The position numbers and the translations under genes were made by a program. Of a stretch of DNA of 64,000 nucleotides, positions 1 to 64,000 are shown in pieces. Location of the stretch: contig NC_135803.1 of NCBI RefSeq assembly GCF_964213995.1, positions 105,524,001-105,588,000 of the forward strand, in the 5' to 3' direction. A model generated the notes under the pieces. That model was not told the origin of the DNA and ran no database searches. It saw only the letters and a program-made list of their open reading frames with translations. This DNA comes from Mustelus asterias (taxonomy: Eukaryota). Position 1 is the first letter of the stretch. Every line of letters starts with the position of its first letter.

Positions 1-102
1 GGTAAATTTGTACGGAATATTGGCAAAGAGAAGAAATGGAAATGTTTATCCTTCTAAATAGTTTAAGCTTTTCAGTTTTCTTTCTAACTTTTCATTCCTC
101 AG

Positions 103-174
103 GCTCATTACTTTGAGGAGGGGAGCATCAATTTGAGCAATAATGTTGATGTGAAACAGAATCTCTCTCTAAAG
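103..174 (+). CDS. CAPZA: CAPZA-family (F-actin capping protein alpha) internal exon
   Basis: ttcctcag|GCT...AAG|gtaagc; 72 nt, AHYFEEGSINLSNNVDVKQNLSLK, aligns with CAPZA1/2 [24 protein letters not shown]. The window begins at an upstream donor (g|gtaaat at 1-7). Paralogue identity is unresolved. Confidence 0.9.
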
Positions 175-1191
175 GTAAGCAAAATATACATTACATGTAA
201 AAGTGCACACATGTCATTTTACACATCAGTAAAAGATATGCTATGAAACAACTAGATATAAACCCTTGTGTCAAACTTGAGGGAATGGCTAGTGGAAAAG
301 TGAATGGGTTTGGGGATGCAAGGAATTATTTTGAGATCATAACACTGAAAGAAGCTGTTCAGTTCAATTGTATCTGCACACAAGCAGCAGTCCTAATTCC
401 ACTTTCTTTCCATATCCCTTTATTCAACATTCCTTGAACCACCTATCTAACGTGTTGATTGATGTGGTCTCTGGTTCACTAACACTGGCAATGCATTTCA
501 CAGACTCATGACCCTCTATGAAAGAAAACCCAACTCTGAAATTTAATCTTAGATTAACATCCCTTTAATCACTAGAAACAGTTTAAGGTGTGTGCGTGTG
601 CGAGGGAGGAGGGGGAGCAGGTGTAGAATAAAGGGTTAACTCTATCACTACTCCAATAATAGCCATTGAGCATGTACATAAAGAGCTACACCATAATAAT
701 ATCACTCAGAAAAGAATCTAAGTGAGGAGCAGCTCTGACCTAATGTTCCGTAATTCTGTATATAGTTACATAAAAAACGGTACTTTGAAGAAAGGACCTT
801 TGCCTCCAGCCACATCTCTTACTGACAGCAGGACACCCATCATCTTTCAAGACATCCCACAATAATGGGGGTAGGGGATGGGATTGGGCTTGCCAAGTGG
901 AAATAAAACTGATTGTGGGAAAGTGGAAGGGAATCCAATGAAGACTCCCACTTTTCCTCCAACCGCCACTCCAAATGGTGGCACCTTATTCCACCAAAGA
1001 GAGAAGCATAAAGAGGTAAGGGGAGAGAAGCAGCAGAGAAAGATGGAAGCAGAAAAGGGAAAATTAACAAGATAAAGACACATGACAGATAAGTGTGTGG
1101 ACATATTCTCTAACTCACTGTGTGATGCCATTGGAGGTTAACTAGTTGTCTTGCATTTCCATCTATCTCTAACTTTTCTTTCTCCCACCAG

Positions 1192-1254
1192 AATGAGTGT
1201 GAAGGAGCTGCAGAGTTTGTGAAAATAGTTGAAAATGCCGACACTGAATTCCAG
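1192..1254 (+). CDS. CAPZA: CAPZA-family penultimate exon
   Basis: cccaccag|AAT...CAG|gtagct; 63 nt, NECEGAAEFVKIVENADTEFQ, similar to CAPZA1 [21 protein letters not shown]. Confidence 0.9.
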
Positions 1255-2088
1255 GTAGCTCTTGACTGGTGTTTATTTAATATACACATAATATTTAGGT
1301 GGTCACTGGTGAAGCAGCATTTAACAAACAAAGCACATCCTATCTTGGCCTTCAAAGTGTTGTTTTGCAAAAACGGAACTTTAAGTGCGTCTGTGATCTG
1401 TTTATGTTACTTAACATTCACCAAGTAAAATAAGTTTCTTTATTACCCAGATGAATGAAACCAAGAAATAGGAAAATTAGGAATGGGGTGACAGAATTAT
1501 TGCCCATCACTGCTCACCCACTTCATTGGGATCAGTAGTGACAAAAGCACATAGAGGCAGTCTTTATCAATACATCAATATTAGAAATTATATTACAATG
1601 GCCCTGTCTTTTTCAGTGCAGATAGTTATATCCTTAAAGAAGACAATTTCAACTGTGTTTTTACATGGCATATGCAGTTAATAGTGAACATTGTGTTCTG
1701 TCATACACTTCCCTACAGATCTTGCCTTCAGCCCACCCCTCTTGCAGCTTTTTGTAGTTTTAGACATTTAACATTTATAACATGGGCTAACTGCCAGCTG
1801 AGTGAAAAGACACAATGGTGATGTTAATAAAATGCTGCAGTTGCCAGCCTGTCTATAGCTAGGATTACAATCCCTACTAGGTAATAAATCATTGGATAAT
1901 TCATTACAATAAAGAACTCAATCATGCAGGATGCCTTGTGCCGTAAATCTAGTATACATCTGTGAGCAGAATTTGTGTTCAGCTGCATCTAAAAATCGGC
2001 AAGAACCAAAACCTCCTTGCTGCCTATGCAGTACCGCATTCATCTGGCAGTGAAACCAATCGGTTCAGCTGCAGACAATAGTATTTAT

Positions 2089-2125
2089 CCACCCCCCCCC
2101 CCCCCCCCCCGCCCCCCCACCCCAC
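2089..2125. repeat. Poly-C tract
   Basis: Near-pure C run of about 35 nt. Confidence 0.9.
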
Positions 2126-2200
2126 TTTCTCCAATTCTCCCTGAAAACAGGCCAGTTTCCACCTACATGGCCCTTCTCCTTGCATGAGCTATTCTGTAAA

Positions 2201-2646
2201 TCATAAATCCCTACAGTACAGATTTGGCCCATTGAACCTGCACCAACAACAGTCCCACCCAGACCCTATCCGCGTAACCCAAAGTATTTATCCTCCTAGT
2301 AGATAAGATTTTTGAACAGTAAAGGAATTAAGGTTATGGTGAGCGGGTGGGTAAGTGGAGCTGAGTCCACAAAAAGGCTAGCCATGATCTTACTGAATGG
2401 CAGAGCAGGCTGGAAGGGCCCAGTTCATATGGTCTTATGTTCTAATCCCCCTGACATTCGGGAACAATTTAGCATGGCCAATCGACCTAACCCACACATC
2501 TTTTGACTATGGGAGGAAATCGGAGCACCCAGAGGAAACCAAGCAGACACCAGGGAGAATGTGCTAGCTCCACACAGTCACCCAAGGCCAGAATTGAATC
2601 CGGGTCCTTGGTGTTGTGAGGCAGCAGTGCTAATCACTGTGCCACC
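2201..2646 (-). mobile_element. HE1-type SINE with a nested CR1 3'-end fragment (about 2298-2442, + strand)
   Basis: tRNA-like head (GGTGGCACAGTGATTAGCACTGCTGCCTCAC, box B GGATTCAATTC) and HE1 body/tail. Confidence 0.8.
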
Positions 2647-3342
2647 CACTGTCTGAGGATTCAACAAAAGGGCATCACAACTGAGGCTGTTGGGCCTCTC
2701 ATAAATATATTTATTCACCTCCAAGTCTCTCACCTTCCTGACTTGGAAATTTTTAAAAAATATACTTTTCCAATTCAATCAAATCAAATCCAATTCAGAG
2801 TCTCAACAAAGAACAAAGAACAATACAGCACAGGAACAGGCCCTTCGGCCCTCCAAGCCCGCGCCGCTCCCCGGTCCAGGATTGAATCCTGAATCCAGGA
2901 TCCCCGCCCAATTTTCCAGCCTATCTACATACCAATATCCTATCCACCGAGCTGTCCCTCACAGCTACGATGCTTTGTTCATTACAACCTATTAACTTAC
3001 CCCCACCCCCCCATTCCAGACCATGTGATCTCCAGGGAGAGGCGAAAACCCAGAGTGAAAAACCCCAGGGCCAATATGGGGAAAAAAAATCTGGGAAATT
3101 CCTCTCCGACCCCCTGAGGCGATCGAAACGAGTCCAGGAGATCACAATGGCCCCGATCGGAAAATGCTTCCCAACCCTAGTCATTTCCACTTCCACGAAC
3201 ACCATATGAATTCCCTGCCCCCGAGACAGGTTCCCAACTATCCGCAGTCTCACTCTGTACTGGCACCAGCAAGATGATCATAGAATGAAGCCTTGAAACG
3301 AGAAACCAGGAACAATTAGCCCGCGCCGCTCCCTGGTCCAAA

Positions 3343-6225
3343 CTAGACCACTCTTTTGTATCCCTCCATTCCCACTCCGTTCATATAGCTGTCTAGATAA
3401 GTCTTAAACGTTCCCAGTGTGTCCGCCTCCACCACCTTGCCCGGCAACACATTCCAGGCCCCCACGACCCTCTGTGTGAAATATGTCCTTCTGATATCTG
3501 TGTTAAACCTCCCCCCCTTCACCTTGAACCTATGACCCCTCGTGAACGTCACCACCGACCCAGGGAAAAGCTTCCCACCGTTCACCCTATCTATGCCTTT
3601 CATAATTTTATACACCTCAAGTAAGTCTCCCCTCATCCTCCGTCTTTCCAAGGAGAACAACCCCAGTTTCCCCAATCTCTCCTCATAACCAAGCCCCTCC
3701 ATACCAGGCAACATCCTGGTAAACCTCCTCTGTACTCTCTCCAAAGCCTCCACGTCCTTCTGGTAGTGTGGCGACCAGAACTGGACGCAGTATTCCAAAT
3801 GCGGCCGAACCAACGTTCTATACATCTGCAACATCAGACCCCAACTTTTATACTCTATGCCCCGTCCTATAAAGGCAAGCATGCCATATGCCTTCTTCAC
3901 CACCTTCTCCACCTGTGACGTCACCTTCAAAGATCTGTGGACTTGCACACCCAGGTCCCTCTGCGTCTCTACACCCTTTATGGTTCTTCCATTTATCGTG
4001 TAGCTCCTCCCTACATTATTCCCACCAAAATGCATCACTTCGCATTCATCAGGATTGAACTCCATCTGCCATTTCCTTGCCCAAATTTCCAGCCTATCTA
4101 TATCCTTCTGTAGCCTCTGACAATGTTCCTCACTATCTGCAAGTCCTGCCAGTTTTGTGTCGTCCGCAAACTTACTGATCACCCCAGTTACTCCTTCTTC
4201 CAGATCATTTATATAAATCACAAACAGCAGAGGTCCCAATACAGAGCCCTGCGGAACACCACTAGTCACAGGCCTCCAGCCGGAAAAAGACCCTTCCACT
4301 ACCACCCTCTGTCTTCTATGACCAAGCCAGTTCTCCACCCATCTAGCCACCTCCCCCTTTATCCCATGGGATCCAACCTTTTTCACTAGCCTACCATGAG
4401 GGACTTTGTCAAATGCTTTACTAAAGTCCATATAGACAACATCCACGGCCCTTCCTTCGTCAACCATTTTAGTCACTTCTTCAAAAAACACCACCAGGTT
4501 TGTGAGGCATGACCTCCCTCTCACAAAACCATGTTGACTATCGTTAATGAGTTTATTCCTTTCTAAATGCGCATACATCCTATCTTTAAGAATCTTCTCC
4601 AACAACTTCCCCACCACGGACGTCAAGCTCACCGGCCTATAATTACCCGGGTTATCCTTCCTACCCTTCTTAAATAACGGGACCACATTGGCTATCCTCC
4701 AATCCTCTGGGACCTCACCTGTGTCCAGTGACGAGACAAAGATTTGCGTCAGAGGCCCAACGATTTCACCTCTCGTCTCCCTGAGCAGCCTTGGATAGAT
4801 TCCATCAGGCCCTGGGGATTTGTCAGTCTTTATATTCTCTAACAAACCTAACACTTCCTCCTTTGTAATGGAGATTTTCTCCAACGGTTCAACACTCCCC
4901 TCCGAGACACTCCCAGTCAACACATCCCTCTCCCTTGTGAATACCGACGCAAAGTATTCATTTAGGATCTCCCCTACCTCTTTGGGCTCCAAGCATAGGT
5001 CCCCACTTTTGTCCCTGAGAGGTCCGATTTTTTCCCTAACAACCCTTTTGTTCCTAACGTATGAATAAAATGCCTTGGGATTCTCCTTAATCCTGTCTGC
5101 CAAGAACATTTCGTGACCCCTTTTTGCTCTTCTAATTCCCCGTTTGAGTATTTTCCTACTTTCATTATACTCCTCCAGAGCTCCCTCCGTTTTTAGCTGC
5201 TTGGACCTAACATACGCCTCTCTTTTCCTTTTGACCAGTCCCTCAATTTCCCTGGTTATCCACGGTTCTCTAATCCTACCCTTCCTATCCTTCTTTTTTA
5301 CAGGCACATGCTTGTCCTGTAGCCCTAACAACCGTTCCTTAAAAGACTGCCACATACCAGATGTGGATTTACCCTCAAACAGCCTCTCCCAATCAAGAGC
5401 TGCCAATTTCTGCCTGATCCCAATAAAGTTAGCCTTCCCCCAATCCAACACCTTACCCTTGGGACACCACTCATCCTTTTCCATCACTATCCTAAAGCTA
5501 ACAGAATTGTGGTCACTATTTGCCACATGTTCCCCAACCAAAACTTTGAAGACCTGACCGGGCTCATTCCCCAGCACCAGGTCCAGTATAGCCCCCTCTC
5601 TAGTTGGGCTGTCCACATATTGTTCCAACGAACCCTCCTGTACACATTTTACAAATGTCTCACCATCCAGAGTCCCTGCCCTCAGCGATTTCCAGTCTAT
5701 ACCAGGGAAATTGAAGTCTCCCACTACAACAACCCTATATTTCCTGCACCTATCCAGTATCTCCTGACATATCCATTCTTCCACTTCCCTTGGGCTGTTG
5801 GGGGGCCTGTAGTACACCCCCAACATAGTGACTGCGCCTTTCCTGTTTCTAAGCTCCACCCAGAGTGACTCGCTACACGACTCCTCCGAATTGTCCTCCC
5901 TCTGCACCGCTGTAATATGCTCTCCAACCAATACCGCTACTCCCCCACCTCTTTTGGCCCCTCCTCTGTCTCGCCTAAAACACTTGTACCCTGGAATATT
6001 CAGCTGCCAGTCCTGTCCCTCTTTCAACCAAGTCTCTGTCACTGCAACCACATCCAAATTCCTCGTGCGCATTAAGGCCCCAAGTTCGTCTGTTTTACCT
6101 GCTACGCTCCTTGCATTGAAGTATAAGCACTCCAGACCCCCAGGCTCAGTGAGGTCGTCCTCCCCCAGAGTGCTCTTCTTCTTTGCCAGCCTTGTCCCAG
6201 CCCCAAGCTCGTCCCCAGCCACCAC
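3343..6225 (-). CDS. CR1 ORF2: AP endonuclease + reverse transcriptase
   Basis: EN motifs YFNARS, VTETW, GVYYRPP, VVGDFN, SDH; RT motifs YRPVSLTS, QHGF, DFSKAFDKV, GVPQGSVLGP, KFADD; no stops. Confidence 0.95.
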   Translation of the reverse strand: MVAGDELGAGTRLAKKKSTLGEDDLTEPGGLECLYFNARSVAGKTDELGALMRTRNLDVVAVTETWLKEGQDWQLNIPGYKCFRRDRGGAKRGGGVAVLVGEHITAVQREDNSEESCSESLWVELRNRKGAVTMLGVYYRPPNSPREVEEWICQEILDRCRKYRVVVVGDFNFPGIDWKSLRAGTLDGETFVKCVQEGSLEQYVDSPTREGAILDLVLGNEPGQVFKVLVGEHVANSDHNSVSFRIVMEKDEWCPKGKVLDWGKANFIGIRQKLAALDWERLFEGKSTSGMWQSFKERLLGLQDKHVPVKKKDRKGRIREPWITREIEGLVKRKREAYVRSKQLKTEGALEEYNESRKILKRGIRRAKRGHEMFLADRIKENPKAFYSYVRNKRVVREKIGPLRDKSGDLCLEPKEVGEILNEYFASVFTRERDVLTGSVSEGSVEPLEKISITKEEVLGLLENIKTDKSPGPDGIYPRLLRETRGEIVGPLTQIFVSSLDTGEVPEDWRIANVVPLFKKGRKDNPGNYRPVSLTSVVGKLLEKILKDRMYAHLERNKLINDSQHGFVRGRSCLTNLVVFFEEVTKMVDEGRAVDVVYMDFSKAFDKVPHGRLVKKVGSHGIKGEVARWVENWLGHRRQRVVVEGSFSGWRPVTSGVPQGSVLGPLLFVIYINDLEEGVTGVISKFADDTKLAGLADSEEHCQRLQKDIDRLEIWARKWQMEFNPDECEVMHFGGNNVGRSYTINGRTIKGVETQRDLGVQVHRSLKVTSQVEKVVKKAYGMLAFIGRGIEYKSWGLMLQMYRTLVRPHLEYCVQFWSPHYQKDVEALERVQRRFTRMLPGMEGLGYEERLGKLGLFSLERRRMRGDLLEVYKIMKGIDRVNGGKLFPGSVVTFTRGHRFKVKGGRFNTDIRRTYFTQRVVGAWNVLPGKVVEADTLGTFKTYLDSYMNGVGMEGYKRVV

Positions 6226-6266
6226 ACTTATAGACCTAATAGTTTGATCCCCACCCCCCTGCCATA

Positions 6267-6914
6267 CTAGTTTAAACCCCCCCGAACTGCATTAGCAAAG
6301 CTCCCAGCCAGGATATTTGTGCCCTTCCAACTTAGTTGTGACCCCTCCCTCTTGTACAGGTGCCATCCTCTCCTGAAAACCTCCCATTGGTCTATGAAAA
6401 TAAAGCCCTCCCTCCTGGACCAGTCCTTTAGCCAGGCATTCATTTGAACCAACTCCCTATTCTTATCCTCACTGGCACGAGGCATTGGGAGCAGCCCAGA
6501 GATGGCCACCCTAGTGACCCTACTTTTTAACCTATTTCCCAACTCCCTGAATTGCTCTCTTAGGACCCCCCTACTCTTCCTATCTACGTCATTTCCACCA
6601 ATGTGTATAATGACATCCGTTTCTTTATCTTCCCCTTTTAAAATGCCTCCTATCCGCTCGGAGACATCCGTGACCCCAGCACCAGGTAGGCAGACTACCA
6701 TCCTGGAGTCCCGTTCGCCCCCACAGAATCGCCTGTCTGTCCCTCTAACTGACGCATCCCCCACCACTATCGCTCTCCTAACCCCTCTCTTCCCTTTCCG
6801 GGCCACAGAGCCTGACTGTGTGCCAGTGACCTGGTCACTGTGTCTTACCCCTGGAGAGGCACACTCCTCCACACTATCTAAAACAATGTACCTGTTTTGG
6901 AGTGGGACAACCAC
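6267..6914 (-). CDS. CR1 ORF1 C-terminal part, SGNH-esterase-like domain
   Basis: PLQNRY, IVVGD.SVRG, VCLPGA, HIGGND, SGLLP and ending GLN*, typical of CR1 ORF1. Confidence 0.85.
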   Translation of the reverse strand: MVVPLQNRYIVLDSVEECASPGVRHSDQVTGTQSGSVARKGKRGVRRAIVVGDASVRGTDRRFCGGERDSRMVVCLPGAGVTDVSERIGGILKGEDKETDVIIHIGGNDVDRKSRGVLREQFRELGNRLKSRVTRVAISGLLPMPRASEDKNRELVQMNAWLKDWSRREGFIFIDQWEVFRRGWHLYKREGSQLSWKGTNILAGSFANAVRGGLN

Positions 6915-6940
6915 AGGAGAACGTGCAGACTATATTAACA

Positions 6941-7213
6941 AGTTGAGACATTTCAGATCCAGGCTGACAAGACAGGGCAAGCGACCAAACCACCCTGTCC
7001 TGGGCCTGATCTACATGAGCCAAGCTGATTGGAGAAGGGGGAGGTTCCTCCTCCAAGACTTGGGCTCATTTGCATCTTAGCCAAAAGGCCGAGATGCCGC
7101 TTTTAAAAATTGCTTCATATGAAACACATGAAGCCTCAGCGTAACCTAATGACCTCAACCAAGTGCAGGCGATCCATACTACACTTGATCTTAGCCAAAA
7201 GACCGAGAAGCGA
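6941..7213 (-). mobile_element. Short element headed by U2 snRNA 5' end (Keno/Utopia/SINEU-like, non-autonomous)
   Basis: 7176-7213 matches U2 nt 2-39 (1 mismatch); second U2 copy (nt 7-27) at 7074-7094; gactatattaaca repeated at 6928-6940 and 7212-7224. Confidence 0.7.
7176..7213 (-). pseudogene. U2 snRNA 5' fragment (nt 2-39)
   Basis: Reverse complement TCGCTTCTCGGTCTTTTGGCTAAGATCAAGTGTAGTAT matches the vertebrate U2 5' end; the rest of U2 is absent. Confidence 0.9.
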
Positions 7214-7224
7214 CTATATTAACA

Positions 7225-7400
7225 TTTCTGCATCATTACTGGGTCAAAATGCTGGAACTCCTTATTTAGCAGCACTGTACCAATACCTTCCCCACACTGA
7301 CTGCAGCTGTTCAGGAAAGGTGGGCCAGCAACAGCTCCTCAAGGACAACTAGGGATGAGCAAAAAAAATGCCAGCCTTTCCAGCGACGCCCACAACCAGA
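7225..7400 (+). mobile_element. LINE 3'-end fragment (same family as the 3' end at about 37150-37310)
   Basis: ctgggtcaaaatgctggaactcc...ctcctcaaggacaactagggatg...cagcgacgcccaca. Confidence 0.6.
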
Positions 7401-8110
7401 GAAGGACTGAAAGTAATTACATCTGATGAAGTCGTTCTGGATGGCTGCCAGTCAAATTTGAGCCAGCTGACCAATTAGTATTAAAAATGCAAATTTCTGG
7501 AAATTCCTAGTATCTGCAAAAAGAAAAGGCAGGTGACAATGTTGCAGGTGTGCACCCTTTATGAATCTGTTATTCTTTCAATTTTAGCCAGTCAGCATTA
7601 TCCAGGTGCTGAACAGCTCAAGCTAACTTGTTACAGTTTATATCTGACCCCATAGATTGGCTCCATCCTTCCTGACTGGCACATATCCTCCTAACAACAA
7701 GATTTGAAAATTAAAATTGGAAAAGGATCACGGTCTTTATGACAAAGCCTTTCTTAATTTGCCCAGAGAGGTAGGACACAGTGATATAAATGGATAGATG
7801 CACTGATTAACTCATTTGCAAGTAGCATCATCCAAGTGATGATGCACAAATCATCTCCTCCCCAAAGAAGTGCTTTGCTTCTTGAAGGCAGAAGCCCAAC
7901 AAAGTATGAAAGCAATAACCTTGCCAAAAAGAGCAACTGTTTATTCACATACATTTGATAACTTCAGTTTTTCTTCACAGTTCCAAAAGTCCAAATAGCA
8001 TCAAGAGGGACTGGAGCATCTCAACAACTTAAAACTGCGAGGCTTCCATTATTCAGATGCAGCTTTGATTTTTTTTATTAAGGCACATTATAGCTGAAAA
8101 TCATTGTAGT

Positions 8111-8410
8111 TCATAGAATCCCTACGGTGCAGAAGGAGGCCATTCGGCCCATCTAGTCTGCACCGACCACCCAGGCCCTATTTCCGTAACCCCATATATT
8201 TACCCTGCTAATCCCCTGACACTAGGGTCAATTTAGCATGGCCAATCAATCTAACCCATACGTCTTTGGACTGTGGGGAGAAACCGGAAGAAACACACGC
8301 AGACATGGGGAGAACGTGCAAACTCCACAGACAGTGACCTGAGGCTGGAATTGAACCCAGGTCCCTGTTGCTGTGAGGCAGCAGTGCTAACCACTGTGCC
8401 ACCATGCCGC
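8111..8410 (-). mobile_element. HE1-type SINE
   Basis: tRNA-derived head, conserved body, CR1-like tail GGGATTCTATGA. Confidence 0.88.
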
Positions 8411-8536
8411 TTTACCATTTTTGCATCATTACTGGGTCAAAGTGCTGGACAGCTTGAAACTTTGCAATGATAAAAGTGAAATATATTCTATTCTGAGCAG
8501 CAAACGAAAATCCTCTTCCTCTTGGTCTCCCTCCAG

Positions 8537-8716
8537 CTTGGCCTGATGGACAATTATCAAAAGCTGGATTCGCTGCTCAAGGGTCTTCGGCGCCAGTTGC
8601 CATTTACACACACGACGATTGACTGGAACAAAATCATCAATGCCAAGATTGTCAGAGAGATGGATCTGGCCCAGACAATGCAAGACTCTAAATTGGAACG
8701 TCCAAATTTTCATTGA
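8537..8716 (+). CDS. CAPZA: CAPZA-family last coding exon
   Basis: ctccctccag|CTT...TGA; LGLMDNYQKLDSLLKGLRRQLPFTHTTIDWNKIINAKIVREM..., similar to CAPZA1/2 [43 protein letters not shown]. Confidence 0.92.
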   Translation, partial: LGLMDNYQKLDSLLKGLRRQLPFTHTTIDWNKIINAKIVREMDLAQTMQDSKLERPNFH

Positions 8717-8775
8717 TATCTTTGATCGTTGACTCATAACATTATAGTAATTATAATGAAAAATTAAAGTGCATG

Positions 8776-8787
8776 AATAAAAATAAA
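8776..8787 (+). promoter_or_regulatory. Polyadenylation signals (AATAAA x2) of the CAPZA-like gene
   Basis: AATAAA at 8776-8781 and 8782-8787, about 60 nt after the stop codon. Confidence 0.6.
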
Positions 8788-9053
8788 AAATCTGATCTTA
8801 TCTCCATTTACATTGTCCATGTGCAAGATACAACATCATACATTGAAAAAACATCTTTGTACAAAGGTCAGGAATCAACTGTGGAAAAACAAACTCTTTT
8901 CCAATGAGTTCTAACTTTAAGTACAGTCATCAGTTGTAATGCAGGTTAGAATTTCCACTGATTCAACACCATGCACTACATCTCGAGTTTTGGAAAACTG
9001 CTCTGTACTACATGAACGTAGCATGTTGATTGCGGTCAGTAAGGAAGAGTATT

Positions 9054-9059
9054 TTTATT
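9054..9059 (-). promoter_or_regulatory. Candidate polyadenylation signal of APEH
   Basis: TTTATT on + (AATAAA on -), about 720 nt past the APEH stop. Confidence 0.4.
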
Positions 9060-9775
9060 CTGCAATCTAATCTGGGTCTTGAATATCGATGCTAATCTGA
9101 TCCATTCATCCAAAATAGGGTGGTAACAGGATGAGTCAACCACAGTCAAAAACTTGACATAACATCTTTGAAACTTGCAGATTTATAAAGACAAGGGAGA
9201 CCGTGCATTTATATAGCACCTTTAACATTCTCAAAATGTCCCAAAGTGTTTCACAGCCAATAAGTTTCATCTGAGGTTAATCACCGTTTGTAGGAAAACG
9301 TTGCAGACAACACATGCACAGCTAGGTCCCTCAAAATAGCAAATGATCAGATCATTTCTTTGCTGATTATGGCTGAGGGAGAAATGTTGGCAAGGACACA
9401 AGTAGAACTTCTTGATCATATTCAAATAATGGCTTGGGATAATTTCAATGCACCTGAATGGCTGATAAACCTCTATTTAACATTGCATGCAAAGAGGGCA
9501 CCTCTAACAAAGCTCTACTCACACGCTATCACACAAATGTCAGCTTAGATTATCTGCTTGAATTCTAGAGTGGCATATAAATCCATAATCATTGTTTCAG
9601 AGGAAAGGGTGTTATCACTGAATTAATCTAATACTTGAAAGAATTTTATATCAAGGCACGGGGATGTGCAGCCTTACCATGCAGTGAAACAAAACCATTT
9701 GTTGACACCTTCGCATTGCTGACTAAAATTAGATGCACACACATTCAAATTGAGGTGAATTGTCTTCCAAACGTC

Positions 9776-9893
9776 TCAAGCTGCTTTAGTAATGTCCAAC
9801 ACAAAGTCAAACCACAAAGCAATATTCATGAACATATCAGCTTCAGTGCCAACTTTGGAGAGCGAGTGGCAGTCATCAGGATACCACAATAAC
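9776..9893 (-). CDS. APEH: APEH last exon (catalytic His)
   Basis: cctcag|G TTA...TGA; LLWYPDDCHSLSKVGTEADMFMNIALWF..., similar to human LLLYPKSTHALSEVEVESDSFMNAVLWL. Confidence 0.93.
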
Positions 9894-12392
9894 CTGAGGA
9901 AAAAAGTTCAAGTATTTTATTTCTTGTGCAGAGGAACTCCTTTCAATTTCATATCTTTTTTGTTTTGGTGTGCCATCATTTTACAGGAGCTTGCCAATTG
10001 GACAATGCAGGATGCTTAAGAGCAGCCTCAGAGATGATCACCTTCTTTAAGGAAGCCCCTCATTTTGATTTTCAATCAGGGTTCTTATCCCAGTATAGTC
10101 AAGATCAGAAAATCCATGAGCAGAGAAGGGAGCTAAAGACACAAACCCATGAGGTAATAGTTCCCATCAAACTGAGCTGTGACTGAAGAGTACAACACAA
10201 ACATACTGCTATACAAGGGGGATATTCTAACATATTTATCAGTTGAATATTTTCACAGATCCCATGTTAAAATGAGGTCTGAGAGTTAAAAATGCCCATG
10301 CTAACAAATACCTGGGATCTTGTACTCTCGTTAATCCCGAGAGAGGTTAAGATTGAGGATTTGGTCACATGTTATTCTTCACCTCATATAACATAGATAA
10401 GGAGAAAGTTTCATCAACAGGATCTTCCAATTATAAGACGATCATGGTACAACTTCACTACTCATATACCACCTTAAATTAAGATCCAAGTCCTTTACTT
10501 TGTAATGGCTAGTCAGTATCAGGAATTATTAACAGTCAATTGCAAACCAATGGTGCTTCTCTATGACGGCATTGACAAAGAACAGTTTGGGGTTTTATTT
10601 TTTTCCTTAGCACTTGATTGTGATTTAATGAGGCGCTTGTTCTTCAATAGGCCATTATGGATATAAATGACTGGAACCCCACTGCAAGCCTCAGAGATGA
10701 TGAAATTTGCTCAGAGAGTAATGTCCTGGGTTCATTCAATGACATTTACATACTTTCACTGTGATGACACTTTTTACTTTCATCAGAATCCAAGCAATGT
10801 TTGTCCTTTGTAGATACATGGGATGTATAGTTATTGCAACAGTGAGTACAAAAATATCCGGCTGCTGCGTCTCTTGCCCTCCCCCATAGGCCATAAACTC
10901 AATAACTACAAATCTACAAAACTAATGTACTATTAGCACACCTGCCAGCATAAGAACACAAAGGAAATCAAATGTGTGATTCATTCATAAGATTTGATTG
11001 AACTCACTAATGCCATGCCCTTATCTGTATGCATGCTTAAAAAAGAGTTTATAAACAGTCTTTTGGCTCACCTATTCATGTTTCTTTAACTTTGAGTGGG
11101 CACGGAGGAAAAGAATGTGGGCTCAGCTCCAAGATGGGAGAGGTGGAAATACTAGCAGTCTGGGCATTTTATTTTAAAACAGGTCCCACTGACAGTGAAA
11201 ACAAGATGTTTATCACAAAAAAATCTTGCTTGGTTTTAAATCCGAGGTGCTGGGCTATCAAAAATTCCAACCACAAAAGTGCATCCACTCGTAAGGCCCT
11301 TCTCAACACAGTCCTCATTTGTGGTTCCTCACCACTCAAACTATCATTGATCTTGAGTAATACAGAGAAAGACCCATTCTCGTTGCTGAGTGGACCAGTG
11401 TGCTCTACCGTAAGTTGCAAGGACACAGGCTCTTTTCTAATGATTAGTCCTGTGAGTTTCCAGGCTCAGCCAAACAGAGAGAATAGATTTCCCAAATTGG
11501 AAGAGGAACAAAATGAGATAGTGAACTGGTAACACCATAATCACACAATCCCTGATGGCTGGTTTATGAACAGTTTTAACTAAGGTTTGCCAAGTGTCAC
11601 TTGACTAAACTCTACAAATGAAGTTACTCAACCTTTTGCTTGGTTGTGTAATAGTGGGACACAAATGAAGATCTAAAGTGTAGGAGGTATTAATTTAAAA
11701 TAAGAATATAAAATGAAATTCACTGCAGTGCTGTCTCAGTCAGACCTTGTAGGGGTAAACTTCAATTTCACCAGAGGTACAAAATGGACTGCGGCAGATC
11801 AGTTGTGTGTTATAACTCCCACCCAATATTCCTCTTCATTACCTTCAATTGAAGTAACAATTGAGTGGGATAGATAACTGGTGACCAAGCCATTACTCCC
11901 TATTTTATGCCCCTGACCACACTGAATTTTACTATGCCTCTCCTCCTCTGACTAAACCCCTTGCTAAATCCTCATTGGAATGTAGCATGTATTAAAAATA
12001 TAAACATGACGACTAAAAGTTGAGAGTTAATACAGGAATGATTAGTTGAATCACTTGTCACAAGATGGTTCATTAGGAAATAATTTTTCTATTGGACTTG
12101 TGAGATTATGACAACCTCCTGTGTACTGGATCACTCGAAGGGCTAAACATGTGGGCAAAGTGCTATTGGCTTTGGGCATTGATGGCTAGGGTTAATAGCT
12201 GGGCAAAATGTTCATAGACATTGGCTTAATGTGTGGGCAAAGCATTCATAGCTTTGGGTTTCCTGGCTGGTAAAAAGAGTCCATTGCTGCAGGTTTAAAA
12301 TGAGGACAAGTCCTTTACCACCCTGTCAGCAGTTTTGTGAGCCCCAAGAACATCACATGTCCCACTATTTAACTTACTTGTACTGAACTTAC

Positions 12393-12499
12393 CGCACAGG
12401 AATATGTCTGGCTCTTAGCGCACGGTAGAACTCAAGACCTTGTGTTGGATGAACGCGTTTGTCTTTTTCACCCAACATTATTAAAACTGAAGTTTTCAC
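12393..12499 (-). CDS. APEH: APEH exon (catalytic Asp)
   Basis: AG/GT-flanked; VKTSVLIMLGEKDKRVHPTQGLEFYRALRARHIPVR. Confidence 0.93.
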
Positions 12500-13628
12500 C
12501 TGAGAAAACAAATGTAATACATGTATTACATACCCCAAAGAGATACATAACTTCATTTAATAAGATTGAAATGCAATTCCCAGGAAGGAATTTCCTTTGA
12601 CGCTAATTTTGCTCAAACCGAAAACCTAATGATTTCCCCCAAGCCGCACTGCCATCTGCTCTTTGGTCAAGTAATAAGGAGCCCTCAGTAGGAGAGATGC
12701 ACAGAAGATGGTGACAAAGGATAAAGTAAATGTGATTTTATAGATAATTTAAATTGGCTTTGGTCCACATTGCACATTTTGATTTTCAGTCGAGTGCATG
12801 TGTGATGTTGCCTCAGGAGAAGCTATGTAGAAAATCAATCAAACTCGATCCTACTTCTAAATCTAGGATCATGGCCAGAGGTAGCTTAACTAAAAAAATA
12901 CAGGAATATTTTAATGAATGTCTGTCAGTCAGTATGAGAATAACTATGATTTCAAAAGTGATGGAAAGATGACTATTGATGGCTTGCCCTCTCTGGGATT
13001 TTGTGTGTGGAATATGCTGCATCATTCACACACAATAATGGCCTCAAATTAACCTCCTGTTGCATACACCATCAAGTCTCCATTCGTCTGTCAATATGTA
13101 AAGATAAAGAGGTACCACCTTGGTTAGGCATTTATCCACAGAGTTCCATCTGTTTCATACAGATAAATGCTTACAGGTACAGTTAGCTTCCCCTATAATT
13201 CAAACAGCATTCACATCAATTGACACAGATTTAAAACTACCACATCATTTCACTTTGTCACCACATTTAGCTTGTTTGCAGGGTCCTGTTATCTTGCTGC
13301 CAGTAGTGTGAAAGAAGGACATGCATTCTTTTTCCCCTTCAGAACATGCCTTCTGTATATTTGGCTTGTTTTCCATGGATGGCCTATTTGTGATCAGTAT
13401 CTCACTTTGTTAAAATTAGAGTTGGAGCAGGGTGGTGGGAGGGAGGAGGAGGGCGTAGTGGCTGGATGGTGTTTTAGGTTCAGTCACAGCCAGGCCACAG
13501 TGAGATAGCACACAGCAGCATCATGCCACAAACAAGGAAATCACTGAAACAAGCTGTACTCAGTTCTGATAAGGCTTGGATCCATGCTCTTGTATTATTT
13601 GCAACAAATACAACAGTTTACTTCTTAC

Positions 13629-13731
13629 CTGAGATACATTAATGATAGGTGATTTGCTCAGCAGTGCTGTGAGCAGAGAGGGAGTCGGCAACTGGTCGGG
13701 GGCAAAATCAAAGCCAGCCTGCACCATGGTA
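13629..13731 (-). CDS. APEH: APEH exon
   Basis: AG/GT-flanked; (H)TMVQAGFDFAPDQLPTPSLLTALLSKSPIINVSQ. Confidence 0.9.
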
Positions 13732-13844
13732 CTGTTGAGGAAAGCATAACAAGAATCACAACACTAGATTTAATCAGAATTTCCATTTTTTGGGGGATTT
13801 ATTGTTCCATGCATTTTACACCAAAATCTTCCTGCACTGACAAA

Positions 13845-14275
13845 TGGACTGACATATGAAGAAAGACTGGATCAACTGGGCTTGTACTCACTGGAATTTA
13901 GGAGAATGAGAGGGGATTCATAGAAATATATAAAATCCTGATGGGACTGGACAGGCTAGATGCAGGAAGAATGTTCCCGATGTTGGGGAAAGTCCAGAAC
14001 TAAGAATAAGGGGTAAGCCATTCAGGACTGAGATGAGGAAGAACCTCTTCACTCAGAGAGTTGTGAACCTGTGGAATTCTCTACCACAGAAAGCTCTTGG
14101 GGCCAGTTCATTAGATAATGTTCAAGAGGAAGCTGGATGTGGCCCTTGTGGCTAAAGGAATCAAGGGGTATGAAGAGAAAGTAGGAATGGGATACTGAAA
14201 GTGCATGATCATATTGAATGGTGGTGCAGGCTTGAAGGGCTGAATGGCCTACTCCAGTACCTATTTTCTATGTTT
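13845..14275 (+). mobile_element. CR1 LINE 3' fragment
   Basis: Near-identical to 33285-33742; ORF2 C-terminus LTYEERLDQLGLYSLEFRRMRG and 3' tail. Confidence 0.88.
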
Positions 14276-14279
14276 ATCA

Positions 14280-14510
14280 GGGTCAAACTGCCTGATTTAA
14301 ATTTTAAACAATGCTGAGCAGTTAATTGTCAGCCAACTGGTGCATTGCCACGGCAACACCTCTACCTGTCTACTTGCCAACCAATCAGCACTTTCTTCTT
14401 TTACAATATAAATTGAAATTGTTGTTGCTCCCTTATATCAGGATTCTTGCAAAGTGTCCTGATGAGTGCAAGATGAAAAGCTTTGACATGTCTCTTTTTT
14501 TCAACAATAC
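14280..14510 (+). mobile_element. Penelope-type terminal repeat fragment with a hammerhead-like motif
   Basis: Related copies at about 49780-50000, 55470-55860 and 55950-56345; TGTC-CTGATGA-..-GAAA-AGCT-TT-GACA at 14455-14488. Confidence 0.6.
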
Positions 14511-16408
14511 TTAAATTTTGTACTGTGACTGTGGTCTCGATTTGGAAACAATTTGATATTATGCCACTGTTGAGTTGGGGTGTTCATTGCTGCAGTGCAC
14601 TGTGCCATTGTGCCACCAGTATGGTGGCTCTGAGCATAGCCAGGATTCAATTTAATAAAGTTACTGAACTGATACAGGAGTATTTCTGGAAAAATTAATC
14701 CCATCCACTTTTTAAAAAATGCACAGACAGTATTAGAGAACAGCATCTTGCACTGATTTGAAGTATTTAGGAAGAACAGTAGAAATGCAATCAACTAACA
14801 ATAATGGAGTTGACAAAAGTGCTAGAAACTGAAGACATTCACCCCAGGCAAATTAAAGTTATTGTAATAATTGATTACAGACCCCTTTTCTCCAGGGAGT
14901 CCAGTATTCAATTATTAGAAAGCAATAGACATACTCAGTTGTGCAGAGCTTGGGAATTCTTTTGTGGTGTGCCATCGGTTGGAGTGATCTACATGGAAGT
15001 CAAATAGTGGTTTTCTGAGGCAATATTTGGCCTCATTTGAAGATTTTAAAGCTGCTTAATGAAACAAATCCAAACTCCCAATGGTTAATCTCTAAATGCG
15101 CCATAATGAAAGTCAACCACTGCAAGCCCTGCAAAGAGAAGATACTCTTTAGGGATGCCTTGGACAATATTTATTCCATTTGGGTTTGTGGATCAAATAA
15201 CACACAGGTATGAGTTTCTCCAATTGGGTAATCATGCCTAAAGAAACATTGTAATGTTCATAATGTAATGGTCCCTATCCCTGAAGGAAGGGCTAAAGAG
15301 AAAGAAAGAGAAAAAAGGTATACCCCAAATGTCGCATCATTAATACTACCCTATCCAAAGTTAATCAAACAAGACATTTGTGTGTAGTTTCTTCTAAATT
15401 CTATGTTTGTTCAAGGTCTGTGCACCTAGTCCAAGTCAAATGGGCTGCTTACATCTAGATCAACTGTCTCTCATCACTGAAGACCTGCCCATTCCCAATG
15501 TCCTTAATGAAAAGTTCAGCTATGTAAATCTTCTTTGTAACTTGGAACCACAAGTTCCCAAATCATCCCTGTCATTCTACACCGGATCTCCTCAAATGCA
15601 TCAATGTCCATTTGGGGATAGAAGATGAAAGGGAGTTCCATTGAAGAGTCATATTCCACACAAAATGTTACCTGTTTCTCTCTCCACAGATGCTGCCAGA
15701 CCTGCTGAGTATTTGCAGCATTTCTGTTTGATTTTGTATTTTAAAATGAATGCTCTTCCCTTGCCATATGGACATGTCATGATTGGATGAACAAAGTTAA
15801 AATAATTTGGTTTTACACTAAAAGAGTTACAAAACATTTAAACATCCAAGCATACTTAACAAGACCTCAAATGATACAATGCATGGTAACAAATTTAAAG
15901 AAAACAATGTAAATTGAAAATATTTCAGTAAAATCATAACTTATGGTCTCAACAATCCAATATACAGTGGTTATAAATATAACAAGTCAATTAGGTGAGG
16001 AAATGCTTTAGCCACTATTTACTAGTGACAGGTTCATTTTCTTCTTGCATGTATGACAAAATAAAAGGACTTTTTGTACTTTTTTAAATTAAAGGTTTTC
16101 AATTTCATTCACATGCTAGTGGTGTTAACATTGAAGAGTTATAAGTCAGGTCAGATGCAGCCAGTTAAGCTTGCACTGCTCCAACAATTTACCTTAGCTT
16201 CAAAATGAGAACAGCACCAATGTGACATCTCCCTTATGATTCCATTGTGTTAGATTGCCAATTTAGGACAATTTAATGCTATGAGCGTACAACCATCTAA
16301 ACTATGTTGTAACTTGTTTAAGTTCAATTCACAGAGGAAGCTCCTTAGATCCAACAGAAAGAGGCATTGGGCTGGAATGAAATCTCGGTCATGGAAGCGA
16401 AAGGTAGT

Positions 16409-16536
16409 GGCTGGAATTTTACCGCCCTCCCCACCATAGGAATCAAAGCAGGCGAGGGGCGGAACATGGAAAAGTCTGTTTGTCCTCAGGTTTGATTTTA
16501 CGGTTTCGGGACAAGCGAGGCCGTAAAGTCCCACCC
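16409..16536. mobile_element. Short MITE-like repeat (second copy at about 45918-46041)
   Basis: Two similar copies of about 125 bp with imperfect terminal inverted ends GGCTGGAATTTTAC / GTAAAGTCCCACCC. Confidence 0.55.
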
Positions 16537-16667
16537 AGAGTCCTATTCATTACCAGAGCAGAAATCTCTTAAGGGACGCATCCTTTACTCCTGCCACCCC
16601 TGGAAACAAAATCTGAAGTATATTATTTTAAAACATGCTGAATACAGGAAGGAAAGCTTGCACTCAC

Positions 16668-16858
16668 TGGTCAGGAATGTCTGTTGTCCCCAGCTTGGAA
16701 ACCAGATTAATGACAGGATTCCTTGTCGCAAAGGCTTTGTAGAAACCAGGATATTGGCTGATCAGATGACAGCCAATCAAGCCTCCATGTGAGCCACCAA
16801 TCAGCAACACCTTGTCAGAATCCACACACCCTTCTTTTAAAACACTTTCGACAGCATA
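16668..16858 (-). CDS. APEH: APEH exon (catalytic Ser, GGSHGG)
   Basis: AG/GT-flanked; YAVESVLKEGCVDSDKVLLIGGSHGGLIGCHLISQYPGFYKAFATRNPVINLVSKLGTTDIPD. Confidence 0.95.
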
Positions 16859-17228
16859 CTGAAATAGAAGTGAAGATTTTGGAGCAGCAGTACAAAAATG
16901 GACATTGTGCTGGAGAATTCACTCACTAGCAGCTCACTGTAATACTCCGCTCAAACTCTGATTGATGTGCATGGCTGATTTCTTTTGCAATTCTTCGAGA
17001 GGACAAGGTCTCTATCAACCAACCAAATACCTTTAGCCAAAGGTGTAAGTAACATTGAAGAGAGTTTCTTTTTGAATCTATGCAATTTTAATTCCCACAT
17101 CCAAGCTGGAATTGTTGGTTTGTGAGCATTGCAATATTACATGATTTGGTTACAAGGCATTGGTTCTGGTTTCTTCGTAAAAGACTAAGCTTTTTTACAA
17201 GCAGATTGTGATCGAAGCCAGCATTGGT

Positions 17229-17570
17229 GGCGGCATGGTGGCACAGTGGTTAGCACTGCTGCCTCACAGAGCCAGAGATCCGAGTTCAATTCCGGCCTCA
17301 GGTGACAATCTTTGTGGAGTTTGCACATTCTCCCCGTGTCTGCGTGGATTCCCTCCGGCTGCTCCGGTTTCCTCCCACAGTCCAAAGATGTGTGGGTTAG
17401 ATTGATTGGCTATGCTAAATTGCCCCTTTGTGTCCCAAGATGTGTAAATTAGGGGGGCTAGCAGGGTAAATACAGGGGTTATGGAGATAGGGACTGGGTG
17501 GCATTGTTGTCAGTGCAGGCTTGATGGGCCGAATGGCTTCCTTCTACACTGTAGGGATTCTATGATTCTA
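17229..17570 (+). mobile_element. HE1-type SINE
   Basis: GGCGGCATGGTGGCACAGTGGTTAGCACTGCTGCCTCAC head; tail GGGATTCTATGATTCTA. Confidence 0.88.
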
Positions 17571-17754
17571 CCAAAGAGCTTTATGCCAATTTCATTGTTA
17601 GTGCAGATGCTAAAGCTCTCCTCTCCACCCCATGTATTTGCATATTTTGATTTTAATAATCTACAATGTACTCAATTTTAAAGCTTAATTGCCAAATTAA
17701 GAACACCATAAAGGAAAAAGCATGACATCTGCAATGCATCTCACTGAAATTCTT

Positions 17755-18846
17755 TAAGTTTAAGTTTTTAATTGAAGTTTATTTATTAGTGTCACAAGTA
17801 GGCTTACATTAACACTTGTGGCCAAACGGGCCACCTAAAATGGCGATTTGTAAAGCACTCTGGGGCAAGAACTAAAACGACAGGCTGCAGCCTAAAAGAC
17901 AGAGATAAACAGGCTGCAACTCAGACGGGTGAATACACAGGAAATAGGCCATCCCAAAGATAATGGGCACTTTCTGGTCAAACATACTTGTTTACCTTAA
18001 CCCCTTACTTGGGAGGGAAGTATGTGACCTATGTGCCTCCAGCACCTACAGGCTTGGCCGTTGGGTACACATCCAGAGATCGGTGTGGCAGCACCTGATT
18101 GGACTCTTATCGATCAGGGTGATCAAGCCCTGATCGATTGATTGACAAGAATCAGGAGACCGCCCAGAATCACGAAACCAGGGAGGGATAAAACCTTCTG
18201 CACAACAGCAGCTCTCTCTCTGACCCCACAAATGAGCTACAACAACGGTGACCGTCACCAACAACAACCAGCACGAGGAGAGCCACCACACCCGAGAAGG
18301 AAGGAAGACCAGAGCCAGAGTGCCAGACCAGACCAAAGGACAAGACTACACAGAGGACGACTGAGACCAGCGCATAGATAAAGGCCAATATCTGCTTGGG
18401 TACTTGCCAGTCACACAAAGTTAAGTCAAGGTCTTGTATTGGACTTGAACTTTAGTATTTTCTGTAAGATAACTTATTGTTGATTGGGTGAGTGATTATT
18501 GATTGTGTGTTTTAAATAAATATTGGTTGTACTAACAAGAAGTCTACTTGCAATTCTTTGTCCATCGTATAAGGGTTAAAACAGACTGTGCGGCAGGCAC
18601 AACACATTGCAATGAAGTTACTGTGAAAATCCCCTAGTCGCCACACTCCGGCGCCTGTTCAGGTACACTGAGGGAGAATTTAGCATGGCCAATGCACCTA
18701 ACCAGCACGTCTTTCGAAGAAAACCGGAAACCCACACAGACACGAGAAGAATGTGCGGACTCCATACAGACAGTGACCCAAACCAGGAATTGAACCTGAG
18801 TCCCTGGCATTGTGAGGCAGCAGTGCTAACCACTGTGTCACCATGC
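17755..18846 (-). mobile_element. tRNA-derived SINE (HE1-related, alternative tail) split by a solo LTR
   Basis: Pieces 18605-18846 and 17755-17816 join into the same element as 28750-29060. Confidence 0.8.
17817..18604 (+). mobile_element. Solo LTR (788 bp) of an ERV/LTR retrotransposon
   Basis: TG...CA termini, 4-bp TSD cact/catt, TATA-like GATAAAA at about 18188, AATAAA at about 18515; cleanly interrupts a SINE. Confidence 0.8.
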
Positions 18847-19782
18847 AGCCCCTCTCCTTTAGATGTTGTAAAAGTTCATCGTTACTCTCCATGACCCTCC
18901 CCTCCAGAACTCACCAAAGTGGCCATTATTCATTTGCAAAGCTTGACAATGAGTGTTGATAGACAATTAAGTCATAAAGAGCTAGCCCAACCATGTTCTA
19001 AACTGATGCTCCTCAAGTATAGGTCCAACAGAAGTCAATAGATGGTGGTCAACCCACCAAGTGCTACTGTACCAGTCCTACAATTGCCTAGCGGATACAG
19101 AGGATCAAAAATGGGATCTTTCTAATCTGTATGGATGAGATAATCGCTGGATAAAGTATGAACTATCAAGAAGGCTTCTAATTTAGTAACCCCTGGGTTG
19201 ATTGGACACACATTCACTTCACTTTCTGTACTGTCACTGCACAGTGGTCAGGAGTGGGAACTCCCGACCAGGGCATTAGGTCTCTCCTATAGCAGTCTCC
19301 CTGCAGTGCAACATGAGGTTAGCAAATATAGTTCAAACCTGAGACCTCAAGTAGAATCTATAACAACATGGCAGGAGAATGATATGTTCCTTTGTACATG
19401 CAAGAATCTAGTTTTAATGACCAAAGAATTGGCAGGAACAAATCAACTTGTGGTACAAATAAAATTTCAAGAAATATTCTCCAGCACTTGAATCTCAGTT
19501 AATCCACAGACTCCATTAATTTTTCAATAACCCCATGCAAAGGAAAGGTTGAAGACAATTAATTGGGTAGCAATTCTGTGAATTAGTTGCAAGTCGTCTG
19601 GAACAATAGCTGCTGTGTGTCAATCTCCTGGCATCCGGTGGGTTGACACATTCTAGAATTTAAATTCAAATTAACTGAAGATAATGTAATTGTACTACAG
19701 AATAAAACACATTGCTTGTGCCACACCACTCTAATTTGGAATTTAGACCACTCCCCTCTTATACCCACATGGTGGCTATAGG

Positions 19783-20128
19783 TGGACGGCACAGTGGCAC
19801 AGTGGTTTGCACTGCTGCCTCACAGCTCCAGGGACTTGGGTTCGATTCCCAGCTTGGGTCACTGTCTGTGTGGAGTTTGCACATTCTCCCCGTGTCTGCG
19901 TGGGCTTCCTCCGGGTGCTCCGGTTTCCTCCCACAGTCCAAAGATGTGCAGGTTAGGTGCACTGGCTATGCTAAATTGCCCTTTAGTGTCCCTGGATGCA
20001 TAGGTTAGAGGGATTAGTGGGTTAAATATGTGGGGTTACGGGGATAGGGCCTGGTGGGATTGTCGGTGCAGACCTGATGGGCCGAATGGCCTCCTTCTGC
20101 ACTGTAAGGTTTCTATGATTTCTATGAT
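19783..20128 (+). mobile_element. HE1-type SINE
   Basis: tRNA head with box B GGTTCGATTCCC, HE1 body and tail. Confidence 0.9.
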
Positions 20129-20747
20129 GCAAATAAAATCTTATCTTACTGCCAATAGCTATACAGTCAACAACTAGAATTCTTGGAGCCAACTATTAAT
20201 AGAAATGCTTGAGGAAGGAAAACAACAACGTTATCAGATATCCAGTCATATGATTGACTGGGAAATATCATGCTGGAAGGTACTGCACTCTTCAGATGCA
20301 GTGAAAAATGTTAGTCTGCTCTCTTACAATAACAGCCACTTACAGACAAGCCTTGGGCTCCATGCTTTCCATCTAATTCTTAAGAATTGTCGTGAGTGGT
20401 CTCTAAGCAGGCAATGAGCAAGCAAATGAAAATTTCTACTTCTCCTCATGGGGTGCAGGAGGGTAATACTCTTATAATGTTTCTGTTTAACTGTTAAATC
20501 ATGGGAAAGGAGCTACAATTTGACAGACTGCACTTACATGTTGAACAACAATGCTACAAAGTAACACATGAATAAAGTAAAGTAACTGGGTCAGCTTCAC
20601 TCACTGAAACAATGTAAAGGGTTTTGTGTTTTCCCATTTTAGTATTTATTGGGCACCACACCTATATATTTTGCCAGAGCTGAAACTCTTCTGCAGTGTT
20701 ATTCCTGTGTCATAAACTCACATGTAAGCTGTTGACTATCTCCTTAC

Positions 20748-20836
20748 TTGTACATCCTTCACATCTTGACTTCCTATGTTACCAGGCAGTGAGCGGATAC
20801 TATCTTGCCCAAAGCCACTGGACCCACGGTAGTTCA
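20748..20836 (-). CDS. APEH: APEH exon
   Basis: AG/GT-flanked; (V)NYRGSSGFGQDSIRSLPGNIGSQDVKDVQ. Confidence 0.95.
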
Positions 20837-22109
20837 CTGCAAAATAAATCCCATCAGAATTAGGTTTCATGGTAGCACAATGGAAGGTTACATAAGATTT
20901 CTCAAGGGTCTCACAATAAGTCCAAGCAAATAACTTACTTCCGTGGGCTAGACAGTCAATTAGAATTATATGTAGTAAGGATTTCCTACAATAATAGTTT
21001 AACTGTAGTCAGAAACAACTTGGATAGGTTGTAAGGCAAGTGGAATGTTAATGTTGGAGAACTGCATGAATATCAATGCAGAGCACATCTAGATTACAGA
21101 TTTTTGTCCAACCTATAGTCATAGGGTAGTTACCTATCATCTTACAGCCCAACCCTAGTTTAGCTATTCTTTCCTTCCTTAGTCTTGATATAAAGCAACT
21201 CCTCATTGTTAGGGTGCTGGATCAGAACCCCAAATTATATTAGGACGCCAGACTAGATCCCAACAATTTTTCTATTGTTGATGTTTCAGTAGGGGAGCAG
21301 TTCAGGAACAGTGACCACAATTCAGTAAGCTTTAAGATACTGATGGATAAAGATAAATGTGGTCCTCAAGTTAAGGTGCTAAATTGGGGAAGGCTAATTA
21401 CAACAATATTAGGCAGGAACTGAAGAATGTAGATTGGGGCAGATGTTTGAAGGCAAATCAACATCTGGCATGTGGGAAGCTTTCAAGTGTAAGTTGATAA
21501 GGAATCAGGACCAGCACATTCCTGTAAGGATGAAGGATAAGTATGGCAAGTTTTGGGAACCTTGGGTGACGGGAGATATTGTGAGCCTAGTCAAAGAGAA
21601 AAAGGAAGCATTTGTCAAAGCTAGGAAGCTGGGAACACACGAAGCAAGTGTGGAATACAAGGAAAGTAGAAAGAAACTTAAGCAAGGAGTAAGAAGGGTT
21701 AAAAGGGGTCATGAAAAAGCATTGGCCAGCAGGATTAAGGAAAATCCCAAGGCTTTTTATACATATATAAAGAGCAAGAGGGTAGCCAGGATGAAGGTTG
21801 GCCCACTCAAGGACAAGGGAGGGAATCTATGCGTGGAGCCAGAGGAAATGGGCGAGGTATTAAATGAGTACTTTGCGTCAGTATTCACCAAACAGGAGTT
21901 GGTGGATGATGAGTCTGGGAAAGGATGTGTAGATAGTTTGAGCCATGTTGAGATCAAAAAGGAGGTATTAGGGTTCTTGAGAAACATTAAGGTAAACAAG
22001 TTCCCAGGGTCTGATGGGATATACCCCAGAATACTTGAGAGAGGCAAGGGAGGAAATTGCTGGGGCCTTGAGAGAAATCTTTGTATCCTCACTGGCTACA
22101 GGGGAGGTC

Positions 22110-22331
22110 ACAGTAAGAAGTTTAACAACACCAGGTTAAAGTCCAACAGGTTTATTTGGTAGCAAAAGCCACACAAGCTTTCGGAGCTCCAAGCCCCTTC
22201 TTCAGGTTCTTCACTCACCTGAAGAAGGGGCTTGGAGCTCCGAAAGCTTGTGTGGCTTTTGCTACTAAATAAACCTGTTGGACTTTAACCTGGTGTTGTG
22301 TTTACCCCAGTCCAACGCCGGCATCTCCACA
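22110..22331. mobile_element. Palindromic Penelope-type non-autonomous element with hammerhead ribozyme motifs
   Basis: Near-perfect inverted arms of about 80 bp; 13-bp TSD tacaggggaggtc (22097-22109, 22332-22344). Confidence 0.85.
22216..22252 (+). ncRNA. Minimal type I hammerhead ribozyme motif
   Basis: CAC-CUGAAGA-A-GGGGC(uugga)GCUCC-GAAAGCUU^GUG: conserved core, stem II, 3-bp stem I, palindromic AAGCUU minimal stem III. Confidence 0.7.
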
Positions 22332-24195
22332 TACAGGGGAGGTCCCAGAGGATTGGAGAATAGTCAATGTTGTTCCTTTGTTTAAGAAGGGTAGCAAGAA
22401 TAATCCAGGTAATTACAGGCCAGTGGGCCTTACATCAGTGGTAGGAAAATTATTGGAGAGGATTCTTCGAGACAGGATTTATTCCCACTTGGAAATAAGT
22501 GGGCGTATTAGTGAGAGGTAACATGGTTTTGTGAAAGGGAGGTTGTGTCTCACGAATTTGATCGGGTTTTTCGAGGAAGTGACGAAGATGATTGATGAGG
22601 GTAGGGCAGTGGATGTTGTCTACATGGACTTCAGTAAGGCCTTTGACAAGGTCCCTCATGGCAGACTGGTGCAAAAGGTGAAGTCGCATGGGATCAGAGG
22701 TGAGCTAGCAAGGTGGATACAAAACTGGCTGGTCAAAGAAGACAGAAGGGTGTGTTTCTGAATAGAGGGCTGTGACAAGTGGTGTTCCTCAGGGTTCGGT
22801 GCTGGGACCTTTGCTGTTTGTAATATATATATATATATATATATAAATGATTTGGAGGATTGATTAGTAAGTTTGCGGACGACACAAAGGTTTGCGGATA
22901 GCGATGAGGACCATCAGAGGATCAGTTGGAGACTTGGGCGGAGAGATGGCAGATGGAGTTTAATCCAGACAAATGTAAGATAATGCATTTTGGAAGGTCT
23001 AATACAGATAGAAAATATACAGTAAATGGCAGAACCCTTAAGAGTATTGATAGGCAAAGGGATCTATCTGGGTGTACAGGTACACAGGTCACTGAAAGTG
23101 GCAATGCAGGTGGAGAAGGTAGTCAAGAAGGCATACGGCATGCTTGCCTTCATCGGCCGGGGCATTGAGTTTAAAAATTGGCAAGTCATATTGCAGCTTT
23201 ATAGAACCTTAGTTAGGCTGCACTTGGAATATAGTGTTCAATTCGGGTCGCCACACTACCAGAAGGATGTGGAGGTTTTGGAGAGGGTATAGAAAAGATT
23301 TACCAGGATGTTGCCTGATTTGGAGGGCATTAGCTATGAGGAGAGGTTGGAGAAACTTGGTTTGTCCTCACTGGAGTGATGGAGGTTGAGGGGAGACCTG
23401 ATAGAAATCTACATGATTATGAGAGGCATGGACAGAGTGGGCAGTCAGAAGTTTTTTCCCAGGGTGGAAGAGTCAATTACTAGGGGGCATAGGTTTAAGG
23501 TGTGAGGGGCAAGGTTTAAAGGAGTTGTACGAGGCAGATTTTTTACACAGAGAGTAGTGGGTGCCTGGAACTCGTTGCCGAGGAAGGTAGTGGAAGCGGA
23601 TACGGTAGTGACTTTTAAGGGGCATCTTGACAAGTTCATGAATAGGATGGGAATAGAGGGATACAGTCCCTGGAAGAGTAGGGGTTTTTAGTTAAGTCGG
23701 GCAGCATGGTCGGTGCAGGCTTAGAGGGCCGAAGGGCCTGTTCCTGTGCTGTAATTTTCTTTGTTTTTATTTTGGCATAAATGTGAGAAATGGGTGCTTG
23801 GCTCCAGGAGTAATTCCACTGATATATTAGGGATACTTTATAGTAAAACAAACTTTATTAACACAGTTTAACTATAACTCTAACAAATGAAGCAGCTCAA
23901 CAATCAACAGTTGAACAATATTTAAAAATGAATGGAAACAACTTTAATTTTTAACTTGTCAATGTTTCAGTTCCAAATATGCAACATTCCTTTTAAAGGC
24001 TTACAGTGCCACTTTAAATGCAGTTAGCAACTATAAATATGCTTTCTATAATGAGTGTAGACAGTCTTGAAGCTTTTAGAAAGAAAATGAGTTTCAGCGC
24101 AGCTTCTAGAACACCAGTCTTCAAAACAAAACCCCAGCCAGACCTGAAAAGCTGTTTCATTCTGTTACAGACTAGCTCCTCCCATTAACCATATC

Positions 24196-24539
24196 GGGGC
24201 GGCACGGTAGCACAGTGGTTAGCACTGCTGCTTCACAGCTCCAGGGTCCTGGGTTCGATTCCCGGCTCGGGTCACTGTCTGTGTGGAGTTTGCACATTCT
24301 CCTCGTGTCTGCGTGGGTTTCCTCCGGGTGCTCCGGTTTCCTCCCACAGTCCAAAGATGTGCGGGTTAGGTTGATTGGCCAGGTTAAAAAATTGCCCCTT
24401 AGAGTCCTGGGATGTGTAGGTTAGAGGGATTAGCAGGTAAAATATGTGGGGATAGGGCCTGGGTGGGATAGTGGTCGGTGCAGACTCGATGGGCCGAATG
24501 GCCTCCTTCTGCACTGTAGGGTTTCTATGATTCTATGAT
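24196..24539 (+). mobile_element. HE1-type SINE (well preserved)
   Basis: GGGGCGGCACGGTAGCACAGTGG head, TTCTATGA tail repeats. Confidence 0.9.
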
Positions 24540-25730
24540 ATCATCACATGACCTTGCATACCTAAACCCACATTCCATTCCTTTAACCAAAACCCTAGGG
24601 GAACTCTCCATCCATTAACAAAAATCTATTAGCTCTATTATTGCCCATCCCTAGTTGCCCTTGGGAGGGCAGTTGAGAGACAACCACATTGCTGCGACTC
24701 TGGAGTCACATGTGGCCCAGACCTGGTAAGGATGGCAGATTTCCTTCCCTAAAGGACATTAGTGAACCAGATGGGTTTTTCCAACAATTGACAATGTTTT
24801 CATGATCATCAGTAGATTCTTAGGTTCCATATTTGTTTTATTGAATTCAAATTCCAACCTCTGCTGTTGTGGGAATCAAACCCGGGTCCCCAGAACACTA
24901 GCTGAGTTTCTGGATTAATAGTCTAATGATAATACCACTCCACCTTCGCTTCCCCATGAGTAATTATTCTGTTCTCCCAGCATTTGAGCTGAATGTTTTC
25001 CACACACTGACTGCCTCCAGAATAGAGCTAAATTTGTAAACATCCCCTTCAACATAAAAACGCATATATATATTCATACTAAAAGAAGACTATCACATCA
25101 CCCTGATGATGTTGACCTTCATCTGTGTACCTCATAAATTTCTTCTTCAAATTCATTGCCCTCTCCTACTCATATTTAAGGCCACCTCCTTGAGCTTGCT
25201 ATCTCTCGGGACCTCTCTACTTCCATGCTCTCAATTTTTGGTAAGGTCATCTCCAGTCACTTCCCCGTTTCCTTTGTCACATACACCTTCATATCACCTT
25301 CCAACACCATTTCCTCTTCATCTATTTCTGGAATAAATGTCATTCAAAATCATCCAAATGTCAAACGTTTGGCTTTCCATTCATCATGAAACTTCTGTAG
25401 CCAGTGATATGCTAAACTATCGCAACACTTCCACTGTTAATATGCTTGTATCCAGAAAGACCTACTTCCATCCTGGTCATTGCCTTAGTATGGTCAACTC
25501 ACAGTGGTGCAGACTTGGGATTGATCTGGAGGGCAACTGATAAAGTCATCCTACACGAGATCTAGCTGGACCATATCAAACCCCTATGTACTCTATGAAC
25601 AGTATGCTTTGTCTGTATAGTGTGCAAAAAACAAAACTTTTCACTGCACACCAATACATGTGACAATAATAAAATCAAATTAAATCAAGCATGATCAGGC
25701 CTCATCCTCCTCTAACAAAACTATCCACTA

Positions 25731-28070
25731 CAGGTGGTATGTCCAAAATCCGGTAGTTCAAAAAAACTGTTATATTTGAAAATATTCTTTTTGATATTAG
25801 AAGTTTAATGAATTTTAGACTTATTGCTCAAACACTGGGACAATTTGGCTAGGTGCTCATTCTTGGTGTTGCACTGGGCTGGTTATCAGCTTCACCATTT
25901 GTCTACAGTGGTAGCCAGTCTGTTCCGAGTCCACCTGAATGACCCTCGACTTCAGCCAACTCAGTTTCGGCTGAACCGCCCGGCTTCCACTCACGCAAGA
26001 TTAGTGCTGTTGCTATACCAGTATCATTTTGTGATGTCCTGTGTCTTTTACCATTGCAGTCATGTCAAAAAGGTCATAGGCCCATAAGTAATACTGAAAA
26101 AATGAAGCGTAATCTATGTCTATAAGCTAAGAAAGTGGAATTACAGCAGAAATTAGATAGTGGCGCATCAGTGCAAAAGCTGAGTGAGGAGTATGGGTGG
26201 GTACCTCCACCGTTTCAGATTTCAGAGAAAGATCAGATTACAAAGTTTAATGCTGAAATTGACGCTCAGAAAGAAATGAATAACTATGTGTAAATGTGAA
26301 AGTTTAGACAGAGTGAAGGTGGTGTGAATGTGACAGAGGAAGAGTTAGAGAGTGCCATTGACTGGCAGATGTTGATTAAGCAAGCCAAGATTTTCCATGA
26401 AAAGCTGAAAATTTCAGCTCCAGACAAGTACATTCAGGATGGTTAATCAAATGTATGTGGAGATAAAGCCTTAGCATATCACGAGGCAGCTGAAAATTAC
26501 ATAGATGAGTTTGCCAAGTTAATTGCTGATGAAAACCTTACTGATGAACAAATCGATAATGCCGATAAAACATCCCTGTTTTGGCATCACATATCAAGAA
26601 AAATCTTAACAACAGTTAATGAGCAGGCACCAACAGGTTAAAAGACAGAAAAGATAGGCTTACTGTGCTAATGTGGCGGAGACAAACAAGTGCAAGCTGA
26701 TGTATATTGGAAAAAGTCAGTGTGAATGATGTTTCAAGCAGGGTAATAATATTTCCAGGTCATTATTACGCTAACCTGAGATCATGAATAACAATGCAAA
26801 TTTGTTTGGGCTGTTTGAAGAAGCACTTTCTTTCCTGAGGCTTACGCTCATTCTAAGTCTGAAAAGTGATGAAAAGCGCAAAATATTGTTGCTGCTTGAC
26901 AATTGCTCAGCACATCCTGATGTTGAGCCTCTTGTGAAAGACACTGTGTACTGCAAATATTTGCCCCTGAACATAACAATCATTGATACTGCTAAGCAAC
27001 AAGAAGTTTTAAGCTCCCTGAAGTCCAAGCAGGAGACAAAATTATGAGACATATGCTTAGTGCTGTGGATACAAAAGTTCCAAAAAGATTTTTCAATGAA
27101 GGGTGCCATCTGGTCTGCTGCACATGCTGAACCAAGTGACTGAAGATACCACGATTAATGCTTGGTACAATCTGTTGCCAGCAACTATCCTTGATGCTGA
27201 TGAAAATGCTGATGCTGATTTTGAGGACTTCATGTGTCCATTGAGAAGGAAATTATTTCAGAATTATGAGAAAGGGTTGTCTCAATCATTGGACGAACAC
27301 GCTGTTGAAGAAGTTATGAGCACAATGATTCGCCTGTTGTTCACACACTTACTGATGGTGAAATTGTAGAAATTGTTTTACATCCAGATGAAATGAAAAA
27401 ACAGTGAGAATGATGACGATGACACTGGTGATCAAATTGTGAAAGTGCCCATAGATAAAGATATAAATGTGTGTGAAGATTTAATTAATGCCCTGGGGCA
27501 ACGTAGCTTCATATCAGAGCAAGAAATAAAAATATTTACAAGGTTCAAGAAAAGCTAATCAAAGATAAGCTTAGGTTTACGAAGCAAATTAAAATCAGCT
27601 AATTTCTTTCACAATGCATCCCAGCAGAGTGCTATTGACCTGACTTCAACTGCAACTTTCAGGCTGGAAAATCCTATTGCTGGCCTATCATCAACCCACA
27701 CATCCCGTGTGAGCCCTCTCCCTCAAGCATTCCCTCAACACGAACATCCAACCTGATGTAAATGATCCAGTGCCCATTTTTGTGCATCTTACTTTGGAAG
27801 CAAGAAGAATATTTGACAAGTATAAATTTTTTTTTACAAACTTTATGTGTGCATTATGTATTCTCTTTTTTCACAATATTAAAATATATTGTTTATTCTT
27901 TTTCAAACTGTGTGCACACATATTTATTCTTTGCTGTGATTTATTTCATGTAACACTTATTGAAATTGGCCTACGATAGGCTACCAGATTTTATTGTCCA
28001 AAATCCAGGAAAATCCAAAATCCAATACGGTCTCAGTCCTGAGGGTGGCATATTTTTAATGTCCAACCTG
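25731..28070 (+). mobile_element. Tigger/pogo (Tc1-mariner superfamily) DNA transposon fossil
   Basis: TA|CAGGT...ACCTG|TA ends; broken transposase remnants KVEL..KLDSG, DEQIDNADKTSLFW, KILLLLDNCSAHP. Confidence 0.85.
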
Positions 28071-28359
28071 TACTCTGGAATCATCCCAGAGAGCAAAGAT
28101 ATACCTCTAATTTAAATGTCCTAAGGGCCCCTAATGTAAAAAAGGAAAACTGAACCAGGTTTATGTTACTGACTGACCCTTTTGTGCAGTTGCTGAATAA
28201 GGATAAGACCGGATTCAGCCATATAGCCCCCCGGATCAATTATGTTTTGGATAAGGTATTGTAGAATGATTGGCTGACCTGGGATCACGTCCAAAATGGA
28301 TACAAAGTGGAGTAGGGGAGAAAATTGTCAAAAACAGAATTACCAAATCTGATACTAAC

Positions 28360-28440
28360 CGAGCAGCACTGTATATCCCAGCTTACAAAGAGCAACAGGC
28401 AGCAACATCCAACTGGCAACAAAGACTGAATTAGGTCCCC
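28360..28440 (-). CDS. APEH: APEH exon (oxyanion loop)
   Basis: AG/GT-flanked; (G)GPNSVFVASWMLLPVALCKLGYTVLL. Confidence 0.92.
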
Positions 28441-28749
28441 CTGCAGAACAAAGCATACAGAGCTGGCATCAAGATATATGTTAACATGAATAGGCCATAA
28501 ATGCTGGCTTTACCTTGCCAATGCTCACATCTCGTGAATGAATTAAATAAAACTTTTACTTCTCAGAGAGCTAACAGACAAATCCATCAAGACTTCTATA
28601 GTTTAAAAATACCCAAATGTAAATGTTAATAAAATCTGTACTGCTTCTTATAATCTTTAACCTTCAGGCTTAATTTAAATGGAGGAAGAACTTGAAGTAT
28701 GGAACATGTGCAGGTGTTTCTTCCAGCTATAATTTGCCTTATTACCAGG

Positions 28750-29060
28750 TGGAATAGTGGCACAGTGGTTAGCACTGCTGCCTCACAGCGCCAGGGAGCC
28801 AGGTTCAATTCCCAGCTTTGGTCACTGTTTGTGCAGAGTCTGCACATTCTCCCCATGTCTGTGTGGATTTCTTCCAGGTGCTCTATTTTTCTCCCACAGT
28901 CCGTAAAACGTGCTGGTTAGGTGCATTGGCCATGCTAAATTCTCCCTCAGTGTACCCAAACAGGCGCTGTAGTGTGATGACTAGGGGATTTTTCACAGTA
29001 ACTTCATTGCAGTGTTAGTGTAAGCCTACTTGTGACACTAAATCAGTAAACTTTAAACTT
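28750..29060 (+). mobile_element. tRNA-derived SINE (HE1-related, alternative tail)
   Basis: tRNA head; tail ...CACAGTAACTTCATTGCAGTGTT..GTAAGCCTACTTGTGACACTA. Confidence 0.85.
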
Positions 29061-29204
29061 AATTGTAAGGAAGTTCAACAAAGTTTCTCCCCAATGCCCG
29101 AAAAACAGCTCCTATTTAACTTAGAAACAAATGTTAAACACATTTTACCCATTTCCTTTCATGCACATTTTCTAAAGCAAAGCGTAGAATATTCTGCTAC
29201 TCAC

Positions 29205-29285
29205 CATGTGGGATTACAACAAGTGGAGGTTTGACTTCCTTTTTCTGCTCGGGTATGAGTAAGATACTTTCAAACTGAAGACCAG
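29205..29285 (-). CDS. APEH: APEH exon
   Basis: AG/GT-flanked; GLQFESILLIPEQKKEVKPPLVVIPH. Confidence 0.9.
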
Positions 29286-29582
29286 CTATCAGCAAATCAA
29301 GAAAGAAAAAGCACAGTTACAATAAAACAAAATAATGTGGATGTTATGAAATAATTCTGAGCTCATTTCTAGGTAACTCCTGGTATCCCATGTCTCCCTA
29401 TTTCTCAAATTGAAAACACTTTGACTGTGAACACATGGGAGGTCACAATTGACTTTTTGTTCTGGTGGGAAGTAAATCAGTACCTGAGCTCTAACCGCAC
29501 ATTAATCAGTTTCTGACAATCCAGCATCAGCAAACCATGATTGAGGCAAACCCTAGCATGACAGAGCTCAATCTCAATCATA

Positions 29583-30530
29583 AAAACATAGAAAATAGAA
29601 GCAGGAGTAGGCCATTTGGCCCTTTGAGCCTACTCTGCCATTCATTATGATCATCAAATTCAATATCCTTATCCCACCTTCCCCCTATATCCCTTGATCC
29701 CGTAGGCCCCTAGAGCTATATCTAATTTCTTCCTGAAATCACACAATATTTTGGCCTCAACTACTTTCTGTAGTAGTGAATTCCACAGATTCACCACCCA
29801 CTGGGTGAAGAAATTTTTCCTCACCTCAGTTCTAAAAGGTTTACCCCTTATCTTCAAACTATGCCCCCTAATTCTGGGCTCCCCCAACATTGAGAAAATT
29901 CTTTCAGGATCTAACCTGTCTAATCCTGTTAGAATTTTATAAGCTTCTATGAAATACCCTCTCACTCTTCTAAAATCCAAAAAATATAATCCTAACCGAC
30001 TTAGTTTCTCCTCATGTGCAGACCTGCCATCACCAGGAATCAGCCTGGTAAACCTTTGCTGCACTCCCTCTATAGCAAGGACATCTTTCCTCAGATAAGG
30101 ATACCAAAACTGCACACAATACTCCAGGTTTGGCCTCACCCAGCACCTGTACAATTGCAGTAAAACATCCCCATTCCTGTACTCAAATCCTCTCACTATG
30201 AAGGCTAACATACCATTTGTCTTCTTTACTGCCTACTATACCTGCATGCTTACTTTCAGCGGCTGATGCACGAAGGCTCCAAGATCTCGCTGAGTATCCA
30301 CCTCTCTCAATTTATACCCATTCAAATAATAATCTGCCTTCCTATATTGCTACCGAAGTGGATAACCTCACATTTACCCACTTTATACTGCATCTGCCAT
30401 GCCTATGCCCACTCACTCAGCCTGTCCAAATCACGTTGAAGCATCTCTGCATCCTGCTCACAGCTCACTCTCCCACACAACTTTGTACATTTGTAAATTT
30501 GGAGATAATACATTTAGTTTCCTCTTCCAA
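29583..30530 (-). mobile_element. CR1 LINE 3' fragment
   Basis: ORF 29669-30211 is the ORF2 C-terminus (LEYCVQFW.PYLRKD); CR1 tail. Confidence 0.9.
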
Positions 30531-30772
30531 ATCCTTTTTTGGAGAAATGTAATTCCGAGCAATTTATGCATGGGTAAGAAATTGGCGTGCAAGTCAATTC
30601 AAATGCAGAAACTGGAAAAAAAATGACAACGATTTTAATGAAATAAATTTATGGACAGCTATGAGCAGGTACCCAAAATAGAGAGAGGAAAAAGACTCAT
30701 TAATAGAAACATAAAGAATCTTGGAATTAGGGTCTGCCAGAATGGGAATGCAAATTATTGCAAGCCACTTAC

Positions 30773-30911
30773 GGAATATAGGATTCGCCTGTTCGAATGG
30801 AGGTGTAACAGTCAGGATTTTCCAGTCTATTCCTGGCAATGGTTTGACTTCATCTAGTGCCACCCAGTTGATCCCCTGCTCTTGGCCTGCAGCTGGCAGG
30901 AAACCTACTTT
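30773..30911 (-). CDS. APEH: APEH exon
   Basis: AG/GT-flanked; KVGFLPAAGQEQGINWVALDEVKPLPGIDWKILTVTPPFEQANPIF. Confidence 0.92.
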
Positions 30912-31235
30912 CTTCAGAAATAAAATAGCTTTTACACAACTCAGCAATTGTTGTCCATTATGATCTGTCAAATGTGTGTTGCTATGGCTTTGTTAGCAGG
31001 TTAGGGTGTGCTAAAGGACAGGAAACTTTTCTCTGCAGTGTTGTCCCTTCGATGGCGACTTGCCCAAATTCTGCAGAGCTCAAGAATTATTTCTGGCATG
31101 CAATGATATTAAACAGGCTAAACAATGCATTGTACAAATTTTGCAAAGCATTTGTGCATACAGGGATATATGATATTGCCATTGGTAATACATCCTTTTC
31201 ATTGTCTCAACAACAGTGACTTCTTTTTAACTGTA

Positions 31236-31362
31236 ATGTGGAGATGCTGGTATTGGACTGGGGTGGGCACAGTAAGAAGTCTCATAACACCAGGTTAAAG
31301 TCCAACAGGTTTATTTGGAATCACGAGCTTTTGGAGCGCTGCTCCTTCATCAGGTGAGTGGA
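31236..31362 (-). mobile_element. Penelope-type terminal fragment (same family as 22110 and 40386) with a mutated hammerhead
   Basis: Reverse complement CAC CTGATGA AGGAGCAGCGCTCC AAAAGCTC GTG (GAAA core mutated to AAAA). Confidence 0.75.
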
Positions 31363-32054
31363 GGTTACCCGTCTTTCTAACTGAAAAACCATTCAAAAGT
31401 TTACATTGCAGCAGCCTGGAATGGAGAGTTGGCTTATGGTGGACTTACTTCATTAATGCAAATATATGTATGGAGATACAAAGACAAAAAAGTTTGTTGC
31501 ACAAATTTGGGATGCACCACAACGTATTTCTCACCATTGTCGCAAACACCACGTGGCACTGGTGTCTGGAACCAAGTTATTGGAGCCCAGTAGCCTCTAG
31601 AAATGTTTTGTACTTTTTTTTGTTGAATTTTTGGACTCCTTAAGGTGAGGTCTGTCATAGCTGAGAACTGAAAGAAGCTCAGGTACAGCACAAGAAAGCT
31701 GTAGCCAAGAACCTAAGCTCAACCTAGGGCTGACATCTGTCAGCACATATGGAAAATTGTGCCAATACAGATGCATGACTGAGCTGATTTGCCTAATATG
31801 AATGTGGATATTAGGGATAAAAATTTCTGAAATCAATTAAGTACTGCAACAGCTACAGTTTTGATCTTATTTTAGATAATAAATGATCAGTTTGAATATG
31901 TAAAAATACATACATGGTTAACATTTTCAGACTCATTATTAAGCCACACTTAGGTTCTGTCTGTAGTTACACTGTGATGTGTTACATTTCAACCTTCATA
32001 CCATCTTTAAAAGATAAATAGTAATGGTCCAATTTAACCCAAAGGCCTTCTTAC

Positions 32055-32143
32055 CAAAGTGGGCGGACAGTTAGGGGATGAACAGCTGACCACCATCAGA
32101 TCCTGGTGAATGTCCAACAGCGCCCAGCTCCCAGCCTCTGAAC
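32055..32143 (-). CDS. APEH: APEH exon
   Basis: AG/GT-flanked; SEAGSWALLDIHQDLMVVSCSSPNCPPTL. Confidence 0.92.
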
Positions 32144-32769
32144 CTGTAGCAAACAAAACAATGGCCAGAATTTTACGTTGCTTGGGCAGGCGCGCCTGAC
32201 CCGGAGGCGCATGAAATCATGGCAGAAGACATCGGGCTCATGTCTTAATGTCATTGTGCACTGTCGCAATATTTCAGTTGGTGGGTGCACACAAGAGTCA
32301 GAGGTGTGCCTGCTGATGATCAAGCATGCAGAAAGTGAACAACATTTTAAATGGGCTTCTTGGTAGTTTTGTGGGTTTGAAAACCTTAGGCTCAATCAGT
32401 TCAGTTACATGACTGGGGAAAGTGCAGATTTTTTTATTAGGATGAGCCAAATCTATCTGTCTGAACTTTCAGACAACTGGCGTGATCTCAGTGCTAATGG
32501 TAAATCCCTTTTTGGAATCATAGTGCCTAGGGTGAGATGTCTACAGTTTCCATTGTACAGGTGCTGATCACTCAAAGCTCAGAAGAAACACTACAGCAGG
32601 TGACACTAAGACTATACCGCCGCTCCTCGAAGGTTGCCAGTCCATCTCTTGAACAGGCTATCCTTTACAATAAGGAAATGCATTCTCTATAGACCTACGC
32701 TGCTCAGCACACACCCATTTGCTCAAAAGAATCAATTACTAGACATATCTCTATGGAAGGGAAAGGAAA

Positions 32770-33742
32770 TTAATGATTTAATACATTAATGATTTGGACA
32801 AAGGAATTTAATGCAATATTTTCAAATTTGCAGATGACACAAAACTGGGTGGCAGTGTGTGCTATGAGAAGGATGCTAAGAGGCTGCACAGTGACTTGGA
32901 CAGGCTGGCTGAGTGGGCAAATGCAATATAATGGGAAAAGTGTGAGGTTATCCACTTTGGGGGCAAAAACAGGAAGATTATTATCTGAATGGTGGCAGTT
33001 TAGGAAAAGGGGAATTGCAACGTGTCCTGGTTGTCATGGTGGAACAGTCGCTGAAAGTTGGTATGCAGTTACAGCAGGCGGTGAGGAAAGCTAATGGCAT
33101 TCTGACCTTCATAACAAGAGGATTTGAGTCTAGGAATAAGGGTGTCTTGCTGCAGTTATACAGGGCCTTGGTGAGGCCACACCTTGAGTATTGTGTGCAG
33201 CTTTGGTCTCCTAGTCTGAGGAAGGACATTCTTGCTATTGAGGAAGTCCAGCAAAGGTTCACCAGACTGATTTCCAGAATGGCAGGGCTGACATATGAAG
33301 AAAGACTGGATCGACTGGGCTTGTACTCACTGGAATTTAGAAGAATGAGAGGGGATCTCATAGAAACGTATAAAATCCTGATGGGATTGGACAGGCTATA
33401 TGCAGGAAGAATGTTCCTGATGTTTGGGAAATCTAAAATTAGGGGTCACAGTCTAAGAATAAGGAGTAAGCCATTCAGGACTGAGATGAGGAAGAATTTC
33501 TTCACTCGGAGAGTTATGAACCTTTGGAGTTCTCTACCACAGAAAGCTGAAGGGGCCAGTTCATTAGATATGTTCAAGAGGCAGCTGGATGTGGCCCTTG
33601 CGGCTAAAGGGATCAAAGGGTATGGAGAGAAAGTGGGAGTGGGATACTGAAAGTGTATGATCAGCCATAATCATATTGAATGGTGGTGCAGGCTCGAAGG
33701 GTCGAATGGCCTACTCCTGCTCCTATTTTCTATGTTTCTATG
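32770..33742 (+). mobile_element. CR1 LINE 3' fragment
   Basis: KFADDTKLG remnant and ORF 33015-33650 (ORF2 C-terminus); TTTCTATG tail. Confidence 0.92.
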
Positions 33743-34338
33743 AAACTGATTTTTGTGAGTGTTACTGATGTGAGTGTAATGTATGCAACAATTTACCATC
33801 TTACATTTTAACAGCTTGTGTTTAAACTTCGTTTAAGATGGTTTTGTAGAAACCGATTAATGTTGCAGCAATCATCTTCTGCTTTAGTGCGTAAGCTGCA
33901 AGAATTGTTACGTGCTTCCAAAGGTAGATTTTAAACCATACACTGATATAGTCTGCTGTTGAATTGGAAGATGAATGCTGAAAAATCTTAAATTATGTAT
34001 TTTAAAGAATTCTGTGCAGTGGTGTTCAAAATTTGATATATCACTGCGGTCATGCACGGACCTGTCAACCTGCAATATTCATGTTTAAAGCAAGCTGGAG
34101 TTCAGGTCAACATTTGAGATGGCAGTATGCATTTCTGTTACATAAACTCATTTTGCCAGCTTGGAATGTTTACACTGTGTTGTTTATTTAACAGCAGATT
34201 GAAAAGGGATAGTGAGAAGTGTATTGAGGAGATAAGAACAGGCAGGCATGTAAAAGGCAAGGTCTATAACATGAAATTTTCCTCCAAATAATTTTGGAAG
34301 TATATGGAAGAGAAAAGAGAGGGACAGGCAATGCTTAC

Positions 34339-34390
34339 CAGTAGTGAGTGATGTTACATCTCCTGTTGCACTGTTTACTATGATTAGTTC
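34339..34390 (-). CDS. APEH: APEH exon
   Basis: AG/GT-flanked 52 nt; ELIIVNSATGDVTSLTT. Confidence 0.88.
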
Positions 34391-35829
34391 CTGAGAATGT
34401 AAGGCACAAACACAGATCAAGCCATGTTAATTGAATTTGCGAATATTCTCTCCATCATGCACAAGTTCAATTAATGAAATATTTTCAATAACTTAGTCAA
34501 GACAGCATTTAGGAGCAATTCAATTGGCTCCAGCAGCCCCGGGCTGGTGAGGGGAAAGGAAAAAAAGTAGTTTTTATTCCCATTTTCCATGACAGCTTCT
34601 GGAAAGTGCCATATATAGACACTGAGTGAGAAGAGTCAAATTTGGTTATGATGCTCTCCATAAAGGAATAGCTAGCAGTCACTCACGGTCTGGGCTCAAA
34701 TATAAAGAATGGCCGCTTGGGTGAGGAATGAGATTGTTCGTTGCAATGTCCCTCTCCCTCCAATGTTTAGCAAGGGTGAAAGCAAAAAGATCACGAATTG
34801 CTATGTGATTTGGCCCATAACTGCGCACCTTCTCGGGATGATTCAAGCACGATTGCAAAGTTGAAAGTGACATGGCCCCTGTGTATTATCTTGCAAGGCT
34901 TATTTCTGAAACAAAGTCCACGTTGTGAAGCTGGCGTATTATTCACGCCAATCAAAGGACGCAGAATGCTGACACAATTCAACCAAAGTGAAGTGAAATA
35001 TAAAATCAAATCAATACATACATTAATTAAATTGAATAAATCTAAATTTGCTTTTAATCAATCTTTGATTATAGACTAATTTCTTTTTTAAAAGGGTAAT
35101 AGTCACTCAAAATTCAATCTCCATGCACTTGATTAATTGGAATAATTAAATAAAGGGATCGTTTTACTCAACAAAAACAATTATATTGTAATAAAATGTT
35201 CCAAAGAGCATTATAAAACAAAATATGATGTTGGTGTCACATAAAAGATGTCTGATGACCAAACGTTTTGTCAAAGTAGTAGGTTTTAAGGAGCTCCCTC
35301 AAGGAGAAGCAGAGAGGTTTAGGGAGGGTATTTAAGAGCTCAGAACCGAGGCAACTGAAGGTTTGGTCACGAAAGGTTGAACAATTAAAATCAGAGATGT
35401 TCAAGAGGCCAGAATTAGATGAATGTAGATATCTTGGAGGATCGAGAGGCTGGAGCTGATCGCAAGGATAGGGCGGGGTGAGGCAAGGGGAGATCGGAAA
35501 ACAAGAATGATAATTTTAGAATCAAGGCACTCCTTGACCAGAAGCTAATGTAGGTCAGCAAGCACAGGGTGATAGGTGCATGGAACCCAGTGCGAGTTCG
35601 GACACAAGATGCAACATTTTGCATGACCTTCAGCTAATGGAAGGTAGAATATGGGAGGTTAGCCAGGAGTGCATTGGAATAGTTAATTCTCAATATAACA
35701 AAGGTATGAATAAAGGTTTCTGAAGAGCTTGTATAGGGGCAAACTTATGAAGTGAAAATAAGCAGTCTCAGTGATGGTGTGAATATGTGATCGGAAGCTT
35801 ATCTCAGGGTTAAATGTGGTCACCAAGCT

Positions 35830-37310
35830 TGAAAAATGATTGGTTAAGTCTCAGACTGATGTCTTGTGCTCCAGAATTTGCTGCCTCCCTAGTCAAGTTG
35901 TTCCAGTGCAACTACAGCATTGGCATCTTTCTGGCAATGCGGAAAATTGCCATGCTGTGTCCTGTACTCAAAAAACAGGACAAATCCAACCTAGCAAATC
36001 ACTGCCCCATCAGTCTACTCCCTGTCTTAAGTAAAGTGATGGAAGGGGTCCATCAACCAATGCTATCAAGTGGCACTTGCTTAGTAATAAACTGTGCACT
36101 GACGCTCAGTTTGGGTTCTGCCAGAGTCACTCAGCTCCTGACCTCACTATAGCCTTGGTTCAAACATGGACAAAAGAGTTGAGCTCCAGAGGTGAGGTGA
36201 GGTGATATCAAGGCAGCATTTCACCAAGTGTGTCGTCAAGGAGCCCTTACAAAACAGGAGTCAATGGGAATCTAGTTGAAAACTCTCTGCTATTGGAGTC
36301 ATACTGAGCACTAAGGAAGATGGTTGTGGTTGTTGAAGACCAAACATCTCAGTTCTTGGACATCACTTCAGGAGTTCCTCAGGGTGGTGTCTTGGGCCCA
36401 ACTGTCTTCAGCTGCTTCATCAATGACCTTTTTTCCATCATAAGGTCAGATGTGGGGATGTTTGTTGATCATTGCACAATGTTCAGCATCAGTTGCAACT
36501 CCTCAGACAGTGAAGCAGTCCATATTCAAATACAGAAGACCTGGACATATCCAGGCTTGGGCTGACAAGTGGCAAGTAACATTTGCATCACACAGGTGTC
36601 AGGCAATGACTATCTCCAAGAAGAGATAATCTAGTCATCACCCCCTGACATTCAATGGCTCTACCATTGCTGAAACCCTGCTATCAACACCTTGGGGATT
36701 ACCATTGAACATTGAAACTGAATAGGACAAGCCATGTAAATGAACTGCCCATAAGAGCAGGTCAGAGGCTAGGACTCCTGCAGCGAGTAACATCTCCTGA
36801 CTCCACAAAGCCTGTATACCATCTACAAGGCAGAAATCAGGAGTGTGATGGAATATCCTCCACTTGCCTAGATGAGGGCAGCTCCAACAACACTCAAGAA
36901 GGTTGACACCATCCATGACAAAGCAGCCTGCCTTATTGGCACCTCATCCACAAACATTCACTCCTTCCACCATGGACATACAGTGGCAACATGTGTAGCA
37001 TCAACAAGATGCACTGCAGGAACTCACCAAGACTCCTTATACAGCACCTTCCAAACCCATGGCCACCTAGATGGACAAGGGCAGCAGGCACATGGGAACA
37101 CCACCTTCTCTTCCAAACCACTCACGATCCTGATTTGGAAATATATCGTCGTTTATTCAATGTCAGGAACTCCCTCCCTAAAAGTACTGTGGTTGTACTA
37201 CACCACATGGACCACAGCAGTTGACGAAGGTAGCTCACCACCACTTTCTCAAGGGCAATTCGGGATGGGCAATAAATGCTGGTCTAGCCAGTGATGCCCA
37301 CGTCCCATGT
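35830..37310 (+). mobile_element. Decayed CR1/L2-group LINE RT fragment nested in an older LINE remnant (about 35200-35810 and 37320-37570)
   Basis: PISLL..LSKVME, GVPQGGVLGP..F..FINDL remnants; 3' end GGGATGGGCAATAAATGCTGG. Confidence 0.8.
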
Positions 37311-37870
37311 AAAAAAAAACAGTTGCCAGAGAGGGGATGGACTGGGTTCCTAGGGAATAGGGATTGCAGCGAGCGTAGAAAAAAATGACTTCAGTCTTCT
37401 CAATGTTTTGCTGGAAGAAATTTCTGTTCATCCAGTACTAGATGTTAGATTGGCATGCTGATAATTTAGCAATAATGGAGGAGTTGACAGAGGTGTTGGT
37501 GAATTGGAGCTGGGTGTTGTCAATGATGTATGAAAACTGACCCTGCGCTTTCAGATCATATCACCAATAACAATTGCTCATCAAACATTTTTCACATTAA
37601 GTGTATTTTTAGTGCAGGATTTGCTAATGCACTTGGGCACATTATTTAATTCTCTCTCTGTATTATACTGCTAATTCATCTAATTTTCCTCAATTTTTGT
37701 TTGATCTACTTCAAAAATTGCCATACATGGAGCAGTATCTGGAACCTTCTGGTCTGCATCACTGAGTACCACAATAAGCAGGGCCTTTATCCTCGACATT
37801 AAAGCAGGGCTGCCACTGTTTATAATTACAAACATGACTCTGTGGTCCCTTTCCACTGGGTCCTAGTTAC

Positions 37871-37968
37871 CTTTCTGCTTCTCTGCGGTGTGTCAATCAC
37901 GATCCTTTTGCTATCACTTGCCCAGCAGTTCAGTGCCAGCTCTGAGGAGTAAATGCCAGTAAATCCAC
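37871..37968 (-). CDS. APEH: APEH exon
   Basis: AG/GT-flanked; GFTGIYSSELALNCWASDSKRIVIDTPQRSRK. Confidence 0.92.
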
Positions 37969-39223
37969 CTGAAACATATTATTGGCTATCATTATTCAAA
38001 CGTTATAACTCCCAGTACCATCAATTTGATCTCATATGCTACAGTTCTCAATGTTCACTCGGTGAATATTTCCTCTATGTAACATATTTATGGATTTTTT
38101 CTTCATAAATGGGTTTGGCATTTTGTTACATGCAGTATGCAGAGGAATTCTTCCCTCTGAGGAGGATAGTTTCCATGTACAACATTCCAGACATTGTTGT
38201 CTCTGACAACAGGCCACAATTCACCAAGTGTTTTCAATCCTTTGTAGCATCATATGGGTTTGTCCATCACGCAAGTTCGCCAAGGTAACCTCAGGCCAAG
38301 GAAAAGGTACCATCAAAGGACACCTCTTTAAAAAAAGCAAAGATTTTGAGTTAGCCCTCCTTATCTCTCAGAATGGTTTCACCCATGCGAGCTTTAGATG
38401 GATTGCAAGCTAAAAACCCAACTTCCTTCTCTTCCTCACAAACTAACACCAAGTGACACATCAGAGGACCACAACTACGCCCAACAGAAGGAAGAAGATT
38501 ATAGAGTCGATCAAGCCGCACTTTCAATGGTGAGCTTTTTAATCAATCTGTGGTGATAGCGACATGGAATACTACCTGGAACCTTCTGGTCTGCATGACT
38601 GTGTGCCACGACAAACAGGGTCGTTCTCCTCTACACTAAAACAGGGTCATTATCCTCTACATTAAAGCAGGGCCTCCTCTTTCTGCAATTAGAAACATGA
38701 CTCTGTAGATCCTTTCCACTGGGTTCCAGTTACCTTTCTGCTTCCCCAAGCTTTATCTTACTCCTGGGAGGGAGGAAAATAAATTTTGTGCGCCAGATAC
38801 TTCAACTGCTCTTACATTTCCCAGAGCAGTTGAAATACAGGTGTGTTTATGGAGAAGTTAAATAGATGTATTATTAGAGATAAATTTATGGAGAGGTTAA
38901 TTAAGTATATGAGGATGAACAGAAATAGAGGGCTATGCTGATAGGGTTAAATGAGGAAGGATGGCTGGGATGGAGCACAAATACCAGCATTGACTAGTTG
39001 GCTGGACCAAATAGCTTTTTCTCTGCTGTATATTCTATATATCATTGTGGTTCATCATGTAAGAGTTCTCCATCAAGAATACTAAAAACACTAGGATATT
39101 AAAGTTAAGTGGAAATGAAGGAAAAACACAGTAACTTGTATCCAGCAGGAAAAAAGGACATGTTTGTTGTCATGTATAGTTAGATTGAGATAGAGCAAGT
39201 CCAGAGAAATATAGAACTAGGGG

Positions 39224-39741
39224 CAGTGGCGGATTAACTACCACCCGGACCCCTAGGCTGAGCTTTAGTAAGGCCCCCTGACCTTGCCCCCTGCCCCACC
39301 CTTCGTTGAATAGAATAAAGTTTCTATGTTTCTATAAAGTGAAGTTAAGTGATGTTAGATAATTTATATCGTTGTACTATGTATAATGTACTACATGCAT
39401 AATATCATAAAGTTATTTGAATCAATTACAGCCCTTTTATTCATTTATTTTTCATTTTCTTTACATTTGTACTTTAAAAAGCTTCCGTGTTTTCTGGTTT
39501 ACAAAAGTGTCGATAACAGCATGTAAATCAACAGATCGAAGTATGTCTGATTCAATGTGTATGAGTGCCAGATGTCTAAGTTTCTCATCGCTCATTGTTG
39601 AGCGCAAATAGATTTTGATCCTCTTCAGTGCCGAAAATGAACGCTCACCTGAACAGTAGTGATTTTTTTTGCTCTCGGGCCCCCCTCCCTTCCAGGCCCC
39701 TAGATTTAAGCCTACTCAGCCTAAGGGTTAATCCGGCACTG
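39224..39741 (-). mobile_element. hAT (Tip100-like) internal-deletion derivative
   Basis: 15-bp TIR CAGTG(G/C)CGGATTAAC, 8-bp TSD actagggg (39216-39223, 39742-39749); - strand reads CSGERSFSALKRIKIYLRSTMSDEKLRHLALIHIE (hAT dimerisation domain). Confidence 0.92.
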
Positions 39742-40385
39742 ACTAGGGGCCATAGATACATAGTAGCCACTAATAAATCCAATAGGTACAGAGAGTTCTT
39801 TATCCAGACAGTGGTTCAAATGTGGAATTCACTACCACAAAAATTTAAAGGGAATCTGCATAAAGACACAAGCGAGAAAGGAATAAGATTAGATGATTTG
39901 TGTTGTGTTTGTCTCGAAGTAGGCTGGTGGGTTTGTATGATCTGAATTTATTTTATGCATCTGCAATAACTAACCAGGGCCAGCCTTGATCGTTCAGGTG
40001 CTGGATGAGTCTACTGATTAGTCAAACCCTTCTTCAGTTTTACAAGAAAAAGACAGGTCGGTTGCAGTTAGCATTGGAGACTGAAATGCAAGGAAAAACC
40101 TGGGTTTCAATCCAGCTCAAACTTATATGGTTAGTCATTTATTCAAGTAAACTCAAATGCTAAAAGTTACATACATGTAGATAGATTTTTTTCTGAAAAT
40201 AAAACTTTGGAATACAGTTTGCAAGTAATTTCAGTCATGATATGTTGAACCATAGCAATCATGTGTGGGAAAAGGTGACTCTGGATCAATGGTTCCCAAA
40301 ACTCCCACCACTGGGATTTCCCTTGTGCCATGCCTGTTGCATAGGAATTGATTGTCCTGACTTGTCTACAACTTCATTATCATTG

Positions 40386-40607
40386 ATGTGGAGTTGCTGG
40401 CATTGGACTGGGGTAGGCTCAGTAAGTAGTTTCACAACACCAGGTTAAAGTCCAACAATTCGGTAGCACGAACTTTCAGAGCGCTGCTCCTTCATCAGGT
40501 GAGTGCAAATCCTGCACTCACCTGATGAAGGAGCAGCATTCCGAAAGCTCATGCTACCAAATAACTTGTTGGACTTTAACCTGGTGTTGTGAGACTACTT
40601 ACTGTGC
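40386..40607. mobile_element. Palindromic Penelope-type element with hammerhead motifs
   Basis: Inverted arms; 11-bp TSD cattatcattg (40375-40385, 40608-40618); CTGATGA..GAAAGCTC on +, mirror copy on -. Confidence 0.85.
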
Positions 40608-40872
40608 CATTATCATTGTATATGGTGACTAGCAGGATGGACAACTTGGTCTTTTCTTGCATAGAAAGCCCCTTCTTCAAAATGGTTTCAGCACTACCAG
40701 TTCAAAAATAAGAAGTCAGATTCAAGTGCACACTGGCTTTTGCAAGTACTGAAGGGCATCAACTTGATACCTGTAGAACAATATTCAAGTCAAGCTTATA
40801 ACGTCTTCTTTAAGGCGAAAAGATGATTACAACTTTTCAAAATTAAAAAAAGGTTGGTTTCTCATCACTCAC

Positions 40873-40933
40873 CCACTGTTGGATTATCCACGATCTTCAC
40901 CACAGTCGATATTACATTTTTGTCCAAGGTATA
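40873..40933 (-). CDS. APEH: APEH exon
   Basis: AG/GT-flanked 61 nt; YTLDKNVISTVVKIVDNPTV; phases fit both neighbours. Confidence 0.85.
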
Positions 40934-42065
40934 CTGAAACAGAAAATACATGATCCATTCCAGGGAGGAAAGCTTCTTTCCTAACAATTTTGCTGCTACA
41001 CCAGATGGACTCCAGCAGCAAGCAGCTCATCACCACATTCTCTAAGGCAATTCAGAAAGGGCAACAAATACTGGCCTCGCCAGTAACACATGCATACCAG
41101 GAACAAATAAAATAAAATCTCAGTTCTTGCAGAAGCCCTCCAATGCATCTATAATATAGTTAATTAATCCCAATCATGTAGGAACTGGGTGAATGTCATC
41201 GGGACAGTCTTAATATCAACAAGTCAGGAACCCATTTCAAATATTTTCTTCTCCTATCTTGAGAAATCAAAGCAGTTAGAAAAAACCATTGTGAGTGTCT
41301 GAAATACTTCTACTGGTAGGATCAAGTTCAACCCATTTAATTGGAGATCAACAAATACAACAGAAGATATGACATTTTGACTGGAAATTTGACATTGTGT
41401 TAAAATTGACACACAATCAGAAATACACTGGCAGCACTGGCAGAGATGAAAGCCTTTAGCTCACTTGAAATTGGTCCTCTGACCTCATCTACTTAATGCT
41501 AGTGAGTTATGGCCACCGGATTTGTGTGATCCGATGCAGTTCAGTTGGGACCCTGCAAAATTCACTGGCAGCAATATAGTGCTAGCCTCCAAGTAAATTA
41601 TTGGAGGAAGGGTTATTATTAGAGGAAGGAGATGGGAGTGGTCACAAGCCTCCACTGGCAGAAACTGCAATATTGTAGAGTTGGGAGGAGCATTCTTTTC
41701 TACTTCTTGGGCTAAGCTTTTTCTCACCCCTCCAAATAGCTCTTGGGTTAAACCAAGATATATTTGTTTCTCCTTATTAAGTATTTGGGATATTTTCCAC
41801 ATTGTAGACACTAAATAGGTTGTTGATTTTCATAATTATTTTAATTGTTGAAAGTTCAACCTATAATGAAGAGCCACTGGAAGCTGCATGGCTCATAATT
41901 CTTGTGGCTGAATTTAACGGTAAACGCATTGAGTTTGTAAAACTCTCCAATATAGTGTTTTGACTGATTATTATTTGCATCCATCTGTCTCAGGAGATGA
42001 TGGACTGTGCCCAGAGTGTATTTCACTTTGATATTCCCAGAATTAGAGAGGTAATGGTAATATAA

Positions 42066-43975
42066 CATAACTGGGAGGAGGAATAGGCAATTTAGCCCCT
42101 AGAGCCTTTCCGCCATTCAATACAATCATGCTGATCTCATCTCAGCCTCATCTCCACCTTCCCGCCTATTCCCCGTAACCCTTCATCCTGCTATTAATTA
42201 AAAATCTACCTATCTCCTCCTTAAATTTGTTTAGTGTTCCAGTGTCCATTACACTCTGGGGTAGAGACTTGCACAGATTCATGACCCTTGAAGAAAAGTA
42301 GTTGATCCTCATTGCTGTTTCAAACCTGCCACCCTTTAGCCTAAAACTATAGCCTCTCATTTGAGAATGCCCAACAAGGGAAAACATCTGCTCTATGTCT
42401 AACCTTTCAATTCCCTTTGGAATCTTATATACCTCAATTAAATTTCCCCTCATCCTTCTAAACTCCAGCAAGTATAGGTCTAAACTGTTCAATCTTTCTT
42501 CATAAGACAAGTCCTATCTTCCTACTTTTATACTCTATTCCATTAGCAATGAATGCCAAAATTCCATTTGCTTTCCTTATTACATGCTGTATCTGCATAC
42601 TAATTCTCTGCAATGCATGAGGACACTCAGATACCACTGCACTGAAGCATTTTGTAGTTTGTCTTCATTTAGATAATAATTTGTCTTTTTACACCTCTAA
42701 ACAAAATGGATAACCTCACATTCATCCATGTTAAATACCATCTGCCAAATTTTGGCCCGCTCACCTAACCTATCCATATCCATTTGTAAATTTCTTATTT
42801 CCTCATTGCAACTTGCTTTCACACCTACTTTAGTGTCATCTGTAAATTTGGATATAGTACATTCTATCCCTGCATCCAAGTCATTAATATAGATTGTAAA
42901 TTGTTGGGCCTGAGGACTGAACCCTGTGGAAGCCACTAGTTATATCTTGTCAAACCTCTGCTTTCTGTTGGTCTATCTAAGCTAACATGTTACTCCCAAC
43001 CCTGTGGGATCTTACATTGTGCATTAACCTTTTGTGCAGCTCCTTATCAAATGCCTTCTGGATGTCCAGATACACTACATCCACAGGACCCCTGTTATCC
43101 ATTTTGCTTGTTACATCTTCGAAGAATTCCAGCAAATTAGTCAAACATGATTTACCCTTCGTAAAACTATGCTGACTTTGATGGATTGCATTTTTACTTT
43201 CCAAATGTCCCTTTACTACTTCCTTAATAATGGATTCCAACAATTTTCCAATGACAGACATTAAACTAACAGGTCTATAGTTTCCTACTGGCTATCTTTC
43301 TCCCCGTCTGAACAGGGCCAATACATTAGCCTTTTTCCAATCCACTGAAACTTTTCCAGAATCCAAGGAATTTTGGAATATTATAACTAATTCCTCCACT
43401 ATCTCTATTGCCACTTCCTTCAAGACCATAGGATGTAGGTCATTAGGCCCCAGGGACTTGTCGACCTTTAATTCCAATAGCTTGCTCAGCACATTTTCAC
43501 CTAGTGATGGCGATTGTTTTAAATTTCTCGTTTTCAACAACTGCCACATTACCTCTTACTATTGGGATGGTTCTAATGTCCTCCACTGTGAAAACTGAGG
43601 CAAAATATATATATTTTAAGCATTTACTGGATGTGGGTGTCGCTGGCTAGGCCAGCATTGATTGTCCATCCCTAGTTGCCCTTCAGAACGTGGTGGTGAG
43701 CTGCCTTCTTGAACTGCTGCAATCCCTGAGGTTTAGAAACACTTTGGAGGTGTTTGGAGGGGACTCTCAAAGTAGTGGTGTTCCCAGGTATCTGCTGCTC
43801 TTGTCCTTCTATATAGTAGTAGTTTGGGTTTGGATTTAGTGTCTCCGTCATTACTTTGTTCTCCATTATTAACTCCCCAGTCTTGTCCTCTAAGGGACCA
43901 ACAATGACTTTAGCTACTCTCTCCCTTTTTATATACTTAAAGAATCTTTTGCTATCTGTCTTTATATTTTGCTAG
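42066..43975 (-). mobile_element. Decayed CR1 LINE (with a nested LINE 3' fragment at about 43620-43830)
   Basis: ORF-track pieces 42166-43549 homologous to CR1 ORF2 RT. Confidence 0.9.
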
Positions 43976-44073
43976 GTTTCTTTCATAAGACAGCCAGATG
44001 CTTTCTGATATTTTAGAGAACTGTAGATTTATTCATTCACAATATTCTTGGACACATTGAAGAAGATACTAAC

Positions 44074-44195
44074 CAGGGACAGGCTGTGACACTGATGATG
44101 GGTGCTAACATCGCCACTCTCCAGGTAGATGACATGACGCTGGTCAGGACTAAGGCGTGGGGAACGGACAGAATTTAATCCTGAAGAAATCTGCA
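44074..44195 (-). CDS. APEH: APEH exon
   Basis: AG/GT-flanked; QISSGLNSVRSPRLSPDQRHVIYLESGDVSTHHQCHSLSL. Confidence 0.92.
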
Positions 44196-44614
44196 CTGTA
44201 AAAAGTAAAGTCAGCAATTTCAGAATATGTTCACAATCAGGATTACAATTCATTATGCCCCCCCAGCCAACCCAACTTGCCAGGGATAAATGTATTTGGG
44301 AGGGGGGAGCGTGGACTGAAATTAGCATTTGAAATTGAGCCATACAGATTACTGGAAATCAGTAAATAAATTTTGCTGAAACATACTTGGAAGTGAGGTG
44401 CCTTTGGACCATTCAGTACTAGAACTGAATTACAAAGTGATTCATGGGTAACTGATGTAAATTACACAGTGTGTACATAGAGGTGAACAAGCTAAACTGG
44501 GCCTATTTGGGGTCCTGAAACACTTTTGTCTGCTGGTAATTGCATTAAAACTGCCAAATTTTTCACAGTTATCTGGACACAAATTGCACAATCTGGCTGA
44601 GAAACATCACTTAC

Positions 44615-44655
44615 GACATTCGGCCCCCATTCGGTTGACATGGTATAGTGCTGAT
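44615..44655 (-). CDS. APEH: APEH exon
   Basis: AG/GT-flanked 41 nt; SALYHVNRMGAEC, similar to human SALYYVDLIGGKC. Confidence 0.88.
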
Positions 44656-46574
44656 CTGACATGGAAACAGAAGTGCATGAGGTCATGAGACAAAATGGTA
44701 AATCAAGTGGATGCATCATGAATTAAAAAAACTAGAAATAGCAATGTAAATCTCCAACTCTTTGTACCACTGAGTTTGCACCCTCAAGTCTCTTACACAC
44801 GATGGGTTTCCATCTTGCACCATGACTAGGCTGTTCTCACCATCGCTTTTATAGAACAGCATTGGTAGATTCCTGGAAGGCGGCTGATTGTCTATTCTTT
44901 CAGTCAGAAAATGGTACAGGCTACAATAAAAAGCTGAGAATGAAATACCGTTCAGCTTTGTTTTTCCTCTTGTATTTTCCTTTGGGCATAAAATGGTGCA
45001 CAGGGATGATAAAGATGAAAGACTTGCACCTGTTCATAACTTTTAGGCAGGATCAGAGCTAATTTTGGTAACTATCAGAGATATTAAAGAGCTGGTTTTC
45101 TGTCTCTAGACAACATTATTGAGAAAGTGCTTCTCGGAGGATTCAGTTTCATTACCCACAATTCTGCTCGTGTGTTTTTATTAAGTCTGTCAAGAAATCA
45201 AGAGGACAGGTATCAACATTAGTGAATTAACCACTATTCCATTTCAGGCACTTGATGTCAGCATCAAGAACGCCAGATCAGATATAGCACAGCCATATGC
45301 AAGGTAAAGCTTCCTCTGATACAAAAATAAAATACTGCAGCTTTTGGAAATTTTAAATAACAACAGAAAATAACATAAATAATCTGCAAGTCTGGCTGCA
45401 TCTGTTGAGAAAGGAAGTCATCATACTGAAAGGTTAAATCTGTTCCTTTCTCTACAGATGCTATCAGACTTGATTGATTATTTAGAGCATTTTCTGTTTT
45501 TATTTTATTAATGTCCTCTGCTCTGACTTAGCAACATATTTCCACCTAGATCTTCGATAAATTTCCCTCCAATGACTTGTTACCTTTTCAGTTTCCAAAC
45601 CTGACACCATGGTATTTTAATTTATTCTGACTATACATTCAGCTTTGTAATTTTGTTGGGTAACATTTATTGACTGAAAGCCAACTATTCTCCATTCTCC
45701 TAAATTTGCTCAGGAGTAAATTACTATAATAGATAACAGTATTGTCAGATAGGCCTAACATTCATGTTTTCTTTTTGCTTATTAGTTGTTTGTTAAACAG
45801 GAAACATGCAAATGTATCCTGAATTTAGCTAATTTGCACTTCCCATTAATTTTCTATAATTTTGTAGAGAGTGTTTCAGAGTTGAGTGAGGAAAACATGA
45901 GGTAGATTCTGGTCAAGTCAGAATTTATCGCTCCGCCCGCCATGGGAATCGAAGAGGGTGAGAGGCAGACAATGGAAAGATCTGTTGACCTTGAGTGGGA
46001 TTTTACAGTTTCCAGTTAAGTAAGGCCGTAAAATCCCACCCAATGCATGGAAAGAATTTGAACTGTATTGTATTTTCAGTACTGCCAAATTTGAACAGCT
46101 ATGGAATGTAAATTTATATATTTTCTTATGAATAAAGTGCAATATTTTTAAAAAACTTTTTTATTCTTATCTCAGTTTGTTCCATCATCCAATAAAATTG
46201 ATGATAATTAAAGTTAAACCTCTGATTGGAATTCAGAATGATGGCACTTCACTACCAGTTTGATTAGCTTGGGAGAATTGTTACGTAGAAATGACTTAAC
46301 CCATAAAAATCAGGTGCCCTGGTGAATATTTATTCCTCAACCAACATACTAAAAGAATGGTCATTATCTCATTGGTGCTTGCGAGACCTTGATGTGTGCA
46401 AGTTGGCTACTACATTTCCCGCATTACAACAATGATTACATTTTTAAAGTATTGCTTTGGCTTAAAGTGCATTGGGACATCCTGAGATCATGAAAGGCAC
46501 TATGGAAATGCAAATATTTTCTAAAACGTTTAGTGTTGACTGAACTGTGTTAAAGACACCATTCAGTGACTTAC

Positions 46575-46666
46575 TTCCGGTTGGTGCAGTATTTGAGACC
46601 CAGTCGCCAAGGCATATGCCACCAGCCAACAAATATGATGCCAGTGTCCTTAGGGGCCCAGATTGC
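46575..46666 (-). CDS. APEH: APEH exon
   Basis: AG/GT-flanked; AIWAPKDTGIIFVGWWHMPWRLGLKYCTNR. Confidence 0.93.
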
Positions 46667-48671
46667 CTGGAAAACATATCAACATGCAGATCTGCTTATG
46701 TTGCCCATATTCTTTGACACCCAGAAAGTGTATATTTGCAGCTTTCAAATTTTCTTGTATATAAAGCAACACTTATTTGTTGGAACCATATTCCGATTTT
46801 GCCTCAAGTATTCTGGAAGCCAGTATGAGAACTCGGTGCAGTAGAACTGGCACTGATTCAAATGCCACACTCTTATTATTAACCTCTTGCTACAAATATC
46901 TGTATATCAATATCTGCTCAGAAAGCCTCCTATAGTCTCTTGCCGATACATAAAAGAATTCAACAACAGATGGACAACGTAGGGTAGAGTTTTCACTTTG
47001 GACACAATTGGAAATCTGGGCACAAGTTGTGCTATTTTCCAGAAATGCTTTTGCTGAAATCGCCACACATATTTGAATATTGCCAAATGTAAAAATGTTT
47101 CATAAACCATCAATCAGGCTGTGTTCTAAAACTTAATTTCTTTGCACCACAAAGTATACTTGGATCTAATGTTGCACAGCTTTAATAGTACAGCTGACAT
47201 GGGTTTAATCATAAAAAAATCAGCATTTAGGATTTTAAGGAAATTTTAAGAAAATTTCTGATTTTATGGAAATAAAAATGACACTAAGAAATGATACAGA
47301 ACCATTTATGGATTCATTGGGAACCTACAGTCAGTCTTTCAGCTGAGTTACTCTGTAATTCCTAACTGCCAATAAAGGGAAATAGCCAAATCCCATGCTA
47401 GTGTCTGTCACTGCCTTTGCTATTTTGTTTTATACTTTGTAATTAGAGGCAGTCAAGAAACAGTCATTTGCAACTCCCTGCCTAGAGCTTCTCTTCTGGA
47501 AAGGAGGCAACGGCCCTCTACTGATGTCAGAGACAAAACTTTATGTCACAAATGAAATTGCTACAGACATTATCAGCTGGTAGGTTGCCTGTAGCCAGCA
47601 ATTCTACAGCATGAAGCACAATGGAAGTGCCCAAGACAGCAAGGGGCACAGATATATCTTTGTGTAAGACTTACCATTATGGGAAAATTCATTGTTTAGT
47701 TCATTATAAACATTATCACAGATAAAATTAGATGTTAAATTTGACCTTACATGTAGTGCACCAATGGTGAAGGAATACAAGCTAATACGAACATGGCATC
47801 TTCTTGTTACATTTTTTCTATTTAAATTACATCTTCAAAATGTTAATGGTGGTATCTGCACTCTGATTTGCTACTAAGAATAGAGGGAACAGTAAACAGT
47901 CTGGTGCAAAATCATCATCTTGAATTGCTGCTGTCATATCAATTCCTGCAGTTGCTCAGTATACAGTCAAATGCTCTCACCATTGAAAATAACCAACATT
48001 CCTCTCAATACTGAGAACGGTGAAAAGTCAGTAGCCACAGAAGTTTTACTAATTAGATGAAATTGTAATTTTCTACCTCAGATACACAGTTTTTTAAATA
48101 ATCAGTATAAGGATTTTGTTCCTGTTTCAATGGCTGTTTCCGGCTCTTCATGCAGTGAGACCTTCTGGTCTGGCTGATGGCACACCCCTGCCATGGCGTT
48201 TCTGGTGGCATAGGGTGCAGTCAATGGGAAACCCCATTGGCAGAGGTGGGACCAGAAGATTCCATCACCGGTGAACTGCACCGTCTCCCTCTGCGAGGAA
48301 GCCAGAGGATCCCTGTCTATTTTCTCTTGCAGTGCCTCATGTCATTCACTCAAGAGAGAAGGATGCAAACATGCACCAATATAGTTGTAGGCTGGCTAAC
48401 TCAAGGATATTCTAGTTTATTATCTGGGTTACTGATGTTGTAACTTTTCCCTCTTCCCTGGTTTAGTGACAGAGGACACAACCTCCACTTAGGGATACCA
48501 GTGAATGTATAGTAGGGATCAGAAAACACGTGAAAGAATATTATCAGGCTATTCCACAGCACATTCAAGCTCTTAACATATCTTACCACAAAGATCATAG
48601 TTCTGATTTATGACATTTACACTAGAAGCCCAATAAAAAAGAGATGTGAACAACTGAAGATTTACACCAAC

Positions 48672-48809
48672 CTGCCCAGGAGAAATGTGTTCAGGAATCC
48701 CCTGCAGGATAAAGATGTTGCCACTCTCAATATCCATTACACACAGTACTGGGGTGTTCTTGTTCACCAGGGATTCCCCCCAGTCCTCCCAATACAGAAA
48801 CTGATCCTC
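48672..48809 (-). CDS. APEH: APEH exon
   Basis: AG/GT-flanked; EDQFLYWEDWGESLVNKNTPVLCVMDIESGNIFILQGIPEHISPGQ. Confidence 0.94.
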
Positions 48810-49293
48810 CTGCAAGTTAAGATCATAGAATAAAGATCATTTGGCCATATAAGATTGCACCACATTTCATCTGTCTTATTCTGCACACTACTCGAACAGA
48901 TAAAGCAGCTCTCCAGCATTTGATTAGATCATCAGGCAAATGACCATATTGCTCCCTTTCCTTCCTGATGATCAGAAGCTCACAAGCTTATGCACTATGA
49001 CAGTAATTCCCTGACATTTTTCTTATGGAGAACAAGAGATTGCTACAAAGGCAGAGCTAGTCCAGTATTTATAGTTGTGAAAATCAATGACCAAAACACA
49101 GTCAGAAAGCTGCAGGTGGTACATGCTAGCCTGTAATTAGTTAGCCAATGTTGAATGAGAGATTGAAGATTGTTCAGGGAACATAGCTCCCATTTGTCCC
49201 TGAGCTATCAAATAGCAAGCAGTCTTGTGGAATGAGAAAATTCGGTCTAACGTTTTTCTCGAGGCATGTCTATAAATAATAACAGTACTGTAC

Positions 49294-49460
49294 TTGCAAA
49301 GGTTTCTGACATTTTTCGGCTTTACTGCTGTTGTAATTCTTCTCTTCAGCACTGAGCTCTGGTTTAGTTTGGAAGAAGGATTCTGCTTTGGGTCTCTTCT
49401 TTTCAGCGACGTACAGAATATGGGTCTCAGAGTGAGACCATGCAAGACAACCAAACTGTT
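49294..49460 (-). CDS. APEH: APEH exon
   Basis: AG/GT-flanked; QFGCLAWSHSETHILYVAEKKRPKAESFFQTKPELSAEEKNYNSSKAEKCQKPLQ. Confidence 0.92.
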
Positions 49461-50489
49461 CTAGGTAGTGAGAGCAGAAGGAAAGATAACAAGAAAAATC
49501 AAATAGTGGTTAAATCTAGCAAAGAAGATAGCACACATGTCAATCTTAAAATTGCAGTTAAAATAAATTTTACATGACCTCAAGAAAAAACAGATATTCC
49601 CTCATTAAAAATGTAACCAAACCTTCCGTTAATTGTCATTGAAAACATGAATAAGATCATTAAAACAGCAAATGGATACTATAACATACAGACCACAGCA
49701 CAATTTCTTACATAACAAGATTCTTATATTATTTGGGATATGCAAATTAGATATTGCTGAAAGAAATCACAAGAATACCAAATTTTAAAGGGAACAACTA
49801 TTTATTCTGCATGAGAAGAGGGTGCTGATTGGTTGTCAAGTGGACTCTGATTGTAGAGATGTTGCCATGGAGAATACAACAGGGAACAGTTAACTGTCAA
49901 ACCTTTGTTTAAATTCAAATCAGGCAAATCGACTTTGATTGGTAAAGGCATCGCCATAGGGGTGAACCAGAGAATAGCTGTCCCTCAAGCATTTGTTTAA
50001 TTAGAAAAGGTGTAATGCAGCCCACCTTCACTGGTCAATATACGCACTGGGATTCTTACAGTTCCACGAGTTATAAGATTGACCTTATCAGCATTCTTGT
50101 ATGTAGGGGCTGAACTATTTGCTCTGCACAAGCTTTCTATGGGATAATGGCTACCCTGATCAGCTCATTGCTAGGTATATATCACGCAACTCATGAATGG
50201 GCCTAAGGCCACCACATTCATTCCTGAAAGATGTCCAGTCTACCTCTGCTTACTCTGGAAGTGGGAGGTATCTCAGAAATTTGAGCTACAGATGTTGGTG
50301 CTGATGCTATGCAGAGGCATTATGAGTAGTATTCTCCAGTAACAGGATCCTGCTGTCAAGCCAGATAGACACTCTGCCTATCACACAGAGTAGTAATTTG
50401 ATACATGAGTTTCAGTGCCAGTGTGACGCCAGGTATACAGGCCAAATGTCCCAATGACTGGTGGATCGCAAACAACGCATCCCTTCAGC

Positions 50490-51540
50490 TAAAGGGAGGG
50501 GCAAGGTTATGGAGGGCTTTGAAAATGAGAATTTCAAAATCAAGATATTGCTTGACTGGAAACCAATGCAAGTCAGCACGCACAGGAGTGTCAGGAGAAC
50601 AGGACTTGGTGCGAGTTGAGACAAGGACAAGTTTTGGAGGACCTCAAGAATACAGTGGGTAGAATGCTGGAGACCAGCCAGGAGTGCTTTGGAACAGACA
50701 AGTCTTGAGGTAACAAAGGCATAGATAGGGTTTTAGCAGCAGATGAGACGTGACTGGATGAAATTGGACAATGTTATAGGAGAAGAAATAGGAGGTCTTA
50801 GCTTTTGGTGCAAATTTATAGTTGGACGATTAGCTTGGGTCATTAAAAAAATTTTTTTCACAGGATGTGGGTGTTGCTGACTGGCCTTCAGCAGGTGGTG
50901 GCTTGAACCATTGCAACCCATGTAGTGTAGGTATACCTACAGTGCTGTTAGGGAGTGAGTTCTGGGATTTCAACCCAATGAGAGTAAAGGAATGGTGATC
51001 TAATTCCAAGTCATTTTGGTGTGTGGCTTGGAGAGGAACTCGCAGGTAATGGTGTCCCTATGCATCTGCCCACCTTGTACTTCTTGGTGGTAGAGGTCAC
51101 GAGTTTGGAAGGTGCTATCGAAGGAGCATGGAGTTGCAGTACATCTTGAAGATGGTACACACTATTGCCATTGTCCATCAATTGTGGAGGACGTGATTGT
51201 TGATGGTGGTGGATGGGATGCCAATCGAGGGGGCTGCTTTGTCTTGGATGGTATTAAGCTTCAGTGTTGTTGGAGCTGCCCTCATCCAGGCGAATGGAGA
51301 GTGCTCCATTGCACTCTTCACTCAAGTTTTATAGATGGTGGACACGCTTTGGGGAGTCAGGACATGAGCTCCTTGCCACAGATTTCCCAGTCTCTGATCT
51401 CCTCTTGTAGCCACCATGATCACAAAGAGAGTGGTTTAGTCTCAGACTGTTGCCAGCAGAGGGACTGAGTTGATAGCAAGGAGCGGCGTTTGGAGTGAGG
51501 ACCAAAAAAAGTGGCTTCAGTCTGCCCAACATTTAACCTG
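50490..51540 (-). mobile_element. Old LINE remnants (L2-like with a nested LINE 3' part at about 50860-51415)
   Basis: Similar to 35400-35750 and, inverted, to 36760-37310. Confidence 0.6.
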
Positions 51541-51613
51541 AAGAAATTTATGCTTAGCACTGTGTAACTCACATACCCTTGCAAAGTCTAGAGATGATTG
51601 AGTAAATACGTAC

Positions 51614-51689
51614 CATCTTCATACACCTTGCCATGCTTGTCAAGTGCTGTTAAGTTTATGCTCCTCTCCTTTGAGGTTTTGCTCCAGAT
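51614..51689 (-). CDS. APEH: APEH exon
   Basis: AG/GT-flanked; IWSKTSKERSINLTALDKHGKVYED. Confidence 0.92.
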
Positions 51690-54447
51690 CTGTGGGTAAA
51701 AGCAATCAATCCACAGCAAAAATATTAACACTTGCAGTGACGATATTATGCATGGAATATTATAATTAAATAATTGTACATTCTATATTTAACATTGCTT
51801 GGAAAGTGGTTCCAACATTAAGTGACATGACTGAAAGCTCCTATGTTGTCTGAGCAACAATGAAGAGACATAAGTAACAATGAAGTACCTTACATTTGTA
51901 CTTCAAAAGTAATGTGGCAACCCATCTGTACACAGCAAGGTTCCACAAAAAAGCAATGAGACAAATGACTGATCTGTTTAACTGTCATTACTTGAAAGAT
52001 GGAGATTGGTAAGGGCAACAGGAGCACGTTCCCTCTCTTCTTCCTAAAGTGCCTTGAGAGCTTAAATATCCACCCAAGAGGGCAGACCTTCAGTTTAACA
52101 TCTCATCCAAAAGACTACAGCTGGAATTCTGCGACTTCAACCATGGCTGAGATTCTCCGGTCCCAATTCATTGAGTGGAGTTTTGGCTGAGCGCCAACTT
52201 CTCCTTTCTCGCTGGCAGCAGTAGTGGGGCATTCGAGAACTGAGAATTATGGCCGACATCTCCTGGAATGCAGTCTTTTATACTGTGCTCATGCATCAGC
52301 TTAGATGGAACTCTCAAGTCCCTGGAATAGGGCTGGAAGAGTGCAAACACTGTACAAGACTGACTCTTTGGGGGAAAAAATCAATGGCTTTTGGCAGTGA
52401 GTCTGGAGGGCTGGGAAGCCAGAAAATGGGAGGAAATTCCTGTTGAGCTGACATTCTGGGCTCCATGGGAATTTGATGGAGAAGTGAGAATAAGAGGAAT
52501 GCTTATCTGTCTGGCAGGTAACTAATCAAGATCCTTAAGGGCCTAATTAGGGCATGCAACTGACACCAACCGGATTTTAGTCCAATGTCTACTGTATCAG
52601 GAGGTTGTCCATAAAATCCTGATGGCCCTGCAGCAGTTGGGCGAGCAGACTAGTTGGAAGGCTCCACTTTGAGAATTGGCCACAATTGCAGCAGTGCCCC
52701 TAATTGTGGGGATCTTCCTTCCTGATCTCTAAAGGCCCTACCTGGCTTTGTGAATTATCTGATCTGTGGGCAGGACTGGAATGGAGCCACCCTTACATAC
52801 TTGCGTTGCGTCCATCTCTGATGGCATCAAGGCTTATAGCATATCCTAGATCATGTGCATTGTTCTGAATTTAACATTAACACTATGCAAAATGTGGTGG
52901 GAATCCTATATATGCTCTAAGTGAGCAAACCCGTCTACTTCAGGTTTGTTTGTTAAGGTTTGAGTTACACAAAGTAGAACATACAAGTTGCCTGACCTCA
53001 AGACATTCAGTCCCGTGGCTACACTGATTTTATTTTGCCATTCAGGTTTCTAAGATTCAAGGGTACCCATCAACGGGCTTAAAGCGACTGAGAAATCCAT
53101 AATTGTTGCTTTGATTTGCCTGATTAGAGCTCATCCTTTTTTACTTAAGCAACCAAACTTGGGTCCAAATTGTTAAAAATCAAGGTAAAGTTGATCAAGT
53201 TTAAGGGCCCAAGTATGCAGTTACTGAAATGCTTTTTAGCAGCTTTTAATTAGCTTTTGTTTCCTGCAACTTACACATATGCACGGTGCAAATCTACAAT
53301 TATAGTCAGTGGGAGGAGACTTATGGGAAGTATGAATACCAGCATAGGCTTTGAGCTAAATGGCTTGTTTCTGTGCTGTCAATTCTATGAAACACACTTT
53401 TATACATTTTGTCAATATTCTCTCCTCTTCTTTGAGTGCATTCAGTTACACAAGTGCTGGATGTGCTGTGAAACTTAGCCAGATAATCAATCTTCATGTG
53501 ACAGTGAAAATTGGTGGGCTATTCAGGCACGTGTGGCATCACAGCTAACCAAACACCGCTTTCCTGAAACACCCCATATGTGCTCATTCCAGTGGAAAGT
53601 TTTGAATATATCCAGTGTGGCAACACTGGCTGTCTTTACACTTTCCTAGCTCAGGGCACTCAGATCAAGTGATGCCGAACTAAAACAGGTAGATAAAATA
53701 AAGATACAGATCAGCCAGGATCTTACTGAATATCCAAACAGGCTCAAGGGGCTGAGTATCCTATGACTATTCCTATGTTCCACTCAGTAATATACAGCTT
53801 GTTAAAGTGCACCCTCTTTATATATTTAATCATCTCTGATTGGCACCGGGTTACAGTTTACACCACTCAGCAGTATCTGCAATAGTAAACATGTTTAATA
53901 AGCAAATACAACCTCTTTAAAATCCAATTATTTTGTGTTCTTAATCCCCTCTAAATGGTGCGGGATTACAGCTTCCATTATGTTTTGCAAGTATTATTCA
54001 ATAATAATAGTACTACTTAAACACATATCACAGGCAAATCGCATTAGCACCAATGCAGCTACTAGAAATGATGAGGGCTGTACTTCCATAATTCCAGGAA
54101 GTCAAAAAACCATCATGTTTCTAACATTAAATGATGGTTCCTAATGGAGCATATCCTTACGGAATACTCTTATAAATTGAGACATTCCTAGTTGCTTTCA
54201 AGGAGTTGATGGCGAATCTGGAAAAATTAGCACACATTAAATTCCAGTGCTTAATCTCGGAGCCATCTTCAGTCTTAACTAGCTTTTTTAGGAATGTTGT
54301 GGGGTGAGGGGAAGAAAATATTCCATCAATTTTCATCTTTTCTGCTTGCTCCACCGAGTGCCACAGTACATTCTAGCAAATGATGTACACACACATACAT
54401 ATATACCAAGTTCCATTCCTTAACTATGGCACACTAGCCTTAGTTAC

Positions 54448-54538
54448 CTCCAGATATTGCTGTTCCTCCCCCTTGTTGTTGATATGCCTCCTGAGGACAG
54501 ATTTCAAAGTGCCAGAGGGTGAATCCCTACTCAGCAAT
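54448..54538 (-). CDS. APEH: APEH exon
   Basis: AG/GT-flanked; LLSRDSPSGTLKSVLRRHINNKGEEQQYLE. Confidence 0.92.
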
Positions 54539-55016
54539 CTGTGGGTCGAAGTTCAGAACAGAATGATGTTAGACCCAACACATAGGATATTAAAAACTCT
54601 GTAAAGAGAGAAAAGAGCTGACGTTTCGAGCCCAGATGACCGTTTGTCAAAAGCTATCAAAAGCATGACCTTGATTTTCTATCTGGCTCAGTTCAATGGT
54701 CATAGAAACTTACAACAAAGAAATCTGTTTGATCCATGATCTTAGAAAGAGCCGTCATATTTAGTTGCACACTCTCACTTTGTAATCCTGTAAGTTTGTC
54801 ATCCTCAAGTAACTGTTCAACTGCCTTTTAAAATTATTTATGGAATCAGCTTCCACCACCTTTTTAGGGGGATCTTTCCAGATCCTATTGAGAAAAGTCA
54901 GATTCCAATCACTGGTCTGTATTGCATCAGTTGATATCAACCAGCATGTAATAGATACCATAGCTCCCCAGATAAAACACAAGAGTTGAACTTGTCAGAG
55001 CTAGAGCTTAAATCAA

Positions 55017-55327
55017 TCATAGAATCCTTACAGTGCAGAAGGTGGCCATTCAGCCCATTGAGTCTGCACCGACTCTCCAACAGAGTATTCCTCCCAGGCC
55101 TTTTCCCCGCTAATCTCAACCTACACCTACTCTAAGGGACAATTTACCATGACCAATCGACCTAACCTGCACATCTTTGGACTGTGGTAGGAAACCGGAG
55201 CACCCGGTAGGAAACCCACACAGACAAGGGGAGAACGTGTAAACTCCACACAGACAGTCACCCAAGGCTGGATTTTAACCAGGGCCCCTGCGTTGTGAGG
55301 CAGCCGTGCTAACCACTGTACCGCCCC
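55017..55327 (-). mobile_element. HE1-type SINE
   Basis: tRNA head, HE1 body and tail. Confidence 0.85.
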
Positions 55328-55469
55328 ATAATTCAAATTTCACCATCTGCCATGGTGGGATTCAAGCCCCAGTTCCCAGAGCTTTTGCCTGGGTCTTTGG
55401 ATTACTAGCCCAGTGACAGTGTCAGAATCTGACATCACCACCACCCCCAACAATCAATGATCACAAGTT

Positions 55470-56345
55470 TTGCTGAAAGAAGTGGCATATTATCAAAGCT
55501 CATCACGACAGCTACGCAAAATAAGCCAATAGTAAAGGGAACATCAATTTACACTGCATAGAGACAGTGCTGATTGGTTGGCAAGTGCATTCTGATTGGT
55601 AAAGGCATTGCCATGGAGAATGCAGCAGAGAACAGTTAGATGCTAAACCTTTGTTTCAAATTTCAAACAGGCAGATCAACGCTGATTGGTCAGAGCACTG
55701 CTATGGGGAATGAACTAGAGAATGGCAGTCCCTCAAGCTTTTGTTTAGTTGGAAAAGATGCAAAGTGTGGAAATGCTCCTTATGCCTATAAAGGACAGGG
55801 CCGGGTGTGTGAATACATGTTGCTTCTAGCATGCATAAATGAGTCACACTGTGAGCCCAACTGATAATCGTAAATTTGTTTTCAGCATAACAGCGCAATC
55901 AGTATTGTCTAGCAACTTGCATCAATTTAAAATGACCTGTCGGGCAAGTAGTGTGGCTCATACATGCATGCTAGAAGCCACGTATATTAATACACAAAGC
56001 CGTCTTTTGCAGTTGGAAGAAGCACGTCCACGCATGATGTCTTTTCCAACTAAGCAAAAGCTTGGGGCCATTACCTGGTTCATTCCCCATGGCAGTGCCT
56101 TGACCAGGATTGACCTGCTTGGTTTAAGTTTGAAACAAAAGCTTTCATGTTAACTGTTCTCTGCTTCATTTCCCATGGCATTGCTTCTGCCAATCAGAAT
56201 CCACTTGCCAACCAATCTACAAATTCTTCCCATGCAATATAAATTGTTGGTCTTTTTACTGTTGGTTTATCTTATGTAGTTGTCCTGGCGAGTGCACGAC
56301 AAAAAGCTACGATAGTATGTCTCTTTTTTCAGCAATACTCAAGTT
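55470..56345. repeat. Long imperfect inverted repeat of Penelope-type terminal repeats
   Basis: Arms at about 55470-55850 and 55950-56345 are reverse complements (e.g. gattggttggcaagtg / cacttgccaaccaatc). Confidence 0.75.
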
Positions 56346-56415
56346 CTGTACCACTAAACAACTATTTGTCAATGACCTCTGAATTTGTGCATAGCGTTGC
56401 TCTGGTTATACTCAC

Positions 56416-56542
56416 ATGCCCCGCAATTCCGTGCATTTTCCTGAAGGGCAAGTGTGCACAACGTAATTTTCATCACAGAATACAATGTACTCTCGGTTGA
56501 ACTTCACCCATTCAGCTCGCTCCAGATCTCTCTGGGCCCATT
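56416..56542 (-). CDS. APEH: APEH exon
   Basis: AG/GT-flanked; WAQRDLERAEWVKFNREYIVFCDENYVVHTCPSGKCTELRG. Confidence 0.92.
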
Positions 56543-56914
56543 CTGAAAGAGAAATTAACCATCAATTGTGATCCATGTGTGACATGAAGCAACAGACAAA
56601 CCCCTGTGTACCTCCAATAGTGGAAAAATAACTCTGGTTACTATTTGTCGTGATACTAAATGTGTTAAGCCCCAAAGAACGTGAGTCGATAATTTAGTCC
56701 TTGACTCTGCTCTGCCATTCAACGAGACAATGGCTGATCTTGTACCCAACTCCTAACTGCCTTTGCCCTGATCTCCCTTTGCACCTTTTAATAACAAAGT
56801 TATCAATCTCAAATTTTAAATTTACAAATGATCTAGAATCAATTTGCAGTTCCAAATTTCTAACACCCTTTACGTGTAGGAGTGTTTCCTAAATTCACTC
56901 CTGAAATGTCTAAC

Positions 56915-57262
56915 TCTTTACGTATGGATAAAGTAGATGTGGAGCGAATGCTTCCTCTTGTGGGGCATTCTAGACGAAAGGTCATAGACTTAGAATAAGG
57001 GGTAGCAAATTTAAAACAGAGTTGAGGAGAAACTACTTCTCCCAAAGGGTTGTGAATCTGTGAAATTCACTACCCCAAAGTGTGGTGGATGCTGGGACAG
57101 TGAGTAAATTTGAGGAGTTAGATAGATTTTTAATTGGTAATGGGTTGAAGGGTTATAGGGTGAAGGCAGGAAAATCGGGTGAGGAGCATATCAGCCATGA
57201 TCGAATGGTGGCGTGGACACGATGGGCCGAATGGCCTAATTCTGCTCCTATATCTTATGAAC
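56915..57262 (+). mobile_element. CR1 3' fragment inserted in an older - strand CR1 remnant (about 56680-58600)
   Basis: ORF2 C-terminal and 3' UTR similarity; flanking remnants include DFNFP and RLDL. Confidence 0.75.
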
Positions 57263-58929
57263 TTTAGTTTGTGTGATCTCGCCTCAGAATTTAACGATTG
57301 CAGTCACAGTATCATTCTGGTCAAGCCTATGATGTCTTCCTTCTAAAATATCATTCCTAAGGTGTGGTGCCCAAAACTGCTCACAAATCTCTAGGTGTTG
57401 TCTAACCAGGGCTTTGTACAGCTGAAGCATGACTATTACCCCCTTGCATTCTCACCCTCTTGATACAAAGGTGGCATTCCTTTTAGATCATCATCTGCAC
57501 CTGTTCATGACATTCTAATACTTTGTTCTCCCAAGTCTATTTGAACCTCCACTGTTTCGAGCTTTGCACCATTTAGATAGTGCCCAGTTTTGACCTGTTT
57601 TCAGTCCAAAATAGAAGACTTTACTGCCTATACTGAAATGTATTTCCCAGTCTTGCCCATTCATTTAATCTTGCAGAATCTCTCAGTTTATGCCCTTACA
57701 TACATTGTTACAACATTGGCAAATTTGGATATGAGGCTTTCTATTCCATTATCGAAGTAGTTAATAAATATGGTGTATAAATGAAACCCATTTCAGATCC
57801 TTATGGACGGCGGTAGTCACATTGCACCAATTAGAGTACCGGGCCATTATCCCCACTCTGTTTCCTGCCGTTCAGCCAATTTGCTTACCAGGTCCTAAAT
57901 CACATGAGCTTCAACTTTAACTAACAGTCTCTTATGAGAGATATTAAGTTCATATATACATACAGTATATATTATGTAATACCCACAGACATTTCCCTGT
58001 CCACTACTTTAGTCACCTCTTTCGAACACCTCTCACTTATGCTCTGTCATTTTACCCATTAAAATATTTCCCTTTTGTACTGTGGGTAGTCTCTACCTTA
58101 ATGTATTGAAGTCTGCTTTACCTATGCCTAGAATCCTAGCAGTTGTTTTTCCTTTGACCTTTTCAAATACCACATTGAATTTGTTCATTTGATAACTACA
58201 ATTCGATAAATGTTTGCAAACCATTAGACTGTTAACTGAATCTGTCTCATTGCTAAATCTAATCTGGCATGTCCCCTTGTTGTTTCCAGGACATATTGTT
58301 GCAGGAAGTTGTTCCAGACACATTCAAGGAATGCACTATATTTCTGACATGTGCTGGTCTGCTTGTCCCAGTGTATAGGAAAGTTAAAATCCCTCATTAA
58401 AACCATTCAGCCTTTACTACATGCTTGCCTAATCTATGCATTCTATCATTTCACATCTGCTGCAAGGAGGCCTAAACACAATTTACACGATAGTCTTAAA
58501 TCTTTTACTATTTCTTAATTCTGCACGAATGCCTGGTCTTGAATATAATTATTGTTATATTCATTTTTAATCACTAACACTACTTCTCTCCCTCTACCAT
58601 TTTCCCATTCTTTCGTGCAAATCTTACTACATGCTATATCTAGTTCCCAATTTAACAAAAATATGCCTATGGTTTAGTTTTACACATAGCGGGCAGAGAA
58701 ATTACTTCCCCACTATTATGAAACATTGACTTAAGGCAGCATTTGCAACTTGTTTCCACCATCTTCTAGTCGAAGGCTACCTGTTTGCTAAATTCAGTTA
58801 CCACTTCATACTCTTCCACATATAGTTTTTGTCAACATTCCCATTGTTGGAACCATCAAATTGACTGAAGGAATTTGTAAAAATGGGAAATAAAAAACCA
58901 TCCTGGACATGAGAACATACAGTGGAAGC

Positions 58930-61400
58930 TGGAATTTTGAAATATAAACAGAAAATGCTGGAAGTAATTGGGTCATGTGGCATCTGAGGAGTGAAAAAGA
59001 AACTCACCATTTTACGTCAATGACCTTCTATCATAACTGGAAAAGTACAGGGGTCGGGAAACGGGGGAATGCGGAAAGAACAAAGATGAAAGTTGGCTGT
59101 AGGGTGGAAGGCAGGAAAGATTAAACAACAAAAAGATCGTGGTGCAAGGCAAAATGGATAGTAATGGGACAAATATACTTTTTTAAAAGCTGGATCTCTA
59201 GGAGATGTACATGGGAACAGCAGACTCAGTCGCAACCATACAAAAAGTGGTTCTGATCTGGAATTGTTAAACTCCATGCTGAATGCAGACTGTTGTACAG
59301 TGCCTGATTGAACGATGAGGTGCAGTTCTTCAAGCTTCCTTTGAGCTACATTGGAACAGAATATGAGGTTATGGACAGAAAGGTCAGAGTGAGAGTGGGA
59401 CGGAGAATTAAATTAGCAGGCCACCAGAAATTCTGAGGCATGCTTGTGGACTAAACAAAGGTGCTCTGTAAAACAGTTAACCAAACTCTGCTTGGCCACC
59501 CCAATGTAAAGGGGAATACATTGAGGAGTGAATAGAGAATACTAAATTGAAAGAAGTGCAAGTAAATCATTGTTTCACCTGGAAGTAGTGTTTGAGACCT
59601 CAGATGCACTTACACAAGGTGCTGTGGGCAGGGGATAGAGTGGGAGAAAGTGTCGTCAAGGTAATTGTGGGAATCAGTTAGCTTATATTGGACGTTGGTC
59701 AATAGCTTATCCCTTGGATTGGACATGGAGAAATTGAGGAAGGAAGGAATCGGAAATGTGCCACGTGATGGTGAGGGATAGTGAAAATTGAAAGCAAAAT
59801 TGATGACATTTTATTGTTCACGGCGAGAGGGAAAATAACATTGATACAGTCATGAATGCACTGGTAAAAGAGAAGGGAGACGATCCATGTAGGACTGTAG
59901 CAAAGAATATTCCACACATCCCAGCAAAAAATATGCACAGCTGGGATCTCTAAGGGTTACCACAGCAATACCTTTTATTTTGAAGTAATTAAGCGGAGAC
60001 AAAGAAGAAGTTATTCAATGTGAAAATAAGGTCATTGAGTTGGAGGATGGAGGATGGGAACTTGTGTTGCATTCAAGGAAGGAGTAGAGGGCCCATCATG
60101 GGTAGGGTTAAACTCAGAAGTTGTACATCCATGGTGAAAAGGAGATGGTTAGGGCGAGGAAACTGAAAACGGGTGAAGTAGAGGAAAACATCGGAAGAGT
60201 TGTGGGTGCAAGTGGAATAAAACTGGACAACGTGAGCAAAAATAGGGTTGAGCTGGAAAATTCAGTTTTACGAGATTAGAACAGGCTGAAATGATCGGCC
60301 GACACGGTGGCACAGTGGTTAGCACTGCTACCTCACAGTGCCAGGGACTTGGGTTTGATTCCCGGCTTGGGTCACTGTCTGTGTGGAGTATGCACGTTCT
60401 CCCTGTCCTTACGTGGGTTCTCTCCGGGTGCTCCGGTTTCCTCCCACAGTGTGAAAGACGAACTGGTTAGGTGCATTGGTCATGCTAGATTCTCCCTCAG
60501 CGCACCCAAACAGGTACTGGAGTGTGGTGACTGGGGTATTTTCACAGTAACTTCATTGCAGTGTTAATGTCAGCCTTTAAACTTTACCAGGGCTGTCCTG
60601 TTTGTGGAAGAGCACTATGCAGGCTCTATGAAATTGGAAGCTGTCCAGGGAGCCTCTGCGAGAGATGAGATCTGTGACAGGCTGTGAAATTATGGCTTGA
60701 TGTTCAGTGATTATAGTCGACAAGGAGGTAGCAGTTTTCTCAAGGTGGAAGTTGGTTCACCGAATAACAAGTTTAGTGACAATGACCTGAGAGAATGAAG
60801 TGCTGCAAGCTCAGTGGGAATTAAGTTAGTATGAGTGAGCGGAGTAGAAAAACTGAGATGATTAATTTACAAGAGCAGTGAAAAGATCTAAAAGAAAATC
60901 AGTGGGAGGAACCCAATTGGAACAAAAATTCTGAAGGAGGGAAAAATAACTTACTGTGCAGGAAGGCGGTGTACTGGCCGAAGAGGTGAACGCAGAGGCA
61001 AAAATGTGGAAGAAGAGTTCAGAGCCACATAGCTCGAAATTCAATGAGATGACAGCACAGAGGATGAAGTTGATGTCTTTGCTATTGCACTTTATGAGTT
61101 CAACAATTTCTGATTATAACCACTAGCCACATCATTCCGGAGAGCAACTCTTGGTAATGATGCTGCTATTTCCATTAAAACCTCCTATCAGCATGCCCTT
61201 TTGTCATATAATCACTTCTGCCTTCCACCCCATCACAGGCCTTTTCTCTAGCTCATCCTTCTTCCACATTGCCCTGCCTCTGTACTTTCTTGAAAACATT
61301 GAACCTCTTAAACTTTATACACTTCTGAAGACACATAAACTCCGTTTCTCTTTCACAGATGATTCCTGACCTGTTGGTTTTTTCCAGTATTTTCTATTCT
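58930..61400. mobile_element. Highly decayed Penelope-like element region with inverted terminal remnants
   Basis: aaacagaaaatgctggaa... at about 58945 mirrored by ...ttccagtattttctatt at about 61385; related short palindrome at about 45320-45505. Confidence 0.45.
60298..60585 (+). mobile_element. tRNA-derived SINE (alternative tail)
   Basis: Same family as 28750-29060. Confidence 0.85.
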
Positions 61401-62486
61401 TATACCAACTTGGAAACTGTTGGGTATCACAATGAAGTAAAACAGGGTTTTCTGATAACAAGACTAACCATCTTGTGTTAAATTCAAAACTGAGACCAAA
61501 TCATGATGAAATGCATTGGCATTGCTTTGTGGTAGTAAAACTGCACCACACTTGTTTTCAATTCATTCAATGCCCCTTTAATTTTCATAGATATTACTAA
61601 CTAAGGTTTTACCTTACTACAAAAGAACCCTTTACAAGAGTCTGTCCGAGACAATAAATGTTTTTGAATGCATTATTCCCATCTCACTTAACTTCAAAAT
61701 CTGAAGAAATTGATAACAATGCCTGTAAATATCCACATACTCACACAAAACCCAGGTAAACTATTACTGTATTTATAAGATCACCATACAAGCTCAAAAC
61801 AAGCGTATCTAGGTGTCAAATAAAGAAAGTAGATGATCAAGATACATTAGTAAGGGCACATAAGATAATTCAGTTGCTTTATTTCCTTTACAATTGCAAA
61901 CATTTAGTTTGAGAATTCAAAGCTTAAATAATTATTATAATGAGTTGTGGAAGCTCCACTTGTACTTTTTCCATATGTTAATTTTACATCTACAGAGAAG
62001 TTTAAAAAAAAATTCTTGTTGGGGTAGAGGTGACATGGGAAAGGCCCATTCTTAGTTCCAGTACAGTAAGAGGCAATCATAAAATGTGGGAATGGAAATA
62101 CATATAACTCAGAGCAAGGATGTCTGATTCCATGTCTTAAGGACAATGATGATCACATGGGTTTTTAATTCAGCATTTTTCATGGTTAGTCTTCCAAGGC
62201 TAATTCATAAATTATTAGGTCCATTAACTCTAACTTTACAACTTGACATGTTGCAATATTACCTAGTGTCATAACCATTCTGCTGTATTATTGTTCAATG
62301 CTATTAGCACTCAGCTCCCCGTTGTTGTTACTCAACAGAATCTGTCTAAAAACAATAGAAGCACTTTATGACTTGCAAGACTTATTTCTGAGAGTAGGGA
62401 TGATACCACAATTACAGAAGGTACAATCTGATCAACATATATACCTAGACACTTCCTCTTTTACAATCGGACAATCATTGTTATAC

Positions 62487-62616
62487 CTGAGTAGATGGTG
62501 CAGTATTTCTCCCCGCGCTTCAAAGTAACCTGTGGTCCAATCCAGCTTTTCAGTGGGTTTGGGAATTTGCTGATTTCTCTGTAGATCCCAGCAATCACTT
62601 CCGAATCAGTTACCAT
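62487..62616 (-). CDS. APEH: APEH most 5' coding exon in the window (equivalent to human exon 2)
   Basis: ttttattggag|ATG...TCAG|gtataa; MVTDSEVIAGIYREISKFPNPLKSWIGPQVTLKRGEKYCTIYS, similar to human VLLSEPEEAAALYRGLSRQPALSAACLGPEVTTQYGGQYRTVHT. Confidence 0.88.
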
Positions 62617-63140
62617 CTCCAATAAAAAAGCAAAACAGCTTATTTAGCAAGTCAGTCGGCATGTCTGCACTTAGTACTGACCATTACAGCAGCTACAATT
62701 TAAATCCTGCTTCAGGTCCTAATTCAGAATTGTCATGTTCCTACTTAGAAACAGTTTTTTTTATATCTGCGAAACTCAATATTTCAGATTTGAGGATTGT
62801 TTGTACAATATCAACTTGGCACACAGCAGCTAATGTGACTTCTGAAGGGGGAGATTTTGTTTTATTTTTATTTTATTTTTTTCAGGTGGTAATATACAAA
62901 ATGAACTGTGCCGTGTTTGGATCTCAGGAAAGACTTCAACAAAGTTGCTCATGAAAGGCTGCTGCATAATCTCAGAGCAATGGAAATTTAAGGTAACATC
63001 TAGAAATGGATAAGAAACCGTTGGAAAGGAAAGAAGCAACAGGTACTTGTTAAGGGAGTGATCAGAACAAAGAAAACACCGTGGATTATTTTAGTGTTCT
63101 GTGCTAGGACCTCTGTTATTTCTAATTTACATCAGTGACC

Positions 63141-63318
63141 CAAAGATGTGCAGGGTAGGTTGATTGGCCATGCTAAATTGCCCCTTAGTGTCAGGGAGAT
63201 TATCAAGGTAAATACGTGAGGTACGGGGATAGGGCCTCGGTGAATTGATGGTTGCTGTTGCAGGCTTGATGGGCCAAATGGCCTCTTTCTGCACTGTAGG
63301 GTTTCTATGATTCTATGA
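63141..63318 (+). mobile_element. HE1-type SINE 3' half
   Basis: CAAAGATGTGCAGG...TTTCTATGATTCTATGA. Confidence 0.8.
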
Positions 63319-63554
63319 CCCAAACTCAGAATGCAGTGATTAAATCTGCTGATGATAATAGCAAGAATTGTTGTGGATAGGATAACAAACTGGTTGTTGA
63401 GTTTGTGTCAGGGAAAAGAGAGTTGGGTTCTAGAATGGGCCTCCTCAACCTGTAAATGGACAGAATAGGTACAGATGAAATGTATTACAGGTTTAAACTA
63501 CTACATACTATAATAAAGGACAGGCGATACCGCTTAGTATGGCTATGTTTGTAC

Positions 63555-64000
63555 ACTTTGTAATATATATAAATGATTTGGAGGAAAATGTAACTGGTTT
63601 GATTAGTAAGTTTGCGGACGACACAAAGATTGTTGGATTTGCAGATAGCGATGAGGACCATCAGAGGATACAGCAGGATATAGATCGGTTGGAGGCTTGG
63701 GCAGAGAGCTGGCAGATGGAGTTTAATCCGAACAAATGTGAGGTAATGCACTTTGGAAGGTCTAATACAGAAAGGAAATATACAGTAAATGGCAGAATCC
63801 TTAAGAGTATTGATAGGCAGAAGGATCTGGGTGTACAGGTTACTGAAAGTGGCAATGCAGGAGGAGAAGGTAGTCAAGGTGGCATAGGGCATGTTTGCTT
63901 TCATTGGCCGGAGCATTGAGTTTAAAAATTGGAAGTCATGTTGCAGCTTTATAGAACCTTAGTTAGGCCGCATTTGGAATATAGTGTTCAATTCTGGTCG
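63555..64000 (+). mobile_element. CR1 LINE RT fragment running off the window end
   Basis: FVIYINDLEE...ISKFADDTK...WQMEFNP. Confidence 0.9.

Follow-up and report, generated by a model that had tools for sequence, protein, structure and literature searches.

A conserved module of predicted RNA structure in the 3' UTR of a Mustelus asterias CR1 element, apparently acquired from another CR1 lineage

Structured RNAs of transposon 3' regions and the host element

CR1 elements are the dominant retrotransposons in most vertebrates (PMC13343379, available part), and the 3' UTRs of CR1/L2 LINEs carry a structured RNA, a terminal stem-loop that is essential for ORF2 binding (available parts of PMC4316615 and PMC4176376). 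No UTR structure beyond this terminal hairpin is mentioned in the accessible portions of PMC4316615, PMC13343379, PMC5753468 and PMC4176376. Other transposon 3' regions contain ENEs or double ENEs (dENEs), which are defined by opposing runs of U between stems closed by G-C pairs, once or twice in a hairpin (accessible parts of PMC7583470, PMC13541005 and PMC12501189). Such elements clamp the poly(A) tail. The hosts listed for ENEs in the available part of PMC7583470 comprise viruses, MALAT1-type RNAs, transposons of plants, fungi and slime mould, and stickleback retroviruses; LINEs are absent from that list. The xrRNAs, which are pseudoknotted folds that stall 5'-to-3' exonucleases, are known only from viruses in the available part of PMC8374639.

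The module described here lies in the 3' UTR of a LINE on the minus strand of the window, i.e. the whole stretch of 64,000 nucleotides that was analysed. Like the CR1/L2 stem-loop it is a predicted structured RNA of a LINE 3' UTR; however, it is internal rather than terminal and appears to be dispensable, and the terminal stem-loop region of this element (2805-2855) is separate from it. The literature searched, mostly titles and the beginnings of abstracts, yielded no description of the module, and a term search of the supplementary CR1 alignment of PMC4316615, which is trimmed at the ORF2/UTR boundary, did not recover its motif. The LL2R preprint proved to be unrelated to the module. The sequence itself probably lies within existing repeat-library entries.

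The host element, which we take to be a CR1 following the earlier note on this DNA, displays the features of CR1-group LINEs, namely an ORF2 with an APE endonuclease and a reverse transcriptase, an esterase-like ORF1, and a stem-loop with a microsatellite tail. ORF2 (3343-6291, minus strand) is open over 982 codons from stop to stop and matches Exo_endo_phos (E 4e-14) and RVT_1 (E 4e-35). The 3' part of ORF1 (6267-6929, minus) is GDSL-esterase-like (Lipase_GDSL_2, E 1e-8), and as read off the sequence the copy appears to be 5'-truncated near 6930. The recipient 3' terminus with its microsatellite tail (2805-2855, minus) has no poly(A). As had been claimed, the 3' UTR is unusually long: it measures 538 nt (stop at 3343-3345, tail end near 2805) against 76 nt in a sister family that lacks the insert. 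Truncated CR1 copies of other families are also found in the window at 21413-23768, 29669-30232, 32946-33650, 57222 and 63485-63958, with short 3' UTRs at the termini at 23724 and 57222, as are several repeats that resemble SINEs and end in tails of the CR1 type (at 2450-2650, with further termini near 8152, 20077, 24489 and 63269).

Origin of the insert

Read along the minus strand, the additional sequence follows a 23-mer (3318-3340) whose state is identical to the single copy of the empty sister elements. It comprises a 5' flank (3158-3317) to which no source could be matched, the structured module (3021-3157), the rest of the donor 3' UTR (2940-3020), which ends where the 3' terminus of an old CR1 family begins, a 30-bp piece of CR1 ORF2 at the junction (2901-2930; 87% identical to 4074-4103 and 93% to the ORF2 of the sister family), and a short filler (2879-2900) in which direct and inverted repeats occur locally, after which comes the downstream, duplicated copy of the 23-mer (2856-2878). 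The two 23-mers are present where first reported, and are identical at 22/23 positions with a spacing of 462. The extra segment said to lie between them is present, but the repeat brackets 439 bp, and the structured, conserved part is confined to about 3021-3157. The suggestion that this repeat is a sign of the module's own mobility is not supported, as the repeat is recipient sequence that was duplicated once and the empty sisters possess just one 23-mer.

Exact matches to a 22-mer from the module number 9,710 in the genome of 3.68 Gb (control 0). The first 30 of these, all from a single contig, are members of one young family; they carry the insert and share 94-99% identity with the copy in the window. 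For a 34-mer placed across the empty site the number of matches is 5,433. In all 30 of the empty-site copies inspected a single 23-mer is directly followed by the common terminus, and their ORF2 ends are 86-96% identical to that of the window. In an unrooted tree of 42 ORF2 ends (24 empty and 18 full, shorter copies having been left out) all full copies group in a single clade (local support 0.89), which is nested in the empty ones and adjoins an equally young empty clade of 8; the polarity of the gain also leans on more distant CR1s, which have short UTRs. From this single clade of full copies among empty ones and the short UTRs elsewhere it follows, at the level of sequence phylogeny, that the insert is a single gain, that the repeat is a duplication and that the module is dispensable for the spread of the element, an equally young sister clade devoid of it having been active too. 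Module-bearing copies outnumber all copies with the empty-site 34-mer (9,710 against 5,433), and the equally young sisters make up 8 of the 24 empty sequences in the tree. As a side observation, L068/L069 and L066/L070 share identical insertions and identical flanks on separate small contigs, i.e. these are duplicated or haplotype contigs.

Relatives of the module outside this young family point to its source. A looser pattern search of the genome returned 12 matches, 3 of which are decayed copies of the module outside the young family, and all 13 matches to a second pattern are likewise decayed outside copies (two being repeats of earlier matches); blastn recovered 11 of these 13 at 63-78% identity and a profile all 13. 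A motif upstream of the decayed modules occurs at 29 loci, in 15 of which the module stands behind it, and in L123 and L129 this motif is the end of an ORF2. These copies represent an old, dead CR1 family, in which about 25 nt separate the family's own ORF2 stop from the module and about 110 nt the module from the family's terminus; the young family has the module about 185 nt from the ORF2 stop. The insert of the window tracks the old family up to the start of the old terminus and then ends, and by this alignment most of the 439-bp insert is 3' UTR sequence captured from a different CR1 lineage. The 160-nt 5' flank of the insert has no match, the old family included, so the direct donor would be some relative of that family; a genome pattern search for the insert running into the old terminus gave one old copy and did not find the direct donor.

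The ORF2 piece and the filler at the 3' junction suggest template switching rather than a clean insertion. The capture could have taken place by such switching during reverse transcription, whereby synthesis would have passed from the recipient tail to the ORF2 filler, then to the donor UTR and back to the recipient, of which 23 nt would have been recopied. Template switching of this kind would leave the recipient's own terminus in place.

Predicted fold and conservation of the module

On the element strand, 3021-3157 is predicted to form a three-way junction, one arm of which contains two internal loops rich in U. The 5' strand of P1 (3134-3145) pairs with 3025-3036, with a single U-U mismatch in the window at a place where the old family has U-A. 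P2 (3106-3126) is a hairpin of 3121-3126 with 3106-3111, whose loop opens with a conserved GCC (3120-3118) and whose five inner pairs have predicted probabilities of 0.84-0.98. The remaining arm is predicted to run in the order P3, lower U loop, P4, upper U loop, P5 and apical loop. Its ascending side consists of the P3 5' strand (3101-3105, partner 3038-3042) with the AAUUU (3100-3096) of the lower loop, together 3096-3105, and of the P4 5' strand (3090-3095, partner 3049-3054) with the eight U's of the upper loop, together 3082-3095. P5 and the apical loop with its conserved AUUGGC occupy 3063-3081, and 3043-3062 holds the 3' sides of the upper (U4-5 plus CAC) and lower (U4 plus CG) loops, which flank the P4 3' strand. 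When 3015-3155 is folded, the element (minus) strand has z = -5.2 and the plus strand z = -3.7, and none of 200 shuffles folds as well on either strand.

The four nested helices of the earlier note are exact reverse complements at 3025-3033/3137-3145, 3036-3042/3101-3107, 3049-3054/3090-3095 and 3063-3067/3077-3081, although the outermost pair of the second is weak (probability 0.14). That set overlooked P2 (3121-3126/3106-3111), with which the fold becomes a three-way junction. The internal loops are U-rich as described, but only on the element strand. The proposed pairing of the apical loop with GGGUCGG is not supported, because this stretch is predicted to form the 3' strand of P2 and is hence occupied. 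The alternative contact of the apical loop with GCC fares better: a GCC/GGC loop-loop contact is plausible in view of both triplets being kept in all three lineages compared, but the two never covary. The leader 3146-3155 is complementary to the apical loop (3066-3075) over 9-10 nt in the window and the old family, where 9/10 majority positions fit. This 10-bp pairing (3155-3146 with the apical loop) was rejected as a part of the structure, having an ensemble probability of 0 against an extension of P1 and not being evident in the distant homolog L039.

A profile of old copies, made from 20 of the 29 loci (15 of the 20 having been picked after the module match was visible), scores the window at E 2e-33. 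The window agrees with the majority of the old columns at 97/118 core positions (82%), as against 28/70 downstream (40%), where the alignment is poorer (52%), and 45/126 upstream (36%); single old copies agree with the column majority at 66% of the core on average. By this comparison only the module of about 135 nt is the conserved part of the insert. The majority bases of the old copies (n=32) form standard pairs at 12/12 positions of P1, 6/6 of P2, 5/5 of P3, 4/6 of P4 and 2/5 of P5, with the upper arm aligning poorly among them, and their lone apparent swap in P2 resembles CpG decay. A pair count on a model-fitted alignment (79.5% paired; 0/500 shuffles) was set aside, since the structure had guided that alignment and the copies in it are dead.

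A homolog beyond CR1 of this genome is furnished by L039, a metagenome contig whose host looks amniote and which we take as the sole foreign lineage in the comparison. It is the one true homolog among 26 metagenome pattern matches, the other 25 being chance. A model built from young copies alone places it first among 37 pattern-matched foreign loci (24.6 bits, E 8e-5; runner-up 12.9). Homologs outside the subfamily are thus this locus and the copies of the ancient CR1 family, and the GATCGCC/GGTCGG/TTGGC-type motifs that the earlier note gave for amphibian/reptile LINE 3' regions are present in L039. Its minimum-energy fold is the same junction, with z = -1.0, which is not significant by itself. 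Across P2-P4 all 17 of 17 pairs hold between L039 and the module, 6 with changes on both sides and 1 with a one-sided change; the covariation comes from L039 alone, with CpG decay as a possible source of its P2 change and with a register of P4 that is our own reading. The upper U-rich loop is absent from L039, which has a single-loop form. On the minus strand of L039 (770-1242) two decayed units, repeated in tandem every 170 bp or so, come after the module homolog; the DNA around them is rich in GC and probably that of an amniote host. A CR1 remnant upstream of its module could not be established (E 0.097). Four sequencing runs gave no cover of L039, and DNA searches of the genome from which the window comes, with the module and with L039, gave no match, common words being skipped by that search. 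A pattern of the amniote type had 0 matches, and a looser version matched nothing but 14 young-family copies with point mutations. Scans of viral sequences yielded a single chance match and 0, a prokaryote scan 10 matches, all by chance, and no ORF2 relatives were found in viral contigs.

Several observations bear on whether the module is under selection in its new host. Contigs from sequencing runs of organisms A, B and C cover the module wholly or partly and those of organism D only its upstream flank, none carrying strand or RNA-end information; among the differences listed for them, 0 fall in 66 paired bases as against 23 in 302 flank bases (P 0.02). In 44 young copies shared variants affect 0/99 free bases of the core and 13/318 other bases (P 0.045), positions forced by the search being excluded. 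Seven copies have in common a 99-bp deletion in the 5' flank (3297-3199), defining a subfamily in which the module is spared; L199 has lost nearly the whole 5' flank and kept the module, and in a variant of organism B 74 bp are gone from the 3' flank (2928-3001) with the module kept. No deletion inside the module was seen among the copies examined. These data bear on a view in which the module is a passenger that functioned once in the donor and is now simply carried by a successful master copy. The single gain, the equally young empty sister clade and the only modest significance of the within-family and cross-organism tallies are compatible with a passenger, but the deletions sparing the module on both sides, with none among the examined copies entering it, and the lack of any helix change among the differences listed in other organisms argue against it, and we regard it as distinctly unlikely. 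The module would rather be a conserved, apparently selected and portable RNA structure taken by one CR1 lineage from another. Of the earlier proposal of a portable functional RNA captured by CR1s, the capture between lineages, the apparent selection and the predicted structure stand; the ribozyme that it offered as one function is not supported.

Possible functions of the module

We tentatively favor, at a probability of roughly 40%, the reading of the module as an ENE-type RNA stability element, the ENE kind being the most likely one on structural analogy. The dENEs of plant and fungal transposons (e.g. of rice TWIFB1) and the Arabidopsis Evade ENE resemble the module of the young family in having two U-rich loops split by a short duplex (available parts of PMC7583470, PMC13541005 and PMC12501189), G-C closing pairs, additional non-U bases on the 3' side and an intronless transposon 3' UTR as their setting. 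As far as these sources go, the module differs in its vertebrate non-LTR host, in copies without poly(A), in an arm set within a three-way junction and in the conserved sequences of the apical and P2 loops. Neither the adenosine triad nor the 3'-end pocket of the dENE was identified in the module, in which a conserved AA and a 3' YG are seen. Single ENEs (KSHV PAN RNA, MALAT1/MEN-beta) share with it a U-rich internal loop between short stems (PMC6633196, available part), L039 being of this single-loop form; unlike them the module is not followed by an encoded A-rich tract, and the U runs of its conserved loop are shorter. In the reviews' description of ENEs there is no place for the junction or for the invariant GAUCGCC and AUUGGC.

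The anatomy of a U-rich internal loop between G-C-closed stems was recognized by a descriptor written after the module had been seen (U3+ runs beside a CC/GG-closed stem, with a 5-bp lower stem). In 128 kb of window it matches only the two loops of the module, and it has no match in 6 random windows; two matches occur in 0/2,000 shuffles of the module and one match in L039. The form with two loops and a short duplex is present in the young family, weak in the old one and absent in L039. As an ENE-type element the module would clamp the poly(A) tail in its U-rich loops by U-A-U triples and thereby slow the decay of the intronless element RNA, while the GCC/GGC loop-loop contact would form within the junction. 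Polyadenylation would occur downstream of the microsatellite tail, so that the poly(A) would not be copied into DNA. The module would raise copy number, being helpful and not essential. Against this reading count the copies ending in a microsatellite with no poly(A), the lower loop with only 3 U's on its 5' side (which may be no more than a stack of U-U and A-G mismatches), the absence of the upper U-rich loop from L039, the poor alignment of the upper arm among old copies, and the empty sister clade, which is just as young and was active in the same period. A scan of young copies for an encoded A-rich third strand found no A-tract longer than 4 after the module within the element.

The main rival, which we hold to be unlikely, is a protein-binding platform serving nuclear export, the escape of long read-through 3' UTRs from NMD, translation or particle assembly, with the U loops as hinges or pyrimidine-binding sites. 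Retroviral transport and stability elements are analogous platforms. Such a role requires no poly(A) and could explain why the unpaired AA, GAUCGCC and AUUGGC are kept at the level of sequence, and a module only about 25 nt past the stop in the old family would suit it; the distance of about 185 nt in the young family would not, and protein binding by itself leaves unexplained the U-tracts on both sides of G-C-closed loops.

The 5' ends of truncated copies are of interest for two further alternatives. Among about 110 copies with the module pattern, those lacking the upstream 22-mer and those previously retrieved were inspected. Eight have their 5' ends in 3112-3241, and 6/8 of these fall within 3146-3170 (scan P 0.02), just 5' of P1, and 4/8 within 3163-3170 (scan P 0.04). 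The copies clustered at the equivalents of 3146-3170 are L019, L071, L203, L206, L212 and L231, and the deletion breakpoint of L199 is also there. Ends piling up just upstream of the module hint at a likeness to xrRNAs (PMC8374639, available part), i.e. to a pseudoknotted fold stalling 5'-to-3' exonucleases, with the protected 3' fragment sometimes being retrotransposed. Flaviviral xrRNAs of classes 1 and 2 combine a three-way junction with a pseudoknot in a 3' UTR (same source, same part), to which the predicted junction and the possible pseudoknot of the module would correspond; the module departs from them in its long P1 and its long arm with U loops, and no pseudoknot between a 5' end and the junction was found in it. 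Its helices are far longer than those of xrRNAs, full-length progeny cannot arise from a 3' fragment, and a bias of reverse transcription or end joining could yield the same cluster, which consists of eight ends only (a ninth, at 3240, came from another pattern and was excluded) and is given no independent support by the old copies because later insertions interrupt them. The nuclease-resistant element of the earlier note is left with a weak hint from these ends, and we consider it improbable.

The same cluster could mark the cut of a self-cleaving ribozyme of a new class, for which the size, the junction and the invariant unpaired nucleotides would be suitable. We consider this very unlikely. 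The ends are spread over 25 nt rather than lying at a single site, and a cut in the 3' UTR would separate ORF2 from the tail that it needs, a need described for L2 elements (PMC4176376, available part). Rfam 15 gave no match at the gathering threshold, ribozymes included, for window 2000-5000 and L039 (best scores 18-23 bits, none over the module), and by short motifs no hammerhead, HDV, twister, pistol or hairpin core was found, consistent with the first reading of the sequence as regards the first three. Copy numbers hold up over the module's 3' half, the 22-mer counts being 9,534 downstream and 9,710 inside.

A broader version of the ENE-type reading, which we offer as speculation with long odds against it, is that the module represents a vertebrate CR1 RNA family as old as the split of cartilaginous fish and amniotes, passed between LINE lineages and guarding both ends of the RNA by means of a poly(A) clamp and a kissing-loop junction that stalls 5' exonucleases. 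If true, non-LTR retrotransposons would have their first ENE-type element and cells a first xrRNA-like fold.

An exchangeable RNA element in addition to the terminal hairpin would mean that 3' UTR modules are traded among LINEs, and it would make testable how the RNAs of stringent LINEs, whose copies lack poly(A), terminate and persist. The two sister clades, one of which carries the insert, form a natural pair for comparison.

A minor variation concerns the upper 5' U run (equivalents of 3082-3089), which ranges from about 7 to 11 nt and includes a C in 8/43 copies. The MALAT1 ENE, too, reportedly has a C within its U run.

Follow-up and report, generated by a model that had tools for sequence, protein, structure and literature searches.

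A conserved slippery heptamer at the ORF1-ORF2 junction of a shark CR1 retrotransposon points to programmed -1 frameshifting

How does a retrotransposon produce its reverse transcriptase (RT) if the reading frame that encodes it lacks a usable start codon? Translation of LINE ORF2 is termed an open question in one passage of a review (PMC3894237), and the known answers, those of L1 and SART1, involve reinitiation. The issue is raised by a CR1 copy in a stretch of 64,000 nucleotides from Mustelus asterias (contig NC_135803.1, positions 105,524,001 to 105,588,000; "the window"), a member of a group that, according to PMC13343379, dominates most vertebrate genomes. An initial annotation proposed that ORF1 and an AUG-less ORF2 of this element are fused by -1 ribosomal frameshifting, and sequence comparison, through conservation, a fixed -1 offset and covariation, supports this proposal. 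Since a conserved slippery heptamer ends ORF1 and ORF2 is open at -1, ORF2 of CR1 is likely to be made by programmed -1 frameshifting as an ORF1-ORF2 fusion of approximately 1,313 amino acids, with a probability of roughly 0.85.

Layout of the element and its junction

Assignment to CR1 (esterase ORF1 type) follows from domain layout and element ends: ORF2 encodes an APE endonuclease and an RT, as detected by Pfam, ORF1 carries an SGNH esterase, and the copy is 5'-truncated and terminates in short tandem repeats without poly(A), the latter two traits being CR1-defining (Table 1). Pfam reveals no protease domain. Three full-length sisters match the copy at 99.4-99.6% identity across about 4.1 kb, and their translations give a complete ORF1 of 338 residues with a Cys-motif, a predicted coiled-coil-like stretch and the esterase. 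Relatives with an esterase ORF1 are named in rays, sharks, turtles, lizards and a bird; none were present in the viral contigs searched.

Table 1. Features of the CR1 copy, in window positions
Feature	Position	Strand	Basis
CR1 LINE copy, young, 5'-truncated within ORF1	2805..6920	-	identity to sisters
ORF1 3' part, SGNH/GDSL esterase domain	6267..6920	-	Pfam Lipase_GDSL_2 E 1e-8; sister translations
Slippery heptamer U_UUA_AAC, final two ORF1 codons and the preceding U	6270..6276	-	same in 11/11 lineages
ORF1 stop codon, TAG here; elsewhere TAA, TGA or one codon further	6267..6269	-	
Conserved G-rich core GGGGGRNGGG, +11 to +20, candidate stimulator	6250..6259	-	column counts, 11 lineages
Linker, 45 codons, only -1 frame open, no AUG	6136..6270	-	
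ORF2, intact, 977 codons from slip site	3343..6276	-	
APE-type endonuclease domain	5509..6123	-	Pfam Exo_endo_phos E 4e-14; L1 endonuclease structures match weakly
First in-frame ATG of ORF2, within endonuclease	6070..6072	-	
Reverse transcriptase domain	3973..4659	-	Pfam RVT_1 E 4e-35
3' UTR, ~540 nt, internal direct repeat, short TTCTTTG repeats at end	2805..3342	-	alike in three sisters

The junction has the architecture first described for it. The minus strand reads GGT TTA AAC TAG from 6278 to 6267, placing an X_XXY_YYZ heptamer in zero-frame phase directly before the stop, and ORF2 lies in the -1 frame, where 982 codons are open from stop to stop (6291-3346), 977 of them counted from the TTT at 6276. 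This frame opens just five codons upstream of the heptamer, none of them ATG; it is open from the site onward and possesses no conserved start of its own. Its first ATG, at 6072, does fall after the endonuclease motif YFNARS, 15 codons past the motif's Asn; YFNARS aligns at the start of a weak match to the human L1 endonuclease, near residue 14 of the latter (phmmer E 0.0015). An ATG immediately following the ORF1 stop was also considered as an ORF2 start and rejected, being in the +1 frame, which closes after nine codons in the window CR1 family.

The 64-kb window contains TTTAAAC 19 times, counting both strands; the 7-mer is not rare alone, and its meaning thus rests on position and conservation. 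A 381-nt segment spanning the junction is 100% identical in the best 40 of 40 genome hits, and three of the four fetched full-length sisters combine an intact ORF1, an ORF2 of 977 codons and the same junction, which indicates that it is not an accident of one copy. Variation within the family is uninformative, as these best 40 hits are identical.

Conservation and covariation of the heptamer

Comparison was extended to 11 lineage representatives within the same genome, with esterase identities of 38-87% (seven groups at 72% or less). T TTA AAC is present in all 11, which share kinship and are thus not independent counts, and the elements that surround it vary: the preceding codon takes seven forms, encoding as many amino acids and always ending in T, and both stop codon and linker length differ. 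Synonymous variation in the heptamer and a variable ORF2 offset had been named at the outset as observations that would speak against frameshifting. The former is absent among the 11 lineages, and an offset of -1 is modal in every cluster with more than three copies (per-cluster tallies of 31/31, 19/30, 11/20, 11/15, 6/12, 2/2 and 1/3, representatives having been chosen intact where possible). Elsewhere in ORF1, all nine other invariant Leu columns vary synonymously, as does the other invariant Asn column, and just 4 of 32 other invariant degenerate columns hold a single codon; TTA accounts for 23 of 156 Leu codons and AAC for 26 of 81 Asn codons. Conservation at the nucleotide level therefore exceeds what the protein needs. 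At a broader scale, a protein query or its coordinates served to collect 113 junctions, 106 of which read TTTAAAC, and the seven that deviate are single-copy substitutions or indels, two of them from one duplicated copy.

Covariation provides a further line of support. From protein tails, G_GGA_AAC had been predicted for distant relatives with Gly-Asn as the ORF1 terminus, and DNA confirmed this heptamer, in phase, at all three readable loci, the contig of a fourth being too short. At the sole locus long enough (L081), ORF2 lies at -1 and stays open across 64 codons, reaching the endonuclease. This exchange of UUU for GGG in the X triplet matches the pattern predicted for tRNA slippage, and as a sequence comparison supports frameshifting anew. 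Complete ORF1 tails (n = 119) end in LN in 76 cases, GN in 11 and KN in 2, the remaining 30 esterase ORF1s, about a quarter, having other ends. The residue before LN is one encoded only by pyrimidine-ending codons in 20 tails and only by purine-ending codons in one, versus 0 and 8 before GN (Fisher 2e-6; 2.5e-4 after 60% dereplication). ORF1 proteins of turtles, lizards and birds also end in Leu-Asn, as known from protein tails only; the KN, SN, EN and FR tails likewise come from protein sequence.

Prokaryote genome contigs were also searched. The amniote ORF1 alignment found no match there, and a DNA motif scan gave 14 hits, 13 of them unrelated; the other, L152, lies on a contig that is likely a host contaminant and represents the decayed terminus of a distant esterase ORF1. 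In this decayed copy, against the -1 pattern, the endonuclease is in frame 0, following a G run.

Linker, G-rich core and competing explanations

Between heptamer and endonuclease, linkers of 38-100 codons are stop-free at -1 in nine of 10 representatives, with 1-17 stops in each of the other two frames, and only 0.5-12% of dinucleotide shuffles are stop-free. Linker pN/pS is 0.32-0.68 in eight of the 12 pairs of related lineages that yielded a value. The description of ORF2 as AUG-less holds for the window family and for five of 10 lineages; the other five do contain an in-frame linker AUG, at unrelated positions, and an upstream AUG conserved across lineages, which would have pointed away from frameshifting, is not found.

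These data bear on termination-reinitiation or non-AUG initiation, in which ribosomes would restart at a near-cognate codon in the -1 frame, the junction would act as reinitiation signal, and ORF2p would be a separate protein. Precedents exist among LINEs, since translation of L1 ORF2 is held not to depend on its AUG (in a passage of PMC5009743) and SART1 is cited as using reinitiation (in portions of PMC3894237 and PMC10275272). Furthermore, in 12 of 14 representatives nothing separates the stop from the conserved motif, and the codon six positions ahead of the conserved Asn is a near-cognate or genuine start (CTG, TTG, ATA or ATG) in nine of 10 lineages, L081 having ATG exactly there. This position, however, houses a hydrophobic strand residue, CTG and TTG make up 83 of 156 Leu codons in any case, and lineage G carries TTA. 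In addition, the linker 5' of this codon is kept open under purifying selection, the heptamer is retained where the stop lies one codon further on (lineage E, L084), and reinitiation gives no reason to expect, in slip phase, a homopolymer triplet that is UUU in some families and GGG in others next to a constant AAA-C. Such a restart is thus improbable, even if it survives better than the explanations that follow.

Downstream, the initial annotation had placed a G-rich stimulator at the usual position. The tract of the window family, GGCAGGGGGGTGGGG (6263-6249), indeed starts 6 nt past the heptamer, but its sole part conserved across the 11 lineages is the core from +11 to +20 rather than from +7, and related contigs cease to match at 6250. 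The conserved candidate thus sits 10 nt downstream, beyond both the common spacer of 5-9 nt (as given in a section of PMC7618472) and the 6-8 nt that a part of PMC3919603 reports as optimal for G-quadruplex stimulators, and no structure is predicted for it. Folding stability in four downstream windows showed no stem-loop or pseudoknot-like signal (z from -1.09 to +1.07, in a model that omits pseudoknots), Rfam matched no frameshift element family, and the region 3' of the heptamer is nearly free of C. A two-tier quadruplex pattern occurs in nine of 14 representatives and in the predicted fold of six, so that a G-quadruplex is not universal among them. For long-range pairing of the G tract, the best duplexes reach -19 to -23 kcal/mol, values not calibrated against shuffled sequence, and lineages differ in the C run of the YRPP codons.

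The conserved letters of the junction could also reflect constraint on two overlapping proteins, a Leu-Asn esterase end and a Phe-Lys-Leu-x-x-x-Gly-Gly ORF2 start, with no recoding involved. Overlapping frames do limit synonymous change, and the core encodes Gly-rich residues at -1; however, all 11 lineages have G at third positions +11 and +14 although GGG represents 41 of 100 Gly codons in the window ORF2, Leu/Phe is replaced by Gly/Gly in the GGG families, and some esterase ORF1s have tails other than LN. Moreover, in seven of 10 lineages the -1 frame becomes open just 1-5 codons ahead of the heptamer, a stretch that contains no start codon, and the entry of ribosomes would still need a cause. 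Protein-level constraint by itself is consequently quite unlikely.

Splicing of ORF1 or the 5' UTR to ORF2, with AAC-TAG as 3' splice site, is very improbable: CTAG resembles a YAG acceptor in the window family, but the stop varies among TAG, TAA, TGA and TAT, so that AG is missing in four of 11 lineages and no splice acceptor, a feature listed at the outset as contrary evidence, is conserved, there is no pyrimidine tract, and GT-AG ends in the orientation of the element are found at none of five listed joints (a weak count, from contigs of four runs that are not clearly host RNA). Equally hard to credit is slippage by a transcribing or reverse-transcribing polymerase, which would add one A and fuse the frames in RNA, as the extra A that occurs naturally in the heptamer of L115 and L116 does, because the run holds only three A where such slippage usually needs more, the matching X triplet is left unexplained, and L115 and L116 are one duplicated, truncated copy (shared flanks, 95.7% identity over 3.1 kb). 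For the same reason these two loci were rejected as an active single-ORF family, being one dead copy.

Proposed mechanism and relation to known systems

In the frameshifting mechanism that we infer, slip, slip rate and stimulator included, most ribosomes would decode Leu (UUA), Asn (AAC) and the stop, releasing the esterase ORF1p, and in a minority both tRNAs would shift one base back onto UUU and AAA, bypass the stop and continue through linker, endonuclease and RT to the predicted fusion. The G core would most likely serve as a linear roadblock, protein-bound or quadruplex-forming, and slow termination at the adjoining stop could possibly assist the slip. If correct, this would recast the CR1 replication protein as a fusion of esterase, endonuclease and RT, explain the frequent absence of a usable ORF2 start codon, correct consensus annotation, and determine the form in which retrotransposition assays have to express an intact CR1; a G-rich stimulator free of structure would add a new class of signal to those known for frameshifting. 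The junction motif is 30 nt long, and young intact copies exist.

A wider proposal, tentative and rather doubtful at present, is that esterase-CR1 elements throughout their clade, from families of invertebrate type to those of sharks, birds and reptiles, produce RT in a Gag-Pol-like fusion through a -1 frameshift of ancient origin, stimulated by a protein-bound short G-rich motif instead of an RNA fold, with ORF1p as a possible binder. RT output would then be coupled to the level of ORF1p, RT would be tethered in cis to an esterase particle, and the commonest retrotransposon of non-mammalian vertebrates would be exposed to host frameshift inhibitors.

U_UUA_AAC is the coronavirus slippery site and G_GGA_AAC that of PEG10, and in Rous sarcoma virus gag-pol the stop adjoins the slippery site. 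With viral and LTR-element signals CR1 shares a structural ORF upstream of a polymerase ORF in the -1 frame, the stop beside the site and, in the form outlined in a portion of PMC7618472, the X_XXY_YYZ rule with its phase. It differs in being a non-LTR element with no protease by Pfam and no predicted hairpin or pseudoknot, its conserved 3' element being a short G-rich motif at +11. Closer in this respect is the nsp2 site of the arterivirus PRRSV, described in a section of the same paper as protein-stimulated, without RNA structure, through a conserved linear motif 10 nt downstream of the shift site; that motif, however, has a C-rich sequence to which nsp1beta binds together with PCBP, whereas that of CR1 is G-rich and has no known binding protein. 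Among APE-type LINEs, a legend in a review (PMC5911963) states that ORF2 of Dictyostelium TRE5-A and TRE3-A requires a -1 frameshift; these are amoebozoan elements of a different clade, with an ORF1 unrelated to that of CR1, and the legend gives neither heptamer nor experiment. A literature search found no report of -1 frameshifting for CR1, and the description of vertebrate esterase-ORF1 CR1 whose layout of esterase ORF1 and APE-RT ORF2 the window element fits (PMC13343379) makes no mention of frameshift, slippery site, start codon or overlap, handling ORF2 as a separate protein. L1 and SART1, finally, resemble CR1 in having a bicistronic LINE RNA and low-level ORF2, but reinitiation, in the passages cited above, yields a free ORF2p, whereas frameshifting in CR1 would yield a fusion.

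The element and its junction

On its domain layout we file the window LINE as a putative esterase-type CR1, and the named ORF1 relatives nearest to it in a protein search come from rays and sharks. The family is very young, since all 40 of the best genome matches agree exactly with its junction, and three of the four full-length sisters examined carry an intact ORF1 and a 977-codon ORF2.

The initial annotation had read ORF1 as ending in GGT TTA AAC TAG, ORF2 as lying in the -1 frame, and the first in-frame ORF2 ATG as falling only inside the endonuclease, all of which is borne out; the -1 frame is open from five codons upstream of the heptamer. The endonuclease motif bypassed by that ATG aligns, in a weak match, near residue 14 of the L1 endonuclease, and its Asn is what we take to be an active-site residue. 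Because the 7-mer TTTAAAC occurs 19 times in the 64-kb window, the meaning of the heptamer can rest on conservation only.

Features of the CR1 copy and its surroundings (window positions)
Feature	Position	Strand	Remarks
LINE copy	6920-2805	minus	truncated inside ORF1; 99.4-99.6% identical to full-length sisters
ORF1			SGNH esterase domain (domain search)
ORF2			APE endonuclease and reverse transcriptase domains (domain search)
ORF1 end	6278-6267	minus	GGT TTA AAC TAG
Heptamer	6276-6270	minus	U_UUA_AAC
First in-frame ORF2 ATG	6072		
3' UTR	3342-2805		~540 nt
Host repeat	7214-6937 and 2803-2761	minus	~320 nt; interrupted by the CR1 copy
Additional stretch	6936-6921		at CR1 5' junction
13 nt upstream of host repeat	~7227-7215		

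The host repeat is young. Its start is formed by the 5' end of U2 snRNA, a second partial U2 copy lies further inside, and its 40 best matches, of 1,065 candidates, are all 99-100% identical. Uninterrupted sister loci (L168, L169) finish in an A-rich tail, L169 being flanked by a duplication of ~22 bp. The repeat looks like a U2-derived SINE, which we take to resemble crocodilian SINEU. The additional stretch, with its four preceding bases, repeats the 13 nt just upstream of the host repeat and is possibly a templated insertion. Family-wide, the 3' UTR has a direct repeat of ~22 nt at each end and a second G tract like that of the junction.

In the final esterase block, the window ORF1 and its sisters have EGSQL and GDA in place of their relatives' DGLHL and GDS, so that this recently active lineage appears to have lost Ser, Asp and His, its predicted catalytic residues. 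The 441-aa ORF1 relative P0002, ending in GGLN, resembles the window lineage in its N-terminal half and a second lineage in its coiled-coil and esterase, and is a possible recombinant. A CR1 ORF1 filed as a Pseudomonas aeruginosa SGNH hydrolase (P0017) and a CR1 junction on a contig of a bacterial MAG (L152) are likely host contamination.

Conservation and covariation of the heptamer

Other CR1 lineages of the M. asterias genome were gathered by protein searches with divergent ORF1s, followed by retrieval of the stretches at those coordinates. TTTAAAC is present in 106 of 113 junctions unselected by junction DNA, 30 loci found by junction search being excluded as circular. The 11 lineage representatives share 38-87% esterase identity (seven groups at 72% or less), and the heptamer proved free of synonymous variation, with Leu as TTA and Asn as AAC in 11/11. 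The preceding codon ends in T in every lineage, yet encodes Gly, Ser, Cys, Thr, Ala, Arg or Asp, and the ORF1 stop is TAG in seven, TAA in two, TGA in one and one codon further on in one. With T-TTA-AAC fixed and the stop and preceding residue variable, the constraint therefore concerns seven nucleotides, not the stop or neighbouring residues. As controls, the codon varies in 9/9 other invariant Leu columns and in the other invariant Asn column, and only 4 of 32 other invariant degenerate columns use a single codon. Loci L115 and L116 (G000 C31, C73) have gained one A within the heptamer, ORF1-ORF2 being in frame for ~600 codons; the two share flanks and appear to have arisen by segmental duplication of a single truncated copy, and similar long frames occur on other small contigs.

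The strongest test of the putative slippery site is covariation of its X triplet across 185 ORF1 homologues (36 from one search and the best 150 of 1,239 from another, one common to both), among which 119 complete tails end in LN (76), GN (11), KN (2) or otherwise (30). If tails represent X_XXA_AAC, the codon before LN should end in T and the codon before GN in G. Residues with pyrimidine-ending codons only and purine-ending codons only number 20 and 1 before LN versus 0 and 8 before GN (Fisher 2e-6, indicative since the sequences are related); dereplication leaves 14/0 vs 0/7 at 70% and 10/1 vs 0/7 at 60% (Fisher 2.5e-4). Metagenome contigs, scanned with a pattern from the opposite end of the esterase, away from the junction, yielded four loci, and the three that extend to the ORF1 end all carry G GGA AAC in phase. 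These are 26-39% identical to M. asterias lineages and 40-47% among themselves; in one, L081, the -1 frame is open for 64 codons, into the endonuclease. A variable XXX with constant AAA and C fits the published slippery-site rule (PMC7618472). At the protein level, 12/12 aligned amniote-type ORF1s, five of them named as turtle, lizard or swallow, end in Leu-Asn. Judged comparatively, the junction is a genuine cis-signal, conserved over deep divergence, and it shows every comparative hallmark of a -1 slippery site.

Linker, candidate stimulator and the probable route to ORF2

Linkers between heptamer and endonuclease motif were compared in 10 of 14 representatives, intact copies where available (dropped: two contig ends, one frameshifted copy, one variant endonuclease motif). 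They span 38-100 codons and are stop-free at -1 in 9/10, with 1-7 stops in frame 0, including that of ORF1, and 2-17 in +1; shuffled linkers are stop-free in 0.5-12%. Between related lineages pN/pS is 0.32-0.68 (values from 8 of 12 pairs; uncorrected, small counts, overlapping pairs). The proposed constant ORF2 offset holds, -1 being the modal intact state in every cluster of more than three copies (unselected tallies 31/31, 19/30, 11/20, 11/15, 6/12, 2/2 and 1/3). Such features argue that the linker is read in the -1 frame.

We assign a probability of about 0.85 to ORF2 being produced as an ORF1-ORF2 fusion through programmed -1 frameshifting. Most ribosomes would terminate after ORF1p (338 aa), and some would slip at the last two ORF1 codons, giving a fusion of ~1,313 aa (338 + 975, computed) that would likely stay uncleaved, since a domain search of the element found no protease domain. 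Reinitiation or a non-AUG start is an improbable source of ORF2, kept alive by a near-cognate or AUG codon (CTG, TTG, ATA or ATG) six before the conserved Asn in 9/10 representatives, for which a hydrophobic strand residue accounts equally well. The claim of an AUG-less ORF2 stands for the window copy and fails for 5/10 lineages, whose linkers contain AUGs (codons 16, 36, 46, 72 and 61/64); that at codon 16 is Lys in both sister lineages. All other explanations together are slightly less probable still.

Of the G-rich stimulator proposed near the heptamer, a conserved G core survives, at +11 to +20, and the family's leading GG does not. Column counts over 11 lineages give conservation from -7 to +2, none from +3 to +10, and then the core, whose third codon positions +11 and +14 are G in 11/11. 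Contigs of related elements cease matching exactly at 6250, where the core ends (4, 21 and 25 loose ends in three runs). A quadruplex pattern is present in 9/14 representatives, and no downstream RNA fold is better than shuffles. We favour, less firmly than the slip site, a stimulator acting as a linear protein-bound or quadruplex roadblock, helped by the adjoining stop.

Comparison with known systems

A full-text literature search, which covered few subscription journals and not the first CR1 descriptions, so that an older passing suggestion is possible, found no report of frameshifting in CR1. The accessible portion of PMC5009743, which describes AUG-independent initiation for L1 ORF2 and a gag frameshift for HeT-A, does not mention CR1 by keyword; the comparison also took in parts of PMC3894237, PMC13343379, PMC4255032, PMC2734521, PMC5006619, PMC11303007 and PMC10275272. 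The idea of a -1 frameshift is not new for LINEs as a class, because Dictyostelium TRE5-A and TRE3-A need one according to a figure legend in PMC5911963; the present signal would place it in a major LINE clade for which no earlier report was found. According to PMC3919603, a quadruplex can promote -1 shifting on UUUAAAC, most effectively at 6-8 nt. The CR1 junction is like the protein-bound PRRSV motif, as described in PMC7618472, in its 10-nt spacing and absence of structure.

Follow-up and report, generated by a model that had tools for sequence, protein, structure and literature searches.

snRNA-Headed SINEs and U2-Targeting LINEs

The described families that come closest to the shark element treated here are the crocodilian SINEU-1 through SINEU-3 (Kojima 2015, PMC4494074). 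As set out in the accessible parts of that paper, they have in common with it a U2-derived head, the repeated addition of snRNA pieces, an A-tail, a length below 500 bp, and thousands of copies, as well as tandem insertions around one duplication, the lack of a LINE with the same tail, internal T-runs that speak against Pol III, and a mobilizer (in the shark, a probable one) from the Keno-related Tx1 group. Those parts of the paper record no SINEU outside crocodilians and leave transcription open. SINEU prefers a Mariner element (Mariner-N4_AMi), whereas the preferred site of the shark SINE is U2 nt 38/39 itself; furthermore, the shark SINE, unlike SINEU, has copies that lie under U2 upstream flanks and carries an anti-U2 segment after its head. 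With its U2 head, non-coding length of less than 500 bp, A-tail, high copy number, and connection through shared targets to a Tx1-clade LINE, the shark family fits SINEU as a class defined by structure.

Keno and Utopia (PMC4640811) resemble the elements described below in their 3' junction at U2 nt 39 and in the ~20-bp U2 duplications found at some insertions. However, they are autonomous LINEs, unlike the non-autonomous shark SINE, and the paper, in which Keno is marked by the U2 nt 39 junction together with an APE endonuclease, contains neither the word non-autonomous nor the word shark. The SIDEs of Drosophila R2 (PMC3414825, available in part) are, as the shark SINE may be, non-autonomous riders of a site-specific LINE that rely on transcription of the target gene. 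Yet SIDEs are internal deletions of R2 or R1 with a self-cleaving ribozyme, whereas the shark SINE keeps the 5' end of a host RNA, is dispersed genome-wide, and has a body for which no LINE origin was seen. A SIDE-type internal-deletion derivative does not fit, as the 5' and 3' ends of the SINE show no significant homology to those of the partner LINE. Finally, the chimeric snRNA retropseudogenes U6-L1 and U2-Alu, as treated in the accessible parts of PMC4494074, also join the 5' part of an snRNA to other sequence by reverse transcription; these are one-off products, whereas the shark unit has been copied thousands of times and has subfamilies.

No shark snRNA-headed SINE was found in the literature covered, Repbase, Dfam, and most subscription papers lying outside the search; the accessible parts of PMC5786205, PMC5499810, PMC7245038, and PMC5381603 likewise contain none. 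To this extent, the suggestion made in an initial sequence-only reading of the locus, that the element may represent an undescribed SINEU-like family of sharks, has stood.

A U2-Headed SINE Split by a CR1 Element

Within the window (the whole 64,000-nucleotide stretch of Mustelus asterias DNA that was analyzed), the SINE and the features described with it lie on the minus strand. The full-length unit is ~325 bp plus an A-tract and is non-coding. Its head derives from U2 snRNA nt 1-39 (7176..7214), with the first base altered at the junction; U2 nt 2-39 had been placed at 7213-7176, and it was found there with one change relative to the genome's own U2 gene, C13, which is read as T at 7202. In a reference SINE copy, the head is U2 nt 1-39 with 100% identity to that gene. 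After the head comes an anti-U2 segment (element nt 47-70; 7145..7168), a diverged inverted copy of U2 nt 13-36 that is predicted to pair with the head through a 12-bp core and two 5-bp extensions. It is followed by hairpin 2 (10 bp; 7112..7134), which is shorter in older subfamilies, and by a T-run/A-run linker (7101..7111), which is similar to an Sm site without the closing G.

A second U2 piece (nt 4/7-27, stem-loop I; 7072..7097) is closed by an added GCAT/ATGC stem and probably once headed a shorter element of greater age. Its nt 7-27 at 7094-7074, the octamer ATGCAAAT at 7075-7068, and CCAATCAG at 7032-7025 all lie where the sequence-only reading had put them. The octamer straddles two predicted stems. 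CCAATCAG is contained in hairpin 4, which has a variable loop (7015..7069), and hairpin 5 (6954..7013) combines a long stem with a variable loop. When the window element is compared with the genome's own U2 gene, matches are confined to U2 nt 1-39 and 4-30. A variant U2 gene was ruled out, given an Rfam score of 43 bits, which is below the 46-bit gathering cut-off, the lack of a U2 3' domain, and a flank that is an old repeat rather than an snRNA upstream flank.

The left half of a terminal hairpin (6937..6953) ends in TGTT at the point of a CR1 insertion, and TGTT is found at each breakpoint of the split SINE. The element had been thought to end at 6941, but nearly all of 29 sister loci run past the equivalent of this position into a ~50-nt tail and then an A-tract. 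In the window, this SINE copy has its 3' tail and T/A-tract displaced to 2750..2804, which rules out a 3'-truncated copy. The intervening sequence (2805..6920) is a 5'-truncated CR1-type LINE with a GDSL-esterase ORF1 piece and an intact 982-aa ORF2 frame at 3343-6291. Its homology to sister copies, which are ~100% identical, begins at 6920. The 361 bases of its 5' end have 2,447 candidates in the genome, with ~100% identity in all 40 that were scored, and this CR1 belongs to a very young subfamily.

The 13-bp repeat that flanks the unit is exact (6928-6940 and 7212-7224), as first described, but it is not a target-site duplication of the SINE. Between the SINE and the CR1 are 16 bases (6921..6936) that derive from neither element; the first part is a copy of the SINE's own 5' junction, and the last part matches a common tRNA-type SINE. 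We infer that this is a templated filler at the CR1 5' junction. Because the filler repeats the 5' junction of the SINE, it creates the 13-bp repeat, and because the SINE tail lies beyond the CR1 at 2804-2750, the repeat is junction filler rather than a target duplication. An empty site leads to the same rejection: the older host repeat whose upstream half is at 7215..7420, and which resumes from 2749 downward, is continuous across 7215|2749 on comparison with the empty copy L089. Thus, the insertion of the SINE left no visible duplication in the window. The window copy is a dispersed, inactive copy that was later split by CR1.

Elsewhere in the window, near-perfect inverted repeats at 22172-22252 and 40482-40538 give sub-threshold Rfam microRNA hits and are probably small DNA-transposon or palindromic remnants.

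A Dispersed Family with Subfamilies

A search of the genome with the element yielded 2,476 candidates; among the matches listed, 41 of 42 are 97-100% identical over 261-273 bases, and they lie on many contigs. A 25-base tail word occurs exactly 4,706 times, which sets the copy number at 4,706 at least, as only exact matches to this one word were counted. A tail word of the older type has 2,201 exact occurrences, a set that overlaps with the 4,706. In addition, exact words of U2 nt 1-33 number 890, whereas a word spanning the U2 target site without interruption matches exactly 58 times. The copies are 80-99% alike; those picked by position have 80-98% identity to a young reference copy, and several linker types occur. 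The 5' start lies within nt 1-15 in 21 of 30 such copies (at nt 1-2 in eight), and within nt 1-13 in 25 of 30 copies of the older type, 11 of these loci being common to both sets.

The flanks of the copies seen are unrelated to one another. By a strict test, an exact target duplication of at least 8 nt is present in 34 of 70 copies, half of the loci having been selected for full length, and absent from the other 36; dispersed copies often carry target duplications of 8-23 bp. Tandem trains are common, the longest having seven copies. All 30 older-type tails examined are attached to SINE bodies, and no LINE bears the SINE tail among them. Parts of the non-U2 body are covered by contigs from three other organisms, assembled from runs that are presumably RNA, which shows relatives there, not transcription; a further run, X2, gave no coverage, possibly a false negative.

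Taken together, these results make it virtually certain that the U2-headed retroelement family is real, that is, multi-copy, dispersed, and non-autonomous, as the sequence-only reading had supposed before copies were counted. The unit has been copied thousands of times with subfamily structure and is not a set of independent chimeras.

An older relative is present at L031 (C1:112.24 Mb). There the second U2 piece extends as far as nt 94; next come a Tx1-like ORF2 end, which is duplicated, and then the 3' half of the SINE.

U2 Gene Clusters and a Keno-Type LINE

On contig C24, the U2 genes of this genome form two arrays, one of 1,833 bp and one of 8,035 bp, and a 448-bp variant unit is found on contig C21. 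At L065/L066 is a 5.6-kb LINE with a CCHC ORF1, an APE endonuclease (PF03372), a reverse transcriptase (PF00078), and a zf-RVT domain (PF13966); it starts with U2 nt 1-33/35, and in the C21 and C24 clusters its 3' end adjoins U2 nt 38/39. Because of its APE endonuclease, this LINE is Keno-type and not Utopia, an assignment made by Pfam domains and the U2 3' junction. Utopia was also rejected as a partner on other grounds: in the C21 and C24 clusters, every LINE end before U2 nt 39 matched one of two Keno-type families. The Keno tail word occurs 320 times. In the 30 Keno tails that come first by position, all on contigs C1-C2, no U2 sequence comes next; thus, Keno is only weakly site-specific in this genome. 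Dispersed Keno copies carry duplications similar to those of the SINE.

The clusters themselves are complex. At G000:C24:44.815-44.935 Mb (L066, L069), a tandem unit of 8,035 bp, repeated ~16 times, consists of one intact U2 gene and another U2 piece into which a full-length Keno is inserted, and here Keno has been amplified as part of the U2 array. At G000:C21:28.05-28.08 Mb (L137-L140), the variant U2 gene, whose 3' part is 82-84% like that of the major gene, lies in a 448-bp unit that is heavily occupied by Keno and contains inversions. Several units of the major U2 array of C24 (L061-L064) are less similar (~91% identity), and the 5' region of U2 in them is altered or duplicated in part. 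A second Keno-type family (L067, L069, L070, L142) has a 3' end ~75% like that of the first and likewise stops before U2 nt 39. Finally, inverted U2 heads or an inverted SINE fused to a Keno tail are found at L102 and L121, as expected of twin priming.

Association of the SINE with Keno

The SINE is found at the same U2 site as Keno. A search for copies followed by U2 revealed six exact junctions of the SINE tail to U2, at the nt 38/39 site, plus one that is decayed; three of these seven are in the U2 gene clusters (C21, C24) and four in dispersed retrocopies. On C21, one SINE is joined seamlessly to the upstream flank of the variant U2 gene. The major array on C24 closes with a unit that runs from the U2 upstream flank through a SINE, a truncated Keno, and a second SINE to the U2 3' part. 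Of the copies in the clusters, two are joined seamlessly to the upstream flank of the gene. The three cluster copies are 81-94% like the young reference copy and are not of the window's linker type; consequently, the retrocopy on C14 is the one place where a source for the youngest subfamily was seen. The retrocopies on C1, C12, and C14 contain the SINE and flanking U2-cluster sequence inside one target duplication. In those on C1 and C14, the copied sequence takes in spacer that precedes U2 +1, a sign of read-through or template switching and not of starts at the U2 promoter.

Away from the U2 genes, the SINE is present at 8 of 30 Keno-tail loci, compared with none of nine CR1 loci and none of 12 U1 loci, the latter drawn from few clusters. 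The chance of at least seven SINE-holding Keno-tail loci is 4e-11 at 4,706 copies and 3e-4 at 50,000. At L118, the order is SINE, duplication, Keno, duplication, SINE. Given the shared U2 nt 38/39 site and such mixed trains, it is likely that Keno mobilizes the SINE in trans. The proposed link to Keno is thus upheld by the common site and by these loci, but it does not extend to the sequence of the 3' part, for which a Keno origin is not supported. The SINE body gave no significant alignment to either UTR of the main Keno, to the second Keno's 3' UTR, or to the Tx1 end at L031 (54-228 of 300 shuffles were as good), and what the SINE and Keno have in common is limited to a few bases just ahead of the A-tract. 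Similarly, the targeting of U2 that had been proposed does occur, but it is the rare case, with six exact junctions versus thousands of copies, most SINE and Keno copies being dispersed.

Predicted Folding of the RNA over Its U2 Head

The 274-nt unit is predicted to fold at -124 kcal/mol, compared with -84 for shuffles (z -7.55; 0 of 200 shuffles). The sequence-only reading had described a 12-bp helix between the U2 head and the first bases downstream of it, covering most of the branch-point recognition sequence. The core of this description was recovered: U2 nt 25-36 pair with 7168-7157, including three G-U pairs, and four of the six branch-point-pairing bases (33-38) are covered. However, 7 nt separate the U2 part from the start of the partner, and pairing continues beyond the core to a total of 22 pairs, spanning U2 nt 11-36. 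The bases masked in this predicted helix take in the region of U2 that pairs with U6, along with most of the bases (33-38) that pair with the branch point. The duplex of the head with the anti-U2 segment is predicted at -38.7 kcal/mol, and none of 1,000 shuffles was as good, whereas the duplex formed with U2's own downstream bases is no better than shuffles (590 of 1,000).

In 45 aligned copies, chosen for spread out of 75, 98.5% of the cells of the 22-pair helix are paired, while the loop between its strands varies freely; for the whole predicted structure, 95.3% of cells are paired, and column variation is 0.13 at unpaired and 0.08 at paired positions. In hairpin 5, compensatory changes swap G-C for A-U at two pairs between subfamilies. 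Covariation support for the structure is no more than suggestive: seven pairs show a two-sided change, a number equalled by 72 of 500 shuffles. In the mask helix, changes are confined to one side of the pairs and are transitions, which mutation favors in any case.

Keno of the C24 and C1 type also shows a 5' fold-back on its U2 head, using a sequence different from that of the SINE (3 of 1,000 and 3 of 500 shuffles; z -2.0). The fold-back is not significant in three C21 Keno copies whose 5' end is shorter (297-352 of 500 shuffles) or in an older deleted Keno copy (919 of 1,000). The masking of the U2 head may be a selected function, the case for and against appearing evenly balanced.

Transcription, Mobilization, and Alternative Explanations

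Taken together, these findings make it fairly likely that the non-coding U2-headed family is copied in trans by Keno, with copies in U2 genes serving as sources driven by the U2 promoter and with an RNA that folds over its own head. In this model, the ORF2 protein of Keno would reverse-transcribe the SINE RNA, priming on the A-tract, mostly off target and occasionally at U2 nt 38/39. An insertion in a U2 gene would become a new source copy, since transcription from the external U2 promoter begins at U2 +1, the position where the family has its 5' end. The fold-back would keep the chimeric RNA from pairing with U6 or with branch points, and for this reason the RNA would be tolerated. As for the individual parts, the T4-T5 runs in the head and linker depart from the pattern of a Pol III SINE, which has no internal T-run, and argue against Pol III transcription; we lean slightly toward sources that would be driven by the U2 promoter. 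More tentatively, the SINE and Keno may both be self-renewing parasites of the U2 gene, which would insert at nt 38/39, adopt its promoter and first ~35-39 bases, and mask the head, so that rare on-target hits would found subfamilies that then fill the genome off target.

A promoter within the SINE is another source of transcription to be considered, the sequence-only reading having noted that the octamer is that of snRNA distal enhancers. According to this explanation, an snRNA-type promoter in the 3' half (the octamer plus a PSE) would drive the next copy of a tandem train. The octamer is indeed present in 39 of 45 copies, trains of up to seven copies put ~185 nt between it and the head that follows, close to its position of -196 in U1 genes, and 10 bases match the major U2 gene around -63 (E 0.72). 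However, the octamer is only as conserved as the rest of the SINE body, and no PSE-like match in the SINE rises above background in comparison with the U1 and U2 upstream regions of the genome. Both the octamer and the 10-base match fall in predicted RNA stems, and the latter changes together with its pairing partner in older copies and lies at the wrong distance from the next head. Consequently, the octamer has no support as part of a promoter, and an own promoter is very improbable. With respect to the snRNA genes themselves, a perfect octamer is absent from the 300 bp upstream of the major U2 unit, and the U1 genes (L145-L149, C8 arrays) have the octamer at -196, in one cluster with a single mismatch.

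The remaining alternatives concern the origin of the head and the identity of the mobilizer. Keno or a related Tx1 element might move the SINE while flanking promoters transcribe it by read-through, template switching onto U2 snRNA supplies the U2 heads anew, and insertions in U2 genes arise only as by-products. This model was proposed for crocodilian SINEU, for which recurrent 5' addition of U1/U2 pieces is also reported (PMC4494074, accessible parts), and the double head in L009, the internal second U2 piece, the retrocopies with upstream spacer, and the small number of copies in U2 genes speak for it. On the other hand, the head-body junctions recur as fixed linker types common to several copies, a segment fitted to pair with U2 nt 11-36 is found in every subfamily aligned, and the joins to U2 upstream flanks are seamless; this explanation therefore appears unlikely, if still credible. 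That another, non-specific L1/Tx1 family does most of the dispersal, leaving Keno only the few U2-site copies, would account for the many off-target copies, the lack of a tail in common with Keno, the excess of SINE tail words over Keno tail words (4,706 versus 320), and the older relative at L031, which is paired with a different Tx1-like 3' end. Yet Keno itself is mostly dispersed, with similar duplications and no U2 after any of the 30 tails, and the SINE is present at eight of those 30 loci, so this too is improbable. Last, the SINE could be an internally deleted, SIDE-like form of an older Keno family now gone from the genome, given that both start with U2 followed by an anti-U2 stretch and have a similar few bases before the A-tract. 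The lack of any significant alignment to the Keno UTRs or to the Tx1 end at L031 (again 54-228 of 300 shuffles) makes such an origin extremely unlikely.

Implications

The transcription of SINEU has been puzzling, for snRNA promoters lie outside the transcribed region, and a young and abundant shark family with copies located under U2 upstream flanks, at the site used by Keno, makes the question directly testable. If the SINE and Keno are indeed self-renewing parasites of the U2 gene, this would answer how promoterless snRNA-headed SINEs come to be transcribed. The shark family would, in addition, stand for a separate, second origin of SINEs with snRNA heads and for a non-autonomous partner for Keno, as well as for RNA masking as a means by which snRNA chimeras are tolerated. 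In addition, the young SINE copies are usable as insertion markers in sharks.
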